A DNA stretch of 64,000 bases from Macrostomum hystrix (GCA_950097015.1 CATNEN010000033.1:1736001-1800000); one strand, 5' to 3'. Positions 1-64,000 are shown, counted from the first letter of the stretch. A program made the numbers and translations. Notes: generated from the letters alone by a model not told the origin.

Positions 1-65
1 GACACACAGACAGAGAGACTGTCAGACAGACAGACAGACAGAGAGACAGACAGACACAGACAGAC

Positions 66-110
<45 letters not shown>

Positions 111-127
111 CAGACAGACAGAAAGAA

Positions 128-165
<38 letters not shown>

Positions 166-175
166 GCAGCTAGAA
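1..175. repeat. (GACA)n/(GA)n-type microsatellite, intronic
   Basis: Run of gaca/gaga units directly upstream of the splice acceptor at 225-226. Confidence 0.95.
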
Positions 176-226
176 AGACAGGCTGAGGGTTGACGGACAG
201 ACAGCAAAGTATTTCCTCCACCACAG

Positions 227-478
227 GTGATCGCCCTATCCGGCCTATTCCTGCTGCTGTTCCTGGGCAACACAACCACCACCCTGGGCGTGGTGAAGCA
301 GAAGATGAAGGCCGAGGGCTACTCGCTGCGGGCTAAGCTGAAGCGCAAGTACAGGTTCAGCGTCATGTCCGCCTACGGCCGGAGCAGCTCCTCCCCAGCC
401 GAAGCCTCTCCGGCTTCTGGCGCCGCCTCCGACACGGACAAGCGGGCCTCGTCTGACGAGCATGACAAGACCAACTGA
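227..478 (+). CDS. TMEM120: Last coding exon of a TMEM120A/B (TACAN)-family membrane protein; upstream exons lie outside the window
   Basis: Acceptor cctccaccacag at 215-226. The exon reads [26 protein letters not shown], matching the recalled TMEM120 C-terminal TM motif (F)LLLFLGNFxTTLxVVxxK. Stop TGA at 476-478. Confidence 0.8.
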
Positions 479-1271
479 TGGGGGGTGTGCGACAACTAAC
501 TGTGACATCCGTGACACTGTGACTTGCGAAACCGATGCTAAAAATGCATTCCAATCGGTATTAGGTTGGGGCGCGTGTTGGTAGAAGGCGTGCATAACAC
601 GTGGAATTTGGGCATAACAGGTGGAAAGTGGTCATAACAGGTAAGTGGTTAGTAGAAGGCGGGAAAACTTTTTAATTCTCTAGGACCAAGAATTGCCAGT
701 AAATATTTGCTTATTTATCGTAGTTGTTGATATTCGCTTTAATAATTTCATTTGCGATACCGCTATAAGTCGGTTGTTTCAGACTTAGCGCCGAGTCTAA
801 CTGTTCTATACGTGCTTTATAATGTACTGGACAGGTTCGGACCTGTCAGTCACCCAAATTTCAAAAAAAAATTGCCATCTATCTTTTTTTCAATAAAATC
901 TTTAGGTGATTTGATTTAATCCATCTAATATTTGTGCTGCTTGAACATTTGTTACTTGTTAGTAGTCACTTTTAGAACAACAGCGCTGGATTTTTGCTAG
1001 ACTGACTCGTGAATTCTACTAGCCACATTATGCAAGCTCCATTTTGCAGGTACCTGTACCTTTGCGCCTTGATTGATTTTCTTCAATTGACTCCGATTAT
1101 GCACTGTAGCACGCAACGCACATTTTTATCCAACGCATAATACACAGACATCCATTTTCAAAACCGTAGCCTAGAGAAAAATATGACGAAATTTAGAATT
1201 TTCTGCAACTTTTCGAATATTTTTCATGCTTTTAGAATTTCAGCGTGAGTTATTTAACATTTTTACAAAGG

Positions 1272-2740
1272 GCGGCTATCAGATCAGAGGATCTGTGAGG
1301 GCTGTCTAATCTGAGGATCTGTGAGGGCTGTCTGATCTGAGGATCTGGGAGGGCTGTCTGATCTGAGGATCTGGGAGGGCTGTCTGATCTGAGGATCTGG
1401 GAGGGCTGTCTGATCTGAGGATCTGGGAGGGCTGTCTAATCTGAGGATCTGGGAGGGCTGTCTGATCTGAGGATCTGTGAGGGCTGTCTTATCTGAGGAT
1501 CTGGGAGGGCTGTCTAATCTGAGGATCTGGGAGGGCTGTCTGATCTGAGGATCTGGGAGGGCTGTCTGATCTGAGGATCTGGGAGGGCTGTCTAATCTGA
1601 GGATCTGGGAGGGCTGTCTGATCTGAGGATCTGTGAGGGCTGTCTTATCTGAGGATCTGGGAGGGCTGTCTAATCTGAGGATCTGGGAGGGCTGTCTGAT
1701 CTGAGGATCTGGGAGGGCTGTCTAATCTGAGGATCTGGGAGGGCTGTCTGATCTGAGGATCTGGGAGGGCTGTCTAATCTGAGGATCTGGGAGGGCTGTC
1801 TGATCTGAGGATCTGGGAGGGCTGTCTGATCTGAGGATCTGTGAGGGCTGTCTTATCTGAGGATCTGGGAGGGCTGTCTAATCTGAGGATCTGGGAGGGC
1901 TGTCTGATCTGAGGATCTGGGAGGGCTGTCTGATCTGAGGATCTGGGAGGGCTGTCTAATCTGAGGATCTGGGAGGGCTGTCTGATCTGAGGATCTGTGA
2001 GGGCTGTCTTATCTGAGGATCTGGGAGGGCTGTCTAATCTGAGGATCTGGGAGGGCTGTCTGATCTGAGGATCTGGGAGGGCTGTCTGATCTGAGGATCT
2101 GTGAGGGCTGTCTTATCTGAGGATCTGGGAGGGCTGTCTAATCTGAGGATCTGTGAGGGCTGTCTGATCTGAGGATCTGGGAGGGCTGTCTGATCTGAGG
2201 ATCTGGGAGGGCTGTCTGATCTGAGGATCTGTGAGGGCTGTCTGATCTGAGGATCTGGGAGGGCTGTCTGATCTGAGGATCTGTGAGGGCTGTCTGATCT
2301 GAGGATCTGTGAGGGCTGTCTTATCTGAGGATCTGGGAGGGCTGTCTAATCTGAGGATCTGGGAGGGCTGTCTGATCTGAGGATCTGTGAGGGCTGTCTT
2401 ATCTGAGGATCTGGGAGGGCTGTCTGATCTGAGGATCTGGGAGGGCTGTCTGATCTGAGGATCTGTGAGGGCTGTCTGATCTGAGGATCTGGGAGGGCTG
2501 TCTGATCTGAGGATCTGGGAGGGCTGTCTGATCTGAGGATCTGTGAGGGCTGTCTTATCTGAGGATCTGGGAGGGCTGTCTGATCTGAGGATCTGGGAGG
2601 GCTGTCTGATCTGAGGATCTGGGAGGGCTGTCTGATCTGAGGATCTGGGAGGGCTGTCTAATCTGAGGATCTGGGAGGGCTGTCTGATCTGAGGATCTGG
2701 GAGGGCTGTCTGATCTGAGGATCTGGGAGGGCTGTCTGAT
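1272..2740. repeat. 26-bp minisatellite GAGGGCTGTCTGATCTGAGGATCTGG, ~56 copies
   Basis: Direct tandem repeat with few variant positions (ctaat/cttat, gtga/ggga). It produces the 26-aa-periodic ORFs at 2113-2942. Confidence 0.97.
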
Positions 2741-3431
2741 TTGTTTGAGGAGCTTGAAGGGTAGCAGCGCTGGTCACGGTGGTAAAATTCTGACAATTAG
2801 ATAGAATTATTGGGTACACAAAATGAAATTCGTGACTAACCAGCTTACTCAAATGAAGCACACTCATTAAGCTAAACTCGCTGTAACCGTGTGCGCACTG
2901 CGGTGCATGTATATATAAATCCTTGGTGTTTAACACCAACAACCGGTAAAGTGCTGTTTATTAGAAATGAGCTGAATATAATTATTTTAAGGGCCGCATG
3001 CCTTATTCAAGAGTGGCGAACGCTAAAAAACTAAGCAATTTACAATCGGGAAGGGAAATAAGTGTTGGAAGCGAAAACATGTAGGCCAGACAAGTCAAAT
3101 ATTGATTTGCTTGACTTCCTCACTCCACGGGCTTGTCCGAGTTCGACAGCTCGGTGTCAACAAATACTGAACGATTAGAAAAAAAAATTCTGCATTTTTT
3201 TGTTAGAAATTAAGTCTTAGAAAACAGTGAAAAATCTGACGCAAACTGTGCAATGCGGCATGTGTTGTGACATTTGACTAGTGCTGAACTGCAGATACTG
3301 ATGAAACATGAGACATGAGACAAAGCTAAAGATCTGACCTACGCGTAGTCTGGTGGGTGTGTACATTGACTGAGTGGGGTTGTGGGTTAGTGGGGGTGGT
3401 TGCGATCACTGCCTGGGGGTTGTCGGCCGGC

Positions 3432-3800
3432 TGAACACTGGCTGGGTGGGGTGGGGGTGAACACTGGCTGGGTGGGGTGGGGGCTGAACACTGGCTGGGT
3501 GGGGTGGGGGTGAACACTGGCTGGGTGGGGGTGGGGCTGAACACTGGCTGGGTGGGGTGGGGCCGAACACTGGCTGGGTGGGGTGGGGGTGAACACTGGC
3601 TGGGTGGGGGTGGGGCTGAACACTGGCTGGGTGGGGTGGGGCCGAACACTGGCTGGGTGGGGTGGGGGTGAACACTGGCTGGGTGGGGGTGGGGCTGAAC
3701 ACTGGCTGGGTGGGGTGGGGGTGAACACTGGCTGGGTGGGGTGGGGGTGAACACTGGCTGGGTGGGGTGGGGGTGAACACTGGCTGGGTGGGGTGGGGGT
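3432..3800. repeat. 26-27-bp G-rich minisatellite GAACACTGGCTGGGTGGGGTGGGGGT, ~14 copies
   Basis: Tandem repeat with three G-runs per unit. Confidence 0.95.
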
Positions 3801-4397
3801 AAGTTGTACATTTGCTGTACATGGGTTGTACATGGGTGTAGGATTCGCATGAATGATTGAAACCGCTCGCATTTAGTAAATTTAATTAGCAGACACAAAG
3901 CCACCAAATCTGTTAAAGAACTGCTCCAGAAGGTATTGACAGTCAGTTATCCCGAGAATAAAATTAGCATTAACGAATAATTCATAACTGATGCGTAATA
4001 CGCGTCTCAAAATTTAAGTTTGCAGCGAATTGAGCGCATAAAAACAAATTTACATCACAATAGGTTGGCAGTTGTGATAAGCGTATTTAGCATTTCAAGA
4101 AATGCTAGCCAATCACTAAAGCGCACTGCAATCTGGTCATTGCTACTGAATTATCTGAAACAAAATAAAGCAGGAATATTGAGAGTATCAGTCCGAGCTT
4201 ACAGTTATAAATCTACTTTAAAAGTATTTAAGACACAATCATCAGCAAATCGTGGAGTCTGACAGCCAATTGAGACTGAAGTAATGAAGATTTTTGGCAC
4301 CTAGTTGGCCCTGGTGCTGCGTACGTCTGAAATTCAGCGAGAAACTGTTTGTGAGAATAGGAATATGCTCGGAAATAAAATTCCCTCAAATCCTACC

Positions 4398-5288
4398 TCA
4401 GTGTTGATCACCAGCATCCGCGTTGTTCCGTGGTTCGACCCCGGCCAGTTCGAGCTGCAGCTCCCGCTCCCAGTCGTCGCCAACAACTTCAACATCGTCT
4501 TCGATGTTGCTAACTTCGTCAACTTCCAGTTTGTCGCGCGACGGCACCCGCTCGAAGCTGTCGCCACTGACAGATGACGAGGCAGAGGCTGGCGACGGAC
4601 ATGACTTGGCTTCTATAGCAACTGTCGCTAAGGTGGTTTCTGGACGCGCGGAGAGCGCCTGATTCGAGCGCTGAATGAGGTTAATCTGGAATTCGAAAAA
4701 AACTGTCTTTGAATATCCCCCCAGCTTCTCTCTCTTCCATACAGGGATTACCGCACTTTTCACAGAACAATAGTTTTTCCCACTTCCCCAGAACCCCAGT
4801 TTCTGCCAGTCCAGAAGAATCAGCAGCCAACTAACCCTGTAGAAATAGTTCCTCCAGAACTGGTCCTCGGCCAGTCTCCTGGGCACCAGCCGAAAGCGCA
4901 TCTGCCGCAGTGCCGGATCGGCTTCGAGCGCTGCGGCAGCGGAGGGCAGCGCCGATTCCAGTTGAAACTCTGCGTCAAAGGCGCAGCCTCTTGGCGGAGA
5001 TCGAAGAAAATTACGAGGATCCTGGGCAAGGGCCAGCACCTGACTGCGCGCTCCTGGCTCAAGGCCCAACCAGGGGGGCTGCACAGCGGGCGGCTCAGCG
5101 GATTCTGTTGCTTGATTGACAGCTGGTTCAGCAGCAGAAACTGCCGCAGCTGCGGCTGCAGCAACGACGCTGGTAGCTCGCCGGCCCAGGCTGAAGATTG
5201 CCGAGCCCCAGCTTCTGGCCGCCTCGCTTAGCGTTGATTCGCCTGACGACAGCGGCGCAGCCGGTGACACTGTGGAGTCAGTCAGCAT
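4398..5288 (-). CDS. SYAP1: BSD-domain protein, synapse-associated protein 1 (SYAP1/SAP47) homolog; exons 5288-4836 and 4685-4398
   Basis: Motifs PPW..QVLALAQDPRNFLRSPP..LRQMRFRLVPRRLAEDQFWRNYFYR and C-terminal DDWERELQLEL match SYAP1. A 150-bp GT..AG intron (4835-4686) explains the 50-aa low-similarity insert in the ORF track. An acceptor ~20 nt upstream of the ATG (near 5308) implies a further upstream exon. Confidence 0.88.
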   Translation of the reverse strand: MLTDSTVSPAAPLSSGESTLSEAARSWGSAIFSLGRRATSVVAAAAAAAVSAAEPAVNQATESAEPPAVQPPWLGLEPGARSQVLALAQDPRNFLRSPPRGCAFDAEFQLESALPSAAAALEADPALRQMRFRLVPRRLAEDQFWRNYFYRVSWLLILLDWQKLGFWGSGKNYCSVKSAVIPVWKREKLGGYSKTVFFEFQINLIQRSNQALSARPETTLATVAIEAKSCPSPASASSSVSGDSFERVPSRDKLEVDEVSNIEDDVEVVGDDWERELQLELAGVEPRNNADAGDQH

Positions 5289-5344
5289 CGGCAGATTCGC
5301 TCACACACTGCAAAGGCAAATTCATAAGCTAGGTATGTGAGAGT

Positions 5345-6290
5345 GGCTGAGTTAGGGCTGAGGGGCGTTGAGAAGAGCTGAGAGTGGCTGAGTATGGGCT
5401 GTGAGGGTGGCTGAGTATGGGCTATGAGGGTGGCTGAGTTTAGGCTGTGAGGGTGGCTGAGTATAGGCTGTGAGGGTGGCTAAGAGCTGTGGGGTGACTA
5501 AGTAAGAGCTGTGAGGGTGGCTGAGTATAGGCTGTGAGGGTGGCTAAGTATAGGCTGTGAGGGTGGCTGAGTATAGGCTGTGAGGGTGGCTGAGTTTAGG
5601 CTGTGAGGGTGGCTGAGTATAGGCTGTGAGGGTGGCTGAGTATAGGCTGTGAGGGTGGCTGAGTATAGGCTGTGAGGGTGGCTGAGTTTAGGCTGTGAGG
5701 GTGGCTGAGTATAGGCTGTGAGGGTGGCTGAGTATAGGCTGTGAGGGTGGCTGAGTATAGGCTGTGAGGGTGGCTGAGTATAGGCTGTGAGGGTGGCTGA
5801 GTTTAGGCTGTGAGGGTGGCTGAGTATAGGCTGTGAGGGTGGCTAAGAGCTGTGGGGTGACTAAGTAAGAGCTGTGAGGGTTGCTGAGTATAGGCTGTGA
5901 GGGTGGCTAAGTATAGGCTGTGAGGGTGGCTGAGTATAGGCTGTGAGGGTGGCTGAGTTTAGGCTGTGAGGGTGGCTGAGTATAGGCTGTGAGGGTGGCT
6001 GAGTATAGGCTGTGAGGGTGGCTGAGTATAGGCTGTGAGGGTGGCTGAGTTTAGGCTGTGAGGGTGGCTGAGTATAGGCTGTGAGGGTGGCTGAGTATAG
6101 GCTGTGAGGGTGGCTGAGTATAGGCTGTGAGGGTGGCTGAGTATAGGCTGTGAGGGTGGCTGAGTATAGGCTGTGAGGGTGGCTGAGTATAGGCTGTGAG
6201 GGTGGCTGAGTATAGGCTGTGAGGGTGGCTAAGTATAGGCTGTGAGGGTGGATAAGTATTAGATATGAGAGTGGCTGAGTGAGGGCTGCA
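5345..6290. repeat. 23-bp minisatellite GTGAGGGTGGCTGAGTATAGGCT, ~40 copies
   Basis: Direct tandem repeat upstream of the SYAP1 coding exons. Confidence 0.96.
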
Positions 6291-7061
6291 AGATTGGAAG
6301 GATATAAAAACAAAATCTATTTAGAAAACACAAATTTGTAAGCTACCAATAAATATATAATTGATATATTGCATGCTCTATCAATGATTATGGTGCTTAC
6401 ACTAATATGCATGAAATTTAGATCTAGATATCTAGATCTAGATAGGAGAAACTGCCTATTTGGCAATATAAGAGACTAGGGCCTAGAGACATAGCTATAA
6501 CTTATAACTTAATATAAATATTATAAATTCATTAATTAAAGAAACTTAAAAAATCCTAATAATTAAATTAAATATTCATAATAATAATAAAAACTATTAT
6601 TATTATTATTAAAATGTGCATGCCATCTATGGGTGCTGATTTTTTTCTTCTATTTTTTTGACAACAAATATTTTAATGGACAATGAGAAACATAACATAA
6701 AAAGCAAAGTTTTGTAGGATTCAACTATCGAGCTGGGAATATATAATAAATATTAGGCCTTAGGCAAAGTATAACTTATTATTAAATAATGCTTTAGACA
6801 TATAAGATATATAAAATACCTATAAGATACCTATTTGGTCTCAATGTTTGATAGGCCAATCTATAATTAATTTTTTACATTAGTGAATTTCTGAAGATTC
6901 ATTCCATTTTTACCTTACACTTGTTTAACCAATAAGTCAATAACACTTGCCCTGAACTTGGCTCTAAAGAAAATTGTAGGCCTGATCCCTTTTCTAGACT
7001 ATATAAACTAGTTCCTGTCACTCTCACTCATGGTCATATAACTATATGCTCTAGGCCCCAT

Positions 7062-7063
<2 letters not shown>

Positions 7064-7101
<38 letters not shown>
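7064..7101. repeat. (TA)n microsatellite
   Basis: Perfect TA run in AT-rich intergenic DNA. Confidence 0.95.
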
Positions 7102-7103
<2 letters not shown>

Positions 7104-8710
7104 TTTATTTTTATATAATACTTAGGGCCTAGCCATATATAACATAGTAGCTAAACTGTCAGTGTCATTAAAGGGTAAAGCTGTGTAGAGGTGTAGGCGT
7201 GTAACTACTATGGTTAGCTAGCTAATCAATGCTATTGTGTCAATGGAAGCAGTCTAGCTACCAGGGAACAGAAAGTGCATAGCCAAGTCTATGACCCTGA
7301 CCTTGCTACCTTGTTAGGAAACCTAGGGTTATAGTAGGCCAAAAAATAATTAAATAGCTAGGCTAATATACAATATGATTTATTGGGCTAAATAGTCCCA
7401 AATTTTAATGACAGTAGTCATGCTAGTAAGTTTTGGCTATCAGATGCTATTACATTAGTGTACATTAAGGGCAACAGCTTGTTTTTAAGTCCAGTATTAC
7501 GCAGGTTTATACATTATTATTAATAAATTTCAAAAGTGCTTTATATACAACTCAACGACTATCCCACTTTATTGTGACGCCTAAAAATACTCTTACACTA
7601 CAGATGGCCATTTTTGTGTTTTCCACTTAGACCCTAAAAACTTAACCTTGAAACTATTTACTAAAAATACACTTCAAACTTGTTATACTGAAAAAAATCG
7701 CACCTTTTCATTGTTCTAAATTCCTAAGAAAAAAATATACTTGACATTCTGTTAGTTACTTCGAGTGTTTTTCCTTCGTCACATATCCACATTGTCAATA
7801 GAAATTTGCATATTTATCATTGGCCTAGACAGATTATACTTTTTTTCTCTCAGTAGGCCCTATTTATAATTTCTAGACGAAGGAAGCACCATAATCATTT
7901 TAAGACTTAACAGTTGGTCTGAAAGTCAAACAATGACATACATTTTACAAGCTAACTTGAGTTAGTTATTACTTTACATTGCTAGCCTCTTAACAATCAC
8001 GATTTCTTTCTGATGCTAAATAAGCTTGCAGGTCCATATTTAGAGCACTAAAATTGTACCAAGTTAGAGCATCCAACAAAAAAGTAAAAAGGCAAAATCA
8101 TTACCTTTCTGGAAATATTACAAACAGTCCTTAGTTGGATTGTGCTTTAAAAAGTACAATTTTTTTTTAATTTCTGCCCCCTTGTTAAAATATCAGCAAA
8201 AATACAGATATGTCAAAATTATATCAAGATATATTGAAAAGCCAATAATGAATAAATTGTGCACATAAGCATATTTAATACTATGAAAATGGCTCAAGCT
8301 CACATGGGCTAAAATCTTTCTATTTGACAGGAAATTTGTAGCTAAATGCGAAAGACTTCGACTATTTTAGAGCTAAAGAAAATTTAAATGCTATAAATTT
8401 CCGCATTTGTTCCAACAGAATCTCTTGAAATGTGTTAATTTTTATTAAACAGTATAAGTAAGATACAGTTATACATAAAAATTGAATTTGAAATTTGAAA
8501 TAGTTAAAACTAAGATTTGCACTGACAAATATGCAATAACTTTGTCCTTTGCGAATTTTAGCATCCATAAATAGTTTTAAACTAGCTAGAACTTTAAAAC
8601 ATAGCTCATATAGGCATAGTGACTTTTATAAGTAATGGTTATCTATAAAATTTTTCATTTCACTCTTAACTTTCAGCAAGTAATTTCCAACACTGCGAAC
8701 AACGAAAATC

Positions 8711-10638
8711 ATGGATTATGGCAAAGCATTGGACGGTGGCTGGGGCTGGATGATTGTTTTGTCTGTTCATTTCATGCACTTTCTGACTGGTGGGCTTGAC
8801 AGAGCGAGCGGCGTTTTCTACCGGGAAATTCTGACTGATATGCAAGAGTCTTCAGCATCAACGGCCGGATTCACAGCACTGCTGTTCTCGTCCAGGTTCA
8901 TGAGTGGTGAGTCCAGTCAGCAGATTCAATCTTCTTGGCGTAGAACTCCATTGATCTTTCCTTCCCTCATTCCAGGCCCCGTAGCTGGGGTCTTGTGCAA
9001 GTACTTCGGAAATCGCAAGGTCATGATGGCTGGAGGAATGATTTCATTCTTCGGCGTGCTGCTGAGCTCGTTCTGTCGGAGCCTGGCACTCATCTATCTG
9101 ACCCTCGGCTTCATGACGGGAGTCGGAAACGGACTGGCCTACACCTCAGGCTTGCTGGCCGTGAACGACTACTTCAACCGTCGCAAGGCCACCGCTCTCG
9201 GCATCGCGACTGCGGGCACCGGAGTCGGCAGCTTCGTGCTGCCCCTGCTCACCCAGTATCTCATCCAGGTTTACTCATTCCGCGGCTGCATGCTCATCCT
9301 GAGCGCACTGTCGCTCAACCTGACCGTGTGCGGATCGCTGCTGTACCCGCTGCCGCAGACGCCTGGAAGTCAAGACAAGCCTGAGGCCATGCCGCTAAGA
9401 GAAACAGAAGGTACGTTGGCGGTTGCGACTAAAGGTCCGAAGCAGCAGGCCCAGGGCGAATGCGGTGAGATGACGGCTGAGACTCAGAGAGAGAATGAGC
9501 GACTCAGCGAGGATAGAAAAAGAGATGATAAGGGCCGTGACGATAAGGAATTGATGCCAGCGAGAGCCGCAGACAGTCCGAGCAGCGGCCCCTGCCGTCG
9601 GTTTTTTTCCGAGCTGTGGGCAAACTTTGACCTAAAGCTGTTCCTCAACTGGCAATTCAGTGTGTTCGCAGTTGCCGCGCTGTTCATCTCGGCCGGCTTC
9701 AAGCCTGTGGCGGTCATCCTGCCACACCATGCGCAGCTGAGAGGCCTGAGTAGCACCATGTCCGTGCTGCTGATCTCCATTGCTGGTGAGAATTTCGCGA
9801 AAAATGCTGACTGACTGAAAGTGCCTGCAAGCGCTTACAGTGGTTCTGTACCAGTTATCGAGTTCGAGTGTCTGTTAGTGAAAGCACCTTGATTTGAGCT
9901 TAAAACAAAAGTTTTTTATAGGCGGCTGCTTAAACTCCCATCATCAGGCAAGTTAACTGTTTCACTGGGTTGTACATCCAGTCAGACCTTTTCATTTTCA
10001 GACTTGTCACTAACTTGTCACTTTGTTATATAGGGGCTTAGCCCTCAGGGGTGCACATGCAAAAATGCACTTTCTCTACGGTGAATCCTAAATTTATTGC
10101 TATCGCGGGCTCGATATCTGGCCATTGTTCAGCAATTTACTAGGCTGATTCTCAAACCACTAAGGCGCCTGCGACACGCTGTCCCGCTTCTCCCTCGGCC
10201 TGTTGTTCGACATTCCCCTCCTGCTGCCGTATCGGAGACGCATCTGGAGCCTCGGCATGCTGCTCACAGCCAGCGGCATCGCCGCCTTCGCATTCATGCA
10301 CAGCCTGGCACCCTTCGTGCTCGTGTCCGCGGCGTTCGGCCTCACCTCCGGCCTGTTTGTGAGCCAGCTCTACTGCGTGCTCGGCGACCTGATCGGTCGG
10401 GAGCGCTGCCGCACCGGCATCGGCCTGCTGATTCTGTGCCGCGGCGTCGGTCGTCGCCATCGGTCCGCCGCTGGCCGGAGCTCTGAAGGATGCCACAGGC
10501 TCCTACCAGCTGTCCTTCTGCGCTCTCGGCGCCTGTACCTTCGCCGGCTTTGTCAGTTTGTGCGCCCTGGACGTCGCGCTGACGCTGCTAGGCCGGCGTC
10601 GTCGGCAGAGTCCCGACCTTGCCATTGAGATTTCCTAG
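8711..10638 (+). CDS. SLC16/monocarboxylate transporter (MFS) paralog 1; exons 8711-8906, 8976-9785, 10165-10638; one extra T at ~10451 shifts the frame
   Basis: MCT N-terminal signature DGGWGW, GLAYTSG..DYF.RRKATALG..GTGVG, and TM8 D-x3-R. GT-AG introns sit at the same positions as in the other three paralogs. Removing T10451 restores GVGVAIGPPLAG..DLAIEIS* as in the paralogs. Confidence 0.9.
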
Positions 10639-12829
10639 CTGTCTTCTGTGGCTCTGATTTTCTTTTTTTTTTAAAGTTCTGCTTCCGCTATTAGGATATT
10701 TATCGAATATCAAATCAGGACGTTCTGCTTTTAGGTCACAATCGCTTTCAGGGCTTTTTCATTGTTGTTTAAACCAGTCCTTCAGACTCAATCTCATTTT
10801 GGTTTCTCTCGGCGCAGGCTCATCGCACTGGATTCTTGTGAAATTGTGTTGCAAGATCAACTTGAAAGATAGTCATATATTATGATAGAGGTCTTTAAAT
10901 TTCGAAACCAAGGGCTCTCACACCTTCACCTAACTCGATCGGGCTGCTTTAAGTAATCACTGTCAGTAATCTTAACTTAGTTAAAAATTTGCCTCTTTTT
11001 TGTCATTTCAATCAATCAGTTTCGAGCTTGTTTTTCGCTCGCACCTAGGCATTTGACTATTGTTTTGTCTATTTTTAACCTTGATTCTTCTTTAGTGCCA
11101 TCTAAATTGAGTTTCTGATTTTGCTTAGAATCTGTTTGAGTTGCTGATGAGTCTTCGGAGATTTGTTGCTTTCATAGTTTTGTGCTCTGTGCCTAAATGC
11201 TCCTGCAAGTTATGACTCTTTATACTCACTATCTTACTTAAAGTAGCAAGTAGAGTTTAGTACACATATTCTTCACGCACAAAACACCCGATCGCACATC
11301 GGGTGGCACTTTTTTAAATGGCACCAATTCGAAAATCTGTATTCTTTTCGCTTGACGCGTTTTTTCTACAAACCAATTTAGCAGTGGCAGAGTATTGCAG
11401 GTGTGTTCTAAAATACACTTTTTTCTTAGACACAATTTTTACCACAATATGTCCCGATTTCGGAGACGCAATTTCGCTTTTCAGACGAGCCATCGATTTA
11501 GCGACTAGCAGCTTACCAGCTACAGTTAACTCGCCTATCGTGTCTTTGCTTTGCTTCGGATAAGGAACAACACTTGTGTAACCCAATTCTTAAAACCTCT
11601 CAAAATGAAAAGCCAGACATGAGCTTGGTAAGTCGGGTGTAGCGGTGAAAATCTGCGCTAATTAGGCCTTGCTAATTTACAGAGATTACGCCTCCAAGGC
11701 GAGTGTGCAAACAAAGGCCGCACCTCTTGAAGTATTCTGTAGCGCGAATATCGGGCAGTTGACGTACCTGCACTTGTCAATGCAAGAGATCAGATCATGA
11801 TTTAGCAAGTCTTGGAGCCCTCACACTTTGGACCTCACGCAATAAATGCTGTTATATTTATTGAGAATATAGCTTTCACTATAGAGAAATTGCGTCCACC
11901 AATCATATACGTGCGAGCGGGCAGGAAAATGAAGGCGGGAGCGAGCGCACCTAGACAAGTTTAAATCATAAATATGAAAGTGCAAAGGCTTGAGAGCAGC
12001 AAGAGCTAAAGTCTATGGTAATAACCTCGGGGTTTTCATACTGCGGCAAAAAGTTCAACTTTTTTAAAGTACTTACGCTTTTGCCATAGACAGTGGCAGG
12101 CAAATATTACCAGAGGGGGTGGAATAGTCTATGGCGCAGAGAGCTGAGAAAATAAGAAACGAAACACAGCTCCAATGTGGGCTATGTAGCCGAGAGTTTC
12201 CATAGCGCCCAGCAAAAGCAAAGGCTAGGTCAACTTCGCGACTGCAGCCAGTCAAGCGTTAGCTCCGACTCTCAACTACAGTGAGTTAAATGTCTCTAAA
12301 ACTTGTGAGTGCATTTTTGTCGTTTTGTTTCTAGCACAAAATCTTACCGGCTCAAATAATGATTCAGATTATTGCATTCGATCATGCAATAATATATAAC
12401 GTACTTAGCAGTCGCTTCCTCGAGAAGCCTCCATGCTTGCCTGGTTTCGTAGGATGTGTAGTTTGATACAGACATAAAAATGTGTTGTAACTGAAATTCA
12501 AAATAATTTAGGTACAGGAGACGGAAATGGGACTGGTGTAAGATGAATTCCTGAATTCGGCTCTCAAAGGTCAAATGACGCTCAGGCTCAGAATTTTCCG
12601 CAGGAAGTCCAACCGAAATTGCACCTGCGATTTTACACACTGTCGTATTGCTTTCCGACTGCATGATGCTCTTCAGCTTCGATTCCCATGAAGCAAGTTT
12701 GATGGGGCAATTCCCAGTCTTGTTACGGTCGGTCCTTTGCCTTGAAGCGAGTCTTCGTGTTGACAATTTTCTTTTAAGTCTTTTTAGTCTTAGGGTCAAA
12801 CGACTTTCCGGTCAACGTCGCTAGCTCTG

Positions 12830-14250
12830 TGCACATTTCGATAATGACTCCCACCTGGTGTTTTAGCTGATGGGAGTAGGTCAAAATTCACTTCATTTCT
12901 TCACAGTACAATCTTCCGTCGTTCTCTGGGGGTGCGCATTGGGCTTCGTCAGCTTCTTGTGAAATTAGTTGCGCAACGGAACTTGTCTGGACGGTTATGT
13001 AGTGAGTTATCCCAGTTGCAGCCGGGTGAGTAGCAATGAGGCGACAAGTCTTCCAGCCTCCAGCTGATCGTAATGCGCTATGTGTGCTGTCACTATCGGT
13101 TGAAACAGCTCAAAGGAAGGCCACGATTGGAATGGTGCATGAAGGAAGCATGATGGTGCGGTGTGGAAGTTCGATTGGAGGAGCTGAGACAGAGTTAGAG
13201 GCGCAATGGTCTGCTGGATTCTCTGTGGTGGTCACATAGCGACGATCGTTTGAGAGGCCGAAAGCGCGAATTTCTTGAACCCGCTGAATTTCATATTAAC
13301 GGATTTTGTGCCACGTAGGATCCAGTCGAGTACAAACTGACTGTTTATGTAGTGGGTGACGCTCACAATGTTGAGTACTCGTGAGAGCATGTCACTGAGA
13401 AGCAATGCGGCCCGATTGCCGATGAGGGCGGCCAATAGTTCGATACGAGGAGTGGTAATTAGAAGGCCTTTTCTACCTGTGGGAACGAGGCGTGCCTTAG
13501 CGTATAGAAGTACGACGGTTGCTTGCCCGTCCTTGAATTGATGAATGTAGATCGCGAAGCCGTTAGCCATGGGGGAACCGTCGTTGATGAGGATCATCCG
13601 GCAAGGGTAGGACCAATCTTCAATGCAGCAACGTTGCATGATGATTGATCTACCTTGGTGAAGTCGTCACGGAGGGATTTCCAAGACTCGACTGTGGGCA
13701 CGTCAGCCGTTTTATTCCATGGTGCTTGAGAGTTAAATGCGGTGTGGAAGAGGAGACGACCAGCCAGCAAGCGTGGGGCAGCGTAGCCAAATCGATCGTA
13801 TGGTTTCGAGATGGTGCTCAGCAGACTCGTATGAAAGTTTCCGGAAGGCGGCGCCAGCGAGAAGCCCCGCGAAGAGCCTCGAACTTATCGACATCTGTGT
13901 AACTGCAGCTGTTGATTCTGTAAGTGAATGGATTCAAAAATGCTGGAAAACTCGCTGGATCCTCACCGTCGAAACTTAGAAGTTGTAGGTTACAGAGGAC
14001 GGTGTCACCGAAAAGCGATGTTGGCCGAGACGCCGGCTATTTAGGATTTGGGCTGCGTGCGGCGAGGCCGCTGACGGGTGCGGTGAGGCCGCTTGCAGAT
14101 GCGGCGAGCCTCTGACGGTCATGTTAGTGTAACTTGCTCTGACTCGGGCACTCGTCTTGGTATTGGATTTTCCTCGAGTTGAGGTTGCGCTGCGCATCTT
14201 CATTCTCGGTCGGAATTCGAGATATCCGTTTTCGATAAGACGCTCTGCAA
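12830..14250 (-). mobile_element. Degraded, internally deleted Bel/Pao LTR retrotransposon (gag fragment ~14010-13800; RNase H-region fragment 13639-13232)
   Basis: LLYAKARLVP...TPRIELLAALIGNR...NSQFVLDWI matches the Pao AKSRVAP..IPRLEL..DS..L.WI signature. LLSFDGEDPASFPAF...DVDKFEALRG resembles Pao gag. Stops and frameshifts throughout. Confidence 0.75.
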
Positions 14251-14289
14251 CCAGCTTTCCGTTGAGGAAAAATTATTTTTACTCGTAGG

Positions 14290-14780
14290 TGGATCAAAAA
14301 GGTTCTAAAGCGAGAGAAGAATATTTTGTTTTGTATATTTGATGCAATGTAACTTATTCGATAGTGATAACAGTGCTAGGTGCCTATGGGTAGAGCGAAT
14401 GCTGAGAGAAGTAAAAGTGCAGCCAATGCAGACAAGTAAATGTAAACTAAATTGATGTGAGAAACTGGAAACTAAGACATAAATTATTATTATGATGGAG
14501 AGGTGTTCATCTCGACACCGGCTCCTCAAATGAGCGCGGACGCCCCACTCCTAAATTGTCTCTATTAATCTCTGTGGTTGGACACCCTTGCTCACTCGGC
14601 TTGATCGTCTTGGTTGGTGTTCTGGGGTTGGTTTTCCGTCGGTCTCACGGACGCTGGTGGTCGCCTAATGGAAACTAGATTCCGTGTCGTCCATACTTTG
14701 CGATTGTCCTGTAGGTAGGTGTTTTTTTCGAGACTCGTATCGATGTGAAACGGACACGTGTATGGCGATTATCCCTTAGG
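14290..14780 (-). mobile_element. Probable 3' end (pol tail, purine tract, LTR starting TG at 14517) of an old LTR retrotransposon
   Basis: Minus strand reads PRRSSRVSKGVQPQRLIETI* (a typical Gypsy pol tail), then purine-rich gaggagccgg followed by TGTCGAGA. The LTR 3' boundary is not resolved. Confidence 0.4.
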
Positions 14781-14900
14781 TACGAGGGTTGTTCCAAAAG
14801 TCCTTTCCCTTTTTGAACACAGCTCTTGATCTACTGCTCCAATTTTATTGCGATTTTCGTAAGTTGGCAACTAAACTACTAGCTCAGATTTATTGTCGAA
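14781..14900 (+). mobile_element. Mariner-like terminal inverted repeat fragment
   Basis: TACGAGGGTTGTTCCAAAAGT resembles mariner termini (TA + CGAGGG...AAAAGT). No partner end found. Confidence 0.35.
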
Positions 14901-15297
14901 AAAGTATTAATGCATCAAGTTTTAAGCAAGCAGCAACTGATTTCTGTTACGTTTGTGCTTAGGTATCAAGAAAGAATTAGCAGGGGCCGACGAGGTGCGT
15001 ATGTTAGATGTAGGTATAAGTTGGCGAAGGGCCTGAATTCGCGCCGCTTGGTGCGCAGAGACCAGTTTATTAGCCTGGCTCTAAACCCATGTTTAGGCCA
15101 TAGAAGCATTCATATACATACTGGTAATATATGTATATTCCCTTGAATTGATGAATGTAGATCGCGAAGCCGTTAGCCATTGGGGGAACCGTCGTTGATG
15201 AGGATCATCCGGCAAGGGTAGGACCAATCTTCAATGCAGCAACGTTGCATGATGATTGATCTACCTTGGTGAAGTGAAGTATTTAGTTGGTGAAGTA

Positions 15298-17040
15298 GCA
15301 TTTTGCGTCCGACTTAAGTTTATGGGCATTTCACTTGATCCACAGTGGCAGAATTCCACACTCAAGGGCAACTGCTTTCCCAGTCTATGGCTCAAACGGG
15401 TGGCTGGCAGGCGATTGACTTAATCTTCGGGGCATGAACTTAGTCCATTTTTGCTCTCTAGTAGACCGGAAGCTTTTAAGCAGGCCCTAGTGGGCAGTGT
15501 TGCGACAAGGACCAAGTGATTTATTGATGTGATGCCACGAGGCTTACCAAAAATGAATGCAAACGAGAAAAGAATCGGGAACGTAGGCAAGAAAGGTTCA
15601 GCAACGGGAACACAGGCGGCAATAATTAACAAAATTTAAATACAAGCGGGAAAACTTCATCGAACTCAGCGACTGAAGGTCACAAAATAGGCTGGCCGGC
15701 AATGCAGGCTGGAAGGTGGCGCAGTGAGTGACGGTACCATCCGCCGCACTTCGCAGCCGTGACCTCCACTGTCGCCTCCTCAGCAATCCTTTGCATGACC
15801 AGAATTCGCCACTGGTACAGCGGCGTCTGTGGGGGCGGGCTGTCCAGCTCACGCTGCACCTCATGCTGCGCCAGTGCGCGCTTGATTGCCGCCTTCACGC
15901 ATGAGTGCGCCTCCTCGACGGGGTTCAGAAACGGCGAATATGGCGGCAGGACCTTAACGCTCCAGTTGGCTCCAAACTGCTCCGGCAGTGTGACTCCGTT
16001 GTGAAATCGAGCGCCGTCCATCACAATGCAAAACCGTTCAGCGTCGCCCACATCATCGCGATTATTGACAGCATGCATCAGCTCCTCGATGAACGTCTGA
16101 AACCTGGCCGCCGTCATCGTCTCGGAAACCATCTTGTGATACACGAGGCCAAGGCTTGGGGAGATGGCCTGCACGATGTTCAGTTGAGCTCCGCGCTGTG
16201 TAACAACCACGCGCCGAACTCGCTGGCCTCGTCTACTGCGTCCTTGGGATCGGCGTGTCCACATGTTGAAACCCGTCTCGTCGACGAATAGCAAGTGCTG
16301 CTCGGGAGTAATACCGATCAACCAGTGAGCAAATTCTTGCCTCCGAGCCACGTTCTCTGGCGAGTTGCGCGCTGCCGGAACATCGGCTTCTCGCCCCAGA
16401 CTTTTCAGCGTGATCAGCTGCTTGTCCACCGCCCTACTGATGGTGGATTCACTTACTTGTAGATTAAACCGCTCCTGCAGCTGGTTCCTCATCTCCGCCA
16501 GTGTCAGAAGTGGATTTTCGACTATTTTGTCCACCAGGTACTGAACATGGACCGCTCCGAGCTTCGGTTCTCTGCCACCGCCATGAGGGAGACGATTGCG
16601 ACGTCCAGTGACTTCGTACCGCCTTTTAATTGACATGACTGTCTTGACGTTAACCTTCATCCATCGCGCGATATCGACCGGCCGCTCACCTCTGTCCAGT
16701 GCGTCTACGGCAAGGCTGTGCTTCTCATCGCTCATCATTGACCACGTCCGAGGTTGTGGGCCGTCACCCTGCTCATCAGGGGCAGTTTCATAGCTAGCGT
16801 TGCTGCCTTCGTCTTCCGAGCTCATACTGTTGCCTTTGCTCTTTAGGCTAGAGCGCGAAGCGCAGCTTTCGGTCTACTAGAGAGCAAAAATGGACTAAGT
16901 TCATGCCCCGAAGATTAAGTCAATCGCCTGCCAGCCACCCGTTTGAGCCATAGACTGGGAAAGCAGTTGCCCTTGAGTGTGGAATTCTGCCACTGTGGAT
17001 CAAGTGAAATGCCCATAAACTTAAGTCGGACGCAAAATGC
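15298..17040 (-). mobile_element. Intact IS630/Tc1/mariner-superfamily DNA transposon, 1743 bp
   Basis: TIRs 15298-15474 and 16864-17040: the first 171 bp are identical, then one mismatch. TA flanks both ends (15296-15297, 17041-17042). One uninterrupted transposase ORF. Confidence 0.95.
15680..16825 (-). CDS. IS630/Tc1-type DDE transposase, 381 aa
   Basis: N-terminal HTH region; catalytic motifs LFVDETGF, VMDGARFH and LPPYSPFLNPVEE. Confidence 0.93.
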   Translation of the reverse strand: MSSEDEGSNASYETAPDEQGDGPQPRTWSMMSDEKHSLAVDALDRGERPVDIARWMKVNVKTVMSIKRRYEVTGRRNRLPHGGGREPKLGAVHVQYLVDKIVENPLLTLAEMRNQLQERFNLQVSESTISRAVDKQLITLKSLGREADVPAARNSPENVARRQEFAHWLIGITPEQHLLFVDETGFNMWTRRSQGRSRRGQRVRRVVVTQRGAQLNIVQAISPSLGLVYHKMVSETMTAARFQTFIEELMHAVNNRDDVGDAERFCIVMDGARFHNGVTLPEQFGANWSVKVLPPYSPFLNPVEEAHSCVKAAIKRALAQHEVQRELDSPPPQTPLYQWRILVMQRIAEEATVEVTAAKCGGWYRHSLRHLPACIAGQPIL

Positions 17041-17158
17041 TATAATATATTGTAAAAGAAAAGCATGTGCACCATATATGCAACAATTTCAAACAATATT
17101 CATTGACCAACTTCCCCACTCAGACCCAATAATCATGATTGTTCAACGGTAGACGGAT

Positions 17159-19090
17159 GTCTATGGCCACGCCAGGCCACGCCAAACAGATTGGCCTTTT
17201 TGACTTTATTTTAGGCAAAAACGAATTGAAACGATTTGAAACAATTAGCGCAATTGAAACAGTAACGCAACTGACAGCAGCATGTGCTGCACTCCCTCTG
17301 TCCATTGTCAAAATACAGATGCAGATGCTCAGTGGGGCTCCTGGGGCGGTCCGATCGTGAAAGTGCAGTTGGTGAAACTGCAGTCACCAAATACCGCAGC
17401 GTAGTTGCGGCCCGTAACGCTGACGGCTCTGTTGCTCACGTTGCTAGTCGCACTTGACACCACCCGTGGGGCGGGCTCCGATTCGCCCTCCACATGCCGG
17501 ACCAGTGCGTCGCTCACAGACGTTGCCAGATCCCTCATCGTGCGATCTCGCTTGCGTGACAGGTACCGTCGCACGGTCGCCTCACTCTGCTGGCCCGTGA
17601 TGCTCATGATGTCATTGATGGTGAATCCGGCGTCCCGCAGATCTGCGATCCGCGTCACGCGGATGCAATGATTGGTGTACCGCTTAGACAATGTGCAGAC
17701 CTGACTGAGGCGCTGCATCAGGGAGCCCAGCCAGTTGATCCCGCGCGTCTGCTTCGCCGAATACATGACCTGACCGTCCTTGTTGGGCATTGGCCGGGGA
17801 AAGAAGGTGTCATCCTTCGTCTCAGCTGGCAGGGTTGCGCCGTATAGCTGTAGCAGCTCCAGCTGTTTGCCATAAATCCGCGCCTGCTTCGGTACGTATC
17901 CCTTCGCCCTGACAGGATCGGCACTCTGGTTCTTGGTGGACAACGGCGGAAGCTCCATGTAGGCGTTACCATCGGCATCCTCCTTGGCGATGAGTAGCTG
18001 CCGTCTCCGTAGTGCCTTCAGATGTTCTTGGCCGCGTTCACCAAGAATGTACAGAAGTGTAAAGAGTACTTCATCTTGCAGCTTCTCCCCGGTGGTGCGA
18101 TCGAAATTTATGGAGTTTCGCCAGGTCCGCCTCCTCGATAGGCTCAAAGTGCTTCACCGCGCCACCAGCGTTGTTCCAATCGCGCACTTTCACTCGCAGC
18201 ATCCTGTTGGACTTAGCAAACTCAGGCGCGCCCACCAGATCGAGGTTCCGTTGAAGGATATGTCGGAAGTACCGCTGAATACCCGCGCGGATACACACCA
18301 AGGTTGCCGGAGAATACAGTTCGCCATTAGCCTTGCGCAAACGAAAGTAGAATAGTCGAAGGTATTCGTTAATCTCAGATGATTCCATGCTCCTGAGCCG
18401 TTCGGTCGCATGCCCGACACTGGCCATGATGTCAACAAACTGCTGACCATACTGTGTCATTTGCTCTCTGGTCGTCTTTGGCAACGATTGCACCTCCGCT
18501 TCGTCCATCTCCTTCTCCGCTCCAACTTTCGGAACACCGTCGGGTCCCACCTCCGGTAGGATGACGCCCAGAATGTCGTCGTCATTCTGCCCGGGATCTT
18601 CCAGGTAGGCTATGAAACGAGAAAGGTCGTCGTCGTCCCTATGATCGGCCGAACTTAGATGCGTCAAGAGTCGCAACTCTGGTGCGGTGACACCGTTTAA
18701 GGCGTCAACCGGTAGATTAGCCCAATTTATCATTTGCAAGTTTAAGGCGCTCACTGGTGGTTCAGACTGTTCAGGCTTGGGGCTTCTACTCTTGCCTTCC
18801 TTCCTTCCTTCCATCCTTCCGTCAGCTTTAGCCAATGTTTTTTTGTCTATGGTCCATCCTTCTCCTCTGCCCAGCCAATCCTCACGAACAAGTAGAGCTA
18901 TTTTTATACCGTTTGTGCAACGGAGGAAATCTTGTCGGGTGCGTTTGTCAATGTTGTTGTGTATGCGGTTGCCTCATAGACAACTTACCATTGTTCTAAG
19001 CTTTCACTTCGACTTTCACTTTCACTTTCACTTTCACTTCACTAAGACAATTTTAAAAGTATTGTTTAACACTTTCTGCATAGTCTATGG
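17159..19090 (-). mobile_element. Crypton-type tyrosine-recombinase DNA transposon (proposed extent)
   Basis: Encodes a DUF3504/Crypton-like YR. Bounded by direct 8-bp GTCTATGG copies at 17159-17166 and 19083-19090. The boundaries are inferred. Confidence 0.7.
17329..18835 (-). CDS. Crypton tyrosine recombinase, ~501 aa, split by one +1 frameshift at ~18104
   Basis: ORF1 has LRLFYFRLRKANGELYSPATLVCIRAGIQRY (Crypton/ZMYM-KCTD1-like). ORF2 has GERGQEHL (R), STKNQ (K), YTNHCIR (HxxR) and TGQQSEATVRRY (Y). The two ORFs overlap at 18071-18147. Confidence 0.85.
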
Positions 19091-19399
19091 TATTTTGTAT
19101 CCATAGAGAATGCGTCAATTTATGAATGTATTTAGATATAACAATTTAAACAAAACGCGCTAATAATACAAAGTTTTGTAATGCTCCAGGGAAGAGTAAT
19201 AGTCCATCCAAGTTTCGCAGGTAGTCACTTCGTAAATTTGAACGTGCAGTTCTCGAATTTGCAATTTTCGAATAGCCGTGATACTTGCGCTTGGGTGCTT
19301 CGAACTGCACGATCGAAAAAAGCAAAATAAAGTAGCAGAAATACATGGATTTAGAAATAGCTTTCCCAGCGAAGTTTTAACTTACCCGTTGAAAGGTGA

Positions 19400-20020
19400 A
19401 CTTCTTGGCTCGGGGTCATTTCACAGGTTTCTCTGATAAAAACTCGTCTCTTTTTCGGTGGCCGTAGCACTGGTGGGCTGCTGGAGTTCCACAATTGGCC
19501 GTTCTAACGCGGTGCTTACCGCAGTCAATGCTTCGAACAAAGCACGGTCTCGTTTTCGTGAAAGGTAGCGTCGCACGGTTCGCTTTGTAGGCTGATCGTT
19601 GTTGCATCTCCGGGCTGATTTGTTCTGTCGTTTCAGTATTCTGCGGTCTCTCGGCTAGGCTGGTCTAGGCTGGATGTCGCGTCCTTGGAGAAGCTTTGCC
19701 GGCGATTCTCCGCATTTTAGTGGTGTTGTTCGGAAGCTAAAGATTGTCCTTGAATTCCATCTTTGCACGGAATGCTTTCTGCGCCAAAGGTTTGCGCTGC
19801 TTGCTTCAAAGTTCTGTTGAACACTTCGATCATGCTGTTCCTTCTTGGCTCGTACAGTGACACGTTGGCGTTTGACGTCTCGTCGGGCCAGAAACTCCTC
19901 CGTCTGGTAAGTCACAGAGTTACTGCCATTGTCAGACACAAAAGTGTTAGGGTTTCCAAAGCGATTAAAAACTAGCGGATCTTCACTCTCGACTAGGTGC
20001 GATCCCGGGTCAGGCGTCAC
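19400..20020 (-). mobile_element. Degraded Gypsy integrase fragment
   Basis: FNRFGNPNTFVSDNGS...EEFL and FRTTPLKCGESPAKLLQGRDI match Gypsy integrase core and C-terminal motifs. Frameshifted. Confidence 0.7.
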
Positions 20021-20926
20021 TTCGCGACTTCGGGGTGGCCGCTGCCGCGGACTCTGATGTTAGTTGAATGTACAAGTTGAAGACTTGGGTATATGCAGGG
20101 TCAGGCAGCTTGGTGGAGCCAATATGTCGGGGTCTTGGACAAGCAGGTCGGCTCGGAAAATGCGCCTGGCCCAGTCTTCGCATCTGAAATTGGAATTAGA
20201 AATGATGTAGATTCTCCGTGTTTTAAATTGTGTGGATTGTGTAATATCAGTGGCGATGAAATCGTATCAGGAGGTCATTTGTAGGCCTAGTTTGGGCATC
20301 CATAAGCTGCGAACTGTTCAAAATCTGGATCTTCTAGTCTTTTAGAGAAAAAAAATTAGACTTAACTCAAACTTGCATCTGGGTGCAAATATAAAAATGA
20401 GTTCTTTAAAAAGGCAATTAAAAACTCATTTTACAAAGGCAAAAACAACTGATCAAAGCTTCACAACAAGATTTTTTCCGAAGCAACTTGCACCGATTTA
20501 AAAAATGGTCAATTTTGCATTCTGGGTATTTTCTGTGATTGGACCAGGCGATGGGGTATCACACAGTTGACGCCTCTTCTCTGGCGAGATTCGCTTTGTG
20601 TACCTCTCTCTGTAGAGTCTACAAGACTCTGGCATCTTGTGACCGGTAGCACATTGAATGTCGCCAACAGAAATGCCGTTGTTTGCTAGTGTCCAGAGGC
20701 TCTGCTTTCAGCGCTGCCCCGACAGATCGGTTGGCACTCCTTCTGCCTGACGGCGGAGTCTCCGAAGAGAGCACGTACTGACTGCGACAACAAGCGCCTA
20801 TCTAGACCACCCTTGTCAGCGGCGCACTCTCAAGACGCGTAGTGCCGAAAGCTACCTAACTGAACAAGCAGAGCGTGGTCGGGCGGGGCGAGGCAAAACA
20901 AAGTGGACTAGCTTGCACGTGCTTCT

Positions 20927-23900
20927 TGTTGTGCAGTTGATTAATGCACGTACATAGTTCGTACATGTACACCTCTGATATCGATTGGCGCAGAATATAT
21001 ATAGTCCAAATACTGAGAGCCAACTTGGCGTGAAAGTTTCGGATACTAACTTGGCTGACTCGCTACTATTCATTTACAACATTGGCGTCGCAAGCACAAG
21101 CGAACACCCACCCCAATAAGCCGGGGTCGGAGTAGACTGAAGTGAAGTGACTGCAAGCCTGCCAAGCCAAGCGTAAACAACAGCGCCAAACTGCAAAAGT
21201 GCAAACTGAAACATGACGAGTGACAGCAACTCAGCAGAAGCGCCGCGGATCAGCGTATCGCCGCCGGATCAATTCCTGCCGCAGCCGGGCCGACCGGCGA
21301 GGCCGTGGAAAGAGTGGAAGGCCCTCTTTGAGAACTACTTACTTGCGGCCGGCTACGACACTTTGCCGGAAGCGAGGAGGCGCGCGCTGTTGCTGCACTG
21401 CCTTGGCGCGGAAGGGCAGCGAGTCTTTGCGGCTGTGGCAGCAACGAAGAGGCCGAGTCCGACAGAACTCGCGGCGACAGTCGCGATTCTGGACGAGCAG
21501 TTCGGAGCCAAAGTCAACGTGGTGGCGGAGCGCCACAAGTTTCGGCAGCGCAGTCAGCGTCCGGGTGAAAAGATTGCGGACTTCGTGGCGGCTCTGTATG
21601 CTCTGGCTGGCTCATGTGAGTTCCGCGACATGATGGAAGAAATGATCCGCGACCAGATCGTGGAGAAGGTCAGCGACAGGCGAATTCGAGAGCGCTTGCT
21701 GATCGAGGACGGCCTGACGCTGCAGAAGGCAGTGACGCTGAGCCAGCAATGGGAGACCAGCATCGCTGAGGCCAGCGCGATAGAGACGGAAGGCGCAGCC
21801 GCAGCCGGAGCACAGCTGGAAGAAGAGGTGAAGAGAGTCCGACTACAACCAGACAGGAAGAACACAGGACAAGGGCGACCAGATCGAGAGTCATGCTCCA
21901 AGTGCGGAGGCGGGCACAACAGACGAGCCCGGTGTCCAGCTGAAGGCAAGAGTTGTCATGTCTGCGGGAAGGCGAACCATTTCGGCCGGATGTGCAGGTC
22001 GCAGGGCGCCAAGGTCGCCGAGGTCATGGACGAGAGCGGCCAAGCCGTGTACATGGTGCGCGGCGCCGCCAGTCCCGACATCCGCTGCCGGCTGAAGGTG
22101 CATGGCATCTGGCTGAATCTGCTTGTAGACTCGGGAGCCAAGGTGTCCATCCTGTCAGAGAGGACCTTCAGGAAACTCGGAAACCGGTCGCCACTCCAGC
22201 CGTCGACCAAGAAACTCATCGCGTACAACGGCAAGGCAATCGATGTCGTCGGCGAGGCGGTGCTGTCCGTCAGCTATCGCGGCCAGCTGGTGCCATTTTT
22301 CTGCTTTACCGTGGTACGGCAAGGCTCCGACATCATGGGAACGGATCTGATGCAGCACCTCAGCTTCCAGGTGGTGGACAAGGACGGCGACCTCGTGCGC
22401 ACAGTCGAAAAAACGGCAGAGCTACCGGTCTGGCTGGCCGAGCGCTTCAAGCCACTGACGCAGGGACTCGGGCGGATCCGAGGATTCGAGCACCGGCCCA
22501 GGCTGAACCCCGCCGTGCCCCCGGTGGCGCAATCGCTTCGCCGCATCCCACTTAGCATCAAAGACAAAGTCCAGGCGGAGATTGACCAGCTGCTGGAGGA
22601 TGACATCATCGAGGAGATCCAGGCTTCAGAGTGGATTTCGAACCTGGTGATCGTCCCGAAGCCTGATGGCAAAATCAGGGTCTGCAATGACCTCAGGTGC
22701 CCAAACAAGGCCATAGTTCCGGATAAGCAGCCGCTGCCGACATTCGAGGAGCTGACAACGGAGTTCAAGGGCTCGACCGTGTTCACTAAGCTGGATTTAA
22801 ATTCTTCGTATCTGCAGTTGGAGCTAGCAGAAGATAGGCGGGACTTAACGGCCTTCATTACGGAGAAAGGGCTGTACCGGTACAAGCGCGTATGCTATGG
22901 CCTAAACAGCGCCCCGGCGGCCTTCCAGAAAGTTCTCAGCAAGATTCTCCATGGCTGTTCCGGGACGCTGCACTACATCGACGACATAGTGGTGCACGCT
23001 GCCAACGAGGCGGAGCACCTGCGGCGGCTCACGACAGTGCTGGACAAGCTACTCGCCCATGGCGTCACGCTCAACGCCTCAAAGTGCCAGTGGGCTGCAG
23101 AGACAGTGCAGTTCCTGGGCTACATCGTCTCCGCGAGAGGACTTCAGCCGATGCAGTCTAACGTTGAAGACATCGAGGCGGTGCCGGAGCCCCAGAACGC
23201 CGAGGCAGTGGCCTCATTTCTGGGAATGGTTAAATTCTATTCCAACTTTCTGCACAACTTGTCCGACATCGCCGAGCCGCTGCTGCTGCTACTTCGCAAA
23301 GAGCAGCCCTGGAACTGGACAACAGATTGCCAAAAGGCCTTTTGGAGGCTCAAGAAGATGGTGGTGTCCCCAACATGCTTGCGATTCTTCAGTCCCGACG
23401 ACAAGATCATCGTGGCCTGCGACAGCTCCGCGCACGCTCTGGGGGCCGTGCTGATGCAAGACGACAGCGCCGGGGTTCGAAGACCAGTCGCTTTCGCGTC
23501 AAGGACCCTGTCAGCGACCGAGCGCAAGTACTCCGCATCAGAGAGAGAGGCTCTCGCGTGCATCTTCGCGTGCGAGAGATGGCACTATTTCCTGTTCGGC
23601 CGGAGATTCGAGCTGCACACGGACCACCAGGCTCTGACGACGCTGCTGACGGCTCAAGGCAGCGGCCACCGGCCTCTGCGGCTTCATCGATGGGCCGACC
23701 GCCTGCTCGCGTACGACTTCCAAGTCTGCCACGTTCCTGGCAAGAAGAACATCGTGCCAGATTTTTTGTCGCGCCACGGCGCTCTCGGAGCAAAATGCCC
23801 AAGGCAAAGCGAAGAGGACTCGACCGAGCTCAAAGTGAATGCCGTACTGCTGTCGGGCGCGCTGGAGATTGTCAGTCCAAGCGAACTGGCCGAGGCATCC

Positions 23901-25549
23901 CTGCAGGACCCGGTGATCAATGATGCGGTCACAATGACGCTCCAGGGGTGGCCTAACTCCATCAAGCAGCTGAAGCCGGAGCTACAGCCGTTCTGGAGGA
24001 TGCGGACGCAACTGGCGCTCTGGAATGACGGCAAGTGCCTGGCCAACGGCACCCGAGCAGTAATCCCCGCATCCCTGAGGGAGAAGACGCTGCAGCTGGC
24101 GCATTTCGGGCACCTCGGCGTGAGCAAAATGAAGCAGCATTGCCGGGACGCAGTCTGGTGGCCGCAAATCGATCAGCATATCGAGGAATTTGTGCGACAT
24201 TGCGAGGCCTGCCTGCTTAGCGAGAAGAACTTTAAGCCACCCAAGACGGTCCTGACCCCTACGAAGTGGCCGACGCGTCCATGGGAGGAACTCCAGCTCG
24301 ACATCTTCGGGGAGCTGCACTCTGCACCGAACTCCTGTCGCTTCATCCTGGTGCTGTACGATTTGCATTCAAAGTGGCCGGAGGCTGCCTGCATGTCGAC
24401 TGTCACAAGCGCGGATGTCATCGACGCCCTGACAACGTGGTTTAGCCGCTGGGGCCTGCCGAAGAGCATTAAAACAGACGGAGGTCCGCAGTTCGTGTCC
24501 GGCGATTTCGAGGATTTTCTTCAGCGCTGCGGCATCCGGCACCGGCAGTCACCGCACTACCACCCCCAGGGCAACGCGGCCGTAGAGCGCTTCAACCGTT
24601 TTCTCAAGGACGGCCTAAAGACGCACCTAGAGGAGGGCTACGACTTCAAGGACGCGGTGAAGACGCTGCTGTGGTCGTACAGGGCCACCCCACATGCACT
24701 GACTGGAGTGTCACCGGCGGAGCTCATGACAGGCCGGAAGATCAGCACCCCGTTGACAGCTCTGCAGCCAAGGACAACAGCGCGGCACAGACTGGCGGCC
24801 AGCATCAAGCGGAGGCAGCAGCGCGTTTTCGATCAGCTCAACACGACCCGGAGGCCGCCGCCCACGTTCATAGTCGGCGACTGGGTGCGCGTGAAGCGGC
24901 CGTTCGCCCGCGGCAAGCTGAGCAGCCGCCTGTCCGAGCCACGGCAGATCTCCCGGATTGCGAGCGCGACCACCGTCATCCTCAGCGATGGCTCCCGCTG
25001 GCACGTCGACAACTGCGTCCGGGTACCGCGGCCAGCCGGAGCGCTGCCGCACTGGCCAGCGCCGGCTCCCAGCGCAGCCGGGACAGCCGCGGAGGCGGCG
25101 ACGGCGGCAGACCCAGCGAGACAGCAGCAGCCAGCCCAGACAGCGATCCGAGTGAGCTCAAGGCCACGAGCGCCGCCGCAATGGTACGGTGAAATCGTGA
25201 CTCACTGACTCGTTTATTAGTGACGGTTATTCAGCTGTTATTAGCGATCAGCTGTTTCGATTTAATTCTCTTTGAAGTACCTGTTGCATAAAAAGATCAT
25301 TTTACTCCTTCGATGCTTGGTAATGCACTTTTATTTCCTGCTCAATATTTGCATAATTATTTTCGTTGCTCTATCCTTTGAAAGGGAAGGTGAATGTTGT
25401 GCAGTTGATTAATGCACGTACATAGTTCGTACATGTACACCTCTGATATCGATTGGCGCAGAATATATATAGTCCAAATACTGAGAGCCAACTTGGCGTG
25501 AAAGTTTCGGATACTAACTTGGCTGACTCGCTACTATTCATTTACAACA
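20927..25549 (+). mobile_element. Full-length, apparently intact Ty3/Gypsy LTR retrotransposon (Mag/K02A2.6-like), 4623 bp
   Basis: Identical 155-bp LTRs (20927-21081, 25395-25549) with TG..CA ends. 5-bp TSD CTTCT at 20922-20926 and 25550-25554. PBS-like TGGCGTCGCAAGC at 21083-21095. PPT AAAGGGAAGGTGAA at 25381-25394. Confidence 0.97.
21213..25208 (+). CDS. Single-ORF gag-pol polyprotein, 1331 aa
   Basis: Gag (WKEWKALFENYL..ALLLHCLG), Zn knuckles (CSKCGGGH..C, CHVCGKANH..C), protease LVDSGA, RT YIDDI, RNase H ACDSS..ERE..TDH, HHCC zinc finger, and integrase (LDIF, TDGG, ERFN), in Gypsy domain order. Confidence 0.96.
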   Translation: MTSDSNSAEAPRISVSPPDQFLPQPGRPARPWKEWKALFENYLLAAGYDTLPEARRRALLLHCLGAEGQRVFAAVAATKRPSPTELAATVAILDEQFGAKVNVVAERHKFRQRSQRPGEKIADFVAALYALAGSCEFRDMMEEMIRDQIVEKVSDRRIRERLLIEDGLTLQKAVTLSQQWETSIAEASAIETEGAAAAGAQLEEEVKRVRLQPDRKNTGQGRPDRESCSKCGGGHNRRARCPAEGKSCHVCGKANHFGRMCRSQGAKVAEVMDESGQAVYMVRGAASPDIRCRLKVHGIWLNLLVDSGAKVSILSERTFRKLGNRSPLQPSTKKLIAYNGKAIDVVGEAVLSVSYRGQLVPFFCFTVVRQGSDIMGTDLMQHLSFQVVDKDGDLVRTVEKTAELPVWLAERFKPLTQGLGRIRGFEHRPRLNPAVPPVAQSLRRIPLSIKDKVQAEIDQLLEDDIIEEIQASEWISNLVIVPKPDGKIRVCNDLRCPNKAIVPDKQPLPTFEELTTEFKGSTVFTKLDLNSSYLQLELAEDRRDLTAFITEKGLYRYKRVCYGLNSAPAAFQKVLSKILHGCSGTLHYIDDIVVHAANEAEHLRRLTTVLDKLLAHGVTLNASKCQWAAETVQFLGYIVSARGLQPMQSNVEDIEAVPEPQNAEAVASFLGMVKFYSNFLHNLSDIAEPLLLLLRKEQPWNWTTDCQKAFWRLKKMVVSPTCLRFFSPDDKIIVACDSSAHALGAVLMQDDSAGVRRPVAFASRTLSATERKYSASEREALACIFACERWHYFLFGRRFELHTDHQALTTLLTAQGSGHRPLRLHRWADRLLAYDFQVCHVPGKKNIVPDFLSRHGALGAKCPRQSEEDSTELKVNAVLLSGALEIVSPSELAEASLQDPVINDAVTMTLQGWPNSIKQLKPELQPFWRMRTQLALWNDGKCLANGTRAVIPASLREKTLQLAHFGHLGVSKMKQHCRDAVWWPQIDQHIEEFVRHCEACLLSEKNFKPPKTVLTPTKWPTRPWEELQLDIFGELHSAPNSCRFILVLYDLHSKWPEAACMSTVTSADVIDALTTWFSRWGLPKSIKTDGGPQFVSGDFEDFLQRCGIRHRQSPHYHPQGNAAVERFNRFLKDGLKTHLEEGYDFKDAVKTLLWSYRATPHALTGVSPAELMTGRKISTPLTALQPRTTARHRLAASIKRRQQRVFDQLNTTRRPPPTFIVGDWVRVKRPFARGKLSSRLSEPRQISRIASATTVILSDGSRWHVDNCVRVPRPAGALPHWPAPAPSAAGTAAEAATAADPARQQQPAQTAIRVSSRPRAPPQWYGEIVTH

Positions 25550-27945
25550 CTTCTCACAGTGTGAGGCAAATTGCGGAGAACGATAAAAAGTCACTGCAAA
25601 AACACACTTTCTTTTATAGAGTCATGTTAACCACAAATTAGGTCGATCGGCAAGGTGGATGCCTGGCTGTAGCTTGAGCCAAGGCGACAAATCACAGTAG
25701 ACTCGCGACCGCCGTTCGGAGCCCCGGGGTTGCTTCTTGCTGAGGGTCGACAGGTAGTGAGGCCGGGTCGTTCGCTGATTGGCCGGGACTGTAGCCCAGG
25801 GGTAGCGCTCGCGGGGTGGTGGGCGTCCGCTCCCCCCCGGCTGGTCCGCGGCTTGGCGTGAGTGACTTTAAGCTTAAAAAAATCCGCGTCTAAAAATACA
25901 CAATAAGCACTGAATAATAATAACACGGGGAGATAGAAGGACAACAAGCTGACACTACACGATGATCGGTGTGGGTTAGTGATAGATTCGCTCTTTTAAG
26001 AAATCCGAGTTATCATGTCGTTCAGGATGTTTTAGCGAGCACTTGCGTCTGTCGTACTGTAAGATTGTACCAAGTAGAACTTTTCCTGAGGTTTGGCTCT
26101 CTCTTTTCGCGAACACTGGTCTTCTCAGACACGAGATTCAATGTAGGCTCAATGGGCGGGTCATCCGGCATGCAGTGCGTAGGTCATGCGAGAAAGGTCC
26201 TGGACGTCCAGCCATGTGGACCTCTCACCTCAATTGCATTGGTCGAATGTTCAGTGACTCGGGCAACATCGTCCCTGCCAGTCCAGCCCGATGCAGTGTG
26301 CTGGCAGTTCAGCGATTCCCTCAGCGATTGATTCGTGAATTTGCCATCCGTGGACAGTGGTTGGTGACATTCGCCACAATGGAGTCCAGAGTGTGCCGCC
26401 GGTCCATTCTGAAATAATCTGCCGCTTTAAATGGCTGATTAAGTAAGTCAGTAAGTAAAAATATAAATAATAAGTTCTAATGCTTGCATTCGTCCGGCGG
26501 TTGGCGCCGCAGATTTAGTAAATTAATGGAAGGCAGCGCCCATGATCATGCGACGCCGTGACAACCTTCACGGGACGATTCTTGATTTTTATTCAAGCAT
26601 TTTTAGTTTTCGTGCTCCGCTCATCTCTGTACACTAACATTTCATTGCCATCGCGTAGTTCAAGACGAATCTCTCGGCCTCTCTTTAGACTGTGAAGCTG
26701 TCCAATCACGAAGCGCAAAGTTTTTTATGCAGAACACAAGCGTATGCAGCAGTATCTTGGATTTTCTCCAGTGCCAAGGACTTTCTTGTCCCAAAACTCA
26801 TTCTCTATGTTGAACGGGATTGAAAGATTGAAAGCAAAAGCAAAAGGACCAAGTCATCCTTCATATTGAATTCGAAATTGCTACTCTTACAGATTCTACT
26901 TATTTGTCTCTCTGTTTCTGAAAATTTGTGTCTATGGAAGATATTGGAAGACTGTGCCTTTTACTTCCGATATCTGTAAATGAAGTTCAATATGTGTCAT
27001 TTCTTTTGTTTCCTATGGCAGAGAAAGGCCAAGGACGCGTTTCTCTGAAACCGCTGTTCTTAGAACAACGTGTCCGAGATTTTTTCGCCATAGTGTTGTG
27101 TTCTTGTCACACGTTGTGTAGTAGAATGAATATCTTGGATGAATATTATATTATATATTTATATCATTCATTATATTATTATGTTGCCAATATATAAGAT
27201 ACAATAGTTATATTAGTCATCCATAGGAAATAAACATTATAAATGAGCAAGCCCTTAGGTAGACAACAACTGTTTAGGTTGTAGTTAGCGGACGCAGAAT
27301 TCAGTCACACGTTTGCTGCTGTGCACTAACGTGTTCGTTAGGCTTTTTCCTTTCGTCTCTCCTAACGCTATATTTCCTTTCTCGCATCTCTGCTCAAGTA
27401 TAGACAGGATCAGCTCACATTTGGTCATCAACAAAAGTCCTATCAGATGCACATGATTAAGTAGCAATTCAAATTAATAAAGCAAGTGTCAACTCAACAC
27501 AACCAAACCGATTTTTAAGAAAGTTATTGGTGGCTTGCAATCTTCACAAGAGAGTCGGCCGATGAATCCAGCAATTTATAGCTGCCGAAATTTTGGCTGA
27601 CAAGGCTCAGTGCTAATTGAGGTGGATTGTCGATCTCTTCGTAAACATGTGGATGGTGGTGCAATCTTTGCCGAGAGCGACATGCGCCCGACAGAACCAG
27701 CCCTGTGCACTAAAATCGTGCCTGCGTGCCTGAATTTCTGTACGTTCGGTTTGTTATTAAAGCCACCTCGCTGGTGAATTTCTTCATTTAGGTGCTCCGA
27801 AGGGTCCTGACATAAACGATACGTCGGTAGATACTTGAAACACGTAATCGGTTGTTGGAAGATGTCTGCAATAAGTGCTTTGCTGTAATGCTGTAGTGCT
27901 GTAACTCAGTCTTTTGAGTGCGTTAATTGTCTATGGCAACAGCGA

Positions 27946-28120
27946 TTGCAGAGGAGCAGAAGTCTTGTTCGGACGGCAGAGTTGCTCCATCCGGGAGCGG
28001 CATGCTGGTAGCCAAGGCCGGTGGTGGAATGTTGCAGAGGAGCAGAAGTCTTGTTCGGACGGCAGAGTTGCTCTATCCGGGAGCGGCATGCTGGTAGCCA
28101 AGGCCGGTGGTGGAATGTTG
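27946..28120. repeat. Two-copy 86-bp tandem duplication
   Basis: ttgcagaggagcagaagtc...gtggtggaatg occurs at 27946 and again at 28032, nearly identical. Confidence 0.9.
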
Positions 28121-28648
28121 ACAGCCGCTGAGAGAAATTCACGAAGTTCGTTTCGGCATTCTTCTGGAGAGTCGCCATTCACTTTGTCGTATATTTGTCA
28201 ATTTATAATATATTCAAGCATGACTGCTGTATACCTTAGGCACGTGCGTATTTTCATTCTATTTTTTCTGTAATTTAATTTTGTAACAGAAAGACTTGAT
28301 TTATTTAACATAGCAAACATATTTTATTTAAATAATTAAGGAGTACATATGCAACTGTATATGCAGCTATATAAACATCATGCTTGGAAAAATGTCTGAA
28401 TAAAATGTTGTTTTTATTATACAATATTTTGTACTCGCTTCAGCTTCTAAGGTGAGCTTGGTCTGTAAAAGTATTTTAAAACGTTTTAACTGCACATATA
28501 CTTAGCTCTAGTACGATTTAAATGATATTAAGATATCAAATCTTTATGCGTCATAATACACAGATAAGCCTCAGTAGAGTATTTTGCTTTTAATAAACTG
28601 AAAAAGTATCAGCCGTTCAAATTAAAAACAAATTTACTGCGCTTAAAT

Positions 28649-28954
28649 CCGTTCGTGCTCGTGTCCGCGGCGTTCGGCCTCACCTCCGGCCTGTTCGTGA
28701 GCCAGCTCTACTGCGTGCTTGGCGACCTGATCGGTCGGTAGCGCTGCCGCACCGGCATCGGCCTGCTGATTCTGTGCCGCCGTCCGCCGTTGGCTGGAGC
28801 TCTGAAGGACGCCACCGGCTCCTACCGGTTGTCCTTCTGCGCCCTCGGGCTGTTCATTTTCCTGGGCTTTGTCTGTCTGTGCGCGCTGGATGTCGCGCTG
28901 ACGTTCCTACGGTGACGTCGACGGAGTCCTGACCTGGCCATTGAGATTTCCTAA
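28649..28954 (+). pseudogene. Orphan SLC16/MCT exon-3 fragment
   Basis: Starts mid-exon (PFVLVSAAFG). It has GAG->TAG in the GRERC motif, a deletion in GVGVAIG and a further TGA before the DLAIEIS* tail. No upstream exons. Confidence 0.9.
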
Positions 28955-29852
28955 CTATATTTTTAATGCGTATTTTCACGAATCTCTTTTTTGTCAGTTC
29001 GTGCAAAATCTTGAACCCAAAAAGCAGTTTATTTATTTAACAGTGTTTAAACAATACATAGCGTTAATTCAGACAGGATCGATGAAATCTCTGAGTAAAT
29101 CCAGACGAAATGAGGTCATGTTTTCAATTGCCCTCGGAGGAAGTTGTGAAATCGCGTAAATGTATTCTGGGGCGTCTGGTGTTTCTGCTTGAAGTGCTTG
29201 CTTTTTAGACTGTGGACAGTCGCGTGTTAGTTTTCTTTTTTATCCAACCTGATTAAGCGCATCGTTTTTTTATTTTTTATTTGTTGGATTGCTACACGGT
29301 ATTCTCAGTCTCTTTCGCTTTACTTTATCCAGAAAGTCTTCCGGAATATGTGACTTCGTTAAAAAACCGATGTCAAAAAATGGGAAAAATATATATTATC
29401 TTTTTATAAAAAATTACAATGAAAATGGTTTGTTGGCAATGACAACTTTGCAGTTTACCGTGCGTTCTGTGCTCTTCAAAAAATCCCAGAGACCTACATG
29501 AACATGGGCTGGGGAGATTGTCGGACACTGTAGGGCATTAGCTAAAAGTCGTCCGAAGCATTGTTCCCTTATCAGTTCTTTGCCTGCAACTCGCTGTAGT
29601 GTAATTAGCAGCAACAAGCCATTTCCAAAAGGCCACAACTTCTTCAGCGCCAGGCACACCACTTTGTAGATAATGACAGTACAGCCTCATAAATGCAGCA
29701 ATAGAGCGTTGAGCAATACTCGTACTTGTACAACTGATTGGGTAGCGAGCTGCCCGCTTGTAGCTCGTACAAACAGCAATATATCTTTCAAGTTCTCAGT
29801 GTTCCTAATAACAACTGAAGGCCCTTAAGACTGTCTTGACACGTGAAGTTCG

Positions 29853-32615
29853 ATGGCGGGCAGCTCTAGTGCACCAGACGGTGGCTGGGGCTGGATGGTT
29901 CTGTTGGCGGCTCACAGCATGCACTTTCTAGTTGGCGGTCTGGACAGAGCGTCCGGTGTGTTCTACCGCGAAATTCTCAGAGAGCTGCGGCAGTCTTCCG
30001 CGTCAACTGCCGGCTTCAGCGCTCCTGATGTTCTCGTCCAGGTATCTCATAGGTAAGGGGATAACTTGAATACTAAATACAGTTCAGCGTCTGCGATTTC
30101 GAGTCAGTACAAGGAACGGAATGGCCTCTCAATGCTGCTAAGATGATTTCAACAAAGAACGAAAGCGGCCAAAAATAGGTGGAGAATAGTTCAAACGACT
30201 CTGCCGATCCAATGGGTACGCCATATCTTGAAGAGAGTAAAACAGGCCCAGAAACAAAAATTTACAGGTCCCACAGCTGGAGTGCTCTGCAAGTACTTCG
30301 GGTGCCGCAGGGTCATGATGACGGGCGGAGTTCTGGCTTGTCTCGGCGTGCTGCTGAGCTCGTTCTGTCGGAGCATGGCACTCATCTACCTGACCCTCGG
30401 CTTCATGACGGGAGTCGGAAACGGACTGGCCTACACCTCAGGCTTGCTGGCTCTAAACGACTACTTCAGTCGTCGCAAGGCCACCGCTCTCGGCATCGCG
30501 ACTGCGGGCACCGGAGTCGGCAGCTTCGTGCTGCCCCTGCTCACCCAGTATCTCATCCAGGAGTACTCATTCCGCGGCTGCATGCTCATCCTGAGCGGAC
30601 TGTCGCTCAACCTGACCGTGTGCGGAGCGCTGCTGTACCCGCTGCCGCAGCCACCAGTCACTGGCAAGGCGGCTGACGCGGTGGCACTGAAAGATTCAGC
30701 AGAGACCAACGGAAATCTGTGCGAAATTTCTGATGAGAAAACACGGCTGAATGGCGAAGAGTCAGGCACGGCTGCTGTGCAGGCTTCAGAGACTTCAGTA
30801 GCTGACTCTGCCATTCGTCAGTTCCTTGCCCAGATTTGGTCTAGCTTTGACCTGAAACTGTTTCTAGAGCCTAAGTTCAGTGCATTGGCGGCAGCGGCCC
30901 TTTGCATTTCAGCAGGCTTCAAGCCCGTGGCAGTTGTGCTGCCGCATCACGCCCAGCTGATGAGTCTGGGGACCACCACCTCCGTGCTGCTTATCTCGAT
31001 TTCAGGTGAGGCAATGCAATCCAGCCTTACTGGCTAATTTTTTATGCTGATCTTAATAATAATAATAATTGCAGGGCAGCTGCGGGCAATGGCACATCAT
31101 TCGGTGACACTAGACCCGCAGCCAGCGAGGAGGCAATTCTGCCACTTTCGCTGACTCCTGAGCACACGCACACAGATACCGCACGCAGGCACACGCTCAC
31201 ACAGGGGTGTACATCTGCCCTGACTTTCTCATCGTCAGGTAGTGTTCACTTTCACTGTGCATTGTAGGTGGGCCCTCAATGGTGTAAATTGCACGACAAG
31301 CCCCCAAGCCTTCTCTCTGCGGCTGCACCCCAATTTAATTTGGCCTTGCCGCGGTATCGAGCTTACGGACCTTGGTGCGAGAGGCAAATGCGTTAGACCG
31401 CTCAGCCACACTCACCCCGCCACACTATGCTGATCTTATTTGATGCTTATTTTTCTACTAGAAAGTCTTCCCTAAACTTTTCATGAAAATCCGCTTCCTG
31501 AGACCTCCTGCAGCGACAAGATATTCAACTGTCGCATTTGCTAGTCTTTGTTTGCTGAGTTGTGAAGCAAATGACAGAGAAGTGTACTGACAGCTTGCAC
31601 GACTTTCGCCAATGAATTGAATGTTATGACTCACAGAAAATGCACTCGCAGTGTTCTTGCACTGCTTTATGTAAAATCATTACTCCACTCTTGTTGGGTA
31701 TAAGGGACAGATATATTTTCTTCACAATAAATGCTTTTAAGCAATGCTTTACTCTTATTGACATTTATTGGTTGACATTAATTAGCATTTAAGACTAGCA
31801 GAAAAGCTATTTACATTTTAAAAACGATCTTTTTTGTCCTCCGTGTGCCTCAGGCCCATTGGTCTTCCGCTTGCTGCTATTTTCGCTTAGTCACAAAAGT
31901 TCGTCCTTGCAAGATTCGGTTTCATGGTTAGGTGCGCACTGCATGTGCCTATGCATTGCATGCGTATCAGAAAAAGTATTTTTTGCTTTTTTTGAATTTT
32001 TTGATACCACATTGTTAGAAGCTACTAGAAGTAGAATATTAAAAAAGACATGTTTGCGTAAGATAAGTAATTTCAACACAAAATTTCATAGCCACAGTCG
32101 GAAACATTTCTTTGCTAATAAATGCTCTACTTGCCCGCACAGGCGCCTGCGACACGCTGTCCCGCTTCTCCCTCGGCCTGCTGTTCGACATTCCCCGCCT
32201 GCTGCCGTATCGGAGACGCATCTGGAGCTTCGGCATGCTGCTCACCGCGGCCAGCGTCACCACCTTCGCGTTCATGCACAGCCTGGCACCGTTCGTGCTC
32301 GTGTCCGCGGCGTTCGGCCTCACCTCCGGCCTGTTCGTGAGCCAGCTCTACTGCGTGCTCGGCGACCTGATCGGTCGGGAGCGCTGCCGCACCGGCATCG
32401 GCCTGCTGATTCTGTGCCGCGGCGTCGGCGTGGCCATCGGTCCGCCGTTGGCTGGAACTCTGAAGGACGCCACCGGCTCCTACCAGTTGTCCTTCTGCGC
32501 CCTCGGGCTGTTCATTTTCCTGGGCTTTGTCTGTCTGTGCGCGCTGGATGTCGCGCTGACGTTCCTAGGCCAGCGACGTCCTCGAAGACACGAGGCTGCT
32601 TCGGTTGCAGTTTGA
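29853..32615 (+). CDS. SLC16/MCT paralog 2; exons 29853-30052, 30268-31005, 32143-32615; one extra C at ~30024
   Basis: APDGGWGW start. Removing one C restores ALMFSSRYLIG|gtaag. Exons 2 and 3 are open, with the conserved intron positions and phases. Confidence 0.88.
31056..31425 (-). mobile_element. tRNA-derived SINE (370 bp) in intron 2 of MCT paralog 2
   Basis: Box A-like TGGCTGAGCGGT, box B-like AGCTCGATACC and a (TTA)n 3' tail. 13-bp TSD TATGCTGATCTTA at 31043-31055 and 31426-31438. Homologous copies at 41021 and 63835. Confidence 0.85.
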
Positions 32616-33456
32616 GCAAATTCAACTAGGCTCTGTGTGCGGAGGTCCTTAGAATCCTTCTAACTAAGGACTTTGTTCCTTCATGCAGCTTTGCTCGATT
32701 GCTTCTTGACTGACGCGTCTCGGAAATAATTAATAATTATTTCAGTGATTCCTTTGTGATTGTGATTTCTTTCATAGCTACAACCACTGCGAGGCGTGTT
32801 TTTTGTAGTACCTCGTAGTAGGTTAGTTAGGTTATTAAATAAGAGCCTGAATGCGATGCAGTGCTGAATTTGTCAAATTGAGTCTCATGTGCACAAAAGG
32901 ATTGAAGTGATCAGAAAATTGGGAATTGGTTAGACTTCGGATGAGAAACAATCTCATTCCTTTATCGAAGTGCTTTAGCGGCACAGATCTACGTTTTCAC
33001 TTCTGTGGATATACTGCCCAGCTTGACAAGGCTTACGACTTTCAATTGGCCACTGTGTCACTGTGTACTTTTTAGTCTATTAACTGATAGTCGACCTCTA
33101 AAGATCACGCGCCTAATTCGTGTTTAGATAATTAGACTCTGGTTGGTGACTGAGTAAAATATGCCGCCGCGTTATCGCAGTCTCGTGGGTGACAGTGCAC
33201 TCTCAGAAACAAGCCTATTAACTCAACTTCAAAGTGAATGCTGCGGGTGAAAAAAATCTGCAACAGCGATAAAGGCGCTAACTGTTGAGTCCAGATAAAA
33301 CTGACGGTACCCACCCAGGCTAGCAGCGGATAGCCGGTGGCAAGCTGGAGCAGCCTCAAGTTCGAAAGCGATAGTCACCGAAACGATAAAGTGTGAGGTC
33401 AAGTCTTCAGAGCGAATCACAAATCAGCCACCAGAGTCGAGCCCCCAACGAACCGC

Positions 33457-35357
33457 ATGGCTCACGGCCAAGCACCCGACGGAGGCTGGGGCTGGATGGT
33501 ACTGCTGGCGGCGCACTGCATGCACATTTTAGCCGGCGGACTTGACAGGGCTTCCGGCGTGTTCTACCGAGAGATTCTCAAGGAGCTGCATCAGTCGTCC
33601 GCCTCTACTGCCGGATTCAGTGCTCTGCTGTTCGCATCCAGGTTCATGAGTGGTACGTGAGCTAATGTTCTTCGCTAGCTAAACTGCATGCTTTGTGCGA
33701 CTTCATGCAATAAAGCACATTTACTCTTCAGGTCCGATCACTGGCGTCCTGTGCAAATGCTTCGGCTGCCGCAAGGTCATGATGGCTGGTGGTGTCATCT
33801 CATTTCTCGGCGTTTTGCTCAGCTCTTTCTGTCACAGCTTGTACCTGATCTATCTGACCCTCGGCTTCATGACGGGACTCGGAAACGGACTGGCCTACAC
33901 CTCAGGCCTGCTGGCCGTAAACGACTACTTCAGCCGCCGCAAGGCCACCGCTCTCGGTCTGGCGACTGCGGGCACCGGAGTCGGCAGCTTCGTGCTGCCC
34001 ATGCTCACCCAGTATCTCATCCAGGAGTACACATTCCGCGGCTGCATGCTCATCTTGAGCGGACTGTCGCTCAACCTGACCGTGTGCGGAGCGCTGCTGT
34101 ACCCGCTGTCTGCGATTAAGGAAAATGCTGGTGAAAAAGATTTGGACGGCTCAAAGTGTGCTAATGGTGAGGGTACCAGAAGAGCGCTGCTCGATCCAGA
34201 GAAGTGCGATTTGACAGCTGCGAAGGCTGGCACGCTAGACAAAAGGTCCGTCGAAAATACTGGGGAGTCACTTCTGGGCCAGTCGATGACTACAGTGAAA
34301 AGTCCCAATTACAGCTCGACCGCAGATGGCGCATGCAGTCGATTTTGCTCCGAACTGTGGTCTAATTTTGACCTGCACCTGTTTCTGAATCCCTACTTCT
34401 GCATGCTGGCTGTGGCGACCCTGTTCATCTCCTCAGGGTTCAAGTCGGTGGCCGTGATCTTGCCACACCATGCACAGCTCAGGGGTTTGGACGCCATGAC
34501 TTCGGTTCTGCTGATCTCGGTCTCCGGTAAGCAATCGGTTCAGTGCCATGGCAATGCTTGTGTTCTTAAATCAAATACATTGTTGTTACGCGAGTAAATG
34601 TGGATATTTTTAGCTTCCAACTAGTTATAGAATGATATGGAAAAAAATTTAGACATCATTCGAAAAACTCAGAAGCCATTGTTAAAATAGCCTAAATTTA
34701 ATTTTACCGCAACCAGACATTACATGTAGAAGACATGACTTAAAAATGTTAACTGATAAGAGCCGCTGAGCGGTGAATGCGCGATACGCACAAATTCAGA
34801 GGCTCCACAATATACCTGGAGAAATGCGCCTGTCTGCACTTGTCTGAGCCTTGGATAAATTTCACTTTTGTCCAGGTGCTTGCGACACGCTGTCCAGATT
34901 CTCCGTGGGCCTCCTATTCGACATTCCGCTTCTGGTGCCGCACCGCAGACGCATCTGGACGCTCGGCATGCTGCTGACCGCATCCAGCATCGCAGCCTTC
35001 GCATTCATGCACAGCCTGGCACCGTTCGTTCTCGTTTCCGTGGCGTTCGGCCTCACCTCCGGCCTGTTCATGAGCCAGCTCTACTGCATGCTGATTGACT
35101 TGATCGGGCGAGACCGCTCGCGCACGGGCCTCGGCCTGCTGATCCTGTGCTTCGGTGTCGGCGTGGCCATCGGTCCGCCGCTAGCCGGAGCTCTGAAGGA
35201 CGCCACCGGGTCCTATCAGCTGTCATTCTGTGTTCTCGGGATGTCTACGTTCCTTGGCTTCATCTTTCTGTGCGCCCTGGATATTGCTCTGACCATTCGC
35301 AAGAGGCAGCGGGGAACGCAAAGCCCGAATCCAACTTTAGAAATATCTATGGGATAA
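33457..35357 (+). CDS. SLC16/MCT paralog 3, intact; exons 33457-33652, 33732-34526, 34876-35357
   Basis: APDGGWGW, conserved MFS motifs, GT-AG introns in matching phase and no disruptions. Confidence 0.92.
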
Positions 35358-35942
35358 ATTTATGGCGTCCGATATTTTTGTATTTTTTGTACTCTAGGTA
35401 GAACCAAAGTGCTATCCTCATCCTACTGTTGCACTCAGCACTGTTAGCAACAGCAGCTTGTTTGTTCATTCATCATTTTATCGCCTATACTAGCTGTTCT
35501 CGATATCACCTGAGTCTTCTGTCATATTTTATCTTGCTAAGCTGTGCCTTTAATTTAGGTAGCAGTCCGCTAACTTCCTCTGAATCAATATTGTTATTCA
35601 ATTTCAGCATTGGTTTATTTCGTTAGTTTTTCAATCCAATCTAGACTGCACAAGTTTTCATAGACTGGACGCTCTGGTCATAGCGGTGAGCTGGAATAGT
35701 AAATTTTCAAAATCCCATTCGAAATTATTTCGAAAAGTGCTCGCCTTTGAGGACTTAGTAAATTTCTGCGCACTACTGTCTGGTGACTTCTCAGTTCATT
35801 GTGATGGTCATCATGGTGCTTCAACAGCCGCAAATGATTTAGATAGCTGGGGCGGTGAAGGTAGCGGAAATGGCAGATATGCGAAGTGGATACGGGAATC
35901 GACAAGAGAAGCAATTTAGGCAGAGACGACAACGCCAACCCA

Positions 35943-36170
35943 TCAGCATGCGGGAACAGGGGTGATAAGCACTTGGTGAGCAGCCGCCAGCAGCTGGTCA
36001 CCAGCTTGCGCCGCCATGATATCGTCCTTTGTCCAGGCGGGAGGCAGCTGAGTCACCGCCGCCTGGCTTGGCGCGTCCACAACAACGTTTTCGCGACCAT
36101 GCCTGAAGGAACTGGACGGGTGTGAGGTGTTCGAGGTGTTTCTCACGGGTGTGAGAAACTCTGGGAACTG
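35943..36170 (-). mobile_element. Possible Gypsy pol fragment (RNase H-integrase linker)
   Basis: RHGRENVVVDAPSQ...WTKDDIMAAQAGD resembles G.xNVVADALSR...W...DI..AQ..D. Confidence 0.4.
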
Positions 36171-36176
36171 GACTGG

Positions 36177-36635
36177 TCGGGCTTGGAGTGAGGTGGCTGC
36201 AAGGGTCCGGGAAGGAAGTGGACAGGTCTGAAGTGTCGGGCTTGGAGTGAGGTGGCTGCAAGGGTCCGGGAAGGAAGTGGACAGGTCTGAAGTGTCGGGC
36301 TTGGAGTGAGGTGGCTGCAAGGGTCCGGGAAGGAAGTGGACAGGTCTGAAGTGTCGGGCTTGGAGTGAGGTGGCTGCAAGGGTCCGGGAAGGAAGTGGAC
36401 AGGTCTGAAGTGTCGGGCTTGGAGTGAGGTGGCTGCAAGGGTCCGGGAAGGAAGTGGACAGGTCTGAAGTGTCGGGCTTGGAGTGAGGTGGCTGCAAGGG
36501 TCCGGGAAGGAAGTGGACAGGTCTGAAGTGTCGGGCTTGGAGTGAGGTGGCTGCAAGGGTCCGGGAAGGAAGTGGACAGGGCTGAAGTGTCGGGCTTGGA
36601 GTGAGGTGGCTGCAAGGGTCCGGGAAGGAAGTGGA
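36177..36635. repeat. 59-bp minisatellite, ~8 copies
   Basis: Unit GTCGGGCTTGGAGTGAGGTGGCTGCAAGGGTCCGGGAAGGAAGTGGACAGGTCTGAAGT, near-perfect copies. Confidence 0.96.
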
Positions 36636-36929
36636 TCTCTTGACCATTCGCAAGAGGCAGCGGGGAACGCAAAGCCAGAGTTTAACTGTGGTGATATAAA
36701 TAGGATGCAGGATAGGATAGGATAGGATAGGATTAACCCTATCGAACAAGCTTGGGGTCAAACGATAGATGAGCATTTGTTGAATTTAGAGCTCGAAAAT
36801 CAAACCTACGGCTTGTACATCCATTTTTGAGCAATTAAAAAAAAATACTTGGGGTAGGCCGGGGTTTTACATAAAACTATGGTTCAGCATCGCTCAGCAT
36901 CTCCATCACCACCGACAAAGATCTTCACG

Positions 36930-37480
36930 ACAAAGTCCCCCATTTAGCTGGCAGAATGGCTGATTATTTAAGTCGGCTTAGTCTTTCGCAGTACCACGCC
37001 GAGTTGATTGTGCTGCTTGGTTCGAGAAAATCAATGGCCAGTGGGCCTTCACGATCAAAACACAAAGCTATCTCTGGCATGCAATATTTGAAGGTTTTTC
37101 AGGCAAATTACTTTTCTCATCAGCTTCATTTCGTTCGTGGCACCCAGCGAGCTGTCAGCTTGATGAGCCTGAGATCTTCGGACATGATCAGATGGATGGA
37201 GCTTCTTGGACGGTTCAAACGGTCCGCAAGTTCTCTCACAGAGACTAGAGGATTTTCATCAATCAGTAATCTCACCTGGTCTGCAAGATTTTTCTTTTTG
37301 GGGAGATCGCAGTTGGCGTCGCTAACGTCCGTCCTTCCATTGTTGAAGTCTTCGATCTATCGGTAGACAGCAGACTTTGAAATGGCATGGATCCCATGGA
37401 TTAAGCCAAGCTCTTCGAGGATTTCACTTCCTTTATTTCCCATTTTCCACTGCGAATAAATGAACTGCCTCTATCCTTCT
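36930..37480 (-). mobile_element. Degraded mariner transposase fragment
   Basis: Minus strand reads GSEILEELGLIHGIHAISKSAVYR*IEDFNNGRTDVSD...SVRELADRL...KLTARWVPR, then GPLAIDFLEPSSTINSAWYCERL. These are the mariner HTH, WVP(R/H) and catalytic-region motifs, with stops and deletions. Confidence 0.75.
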
Positions 37481-38632
37481 TTTGACGCAACATCGCAACA
37501 ACATTTCTTAAAGATTTCAGAACAGAAGCTTCAAAGCAATATGCAGTGCTGCTCTGATGAATTGTTTTGTTTTGCTCTCAAATCATGTTTTTGAGCTCTT
37601 TCTGAGGGGACATACGAGCGATACTCGTATGGCAAAATGACACTGCGCTTTGAGTTTTCGTCCTACGATACGAGCTGATTGTTGTGAAAATCGATTTCAG
37701 CTTTTAAGCAGTGGCAGAGTTCTGCTAGTGGAGAAAGACAAAGAAATAAACTGTCGGTGCTGGAGACCCAGAGTGATGCTGAACCATTGTTTGGTGTAAA
37801 ACTCCCGCCTACCTGTTTTGTTTCGAGGACTTTTTGAAGCAGCAGAGTGGTGCTGCGCAGTGGTTCGTTATATTTGAATTTAAAGAAAATGGCTTTACGA
37901 AAGAGCTAAACTGAACGCGTCGAAAAGCAGAGAAACCATGCATATAAGTATTTTGAAAGCAAAATAACTGTATTAAAACACTATCTATAGTTATAATATA
38001 TAACTTAATCCGTCGCATATACTTTTTTTAAATACACGACATAGCCCCTAGTACTCTTTTGTTAATTGCTCAACAACGGATGCTGGTGCTGGCTTGATTT
38101 TCTAGCTGTAAATTCAATTAATGCTTATGTATCGTTTAACACGTTTGACATTATGCTGGAAACGGTTATGCCATTCGTTCACTGTTCATTCGTTCGTGTA
38201 TCATCAATTATAATAAATTTGTACAGAAAGGAAGAATCGACAGTCGAGGTTCCGTTAGTGACGCGTGTCAATTCACAAGTCATTTCGAACAAAAAAGGAA
38301 TTTCGAAAGTTCGCGGCGAAATAGAAAACACAAAAAGCTTATCTTGATTGGAACTCATGACCACTGCTTGCTAGCAGCGAATCTGAAGCCCAAATCTAAA
38401 CTCTACACTTGCTATTCTGCCAATCTCAATGGCTAAATTCGAGAGCTCGCCTCGCGTGAGTTAGCATATCTAATCTATTGGCCACCAGTCAGCGTACAAA
38501 AAAGAAGCTCATTCAACTGCTGGGCTATTTGAAATCCAGAAAGGACTAGGCTGAATTCGTCCGCACCACAATAGACAGTAAAGCATTCCCTGAAGCTCCG
38601 GACTGACCTGTAGTTCACCGTTCAGCAGTTTC

Positions 38633-40213
38633 ATGGCCTATAGTGAAGCTCCTGACGGAGGGTGGGGCTGGGTGGTGGCCCTGGCTGCTCACGTGATGCA
38701 CTTTCTGACAGTCGGTCTGGACAGAGCAACCGGCGTCTTCTACAGAGAGATCCTGAAAGAGATGCAGCAGACATCCGCATCCACCGCGGGCTTCAGCGCG
38801 CTGCTGTTCTCTGCCACCTTCTGCTGCAGTGAGTTAGAGACGGTGCATTGCCTCTTTTTGATGAAGTGATACGCTGAAATGAGTTAAAATTTCTGATCGC
38901 TAAGCCTTCCGCAGGTCCCGCGGCTGGAGTCCTGTGCAAGTACTTCGGCTGCCGCAAGGTCATGATGGCTGGAGGAGTCACTTCATTCCTGGGAATCCTT
39001 CTCAGCACATTCTGCGACCGACTGTCGCTCATCTACCTGACCCTCGGCTTCATGACGGGAGTCGGAAACGGACTGGCCTACACCTCAGGCCTGCTGGCCG
39101 TAAACGACTACTTCAGCCGGCGGAAGTCGGCCGCTCTCGGTCTGGCGACTGCGGGCACCGGAGTCGGCAGCTTCGTGCTGCCCCTGCTCACCCAGTATCT
39201 CATCCAGGAGTACACATTCCGCGGCTGCATGCTCATCCTGAGCGCACTGTCGCTCAACCTGACCGTGTGCGGAGCGCTGCTGTACCCGCTGCCGGAGACG
39301 CCTGTCAATGAAGCCGAGGTTGAGCAAATGTCTTCAAACAAGACCACTTCTAGGAAGTTGACAGGAGGCTGCGAGCGGTTCTTCGTCCAGCTGTGGGCAA
39401 ACATTGACCTGAAGCTCTTCCTGAACTGGCAGTTTAGCGTTTTCGCCCTGGCCTCTCTGTTCATTACAGCGGGGTTCAAGTCGGTGGCGGTAATCCTTCC
39501 GCATCATGCTCAGCTCAGCGGCCTGGATGCCACGGACTCCGTCATGCTTATCTCTATTTCTGGTAAAATTTCGCTACTGAATTTTTCTACTGAGAATGGC
39601 GCTTTAGATGAACAGGATGGTGCAAAATAAAGCAATTTCACGTAAATTAGTGACGGCCACTGAGCCGAAGTGCGGGATTTTTTATCACATAGCAGACTCA
39701 GACTACTGCTTACTCACAGGCGCCTGTGACACGCTGTCCCGCTTCTCCCTCGGCCTGGTGTTCGACATTCCCCGCCTACTGCCGCACCGAAGGCGCATCT
39801 GGAGCCTCGGCTTGCTGTTCATCGCGGTCATCGTCGCCGCCTTCGCGTTCATGCACAGCCTGGCACCGTTCGTGCTCGTGTCCGTGGCGTTCGGCCTCAC
39901 CTCCGGCCTGTTTGTGAGCCAGCTCTACTGCGTGCTCGGCGACCTGATCGGTCGGGAGCGCTGCCGCACCGGCATCGGCCTGCTGATTCTGTGCCGCGGC
40001 GTCGGCGTTGCCTACGGTCCGCCTCTGGCCGGGGCTCTGAAGGACGCCACCGGCTCCTACCAGCTGTCCTTCTGCGCCCTCGGGCTGTCCATCTTCCTGG
40101 GCTTCGTCTGTCTGTGCGCCCTGGACATTGTTGCCCTGCTCCAGTCCCTCTGCTGTCGGAAGAGATCCGACCAACCCTGCGCTGCTGCGGCGGAGCCTGA
40201 CCAGCCTTGCTAG
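38633..40213 (+). CDS. SLC16/MCT paralog 4, intact; exons 38633-38828, 38915-39562, 39720-40213
   Basis: APDGGWGW, same exon structure as the other paralogs, shortest central loop, open frame. Confidence 0.92.
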
Positions 40214-40867
40214 CTTCTACTAGTTGAAATTTTACCGTAAATTCATCGTAAATTGTGTTCATTAAGTTTCTGGCATACCTAACACAAAATCATGATGCCC
40301 TTCACACAAGGCGACGGCAATTAGAACATGATTTGTTGACGAGTAGATCATATATGCATGAGACTGCATTTTCTCAGAGAAAACCTTATGCTCCGTGCGT
40401 TTATTTTTAATGATCGGATCATGAACTGCATTAACACACATGTAGTTAGTTACCTGGGCCTCAGAATCCTGGGCCTAGTTACCTGGGCCGAGGCGCACGG
40501 GCTTGTTTGATAACCTCCTCCCGATTTGTTGTAAAATGGCATGAGGTTTATTTACAGCTGCATTAAATGCAGTCTGCGCCCATGAGTGGCTCTCGGCGGG
40601 TTGTCTTGTCCACCCCAAAGCACTGAGGCTGTTCAGCACACTCATGGCCAAGTGTATTGGCAGTGCGGGATGGCAATGCGGAACGACTGCGGCGGACTAC
40701 ACTGCCGCGTCTCGGTGGAGCTCAGCATCAAATTTAATTATTCATTATAATGGGCGCGTCCACACTGAGTTTCTTAAGCCTTACTTGCTACTCAGATTTG
40801 GGATTAAATAGAGTGAATCTCTGGGATTATCGGTGGCAAGGCTCAGTTTAGGCAGGCAGTGAAGACA

Positions 40868-43561
40868 ATGGCAGAAACACTACTCAGGGGCAGCTCGTCC
40901 TACTTCGCTGTTGAAATGAAGAAGCTGATGAGCGACCGTGAGTCCAGGTGAGGCCGCTGCCGCTAGCAAGCTGCTCGATGCATGCGAAACCTCAGAAGAA
41001 TCTTTAATCAACACCAAATAGTTAACGCATTTGTCTCATGCACCGAGGTCCCTGAGCTCGATTCCGCGACGAGGCAACATCCATTTGGGGCAGCAGTCGT
41101 GGAGAGACGGCTTGGTGGCTTGTCGCGCAATTTACGGGCCTTAAGGGCCAGCGCTCCAAGGCACAGTGAAGTGTACACTGCCTCACAATGAGAAAGTGTA
41201 CTCATGCAGATGTACACACCTGTGTGAGTGTGCTCAGGGGTCAGCAAAACAGGCAGAACTGCGTCCTCGCCGGCGGAGGGTCTTGTGTCATCAAATGAAT
41301 TGCCATTGTCAGTTATTATTATTACCACCCAGTATCGTCAAGTTAACTCATGGTCAAGTTAACTCATGGTCAAGTTAACCCATGGTCAAGTTAACCCATG
41401 GTCAAGTTAACCCTTGGTCAAGTTAACCCATGGTCAAGTTAACCCATGGTCAAGTTAAACGCATGGTCAGTTAAACCCATGGTCAAGTTAACCCTTGGTC
41501 GAAGTTAACCCATGGTCAAGTTAACCCATGGTCAGTTAACCCATGGTCAAAGTTAACCCATGGTCAAGTTAACCCATGGTCAAGTTAACCCATGGTCAAG
41601 GTTAACCATGGTCAAGTTAACCCATGGTCAAGTTAACCACTTGGTCAAGTTAACCCATGGTCAAGTTAACCCATGCAGTCGAAGTTAACCCATGGTCAAG
41701 TTAACCCATGGTCAAGTTAACCACATGGTCAAGTTAACCCATGGTCAAGTTAACCACTTGGTCAAGTTAACCCATGGTCAAGTTAACCCATGGTCAAGTT
41801 AACCCATGGTCAAGTTAACCACTGGTCAAGTTTAAACCCATGGTCAAGTTAACCCATGGTCAAGTTAACCCATTGGTCAAGTTAACCCTGGTCCAAGTTA
41901 ACCCATGGTCAAGTTAACCCATGGTCAAGTTAACCCATGGTCAAGTTAACCCTAATGGTCAAGTTAACCATGGTCAAGTTAACCCATGGTCAAGTTAACC
42001 CATGGTCAAGTTAACCCATGGTCAAGTTAACCCATGGTCAAGTTAACCCATGGTCAAGTTAACTCATGGTCAAGTTAACCCATGGTCAAGTTAACCCATG
42101 GTCAAGTTAACTCATGGTCAAGTTAACTCATGGTCAAGTTAACTCATGGTCAAGTTAACTCATGGTCAAGTTAACCCATGGTCAAGTTAACCTATGGTCA
42201 AGTTAACCCATTAATTTTGTTGATAGCATGGTTGGCAAAGTTTATTTTTTAAGTGACCCGCAAGGAAAATGCGAACCTCCCCTCCCTCGTTCAGCGACGT
42301 GAAGTTCCTGGTTGGCGCCAGTCGGAAGCCGTTTCAAGCTCACAGGTGCATTTTAAGCGTTCGCTGCGACGCATTTCGCGCCATGCTGAGCGAGGCCCAA
42401 CAAGCCGCAGCCGGTAGCAGCGCTCGACGATTTTCGTCTGCTGCAGAGTCCACTACGATAGCGACAGAAGTTCAGCAGCAGCTGGTGCTAGCCGAGACCA
42501 ACCCGGACGCATTCTCAGCGGTGCTGGAGTTTGTTTACACGAACTGCGTCACTCTGAGGCCGCAGACTGCGCTGCAAGTGCTGGCTTGCGCCGTGGAGTA
42601 CCGACTGGAGGATCTGAAGAGGGTGAGTCGGGACTTCTGGGATAACGGCGAGGGAAGAGAAAACAAAGGACGCCTGTACGCCTTTCCGCAGCTGTGCTGC
42701 GAGTACCTGACGGACAGTCTGAGCGCTCAGAACGCCTGCGAGCTTCTGCAGGCAGGCAGTAGTTTTGGTCTGCCAGAGCTGCGCCAGCGGGCCGGCGACT
42801 TCATCGAGCGCAATGCGTCGGCGGTAGTGAAGAGCCGCGGTTTCACGGGCCTCTCGGCGGAGACACTGGCCGGCCTGCTGGCTTCAGACCAGCTGATGCT
42901 AGACGAGCTCGAGGTTGTGGCTGCAGTCAGGGACTGGGCAGCCTCGGCCGGCTCGCTGCGGACTGTCGATGACGCCAAGGCGCCGGTGCGTCAATTGCGG
43001 ACTGGGCCTTCTAAGCCCGCAGGAGCTCGCCGAGGTGGAGGCTGAGAACGACCGCGAGTTCCGTCTGATTCCGGTAAGGCTTGTGGACACTCCTCGCTGT
43101 TGGATGGCTGTTGGGCTGGAGAAACGGAGTGCTGCTGATTGGATGGAAAATGAGTGAGGTGGGGCCTGATTGGATGCAAATTTTGTAAGGTGGAGCTTAT
43201 TGGATGAAAGATGATATGCTGATTGGAAAGAAATGTAGTAAGGTGAATGTCTGTTGGATGGAAAAGGAGTGAGGTGGATGCTGATTGAATCGATAGGAGT
43301 GGGAAGGTGATGGAGGGTAGGAATTGAGTGCCATGTGCAGAGATCCGATCCGGCTTTTCTCGATTCGCCAACAAGATCGAGATGTTCGCCGAAGCGTGGA
43401 AGCTGCACGCGCTTCATCAGTATTCGTCGGACGCCACGCACCTGCTAGTGCGGCCGCGCAAAGGTACCATCCGGAGGGCGGTGGGCCAGGCTGGCTGCCG
43501 GTGCAGGACGTCCGCGTCAGCGGCCACCTCTGTGGCGACTACGCAAAGCAAAAGCAGTTGA
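40868..43561 (+). CDS. BTBD19: BTB-BACK protein, BTBD19-like; exons 40868-40947, 42295-42622, 42692-43073, 43376-43561; one extra base at ~43001
   Basis: FAVEMKKLMSD..SDVKFLVG..AHRCILSVRC (BTB) and a BACK domain (NACELLQA..LSAETL..LLASDQL..ELEVV.AVRDWA). After removing one base: RLGLLSPQEL..EN..LIP|IEMFAEAWKLHAL..RPRKGT, which resembles the BTBD19 C-terminus. Confidence 0.78.
41021..41323 (+). mobile_element. 5'-truncated copy of the tRNA-derived SINE
   Basis: Aligns by eye to 31056-31425 over the box B, body and (TTA)n tail. Confidence 0.78.
41335..42211. repeat. 16-bp minisatellite CATGGTCAAGTTAACC, ~55 copies, in BTB-gene intron 1
   Basis: Tandem repeat. The central part (~41440-41960) carries many scattered 1-bp indels. 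Confidence 0.95.
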
Positions 43562-44764
43562 GCAGATGGCGTTGGCTCTTAGAAATTTTCTAATTTGAAA
43601 AGTAATTTTTGCGCCAATTTGATTTGGGAAGTTTCTGGCATAATTAGATGTTAGGTCTCATATTTAAAATGCTGTGAATTCCCACGCTTGTTTTGTCCTC
43701 TATTTTTCTGGCACAAAATGTGCTTTAAATAAGCAGTTATTGCTAAATTAGCCTCTGAAAAGTTTCTGTGTGATATCCTTACTGAAATTCGCATGTGTAG
43801 CCTTTTCTCCATATTCTCACTTAGAATTCCTAGAGATTATCTATAACTTGTGATGTGACGCCTTTTAGCCAATACTCATTTTGATTGAAATTCTATTTTA
43901 GTTTCTCACTTACCTGTCATTTTGCCAATTCATGTTTAAAATTGAGGTCCTCGGACTGAACAGCTGTACACAGAATTTGCCGAGGCGATGGCTGAGGCGG
44001 TGGCATCGACCATGACAGTAGGAAGACCACCCCCCCTGGCGAAAGACTATACGGGGGTATTTCAAATACCCAGTGCCAACTTCAGCGAGAGCTCCCAAGC
44101 CGAATGACCAATTTTCCTGAAAGTCCACCATTTGGAATTTTCCGCATTTTTATGATGAACTAATTTTCAAAGCCGTCTTCGGCATATTCAGCAATTCTTG
44201 TCGAAAACCCTTGTGACAAGGACAACTAACGTTGCTCGGTATAAACGTCATGGCGAATATGGCGAAAATCGAATGGTGGTTTTTGCCACTAGACACCTCG
44301 ATGAGAATTGTTGAATATCTCAATGCTGTGTGATTCTGGAATTTATCACGCATCGCACGAGAACTCTCAAAGAGATTCTCCTGTTTAACTTCAGGTGGCA
44401 CATGTTTTTTATTATATGTAAAAGCCTCGCCGTCAAAAAATTTCGGTAGGAAAATTCCGAGAAACGCCTTTGTTATTCTTTTCTGTAATTTGTTCGTGAT
44501 CAACCGTTAAAGTACATATTGTCTAGTTATCATTTATTTAGTTGTTTGTTTGGTATGACAATGTTTGACAATGCACACTGCCTGACAAAAAAATTCAGGA
44601 CAAATTTACACGCAAACATGCGAGTGTGCTACGGGGTCAGCGGGTCTATTGTCACCTGCGTCAGTGCCCACAGCCCATTGCAAAAACGAATAATTTATTC
44701 GTAGGGTTCTTATCATGGCTCTCATGTAAAGCTATATAAATAAATGAAAAATTCTAGCTAGACT

Positions 44765-45225
44765 TGAGTTCATTAGCCCAATGACCAGACCCCGCCTAGG
44801 CCGTGCCGAATTCATCAGACCAATGACCAGACCCCGCCTAGGCCGTGCCGAATTCATCAGACCAATGACCAGACCCCGCCTAGGCCGTGCCGAATTCATC
44901 AGCCCAATGACCAGACCCCGCCTAGGCCGTGCCGAATTCATCAGACCAATGACCAGACCCCGCCTAGGCCGTGCCGAATTCATCAGACCAATGACCAGAC
45001 CCCGCCTAGGCCGTGCCGAATTCATCAGCCCAATGACCAGACCCCGCCTAGGCCGTGCCGAATTCATCAGACCAATGACCAGACCCCGCCTAGGCCGTGC
45101 CGAATTCATCAGACCAATGACCAGACCCCGCCTAGGCCGGGCCGAATTCATCAGCCCAAGGACCAGAGCTCGCCTAGGCCGTCCCTAATTCATCAGCCCA
45201 ATGACCAGACCCCACCTAGACCGTC
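44765..45225. repeat. 42-bp minisatellite AATGACCAGACCCCGCCTAGGCCGTGCCGAATTCATCAGACC, ~11 copies
   Basis: Near-perfect tandem copies. The last degenerate copy overlaps the stop codon at 45216-45218 of the minus-strand gene. Confidence 0.96.
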
Positions 45226-48200
45226 CCGAGCCGCTGAACCGTTGCAGCCGCGAAGCAGGCGGCGGTCAGTGCGGCGAACGGCTGCCAGAGAAGGCCCTGC
45301 TCGCCAGTGTGAAAGTCGGCGCAGCCGCGAATCAGCAGGAAGGACGGACAGCGGCTGCCGAGCGCGGATTCCAGCACTTCGTCGAATCCGGCATCCGCGC
45401 CGATGGGCTTGGCATTCATCGATGGCGTCGATGATGTGGCGATAGTTTCACCACAGGCGACAGGTCCGAAGGCGACAGTCGGTGTCGTGGCCGAGGTTCG
45501 CGGCGGTCGATTAAACGCCGGTGCCTCCGCCGCCAGCGACTCGAGATTGGCGATCCAGTCCGCGCCTCCGTCGTCGGTCATTTCTTCGGCGACGGCTCTG
45601 GCCGCAGCGATGAGTCGCCGGTCCGAGGCCCGCCAGATTCGTCCGCTGGCGGCTTCGAAATAATCACAATCTTCATCGTCGCCGATAACGATGTCGCCAA
45701 GACGACAAGCTCCGGCGGAACCACCGACTCCCACCAGCAAAATGTGCTCGACGTCTTGGAAGACTCCCAACAGGCGGGTGACGACGTTACCGCAGGCGAC
45801 TCGCGCCTGGAGGCCACCGGGGGCGCCAACCACAGCCGGAAGCTTCGTGCTGACGACGCTGCGAGTCCCGATGCGGCCGAGGGTGTACACATGCGAGTCA
45901 CCGCTGCCACCAGCCCTGGTCTCGTACTGGACGAAGGACTCCTTGTCGACAGTCACTGCGTCCAGCGCTCGCTTCTCGCACATCAGCCGGGTCACCAAGG
46001 CGACTGTGGGCCGCGAACGACGCAGCAGCTGCAGGTCGGCGAAGTTGGCCCGATTGAAGCCGCGCACCCTGCCCATGCCCCAGCGGTCCTCTGCTGAGAC
46101 AGCTGCCTGCTGCAGACCTTCTGTTCGGTTGAGCCTTCGGTTGCCGCGGCTGGCAGTCTCCGTGGCGTGGGACAGCTCCTCCTGCAGCAGGTAGGCGGTC
46201 CCGCCTGGCACCGTGCGTGGGAAAAGCCTTCGCTGCTCAACCAGGGCATCGAGGGCAGCTTCGGTTGCGCCGGAATCTGCGCCAGAATTGGCGGATTTGA
46301 CGGCACTGGCAGGGAGGAAACATTCGATCATGCCGATCGGGAAAATTTTAGAGGATTAGGGATATCTTTTCACCAGGTCACATTGTACTCACCCGACCAG
46401 CTCAACTCGATTGAGCACATTGGGAAATGCGGCCTCCACCAAGCTGAGTAGCTGCTCCTGCAGCCGTTGAGCCTCTAGATAATGAGTTTGTTTGAAGAGT
46501 TTGAGCTGACTTTGAAGCATATCATCGGTAATTGCAAATAAGGATCAGGGTTCGTGATTCGGAGTTTGGGACTGGAAATCGGAATCTCAGTGGTCGGTGC
46601 CTACCAAGCAGGCGGTCCCTGCGCTTCATCTCTGCCTCACGGTCGGCCTGCTGCTCGGCCAGCGCCTCGGCAGTCCTCTGCTCCCACTGCTCCGCGTCCC
46701 AGGCCAGCGGCTCCAGGCCTTCGTTGGCCGCCCGGCGCCAGTTCTCGCGCTGCCAACGTCGCCTCGACTCGCTTCGCGTCAGTTCGATGCTCGCCCGTCT
46801 CGCCACCGCTCCCTCGTCAACGCTGCTTTCTGTTGGCGCGTCTGGGAGCAGTTCGAAGGACAGAATCGGGACTTCTTCGTCGGAACTCGATCCCGACGCC
46901 TTCGGCTTCGTCACCACCGTTAGGCTATGTCTGCTACGGATGCTGAGCTCATCCTGGCCCAGACTGAGACTGAGAGTGCTGCCATCGTAGCTGAACGGCA
47001 ACCGTCGCTGCAGACTGTCGCCATCGTTGATTCTCGCCAGCAGAATCCGCTGACTGGCAGACGAAGACTCCAATGGCGCCAGCCGGATGACTGTCCCAGC
47101 CTTGCGGACTGGCATCTGGCGAGCCAGCGGCTGCAGCAGCTGATAGTCGCTGGCTGCGGCGTGGTCCAGAACCAGTGGAAAAGCCGGCGAGGGCCTCTCG
47201 GCTGTGCTGAGGGCGCGCAGTAGAAGGCGGCACAACAGCCGCCCCTCCGCTCCAAGACTATCCGAGCCACCTGCGGTCTCGTCGTCTCGTCTCGGATGTA
47301 CTTTTATTTCTAGCAGGTAGTTGCCCGGCCGGGGAAATCGGACGTGCACCTGTGATGGTGGAGTAGGTGCGGGCTGATCTGCTATCCATAGACAGAACCA
47401 CAGTCTGCCCGTCTGTAATCTGAGTTTCATTTCTGCGATCTATTTCCACCAAGATGTTAATCGAACCTGAAATCCGTCTTGGGCTCCGTTCACCAGCACC
47501 GACTCCTCCAGGGGCCTCGCCTGTGAGTCCTGCAATGGCAGAATAGCCGCCTTCGCCACATGGCGACCCTGCGTGCGAAACGCGAAGACCAGCTCGGTCT
47601 CGTGGCGCACAATGAGGCACGGCTCCCGGCCGCCACCAGGCAGAGTCGGCGACGTCAGCCGGATGTCATCAACCAGTCTGCGACGACTTCTTCGCCGTCC
47701 ACCAACGTCGTAGTCGTCTTCTGCCTCCGCTGCCGGCCATCCCAGCAGGCCGTTCTCCGGCAGGCCGAGCTGCGCCCCGGCTGCCGCGGAGTCGGCGACA
47801 ATCAGCAGCTCACCGAGCGGCCTCAGCCGGTTGGCGTCGCACCAGATTGTGACGGCGAACCAGCCGCTGTGAGGCGCGAGAAACCGGAAGCCGCGCTCGC
47901 GACCGCCGTTGATCGACCACTGCAGCAGGTGGCGGTTCAAGGAGGCCGCAATGCCCGGCTGTTGTCCAGGCTGGCCGCCGAATGTCACATGACACTGGAG
48001 TGGCTCGTTTGGATCGTCGCCTGCAGCGCGGGTTTTTTTGGATGTCAGATTCCACCATCGCTGACTAAAATCCTCTGTTATCCCCGCCTCCCTCACCCAG
48101 CGGTGTCGGTGCCGTCAGCCACCATGAGGCTTCCCCGTCCTCGGCAGCCAACTCCGGCTGTGCTGGCGACCCAATCGGTTCTCCGAGCTGCAGCCGGACG

Positions 48201-50435
48201 CCCAGCCGCTCAGCCTCATCAGTTAGGCCGAATTCAGGCAGCTGGCCGGCCGGAAGTCTGGCCGGATCCGGCGCCGCCGCCGGGCAGTGGACGATGTAAG
48301 CGGCGAAGTGCAGCTCCTCATCTTCATCCGCCATAGTCAGGCCGATCCGGAGTTCGAATCTGCCAGCCCGGGGCGCCAGGAACTTCAGCCTGACTTGGCC
48401 GGAGCTCAGCCGAATCGGCTTGCTCACCGAGTCCCCAGTCAGGGCGTCGACAGGCGGTCCCGCGGCAGTTTGCGTGCTGGGAAGCGGTGCCGCCTATGGC
48501 ATGGTCTGAACTGCTTAAGAACGGCTGCAGCTCACCTTCATTCTACTCCCCACTCACCATCATTCTACTCCCCACTCACCATCATTCTACTCCCCACTCA
48601 CCATCATTCTACTCCCCACTCACCATCATTCTACTCCACACTCACCATCATTCTACTCCCCACTCACCATCATTCTACTCCCCACTCACCATCATTCTAC
48701 TCCCCACTCACCTTCATTCCACCCTCTCACCTTCATTCTACTCCCCACTCACCTTCATTCTACTCCCCACTCACCATCATTCTACTCCCCACTCACCTTC
48801 ATTCTACTCCCCACTCACCATCATTCTACTCCCCTCTCACCTTCATTCTACTCCCCACTCACCATCATTCTACTCCCCACTCACCTTCATTCTACTCCCC
48901 TCTCACCTTCATTCTACTCCCCACTCACCTTCATTCTACTCCCCACTCACCATCATTCTACTCCACACTCAACATCATTCTACTCCCCACTCACCATCAT
49001 TCTACTCCCCACTCACCTTCATTCTACTCCCCACTCACCTTCATTCTACTCCCCACTCACCATCATTCTACTCCACACTCACCTTCATTCTACTCCCCTC
49101 TCACCTTCATTCTACTCCCCTCTCACCTTCATTCTACTCCCCTCTCACCTTCATTCTACTCCCCACTCACCATCATTCTACTCCCCACTCACCTTCATTC
49201 TACTCCCCTCTCACCTTCATTCCACCCTCTCACCTTCATTCTACTCCCCACTCACTTTCATTCCACCCTCTCACCCCTGAAGCAACTGGCCTGAGGAAGC
49301 ACCTTTGCTGAGCAGCTGTGGCGGGCACTATCCGCAGGCTGCTGCAGTAGCAGGTCGACCACTCCGCCAGGACTGGGGATGACGTTGAGCGGGCAGTTGA
49401 CGGGGTCCAGCTGGCACAGCGCCATGGCGCTCTTGTTGCCATCGAAATAGGCCGGCAGCCGGTGGAATTCAGGCAGGCTGACGGGCCGGACCAGCAGCTG
49501 CCAGACCGCGGCGGGCTCCGGCCACAGCGGGTGATGCGAGAAGGCCAACAGCGCCGGGTCAGTCAGGAAGTAGAAATCGTTCCGCTGAGCTACTGCGGCA
49601 GCTGCCACGGCGGCTTCTGACGCTGCCGAATCTGCGGAAGCTGCCGGTGGCAGGCCGGCCGAGCCCCAGATGGCGTCCACGTGACGCCACTCGCCGTCAA
49701 GGAAGCAGGCAAACCAGCTGCCGCCGACGTGGCTGCGGTGTCCAGTGCGGTAGTTGAGGCCCTTCTTGTGACCCTCCAGGCGCTGGCAGGGAACCCCGCT
49801 GAGACTACGCCGTCCGATGTTTGAGCGAACGATGGGATTTGAGGGATGAGTTGAGTTTCATCATGTGTGTAAATTACTTAACGACTGACTTTCCGCCTAC
49901 GGTAAGTGATATTCCTAATGGGACATTGCGGGCACCTCATGACGGCCTCGAAGACTTCAGACTGCCAATCCGGCTTCCCCGCGCTCCGTTGTGCCAGGCA
50001 AGGCAGTTGGGCCAGCTCGTCGCGCCGCTCGCACAGCCGGCACACCAGCCCGAAGGCCGCCACAGTTCTGTCCAGGTCGGCAGGACAGTCGGCGAAGACG
50101 CGCTCACACAGACCGGCTAAATCCGAGCCGGCGGGTGGCCGCAGGTCGAGGGTTCGAATCCTGTCTAGGCCGGCCTCGTAGCGAGACGACTCAAGCAGCT
50201 CAGACTTCAGGCGGCTCGGCGGAAACGGCGGCGGTATCGGCGTCGACGAAGATGGCGACATCAAAGGCGGCCGGCCGTCGCTTCGCTGAAGTCGCCGCAT
50301 GGACTCCGGCGCAGGGATTTCCGCCAGCTCAGCAGGCGAGGCTGGAAGCACATAGTCTTCAAGCGGGATCTCGTCTGGCGCATATTTGTATTCCGCGTAG
50401 TAGCGATGCGGCGGCAGAACTGTCGCGGGCTTCAT
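45216..50435 (-). CDS. Predicted ~1289-aa protein: KY/hillarin-like transglutaminase-like domain + beta-rich repeats + C-terminal nucleoside phosphorylase (PNP_UDP_1-type) domain. Exons 50435-49936, 49804-49303, 48493-48097, 48020-47467, 47349-46605, 46474-46393, 46305-45216
   Basis: All six junctions are GT..AG with matching phases (2,0,1,0,1,2), giving 3870 nt. FEAVMSLSGVPC..GHKKG..Y, WFACFLDGEWRHVDAIWG, NDFYFLTDP..HHP..WQLL..PVSL match KY/hillarin. VYTLGRIG..VVSTKLP, LLVGVGG..RLGDIVI, GPVACG, IRGCADF, WQPFAALTAA match the PNP_UDP_1 fold. The 5' start is uncertain. Confidence 0.75.
48530..49270. repeat. 22-bp minisatellite ACC(A/T)TCATTCTACTCCCCACTC, intronic
   Basis: Tandem repeat between exons 2 and 3 of the KY-PNP gene. 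Confidence 0.95.
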
Positions 50436-50807
50436 CGCTTGCTGAATGGAATCTGATTAGCTCGGCCTTGCCATGGATGTCAGGCGTAGCAGAAGCAGAG
50501 CTGGCGGACTGCTTTGGCTCAGCTGTCTCCCGCTCTGAGCAGATTTTGTGTAACATTTTATGACTCGCAGCTACCCCCACCTACCCAAGGCTAAACGAAA
50601 TGACACGAGTTGCTGGGCGAGACCCAGTCTTCGATAAGGCACCGAACGCAAGCTGAATAATTTTCCAATGCACTGCTGCCTACTGAACTGTGCTGGCTGA
50701 TTCTTAGCATTTCCTGCTTATCTGTCTGCTCAATCTGCGCAATCGAAACTGTCCGTTACAGTGTCAGGTGGGCGATTGTAGCACAACTAAATGCTATAGT
50801 TGGGTGA

Positions 50808-50955
50808 AAATGAAATGAAATGGAATGAAATGGAATGAAATGGAATGAAATGGAATGAAATGGAATGAAATGGAATGAAATGGAATGAAATGGAATGAAA
50901 TGGAATGAAATGGAATGAAATGGAATGAAATGGAATGAAATGGAATGAAATGGAA
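50808..50955. repeat. (TGGAATGAAA)n 10-bp simple repeat
   Basis: Perfect alternation of GGAAT and GAAAT pentamers. Confidence 0.95.
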
Positions 50956-51074
50956 GAACAGAAGCCAAACGAATGAGTTGGCATAAAATTTCAAGCAATC
51001 GCAGTTCTTAGAGCTTCTATGCGAAGTTTATTTACAACAAGGAATCAATGCTTCAACATGCTGAACAGCAGTGT

Positions 51075-55606
<4,532 letters not shown>

Positions 55607-55609
55607 CTG

Positions 55610-56850
55610 CAGTGAGTGTGTGTATGCGTGTGTGGGAGTGTGTGTGTGTTTGTGAGTGTGTGAATGCGTGTGTGGGAGTGTGTGTGTGTTTGTGAGTGTG
55701 TGTATGCGTGTGTGGGAGTGTGTGTGTGTTTGTGAGTGTGTGAATGCGTGTGTTTGTGAGTGTGTGTATGCGTGTGTGGGAGTGTGTGTGTGTTTGTGAG
55801 TGTGTGAATGCGTGTGTGGGAGTGTGTGTGTGTTTGTGAGTGTGTGTATGCGTGTGTGGGAGTGTGTGTGTGTTTGTGAGTGTGTGAATGCGTGTGTGGG
55901 AGTGTTTGTGTGTTTGTGAGTGTGTGAATGCGTGTGTGGGAGTGTGTGTGTGTTTGTGAGTGTGTGAATGCGTGTGTGGGAGTGTGTGTGTGTTTGTGAG
56001 TGTGTGAATGCGTGTGTGGGAGTGTGTGTGTGTTTGTGAGTGTGTGAATGCGTGTGTGGGAGTGTGTGTGTGTTTGTGAGTGTGTGTATGCGTGTGTGGG
56101 AGTGTGTGTGTGTTTGTGAGTGTGTGTATGCGTGTGTGGGAGTGTGTGTGTGTTTGTGAGTGTGTGTATGCGTGTGTGGGAGTGTGTGTGTGTTTGTGAG
56201 TGTGTGAATGCGTGTGTGGGAGTGTGTGTGTGTTTGTGAGTGTGTGTATGCGTGTGTGGGAGTGTGTGTGTGTTTGTGAGTGTGTGAATGCGTGTGTGGG
56301 AGTGTGTGTGTGTTTGTGAGTGTGTGAATGCGTGTGTGGGAGTGTGTGTGTGTTTGTGAGTGTGTGTATGCGTGAGTGGGAGTGTGTGTGTGTTTGTGAG
56401 TGTGTGTATGCGTGTGTGGGAGTGTGTGTGTGTTTGTGAGTGTGTGAATGCGTGTGTGGGAGTGTGTGTGTGTTTGTGAGTGTGTGTATGCGTGTGTGGG
56501 AGTGTGTGTGTGTTTGTGAGTGTGTGAATGCGTGTGTGGGAGTGTGTGTGTGTTTGTGAGTGTGTGTATGTGTTGGTGGGAGTGTGTGTGTGTTTGTGAG
56601 TGTGTGTATGCGTGTGTGGGAGTGTGTGTGTGTTTGTGAGTGTGTGAATGCGTGTGTGGGAGTGTGTGTGTGTTTGTGAGTGTGTGAATGCGTGTGTGGG
56701 AGTGTGTGTGTGTTTGTGAGTGTGTGAATGCGTGTGTGGGAGTGTGTGTGTGTGTTTGTGAGTGTGTGTATGCGTGTGTGGGAGTGTGTGTGTGTTTGTG
56801 AGTGTGTATGCGTGTGTGGGAGTGTGTGTGTGTTTGTGAGTGTGTGTATG
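55610..56850. repeat. 40-bp (GT)-rich minisatellite, ~31 copies
   Basis: Unit GTGTGTGGGAGTGTGTGTGTGTTTGTGAGTGTGTG(A/T)ATGC. The reverse strand has no stop codons, which produces spurious His/Thr-rich ORFs. Confidence 0.96.
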
Positions 56851-56984
56851 TGTTGGTGTGACAGCAAATACGAATTGTCTTGGCATAACTTTTTACTACT
56901 CGGAAAACAAAGAATTCCTTTTTGGGGCCTAGATGAGGCAAACTTATGCGGCTAACTACAAGTGGAGGTGAGGAAGGTGCTTGA

Positions 56985-57935
56985 ACTAGGGGTAACGATA
57001 ACTAGGGGTAAGGAGAACTAGGGGAAAGGAGAACTAGGGGTAACGATAACTAGGGGTAACGATAACTAGGGGTAAGGAGAACTAGGGGTAAGGAGAACTA
57101 GGGGTAAGGAGAACTAGGGGTAAGGAGAACTAGGGGTAACGATAACTAGGGGTAACGATAACTAGGGGTAACGAGAACTAGGGGTAAGGAGAACTATGGG
57201 GTAAGAATAGCTATGGGGCTAAGGAGAACTATGGGGTAAGAATAGCTATGGGGCTACGGAGAACTATGGGGTAAGAATAGCTATGGGGCTACGCAGAACT
57301 ATGGGGTAAGAATAGCTATGGGGCTAAGGAGAACTATGGGGTAAGAATAGCTATGGGGCTACGGAGAACTATGGGGTAAGGAGAACTAGTGGTAAGAATA
57401 ACACTAGTGGTAAGGAGAACTAGTGGTAAGGAGAACTAGTGGTAAGAATAACACTAGTGGTAAGGAGAACTAGGGGTAAGGAGAACTAGTGGTAAGAATA
57501 ACACTAGTGGTAAGGAGAACTAGGGGTAAGGAGAACTAGTGGTAAGAATAACACTAGTGGTAAGGAGAACTAGGGGTAAGGAGAACTAGTGGTAAGAATA
57601 ACACTAGTGGTAAGGAGAACTAGGGGTAAGGAGAACTAGTGGTAAGAATAACACTAGGGGTAAGGAGAACTAGTGGTAAGAATAACACTAGTGGTAAGGA
57701 GAACTAGGGGTAAGGAGAACTAGTGGTAAGAATAACACTAGGGGTAAGTAGAACTTCGGGTTAGGAGCACTGTGGGGTAAGAATAACTAGTGGTAAGGAG
57801 AACTAGGGGTAAGGAGAACTTCGGGTTAGGAGCACTGTGGGGTAAGATTAACTAGTGGTAAGGAGAACTAGGGGTAAGGAGAACTAGTGGTAAGGAGAAG
57901 TAGGGGTAAGGAGAACTAGGAGTAAGGAGAAGCAG
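56985..57935. repeat. ~16-18-bp minisatellite (ACTAGGGGTAAGGAGA and variants) in successive variant blocks
   Basis: Domains of cgata/ggaga, ctatggggtaagaatag and ctagtggtaagaataaca variants along the array. Confidence 0.93.
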
Positions 57936-58864
57936 GAGATGAGGAAGCAGAATGAAGCGATAAAAAAGAGCGAAGCGTAGGCTAGATGTTAGTTAATGCT
58001 GATTTGCGGAAGTGATAATCTGGAAAAATTTTGCCCATTGAATAGCCACGGGCTCCGCTGGTCGCGACAGTCGGCTTTGTCCCTCGCCGCCCGCCAGCAG
58101 TATCATCTGCTAGTGCTTGCCGTGTGCGCCAGTGATGCAATCGTAGGGTTGGTGCAGCGGTGGGCGGGACATGCCGCTAATGGATTGGTAAGACTGGCCC
58201 GAGATACAGGGGAGATCAGAGTGGAATGGCTGGAGATTCTGACCGTAGTGGGGCAAGTAGACAAAGGCAATGAAAGACAATTTGCAAACTATGTCAACGC
58301 ATTAGCGAGCCCGCGCACTGATTGACATTGTCCTACTTCGCAATTCATTTTGCGCCGCCCTCATCCACTCGCTCAGAGGCAACAATTCCCATTTTGATCT
58401 GCTGGGACCAGCGTCCGCCTGTCTGTCTCTTGGCCACCCTCTCCAGCCATCTTTATTTCTTAGCTTTTACGATTAGCGCAGCTGGGCCCACTGCAGACCT
58501 CGGCGTCAACAAACCCAGCAGGTGACCAGATGGCGGGCCATTAACTGGAAATCGGATTCCCCCCAATTCTATTTATTGAACTGTGCCGGCAGTATGAACT
58601 GAACACCACAATCGGGGTGGACTTCCGAATTGCCGGTTATTTGCAGCTTGGGCTAAAGGTCCGCTAGACAGGGGAGCCGTATTTGGTTGTGCCTCTTGAC
58701 TCGCATTTCCATTCGCTTTCTTTCAAATGTCTTCGCTTGTTTGGCTGGAAAGCCATTAAGCAAAGAAGTGGGAACTGTGTCTGCAGCAGTTTGCGCAGTA
58801 AGCGTAGCAATCAAAATCAACAGGTGCCGGTCACCCCAGCATTTTTCTAGGCAGGAATGTTACA

Positions 58865-59920
58865 ATGGCCAGAGAGCCATTCCTGTGACCAGAGAACCAT
58901 TCCTGTGACCAGAGAACCATTTCTGTGATCTGAGAGCTATTCCTGTGACCAGAGAGCCATTCCTGTGACCAGAGAGCCATTCCTGTGACCAGAGAGCCAT
59001 TCCTGTGACCAGAGAGCCATTCCTGTGACCAGAGAGCCATTCCTGTGACCAGAGAGCCATTCCTGTGACCAGAGAACCATTTCTGTGATCTGAGAGCTAT
59101 TCCTGTGACCAGAGAGCCATTCCCGTGACCAGAGAGCCATTCCTGTGACCAGAGAGCCATTCCCGTGACCAGAGAGCCATTCCTGTGACCAGAGAGCCAT
59201 TCCTGTGACCAGAGAGCCATTCCTGTGACCAGAGAGCCATTCCTGTGACCAGAGAGCCATTCCCGTGACCAGAGAGCCATTGCCGTGACCAGAGAGCCAT
59301 TCCTGTGACCAGAGAGCCATTCCTGTGACCAGAGAGCCATTCCTGTGACCAGAGAGCCATTCCTGTGACCAGAGAGCCATTCCTGTGACCAGAGAACCAT
59401 TCCTGTGACCAGAGAACCATTTCTGTGATCTGAGAGCTATTCCTGTGACCAGAGAGCCATTCCCGTGACCAGAGAGCCATTCCTGTGACCAGAGAACCAT
59501 TCCTGTGACCAGAGAACCATTTCTGTGATCTGAGAGCTATTCCTGTGACCAGAGAGCCATTCCTGTGACCAGAGAGCCATTCCCGTGACCAGAGAGACAT
59601 TCCCGTGACCAGAGAGCCATTCCCGTGACCAGAGAGCCATTCCTGTGACCAGAGAACCATTCCTGTGACCAGAGAGCCATTCCTGTGACCAGAGAACCAT
59701 TTCTGTGACCAGAGAGCCATTCCTGTGACCAGAGAACCATTCCTGTGACCAGAGAACCATTTCTGTGATCTGAGAGCTATTCCTGTGACCATAGAGCCAT
59801 TCCTGTGACCAGAGAGCCATTCCTGTGACCAGAGAGACATTCCTGTGACCAGAGAGCCATTCCTGTGACTAGAGAGCCATTCCTGTGAACTTAAGAGTCA
59901 TTTCTGGGATGAGAGAGCCA
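58865..59920. repeat. 20-bp minisatellite TCCTGTGACCAGAGAGCCAT, ~52 copies
   Basis: Tandem repeat with a recurring variant unit TTCTGTGATCTGAGAGCTAT. Confidence 0.96.
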
Positions 59921-62900
59921 TTCCTGTTACCTGAAAATCATTTCTAGATCAGAGTCATTTCTGTGACCAGGGATTAATTTCAGAGACTGGATAGCCATTC
60001 AAATGACTTTCATCAATCATGATAATTGATGCAGGGACTCGCACAATGCGAGTTTACATTTGCGTCAGTTTATCCCCACTAAGACATACGATTTAGCTTT
60101 TTCTTTGCATTCTTTCTAAGCTCGGGGAGAGCTTTTAGCGTCTGCATGCTCCGGCAGAGAAGCACGCAGTTACCTATCTTCTTGACCCCTGCGAAAAATA
60201 GCTTTGGGCAGATTGGTCCAATCAACAGCTAAAAGCATTTGTAAGCCTGTAAGCGAAAGCTATTTGTAGTCTCCATGACGACAGAGCCTCGAGCCTTCAG
60301 TCATGAGAATGCGGTTTTTATACGCTCGTAGTCATATAAAATGACTCTCACAAAGCAATTTTCAGAATGTTTACTAATAGATAAACTACAAAAATTGCAA
60401 AAATCCCAGCTAGGTCATATTTACAGCCAGTAGCATAGCAGTCGTTGCACGCCACTTCTAAAGACTGTGTACAGCTGTTCAGTCCGTGGAATCAGGAGGC
60501 AACCACCCTCACCCTAATTTGTACAGCGTATGTTAACCTGAAGAATCAAGCAATTAAGTATCCTACTCAGGGACGCAAATTCTCGATATTCGAATAAAAA
60601 ACTTGAAGCTCACACCAATGGGCTACCAGCCCTGCTCCCGTGTAGACTTTTGTCTGGTAGCGAAATTTGCTAACGAATTTACGTGCTGCGCTGCGGTACC
60701 ACCCCATCACTGTGTGGAGTTTGAGCAGTTATAAATAATGATGAATCCTTCATAATGCGAGCAATGGTCTTACTTTCTGTTCAAAAAAGTATTCAAATAT
60801 CTTCAGCCATTCTGAATAATTCGTCCGATTCATTACATTGGAAATAATCTAAAACTTGCTATTCACTAACCCAGATATACGCCCACACAAGTGGACACAA
60901 TTGCTGCAGTAGGCGAGTGAGGATGCTTCAAACGGCTTAAACACGGTAATTATTTTTTTCGTATGACCCCACTTTAATATACACTCGTAAATGTAGGAAT
61001 TACAACCTTCGAATTACGTATCTTTAAAGCGCAGCATAAAGCTTTTTTACGGCTTGCAGGTCTCGCGCAATTTTTAGGCCCGTCGGCAGAATAATTTGCG
61101 CAGAATGTAAAACATAAAAAAATTATAGAAACTTAGCGCAATCATTGCGCGTTGGCCTTTCAATGGAATTAGGGACTGGGCGACTTAATGTAACGGTCCA
61201 GCTCTGGCTCAAACGCTTCCAGATGAACCAATTCAAGCTTCTCTGTGCTTATAGAACTGAGGATTACTTCATGAAATTTCCTATCTGTGTTTGATTTGCT
61301 GCGAAGACTAGACATATTAGAGAATAAGTGCTTCGCTACAAAAGTGACGCGCACTGGGATAAAATTGGGTTATAATGCCCATTGTGGCAAGGGGGCTCTT
61401 GGCTTTCATTCTGAAAGAAGCACTATACAAAAATTTAGTATTTTCAATTGCACTTCTTACATCCGTTTCTACCAACTGACTCGGGCATGTATTAAAAGCA
61501 GCAGAACTTACAATATCGCACTTGGTGTCTGCAGGCTCGAGGCAACAGACGCCTTGCCAGCCGCATTTCAGCAGAAAAAGCAGCAGCACTGGCGCCCAGT
61601 GGCAGCTTCGGCGGAGATAGCTCACACGAAGACTGTAGTGCTTCAGCGAAATCGAGGCTGCGATCATGTTCGGCTGAAGCACAAATACTTTTGAGGAACG
61701 CATTTATGGCAGGTGACAAAGCGGACGGCCAGTCTATATAAATGGCAATAATGAGGGAGATCTCTGATTGGTGGAGAAATAGCAGAAAGGAAAGAGGGTT
61801 GAAGACGGGAAAGGGAGAAAGGATAGCTCCTCTTTATTGAATAAATCACCGAGGCACCACCGTTTGTGAGAAATAAGAGACGTAAAAGAAGGCGGCGTTA
61901 GAGATGGCCGAGGCTGCATGCCACTGCGGTGGCGAGCTCTCACCGATCCGTCGGTGACGAGCCAAGCCGGCGGATTGGAGCTCATATTGATTGGCCCTGG
62001 CCAATCTTTTATAGCGAATCTGTCAATCTTCTGCAGCTCAGCTGTTCTCTAGATGGCGACAGAAGGACTGGGGTGAGACGGTACCTCATCTTGATCGGGC
62101 TTTAAATTATCGAATTCCTCAGCTATAGAATGCTGGTCAAAAAGTACAAATTTTATTCAAATTCAATATGATCTTAACAATGTTCACTGCAGACATACTG
62201 CATTAGATGAGGCAAGTTGATCGAACTGTCTTAGTTATATATATATTTAGCCCGACACAACCTAATTTATGACAATCAAGAGTAATGTCCAAAACGAACA
62301 TCTATCGTTACGTTTTCGTTAAGAACATGGAGGTTCTCAAGCAAGACTGCCTCTGTCGGTGAGGTTTCAACACTTGCTTTATTCTTAAGCTCTAAATCAT
62401 AGAACCAGTTTGCCTCGTCTGTTGCTCTGCCTACAGATCGTGCCCAGGTCCATTTAGGCGAGGCGCTGGAGGCGCCTTGTGTTGAGCTCGTCCTCACGTC
62501 CAGCCCTGACCTTTGCACCGGCATGGACGAGTTCTGCGACCGGCGGCAAGTCGCTGAACCGGAGCGGCGACCTGGAGACCACGCTGCTGCGCCTGCTGAA
62601 GGGCTTCCTGGTCAACGCCAAGCACCAGGCACACGTCTACCTGGACTGGGGCCAGGCACCAGAGTCTGGTGGTCATTGCTGGCCACGCCTCACCGGGCGA
62701 CTTCCCGGCTGATGTTCAGCGGCGCCTGCGCAACGAAGGCAAGGAGTGCGTGGAGATGGACCACGACATACCAGGGAGGAATACCAGGGAGAGTGCTGCC
62801 ATCTTGTCTGCCACTCTGTTTTATAACAAATAATATTCGCCCTTTGCCACTCGTACCCATCCTTTGTCAACTCCACCTCAAAGCGGGTTAGCTAATGAGC

Positions 62901-63834
62901 AGCGGGTAGACAGGCAGTCAGGCAGGAATCTGCCCTACTGACAATAAGTTATCCAGTTATTTAAGCTGAAAAATGGTTTCATGGCTTTTGGGTTCGGTTT
63001 TTAACAGCATAAACAATCGACCCACCCACGCATAAATGCAATGTATTCAATGTATTTTAATGTATGTTGCAGGTTGTTGACAATTTAAATTGTCCCCATT
63101 TTATTCTTTGCCGCAGCAGCACAATCCTTACTAAAATAATCCTTAGGTTTCTATGAGCCTATTTTTGTTTATGTCCAAAGTTTATCATATTCCTTTTTAA
63201 TGATAGGTTTATATGAAGCACAAATTCAAGTTAATAGTATATTATTACCCAGGCTTTAAGGGCGATAATGTGAAAGCCTGGGTAATACTGTGATTGTACC
63301 ATAGACTATGTGGCTGAGTAACAAGACAAACCATATCAACCATAGACAAAATGATTTAATGATAAACTATACAGTTCAATTATAAGAGAAAGAATAATGA
63401 AGCAAAGAGAAGCTAACAACTAGAGAAGGATCACAGATCCCAGATAATCACAGATAGTCTACATGCCTCTACCGTCGAGCGTGGTCAGTCATCAGCACAA
63501 GCACTCTGCGAAAAGTCATCCAGCGTTCCAACTGCCGTCACAACTATTTGCCAGCCTGATAAATCCGGCCCGACGATCGTCTTGGAGTAGAACGGGGCTA
63601 AATGTTACGTTTATATGTAAGTGCAAAAAGCTCGCTTTGCGAAATTAGACTTTGGCTCTGGACTCTAACTGCTTTGTTTGATGTTTTGCTTATTTTGTTG
63701 AAATACGTTGAAATACACAAAAATAATCCATTATCGGCCCAACTTCTCGGGCCAAAATGACATCGTCTATGGCAATAATCGAATATCAGCCCGCCCGATA
63801 GCCACGTAGTCATGGTACAATGGCCAAGGGCACG

Positions 63835-64000
63835 AGTGGGTGGGGGTCGGTGGGAGAGCGGTTATCGCGTTTACGTCTCGTACCACGGTCCCTAAGTTCG
63901 ATTCCACGGCGAGGCCACATTTATTTGGGGCGCAGCCGCTTAGAAAAGGCTTGGGGCTTGTCGTACAATTTACGCCCTTGAGGGCCAACCTCCAAGGTAC
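63835..64000 (+). mobile_element. tRNA-derived SINE copy, cut by the window end
   Basis: Box A-like TGGGAGAGCGGTT and box B GTTCGATTCC. The body (ggcttgtcgtacaatttac...gagggcc) is homologous to 31056-31425. Confidence 0.8.

Follow-up and report, generated by a model that had tools for sequence, protein, structure and literature searches.

A putative chimeric gene of Macrostomum hystrix combining a KY/hillarin-like module with a winged helix and a nucleosidase-fold domain

Transglutaminase-like domains are not always enzymes. Cyk3, hillarin and Ltd-1 belong to a catalytically inactive transglutaminase-like subclass, and a role as scaffold has been described for such catalytically dead domains (PMC3718969). 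A transglutaminase-like region is also found in FAP246 of Chlamydomonas (PMC11244166). Purine nucleoside phosphorylase-type (PNP) domains are found in the immune ATP nucleosidases of the Cap17/DtcC type and in the eukaryotic PNP-NLR and death-domain-PNP proteins (bioRxiv 10.1101/2023.01.24.525353).

In the window analyzed here, a stretch of 64,000 nucleotides from the flatworm Macrostomum hystrix, elements of both kinds appear to be united. The best explanation, to which we assign a probability of about two in three, is a single chimeric gene of approximately 1,300 codons that originated in the macrostomid flatworms and encodes a scaffold-tethered putative N-glycosidase.

The gene model and its KY-like 5' part

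Seven GC-rich open blocks on the minus strand (50435-45216) are joined by canonical GT-AG introns in consistent phase, the GC content being 0.59-0.68 in the exons vs 0.37-0.53 in the introns. The original prediction had proposed such a seven-exon path with a length of 3870 nt. The path itself holds, but the preferred total is 3963 nt (1320 codons), since we favor a longer exon 2 (E2) ending at 49267 because the paralog alignments extend to this position. A donor at 49360 in E2 would account for the former total.

Exon 1 (E1, 49936-50435) begins with the ATG at 50435 and stays in an open frame up to the donor at 49936 (GAG/GTGCCC, phase 2). It encodes the N-terminal portion of the KY-like module as far as the expected region of the transglutaminase nucleophile. 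E2 (49267-49798) follows with the predicted transglutaminase-like core strands and with the beginning of the first Ig-like_KY-type domain, and intron 2 is filled by a minisatellite (48531-49263; 22-bp unit, 33.6 copies according to TRF). The second half of this first Ig-like_KY-type domain lies in E3 (48097-48493; donor TGG/GTGAGG), for which an alternative acceptor at 48418 is possible. E4 (47467-48020) corresponds in collinear order to the repeats of the paralogs. In E5 (46605-47412; donor TTG/GTAGGC, phase 1), a weak stretch of Ig-like_KY type and a Ser/acidic stretch precede a terminal charged helical linker (46605-46770).

As judged from its relatives, the part from E1 to E5 is a member of a KY-like family that is expanded in the M. 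hystrix genome. There are at least 25 matches to E2 in the same genome with 35-44% identity. The same range holds for the identity to the M. lignano protein PAA88481.1, whose cluster mates in UniProt are named 'KY-like immunoglobulin-like' and 'TGc domain-containing'. Eight paralogous first exons were found, each collinear upstream of E2-like exons. In tblastn searches with the paralog ORFs, E3 is 35% identical (E 1e-7) and E4 gives weak matches (E 1e-3 to 1e-4). The paralog ORFs in turn match Ig-like_KY (PF23265) at 1e-12 to 3e-25, with 45.7-89.1 bits in the collinear paralogs and 88.6 bits in the relative P0169, whose UniProt cluster mates are named 'TGc domain-containing', and in one case such a domain of a paralog can be aligned to the end of E2 together with E3. 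On the window pieces the Pfam matches to Ig-like_KY have E-values of 0.17-0.29 (11.7-12.5 bits) and are below the 27-bit cut-off; two of these weak matches are located in separate exons, E3 (E 0.25, model positions 77-128) and E5 (E 0.29), and fall on the same part of the Pfam model. Neither Pfam nor ESM Atlas yielded a domain assignment for E4.

Up to an E-value of 10, Pfam gave no match to Transglut_core in either E1 or E2. The lead obtained for E2 from ESM Atlas is a Transglut_core cluster at 0.92, and a profile built from E2 and 10 relatives matches the transglutaminase-like region of FAP246 with an E-value of 1.3e-6. E2 carries the motif series G-x-KKG ... W-x-A ... GEWR-x-VD-x-x-WG, with residues that are invariant in the paralog alignment. 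The structure model of E2 alone is too poor for use (pLDDT 50); the putative transglutaminase-like domain is split over E1 and E2. The KY-like identity claimed for the 5' part is supported by way of its relatives, namely through the paralog matches of E2, the Ig-like_KY domains of the paralogs and the profile match to FAP246.

The alignment of the KY-like family retains the Asp of the catalytic triad. The position of the catalytic His is occupied by G/S-x-W in 11 of 11 family rows, vs H-C-W in FAP246, and the aligned first exons contain no conserved Cys at the site expected from the motif. Absence of the His (and, to judge from the alignment, of the Cys as well) fits the catalytically inactive subclass and is therefore no argument against membership in the KY/hillarin-like group.

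Predicted winged helix and nucleosidase-fold domain

The 3' part comprises E6 (46393-46474, 82 nt; acceptor phase 1, donor CGG/GTGAGT, phase 2) with helices 1 and 2 of a predicted winged helix, intron 6 (46306-46392, 87 nt) and E7 (45216-46305). Helix 3 and the beta wing are encoded by E7 (at about 46185-46274); a spacer separates them from a complete PNP/MTAN-fold domain (45228-46007), after which comes the stop codon. E7 runs through 363 codons without interruption and its GC3 of 0.72 is similar to that of the other exons.

According to alignment and modelling, E6 and the beginning of E7 form one winged-helix domain. E6 aligns to residues 185-209 of the canonical M. lignano protein P0001, inside the HTH_69 match of this protein, and carries the family motif E-A-[YF]-P-N, and the model has helix 3 and a beta hairpin at residues 28-57. 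The Pfam model HTH_69 itself has no match on the window pieces or on the M. lignano fragments P0002 and P0003. The original description of the charged linker and of the 82-nt exon holds, but a part of what had been read as linker is a predicted winged helix. Position and phase of intron 6 are the same as those of an intron in the canonical gene for winged helix and PNP (contig C5), and both phases of E6 equal those of the homologous exon in this paralog. Intron 6 includes an ATG (46329-46331), which had been considered as a possible separate start of the PNP part. Such a start is very unlikely, because the intron between E6 and E7 splits the winged helix at the position and in the phase known from the paralog.

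The fold of the C-terminal domain is, as far as the model can tell, nearest to that of MTA/SAH nucleosidases, and the NAD processing that the original prediction considered finds no support. The AlphaFold model (pLDDT 81, pTM 0.83) was matched by Foldseek with a probability of 1.00 (E 1e-10) and by VIA to MTAN with a Z of 22.6 and an rmsd of 2.3 A over 205 residues. Model residues 117-376 cover MTAN residues 1-237, so the predicted fold spans the whole MTAN chain and the PNP domain is complete, as had been proposed. PF01048 (PNP_UDP_1) has no Pfam match on the ORF at E-values up to 1. Close relatives are borderline with respect to this model (P0016: 24.9 bits, P0018: 22.6 bits; cut-off: 25.1), and more distant phmmer relatives are clear members with 40-81 bits.

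By sequence, E6-E7 is a fast-evolving duplicate from a protostome-wide family with an HTH_69 winged helix and a PNP/MTAN-fold domain. The phmmer match to P0001, which covers winged helix and PNP, has an E-value of 1.7e-52 at 40-50% identity. Members of this family have about 530-770 aa (typically about 590 aa), are all annotated as 'uncharacterized' and include M. lignano PAA70171.1, Lingula XP_013391754.1, Orchesella ODM92240.1, Octopus XP_036359489.1 and a trematode 'expressed conserved protein'. In a phylogenetic tree the PNP domain from the window is sister to that of P0001 (SH-aLRT 99) within a flatworm clade (99). Its branch is about six times longer (1.97 vs 0.31), in a tree that comes from a quick search and in which the window sequence is a long branch of deviant composition.

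The residues E127, G160, G209, G220, D221 and D347, which are invariant in the family, are all retained in the window domain, E127 and D347 being invariant in 46-49 relatives. Judged from its position only, E127 would be the equivalent of Glu12 of MTAN, and the family profile matches MTAN with an E-value of 8e-6, I-R-G-x-A-D being aligned to V-R-A-I-S-D. Since other family-conserved residues are replaced (H165R, H216A, S225G, Y348F) and the internal insert is shortened, the enzymatic activity may nevertheless be altered or lost.

The original prediction had compared the PNP part with the effector domains of NLR-like proteins. It is not taken from such an effector but comes from this protostome family. 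Pfam detected no NACHT or NB-ARC NTPase in any exon, and fungal PNP-NLR proteins are only distant PNP relatives (phmmer E around 1e-7 to 1e-8). PADLOC models do not match the window domain, and the supplement of bioRxiv 10.1101/2023.01.24.525353 contains no accession from a flatworm or from the winged-helix and PNP family.

One gene or two

The crucial point is the joint between E5 and E6, i.e. intron 5 (46475-46604, 130 nt, GC 0.43). The junctions 46605/46474 and 46393/46305 were obtained exactly as first described. Two M. lignano fragments, P0002 and P0003, are continuous across both E5/E6 and E6/E7; they are database gene models and partial, beginning inside the equivalent of E5 and stopping inside that of E7. 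Within the genome, they match strongly at the locus in the window and nowhere else. Identity to these fragments is 76-79% over the last 55 codons of E5, and E6 and E7 share 58-67% aa identity with M. lignano, with coding parts free of stops. Phase, splice signals, composition and the two fragments spanning the joints make the single fused gene the best reading, in agreement with the original proposal. No other protein among those searched shows the combination, in line with the impression that the architecture is unfamiliar, and the KY region is present in 0 of the 150 closest PNP relatives.

The strongest competitor, which we still regard as unlikely, assumes two adjacent genes: the KY-like gene would end at the stop codon 46522-46524 and a gene for winged helix and PNP (~406 aa) would start with the ATG at 46520, being either transcribed from a promoter of its own or trans-spliced at a site within the intervening 130 nt. 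Intron 5 indeed holds this stop, reached when the E5 frame is read through, only 2 nt upstream of the ATG (46518-46520), which is in frame with E6 without an intervening stop. Moreover, flatworms of the macrostomid group use spliced-leader trans-splicing. However, the composition between this ATG and E6 is intron-like (GC3 0.375 vs 0.65-0.77 in the exons), and the check for a polyA site behind 46522 revealed neither AATAAA nor ATTAAA in intron 5. The M. lignano models join the E5-like part directly to the E6-like part, leaving the 15 codons that follow the ATG unmatched. The acceptor of E6 furthermore retains the phase-1 class of an internal exon, and the tail of E5 is conserved to the same degree as the domains.

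A far less probable reading takes the 3' part for an incomplete, decaying copy of the canonical gene for winged helix and PNP that came to lie downstream of a KY-like gene by chance, an in-phase path then having a chance of 1 in 3. The long branch, the deviant composition, the loss of several family-conserved residues, the shortened insert and the missing Pfam match would suit decay. The uninterrupted 363 codons with the GC3 of the other exons, the retention of every invariant family residue, the confidently predicted fold and the stop-free conservation of E6 and E7 in M. lignano all speak against it.

Least probable of all is an operon-like arrangement, in which trans-splicing at the E6 or E7 acceptor would yield a PNP-only product of ~286 aa that starts with the first downstream Met. 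In the 379-aa translation of 45219-46355 this Met is residue 94, and it becomes residue 86 when counting begins at ATG 46331. It does precede the whole PNP fold (residues 117-376). However, E6 and the initial 85 codons of E7, which retain the winged-helix fold, the family motif and 58-82% aa identity with M. lignano, would be left untranslated.

Possible function and comparison with known systems

Under the single-gene reading, E1-E5 would derive from the locally expanded KY/hillarin-like family, with a transglutaminase-like core followed by Ig-like_KY-type repeats, and E6-E7 would be the duplicated 3' part of a conserved protostome gene for an HTH_69 winged helix and a PNP/MTAN-fold domain. 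The KY module with its charged helical linker would have taken the place of the family's N-terminal domain of ~170 aa. By analogy to Cyk3, hillarin and KY, the product might be a non-enzymatic docking scaffold of the KY type. Attached to it would be an N-glycosidase from the nucleoside phosphorylase/hydrolase superfamily that has remained active and whose substrate is probably an adenine nucleoside or nucleotide; the activity would then be confined to the binding sites of the KY module. This more specific version, in which lineage-specific exon shuffling placed a putative active adenine-nucleotide/nucleoside N-glycosidase on a cytoskeleton-docking pseudo-transglutaminase, is rather doubtful and should be regarded as tentative. 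If true, it would describe a nucleotide-cleaving enzyme with spatial confinement, and it would point to an unstudied protostome-wide family of winged-helix and nucleosidase proteins in which other targeting modules can take the place of the regulatory N-terminal domain.

Among the known systems, the Cap17/DtcC nucleosidases, the PNP-NLR and the death-domain-PNP proteins belong to the same superfamily as the window domain. In these proteins, as in the window gene, PNP is the last module of a larger protein of non-metabolic type, but the window gene lacks NACHT, death and TIR domains and any other domain of the immune type. Over its whole chain, bacterial MTAN (MtnN, an MTA/SAH nucleosidase) matches the structure model better than any other protein. 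However, its identity to the window domain is only 14-20%, and the latter possesses an additional insert (~60 residues) between strands and is part of a much larger protein (~1,300 aa).

KY (kyphoscoliosis peptidase), hillarin, LTD-1 and Cyk3 share with the window gene the predicted transglutaminase-like core, the predicted Ig-like_KY-type repeats behind it and, in the inactive subclass, the lack of catalytic residues, but the window gene ends in a winged helix and a nucleosidase-fold domain; W180, LIM or SH3 modules were not seen in it. The winged-helix and PNP family has the homologous winged helix and PNP domain, an intron of identical position and phase, and a C-terminus that ends at the same point. 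In contrast, the three introns inside the PNP part of the canonical gene are absent from the window gene and the internal insert is shorter. The family's N-terminal domain has near-invariant F, E-R-L-F-W and P-D-Y positions, and its columns with at least 75% conservation (n=18) have no counterpart in the window gene, which possesses the KY-like module instead. With this domain missing and E1-E5 being KY-like, the window gene is therefore derived from the family rather than a regular member of it.

A probable seven-exon fusion gene and its internal joint

We consider it about two-in-three probable that the seven long open blocks on the minus strand between 50456 and 45219 form one fused gene, which joins a 5' KY-like module (exons E1 to E5) to a 3' module of a winged helix and a PNP-like domain (E6 and E7). 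An exhaustive enumeration of all in-phase GT...AG pairs gave a single natural path through the blocks, with short introns (137, 773, 76, 54, 130 and 87 nt). On the minus strand it comprises E1 (50435-49936), E2 (49798-49267), E3 (48493-48097, with a possible alternative acceptor at 48418), E4 (48020-47467), E5 (47412-46605), E6 (46474-46393) and E7 (46305-45216), in total 3963 nt or 1320 codons. The exons have a GC content of 0.59-0.68 (GC3 0.65-0.77), compared to 0.37-0.53 in the introns. The path and this GC contrast bear out the feature originally predicted at 45216-50435. The path proposed at that time had 3870 nt; its three 3' joints are identical to ours, and its length would fit an E2 donor at 49360. 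We prefer the longer E2 with its donor at 49267, because the ORFs of paralogs align right up to this position. All domain, homology and structure searches were run on single exons or open blocks.

At the joint between the two modules, the E5 donor (TTG|GTAGGC) and the E6 acceptor (...TCTAG|AG) are both in phase 1, and the canonical winged-helix+PNP gene also uses a phase-1 acceptor at its homologous exon. The 130-nt gap between E5 and E6 has an intron-like composition and contains no poly(A) signal, and E6 lacks its own start codon. Moreover, two partial gene models of 205-207 aa from M. lignano (A0A1I8HKU0 and A0A1I8HJZ6, which bear unrelated automatic names) run from the E5 tail through E6 into E7. 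They are 76-79% identical to the E5 tail, their only strong match in the M. hystrix genome is the window locus, and a length-filtered search for E5 homologs returned only these two fragments. Alternatively, a separate protein of ~406 aa could start at the in-frame ATG 46520. However, the 15 codons after this ATG have a GC3 of 0.375, far from the 0.65-0.77 of the exons, and they have no counterpart in the two M. lignano fragments, which speaks against a separate protein and for the fused gene.

The combination of KY and PNP parts was not found elsewhere among the best 150 PNP relatives. A KY profile run against these relatives and a set of 170 proteins matched only two KY-like proteins that had been included for this purpose, and the KY-like M. 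lignano protein PAA88481.1 contains no PNP part. The eukaryotic PNP architectures described in the study on ATP nucleosidases include NLR, death domain, STING, CHAT and others, a KY fusion being absent (10.1101/2023.01.24.525353); the accessible part of its supplement holds no flatworm entry. Outside the window, the joint is seen only in the two M. lignano fragments. A 2160-aa M. lignano sequence from MetaClust (UPI0007A34438) shares a 90% cluster with the 589-aa canonical protein; it might represent a second fusion or an artificial merger of gene models.

Almost the whole of intron 2 consists of a minisatellite with a 22-bp period (48531-49263, 33.6 copies), whose units carry GT-rich, donor-like strings (GGTGAG) and thus provide many cryptic donors. 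A 42-bp tandem array (44769-45229, 11 copies, 95% matches) begins in the last codons and the stop codon of the gene, and the first part of the 3' flank consists of it; the first signals of the AATAAA/ATTAAA type 3' of the gene are found only at 44699, 44538 and 44413. Upstream of the gene start, 10-bp and 12-bp (236-bp higher-order) tandem arrays at 50808-50955 and 51504-52197 give rise to long spurious ORFs on both strands.

The KY-like module

Pfam returned nothing significant on any open block: Transglut_core gave no match at all, and Ig-like_KY remained sub-threshold on E3 and E5 (E 0.17-0.29). The KY-like identity of the 5' module therefore rests on its relatives. E2 has 25 matches in the M. 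hystrix genome (220 Mb, 42 contigs; 30-47% identity), and E1 has eight further matches, each upstream of and collinear with an E2-like exon at the same loci. In four long paralog ORFs, Ig-like_KY passes the Pfam cut-off (E 1e-12 to 3e-25), and PAA88481.1, a 1228-aa relative from M. lignano whose cluster mates are named 'KY-like immunoglobulin-like' or 'TGc domain-containing' in UniProt, scores 88.6 bits with this model. A profile built from E2 and ten relatives matches one solved chain, Chlamydomonas FAP246 (E 1.3e-6), in a region described as transglutaminase-like (PMC11244166). The ESM Atlas points the same way, E2 leading to a Transglut_core cluster (0.92) and also to Ig-like_KY clusters, one of them from a flatworm. 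Folding E2 by itself gave a low-quality model (pLDDT 50), and E4 received no Pfam assignment and a best Atlas score of only 0.80.

At the H-C-W position of FAP246, all 11 aligned sequences (E2 and its ten relatives) have G/S-x-W, which means that every aligned member lacks the catalytic His; the Asp of V-D is invariant. The aligned first exons (E1 and its paralogs) contain no conserved Cys. Because the His is missing and no Cys is conserved, the whole local family is predicted from its sequences to belong to the inactive, scaffold-type subclass known from Cyk3, hillarin and Ltd-1 (PMC3718969).

The family is large, with at least 25 E2 matches on contigs C2, C5, C10, C11, C15, C25, C33, C34 and C39 (for example in the genome stretches L018:4252-6558, L019:2489-4729 and L020:2952-5285), and several loci on C2, C10, C15 and C34 are tandem pairs. 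A literature search for Macrostomum together with transglutaminase found nothing relevant.

The winged helix and the PNP domain

The original reading of the 3' module as a linker plus a PNP domain was right about the latter but missed a probable winged helix, formed by E6 and the start of E7. E6 aligns to residues 185-209 of the canonical M. lignano protein PAA70171.1, within its HTH_69 match (187-235); the family motif E-A-[YF]-P-N is present. In the E7 model, the third helix and the wing correspond to a helix followed by a beta hairpin at residues 28-57. Intron 6 thus splits the winged helix between E6 and E7. The winged helix of the canonical C5 paralog is interrupted by an intron at the identical residue and in the identical phase (AA|GTGAGT ... 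CAG|A, compared to GG|GTGAGT ... CAG|T in the window). Given this shared intron, the earlier caveat that a separate PNP gene might start at ATG 46331 can be set aside, since this ATG lies inside intron 6 and its use would remove half of the winged helix.

The 379-aa open block of E7 alone had no match in Pfam, PDB sequences, PADLOC or NCBIfam. An exhaustive phmmer search against 1.84 billion representatives gave 642 matches, the best of which are proteins of ~530-770 aa from M. lignano, trematodes, a springtail, octopus, a tardigrade, Lingula, a chiton, a nemertean and Caenorhabditis, all annotated as uncharacterised and matched in their C-terminal half. The closest relatives carry HTH_69 (up to 6e-13) immediately before the matched region, and some reach PNP_UDP_1 with borderline scores. 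Among the distant matches (E ~1e-7) are PNP-NLR and PNP-TPR proteins of fungi, in which PNP_UDP_1 is clearly recognised. Neither PNP_UDP_1 nor Transglut_core matched the window pieces directly, and of the two domains originally proposed, PNP is supported through relatives and KY through paralogs. An origin of the PNP part from an NLR-like effector is rejected, since no exon shows an NTPase domain and winged-helix+PNP proteins are its closest relatives.

These relatives form a conserved, unnamed invertebrate family of ~590 aa, present in parasitic flukes, molluscs, brachiopods, nemerteans, tardigrades, springtails and Caenorhabditis. Its ~170-aa N-terminal domain is well conserved and covered by no Pfam model, and no functional study of the family was found in the literature searched, HTH_69/PF22979 included.

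The AlphaFold model of the E7 block (50-sequence alignment; pLDDT 81, pTM 0.83) agrees with the predicted domain. Foldseek retrieved MTA/SAH nucleosidases (E 1e-10, probability 1.00), and VIA-align superimposed the model on such a nucleosidase (MTAN) with Z 22.6 and an rmsd of 2.3 A (205 residues). The superposition takes in the entire MTAN chain and model residues 117-376, and the fold is therefore complete. The family profile also matches MTAN sequences (E 8e-6), and the family motif I-R-G-x-A-D aligns with V-R-A-I-S-D of MTAN, the site of the catalytic Asp mutated in 1z5o (Asp197Asn). All family-invariant residues (E127, G160, G209, G220, D221 and D347) and nearly all positions conserved to at least 90% are present in E7. 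It departs from the family by the substitutions H165R, H216A, S225G and Y348F and by its shorter internal insert.

Origin and possible function

The M. hystrix genome contains two canonical winged-helix+PNP loci, L024 (G000:C5:1932000-1941999) and L023 (G000:C12:3009000-3018999), and one fused copy. Compared one exon at a time, the canonical paralog and M. lignano share 86-98% identity, and the closest database proteins to the window gene are all from M. lignano. In a quick maximum-likelihood search on the PNP domain, in which the window sequence is a long branch of deviant composition, it is sister to PAA70171.1 (SH-aLRT 99) inside a flatworm clade (support 99), with terminal branches of 1.97 and 0.31, respectively. 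The canonical gene has the ~170-aa N-terminal domain, which the window gene lacks, and three more introns across the region equivalent to the uninterrupted E7. Compared to L024, the fused copy has lost the three PNP introns and kept that of the winged helix, a 3'-biased loss.

The simplest history would be that the 3' part of a canonical gene was duplicated within the macrostomid lineage to a place beside a KY-like gene, was captured via a phase-1 intron, lost three introns and evolved faster afterwards. If transcribed as one mRNA, the fusion would be a clean, datable case of exon shuffling giving rise to a new gene in an animal, as indicated by the shared intron phase, the three missing introns and the six-fold faster evolution that followed. 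The winged-helix+PNP family would also merit a study of its own.

The PNP domain resembles MTAN and retains the invariant Glu and Asp, and it is therefore predicted to be a hydrolytic N-glycosidase whose substrate would be an adenine nucleoside or nucleotide. The KY module might position this putative enzyme, and the winged helix might have been retained for the role in regulation or oligomerisation that it would have in its own family. The fusion would connect two poorly understood kinds of proteins. The first are inactive KY-type transglutaminase-like proteins, thought to be docking scaffolds: such domains serve as binding modules, as in the Cyk3 domain that binds Rho1-GDP, hillarin at the cleavage furrow and the link between KY and filamin C (PMC3718969, PMC6078408). 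The second are PNP-fold domains outside metabolism, for which ATP nucleosidase activity has recently been demonstrated in proteins of immunity; when terminal in non-metabolic proteins, they can be ATP/dATP N-glycosidases, the examples being Cap17, DtcC, an NLR from a fungus and a death-domain protein from a sponge (10.1101/2023.01.24.525353).
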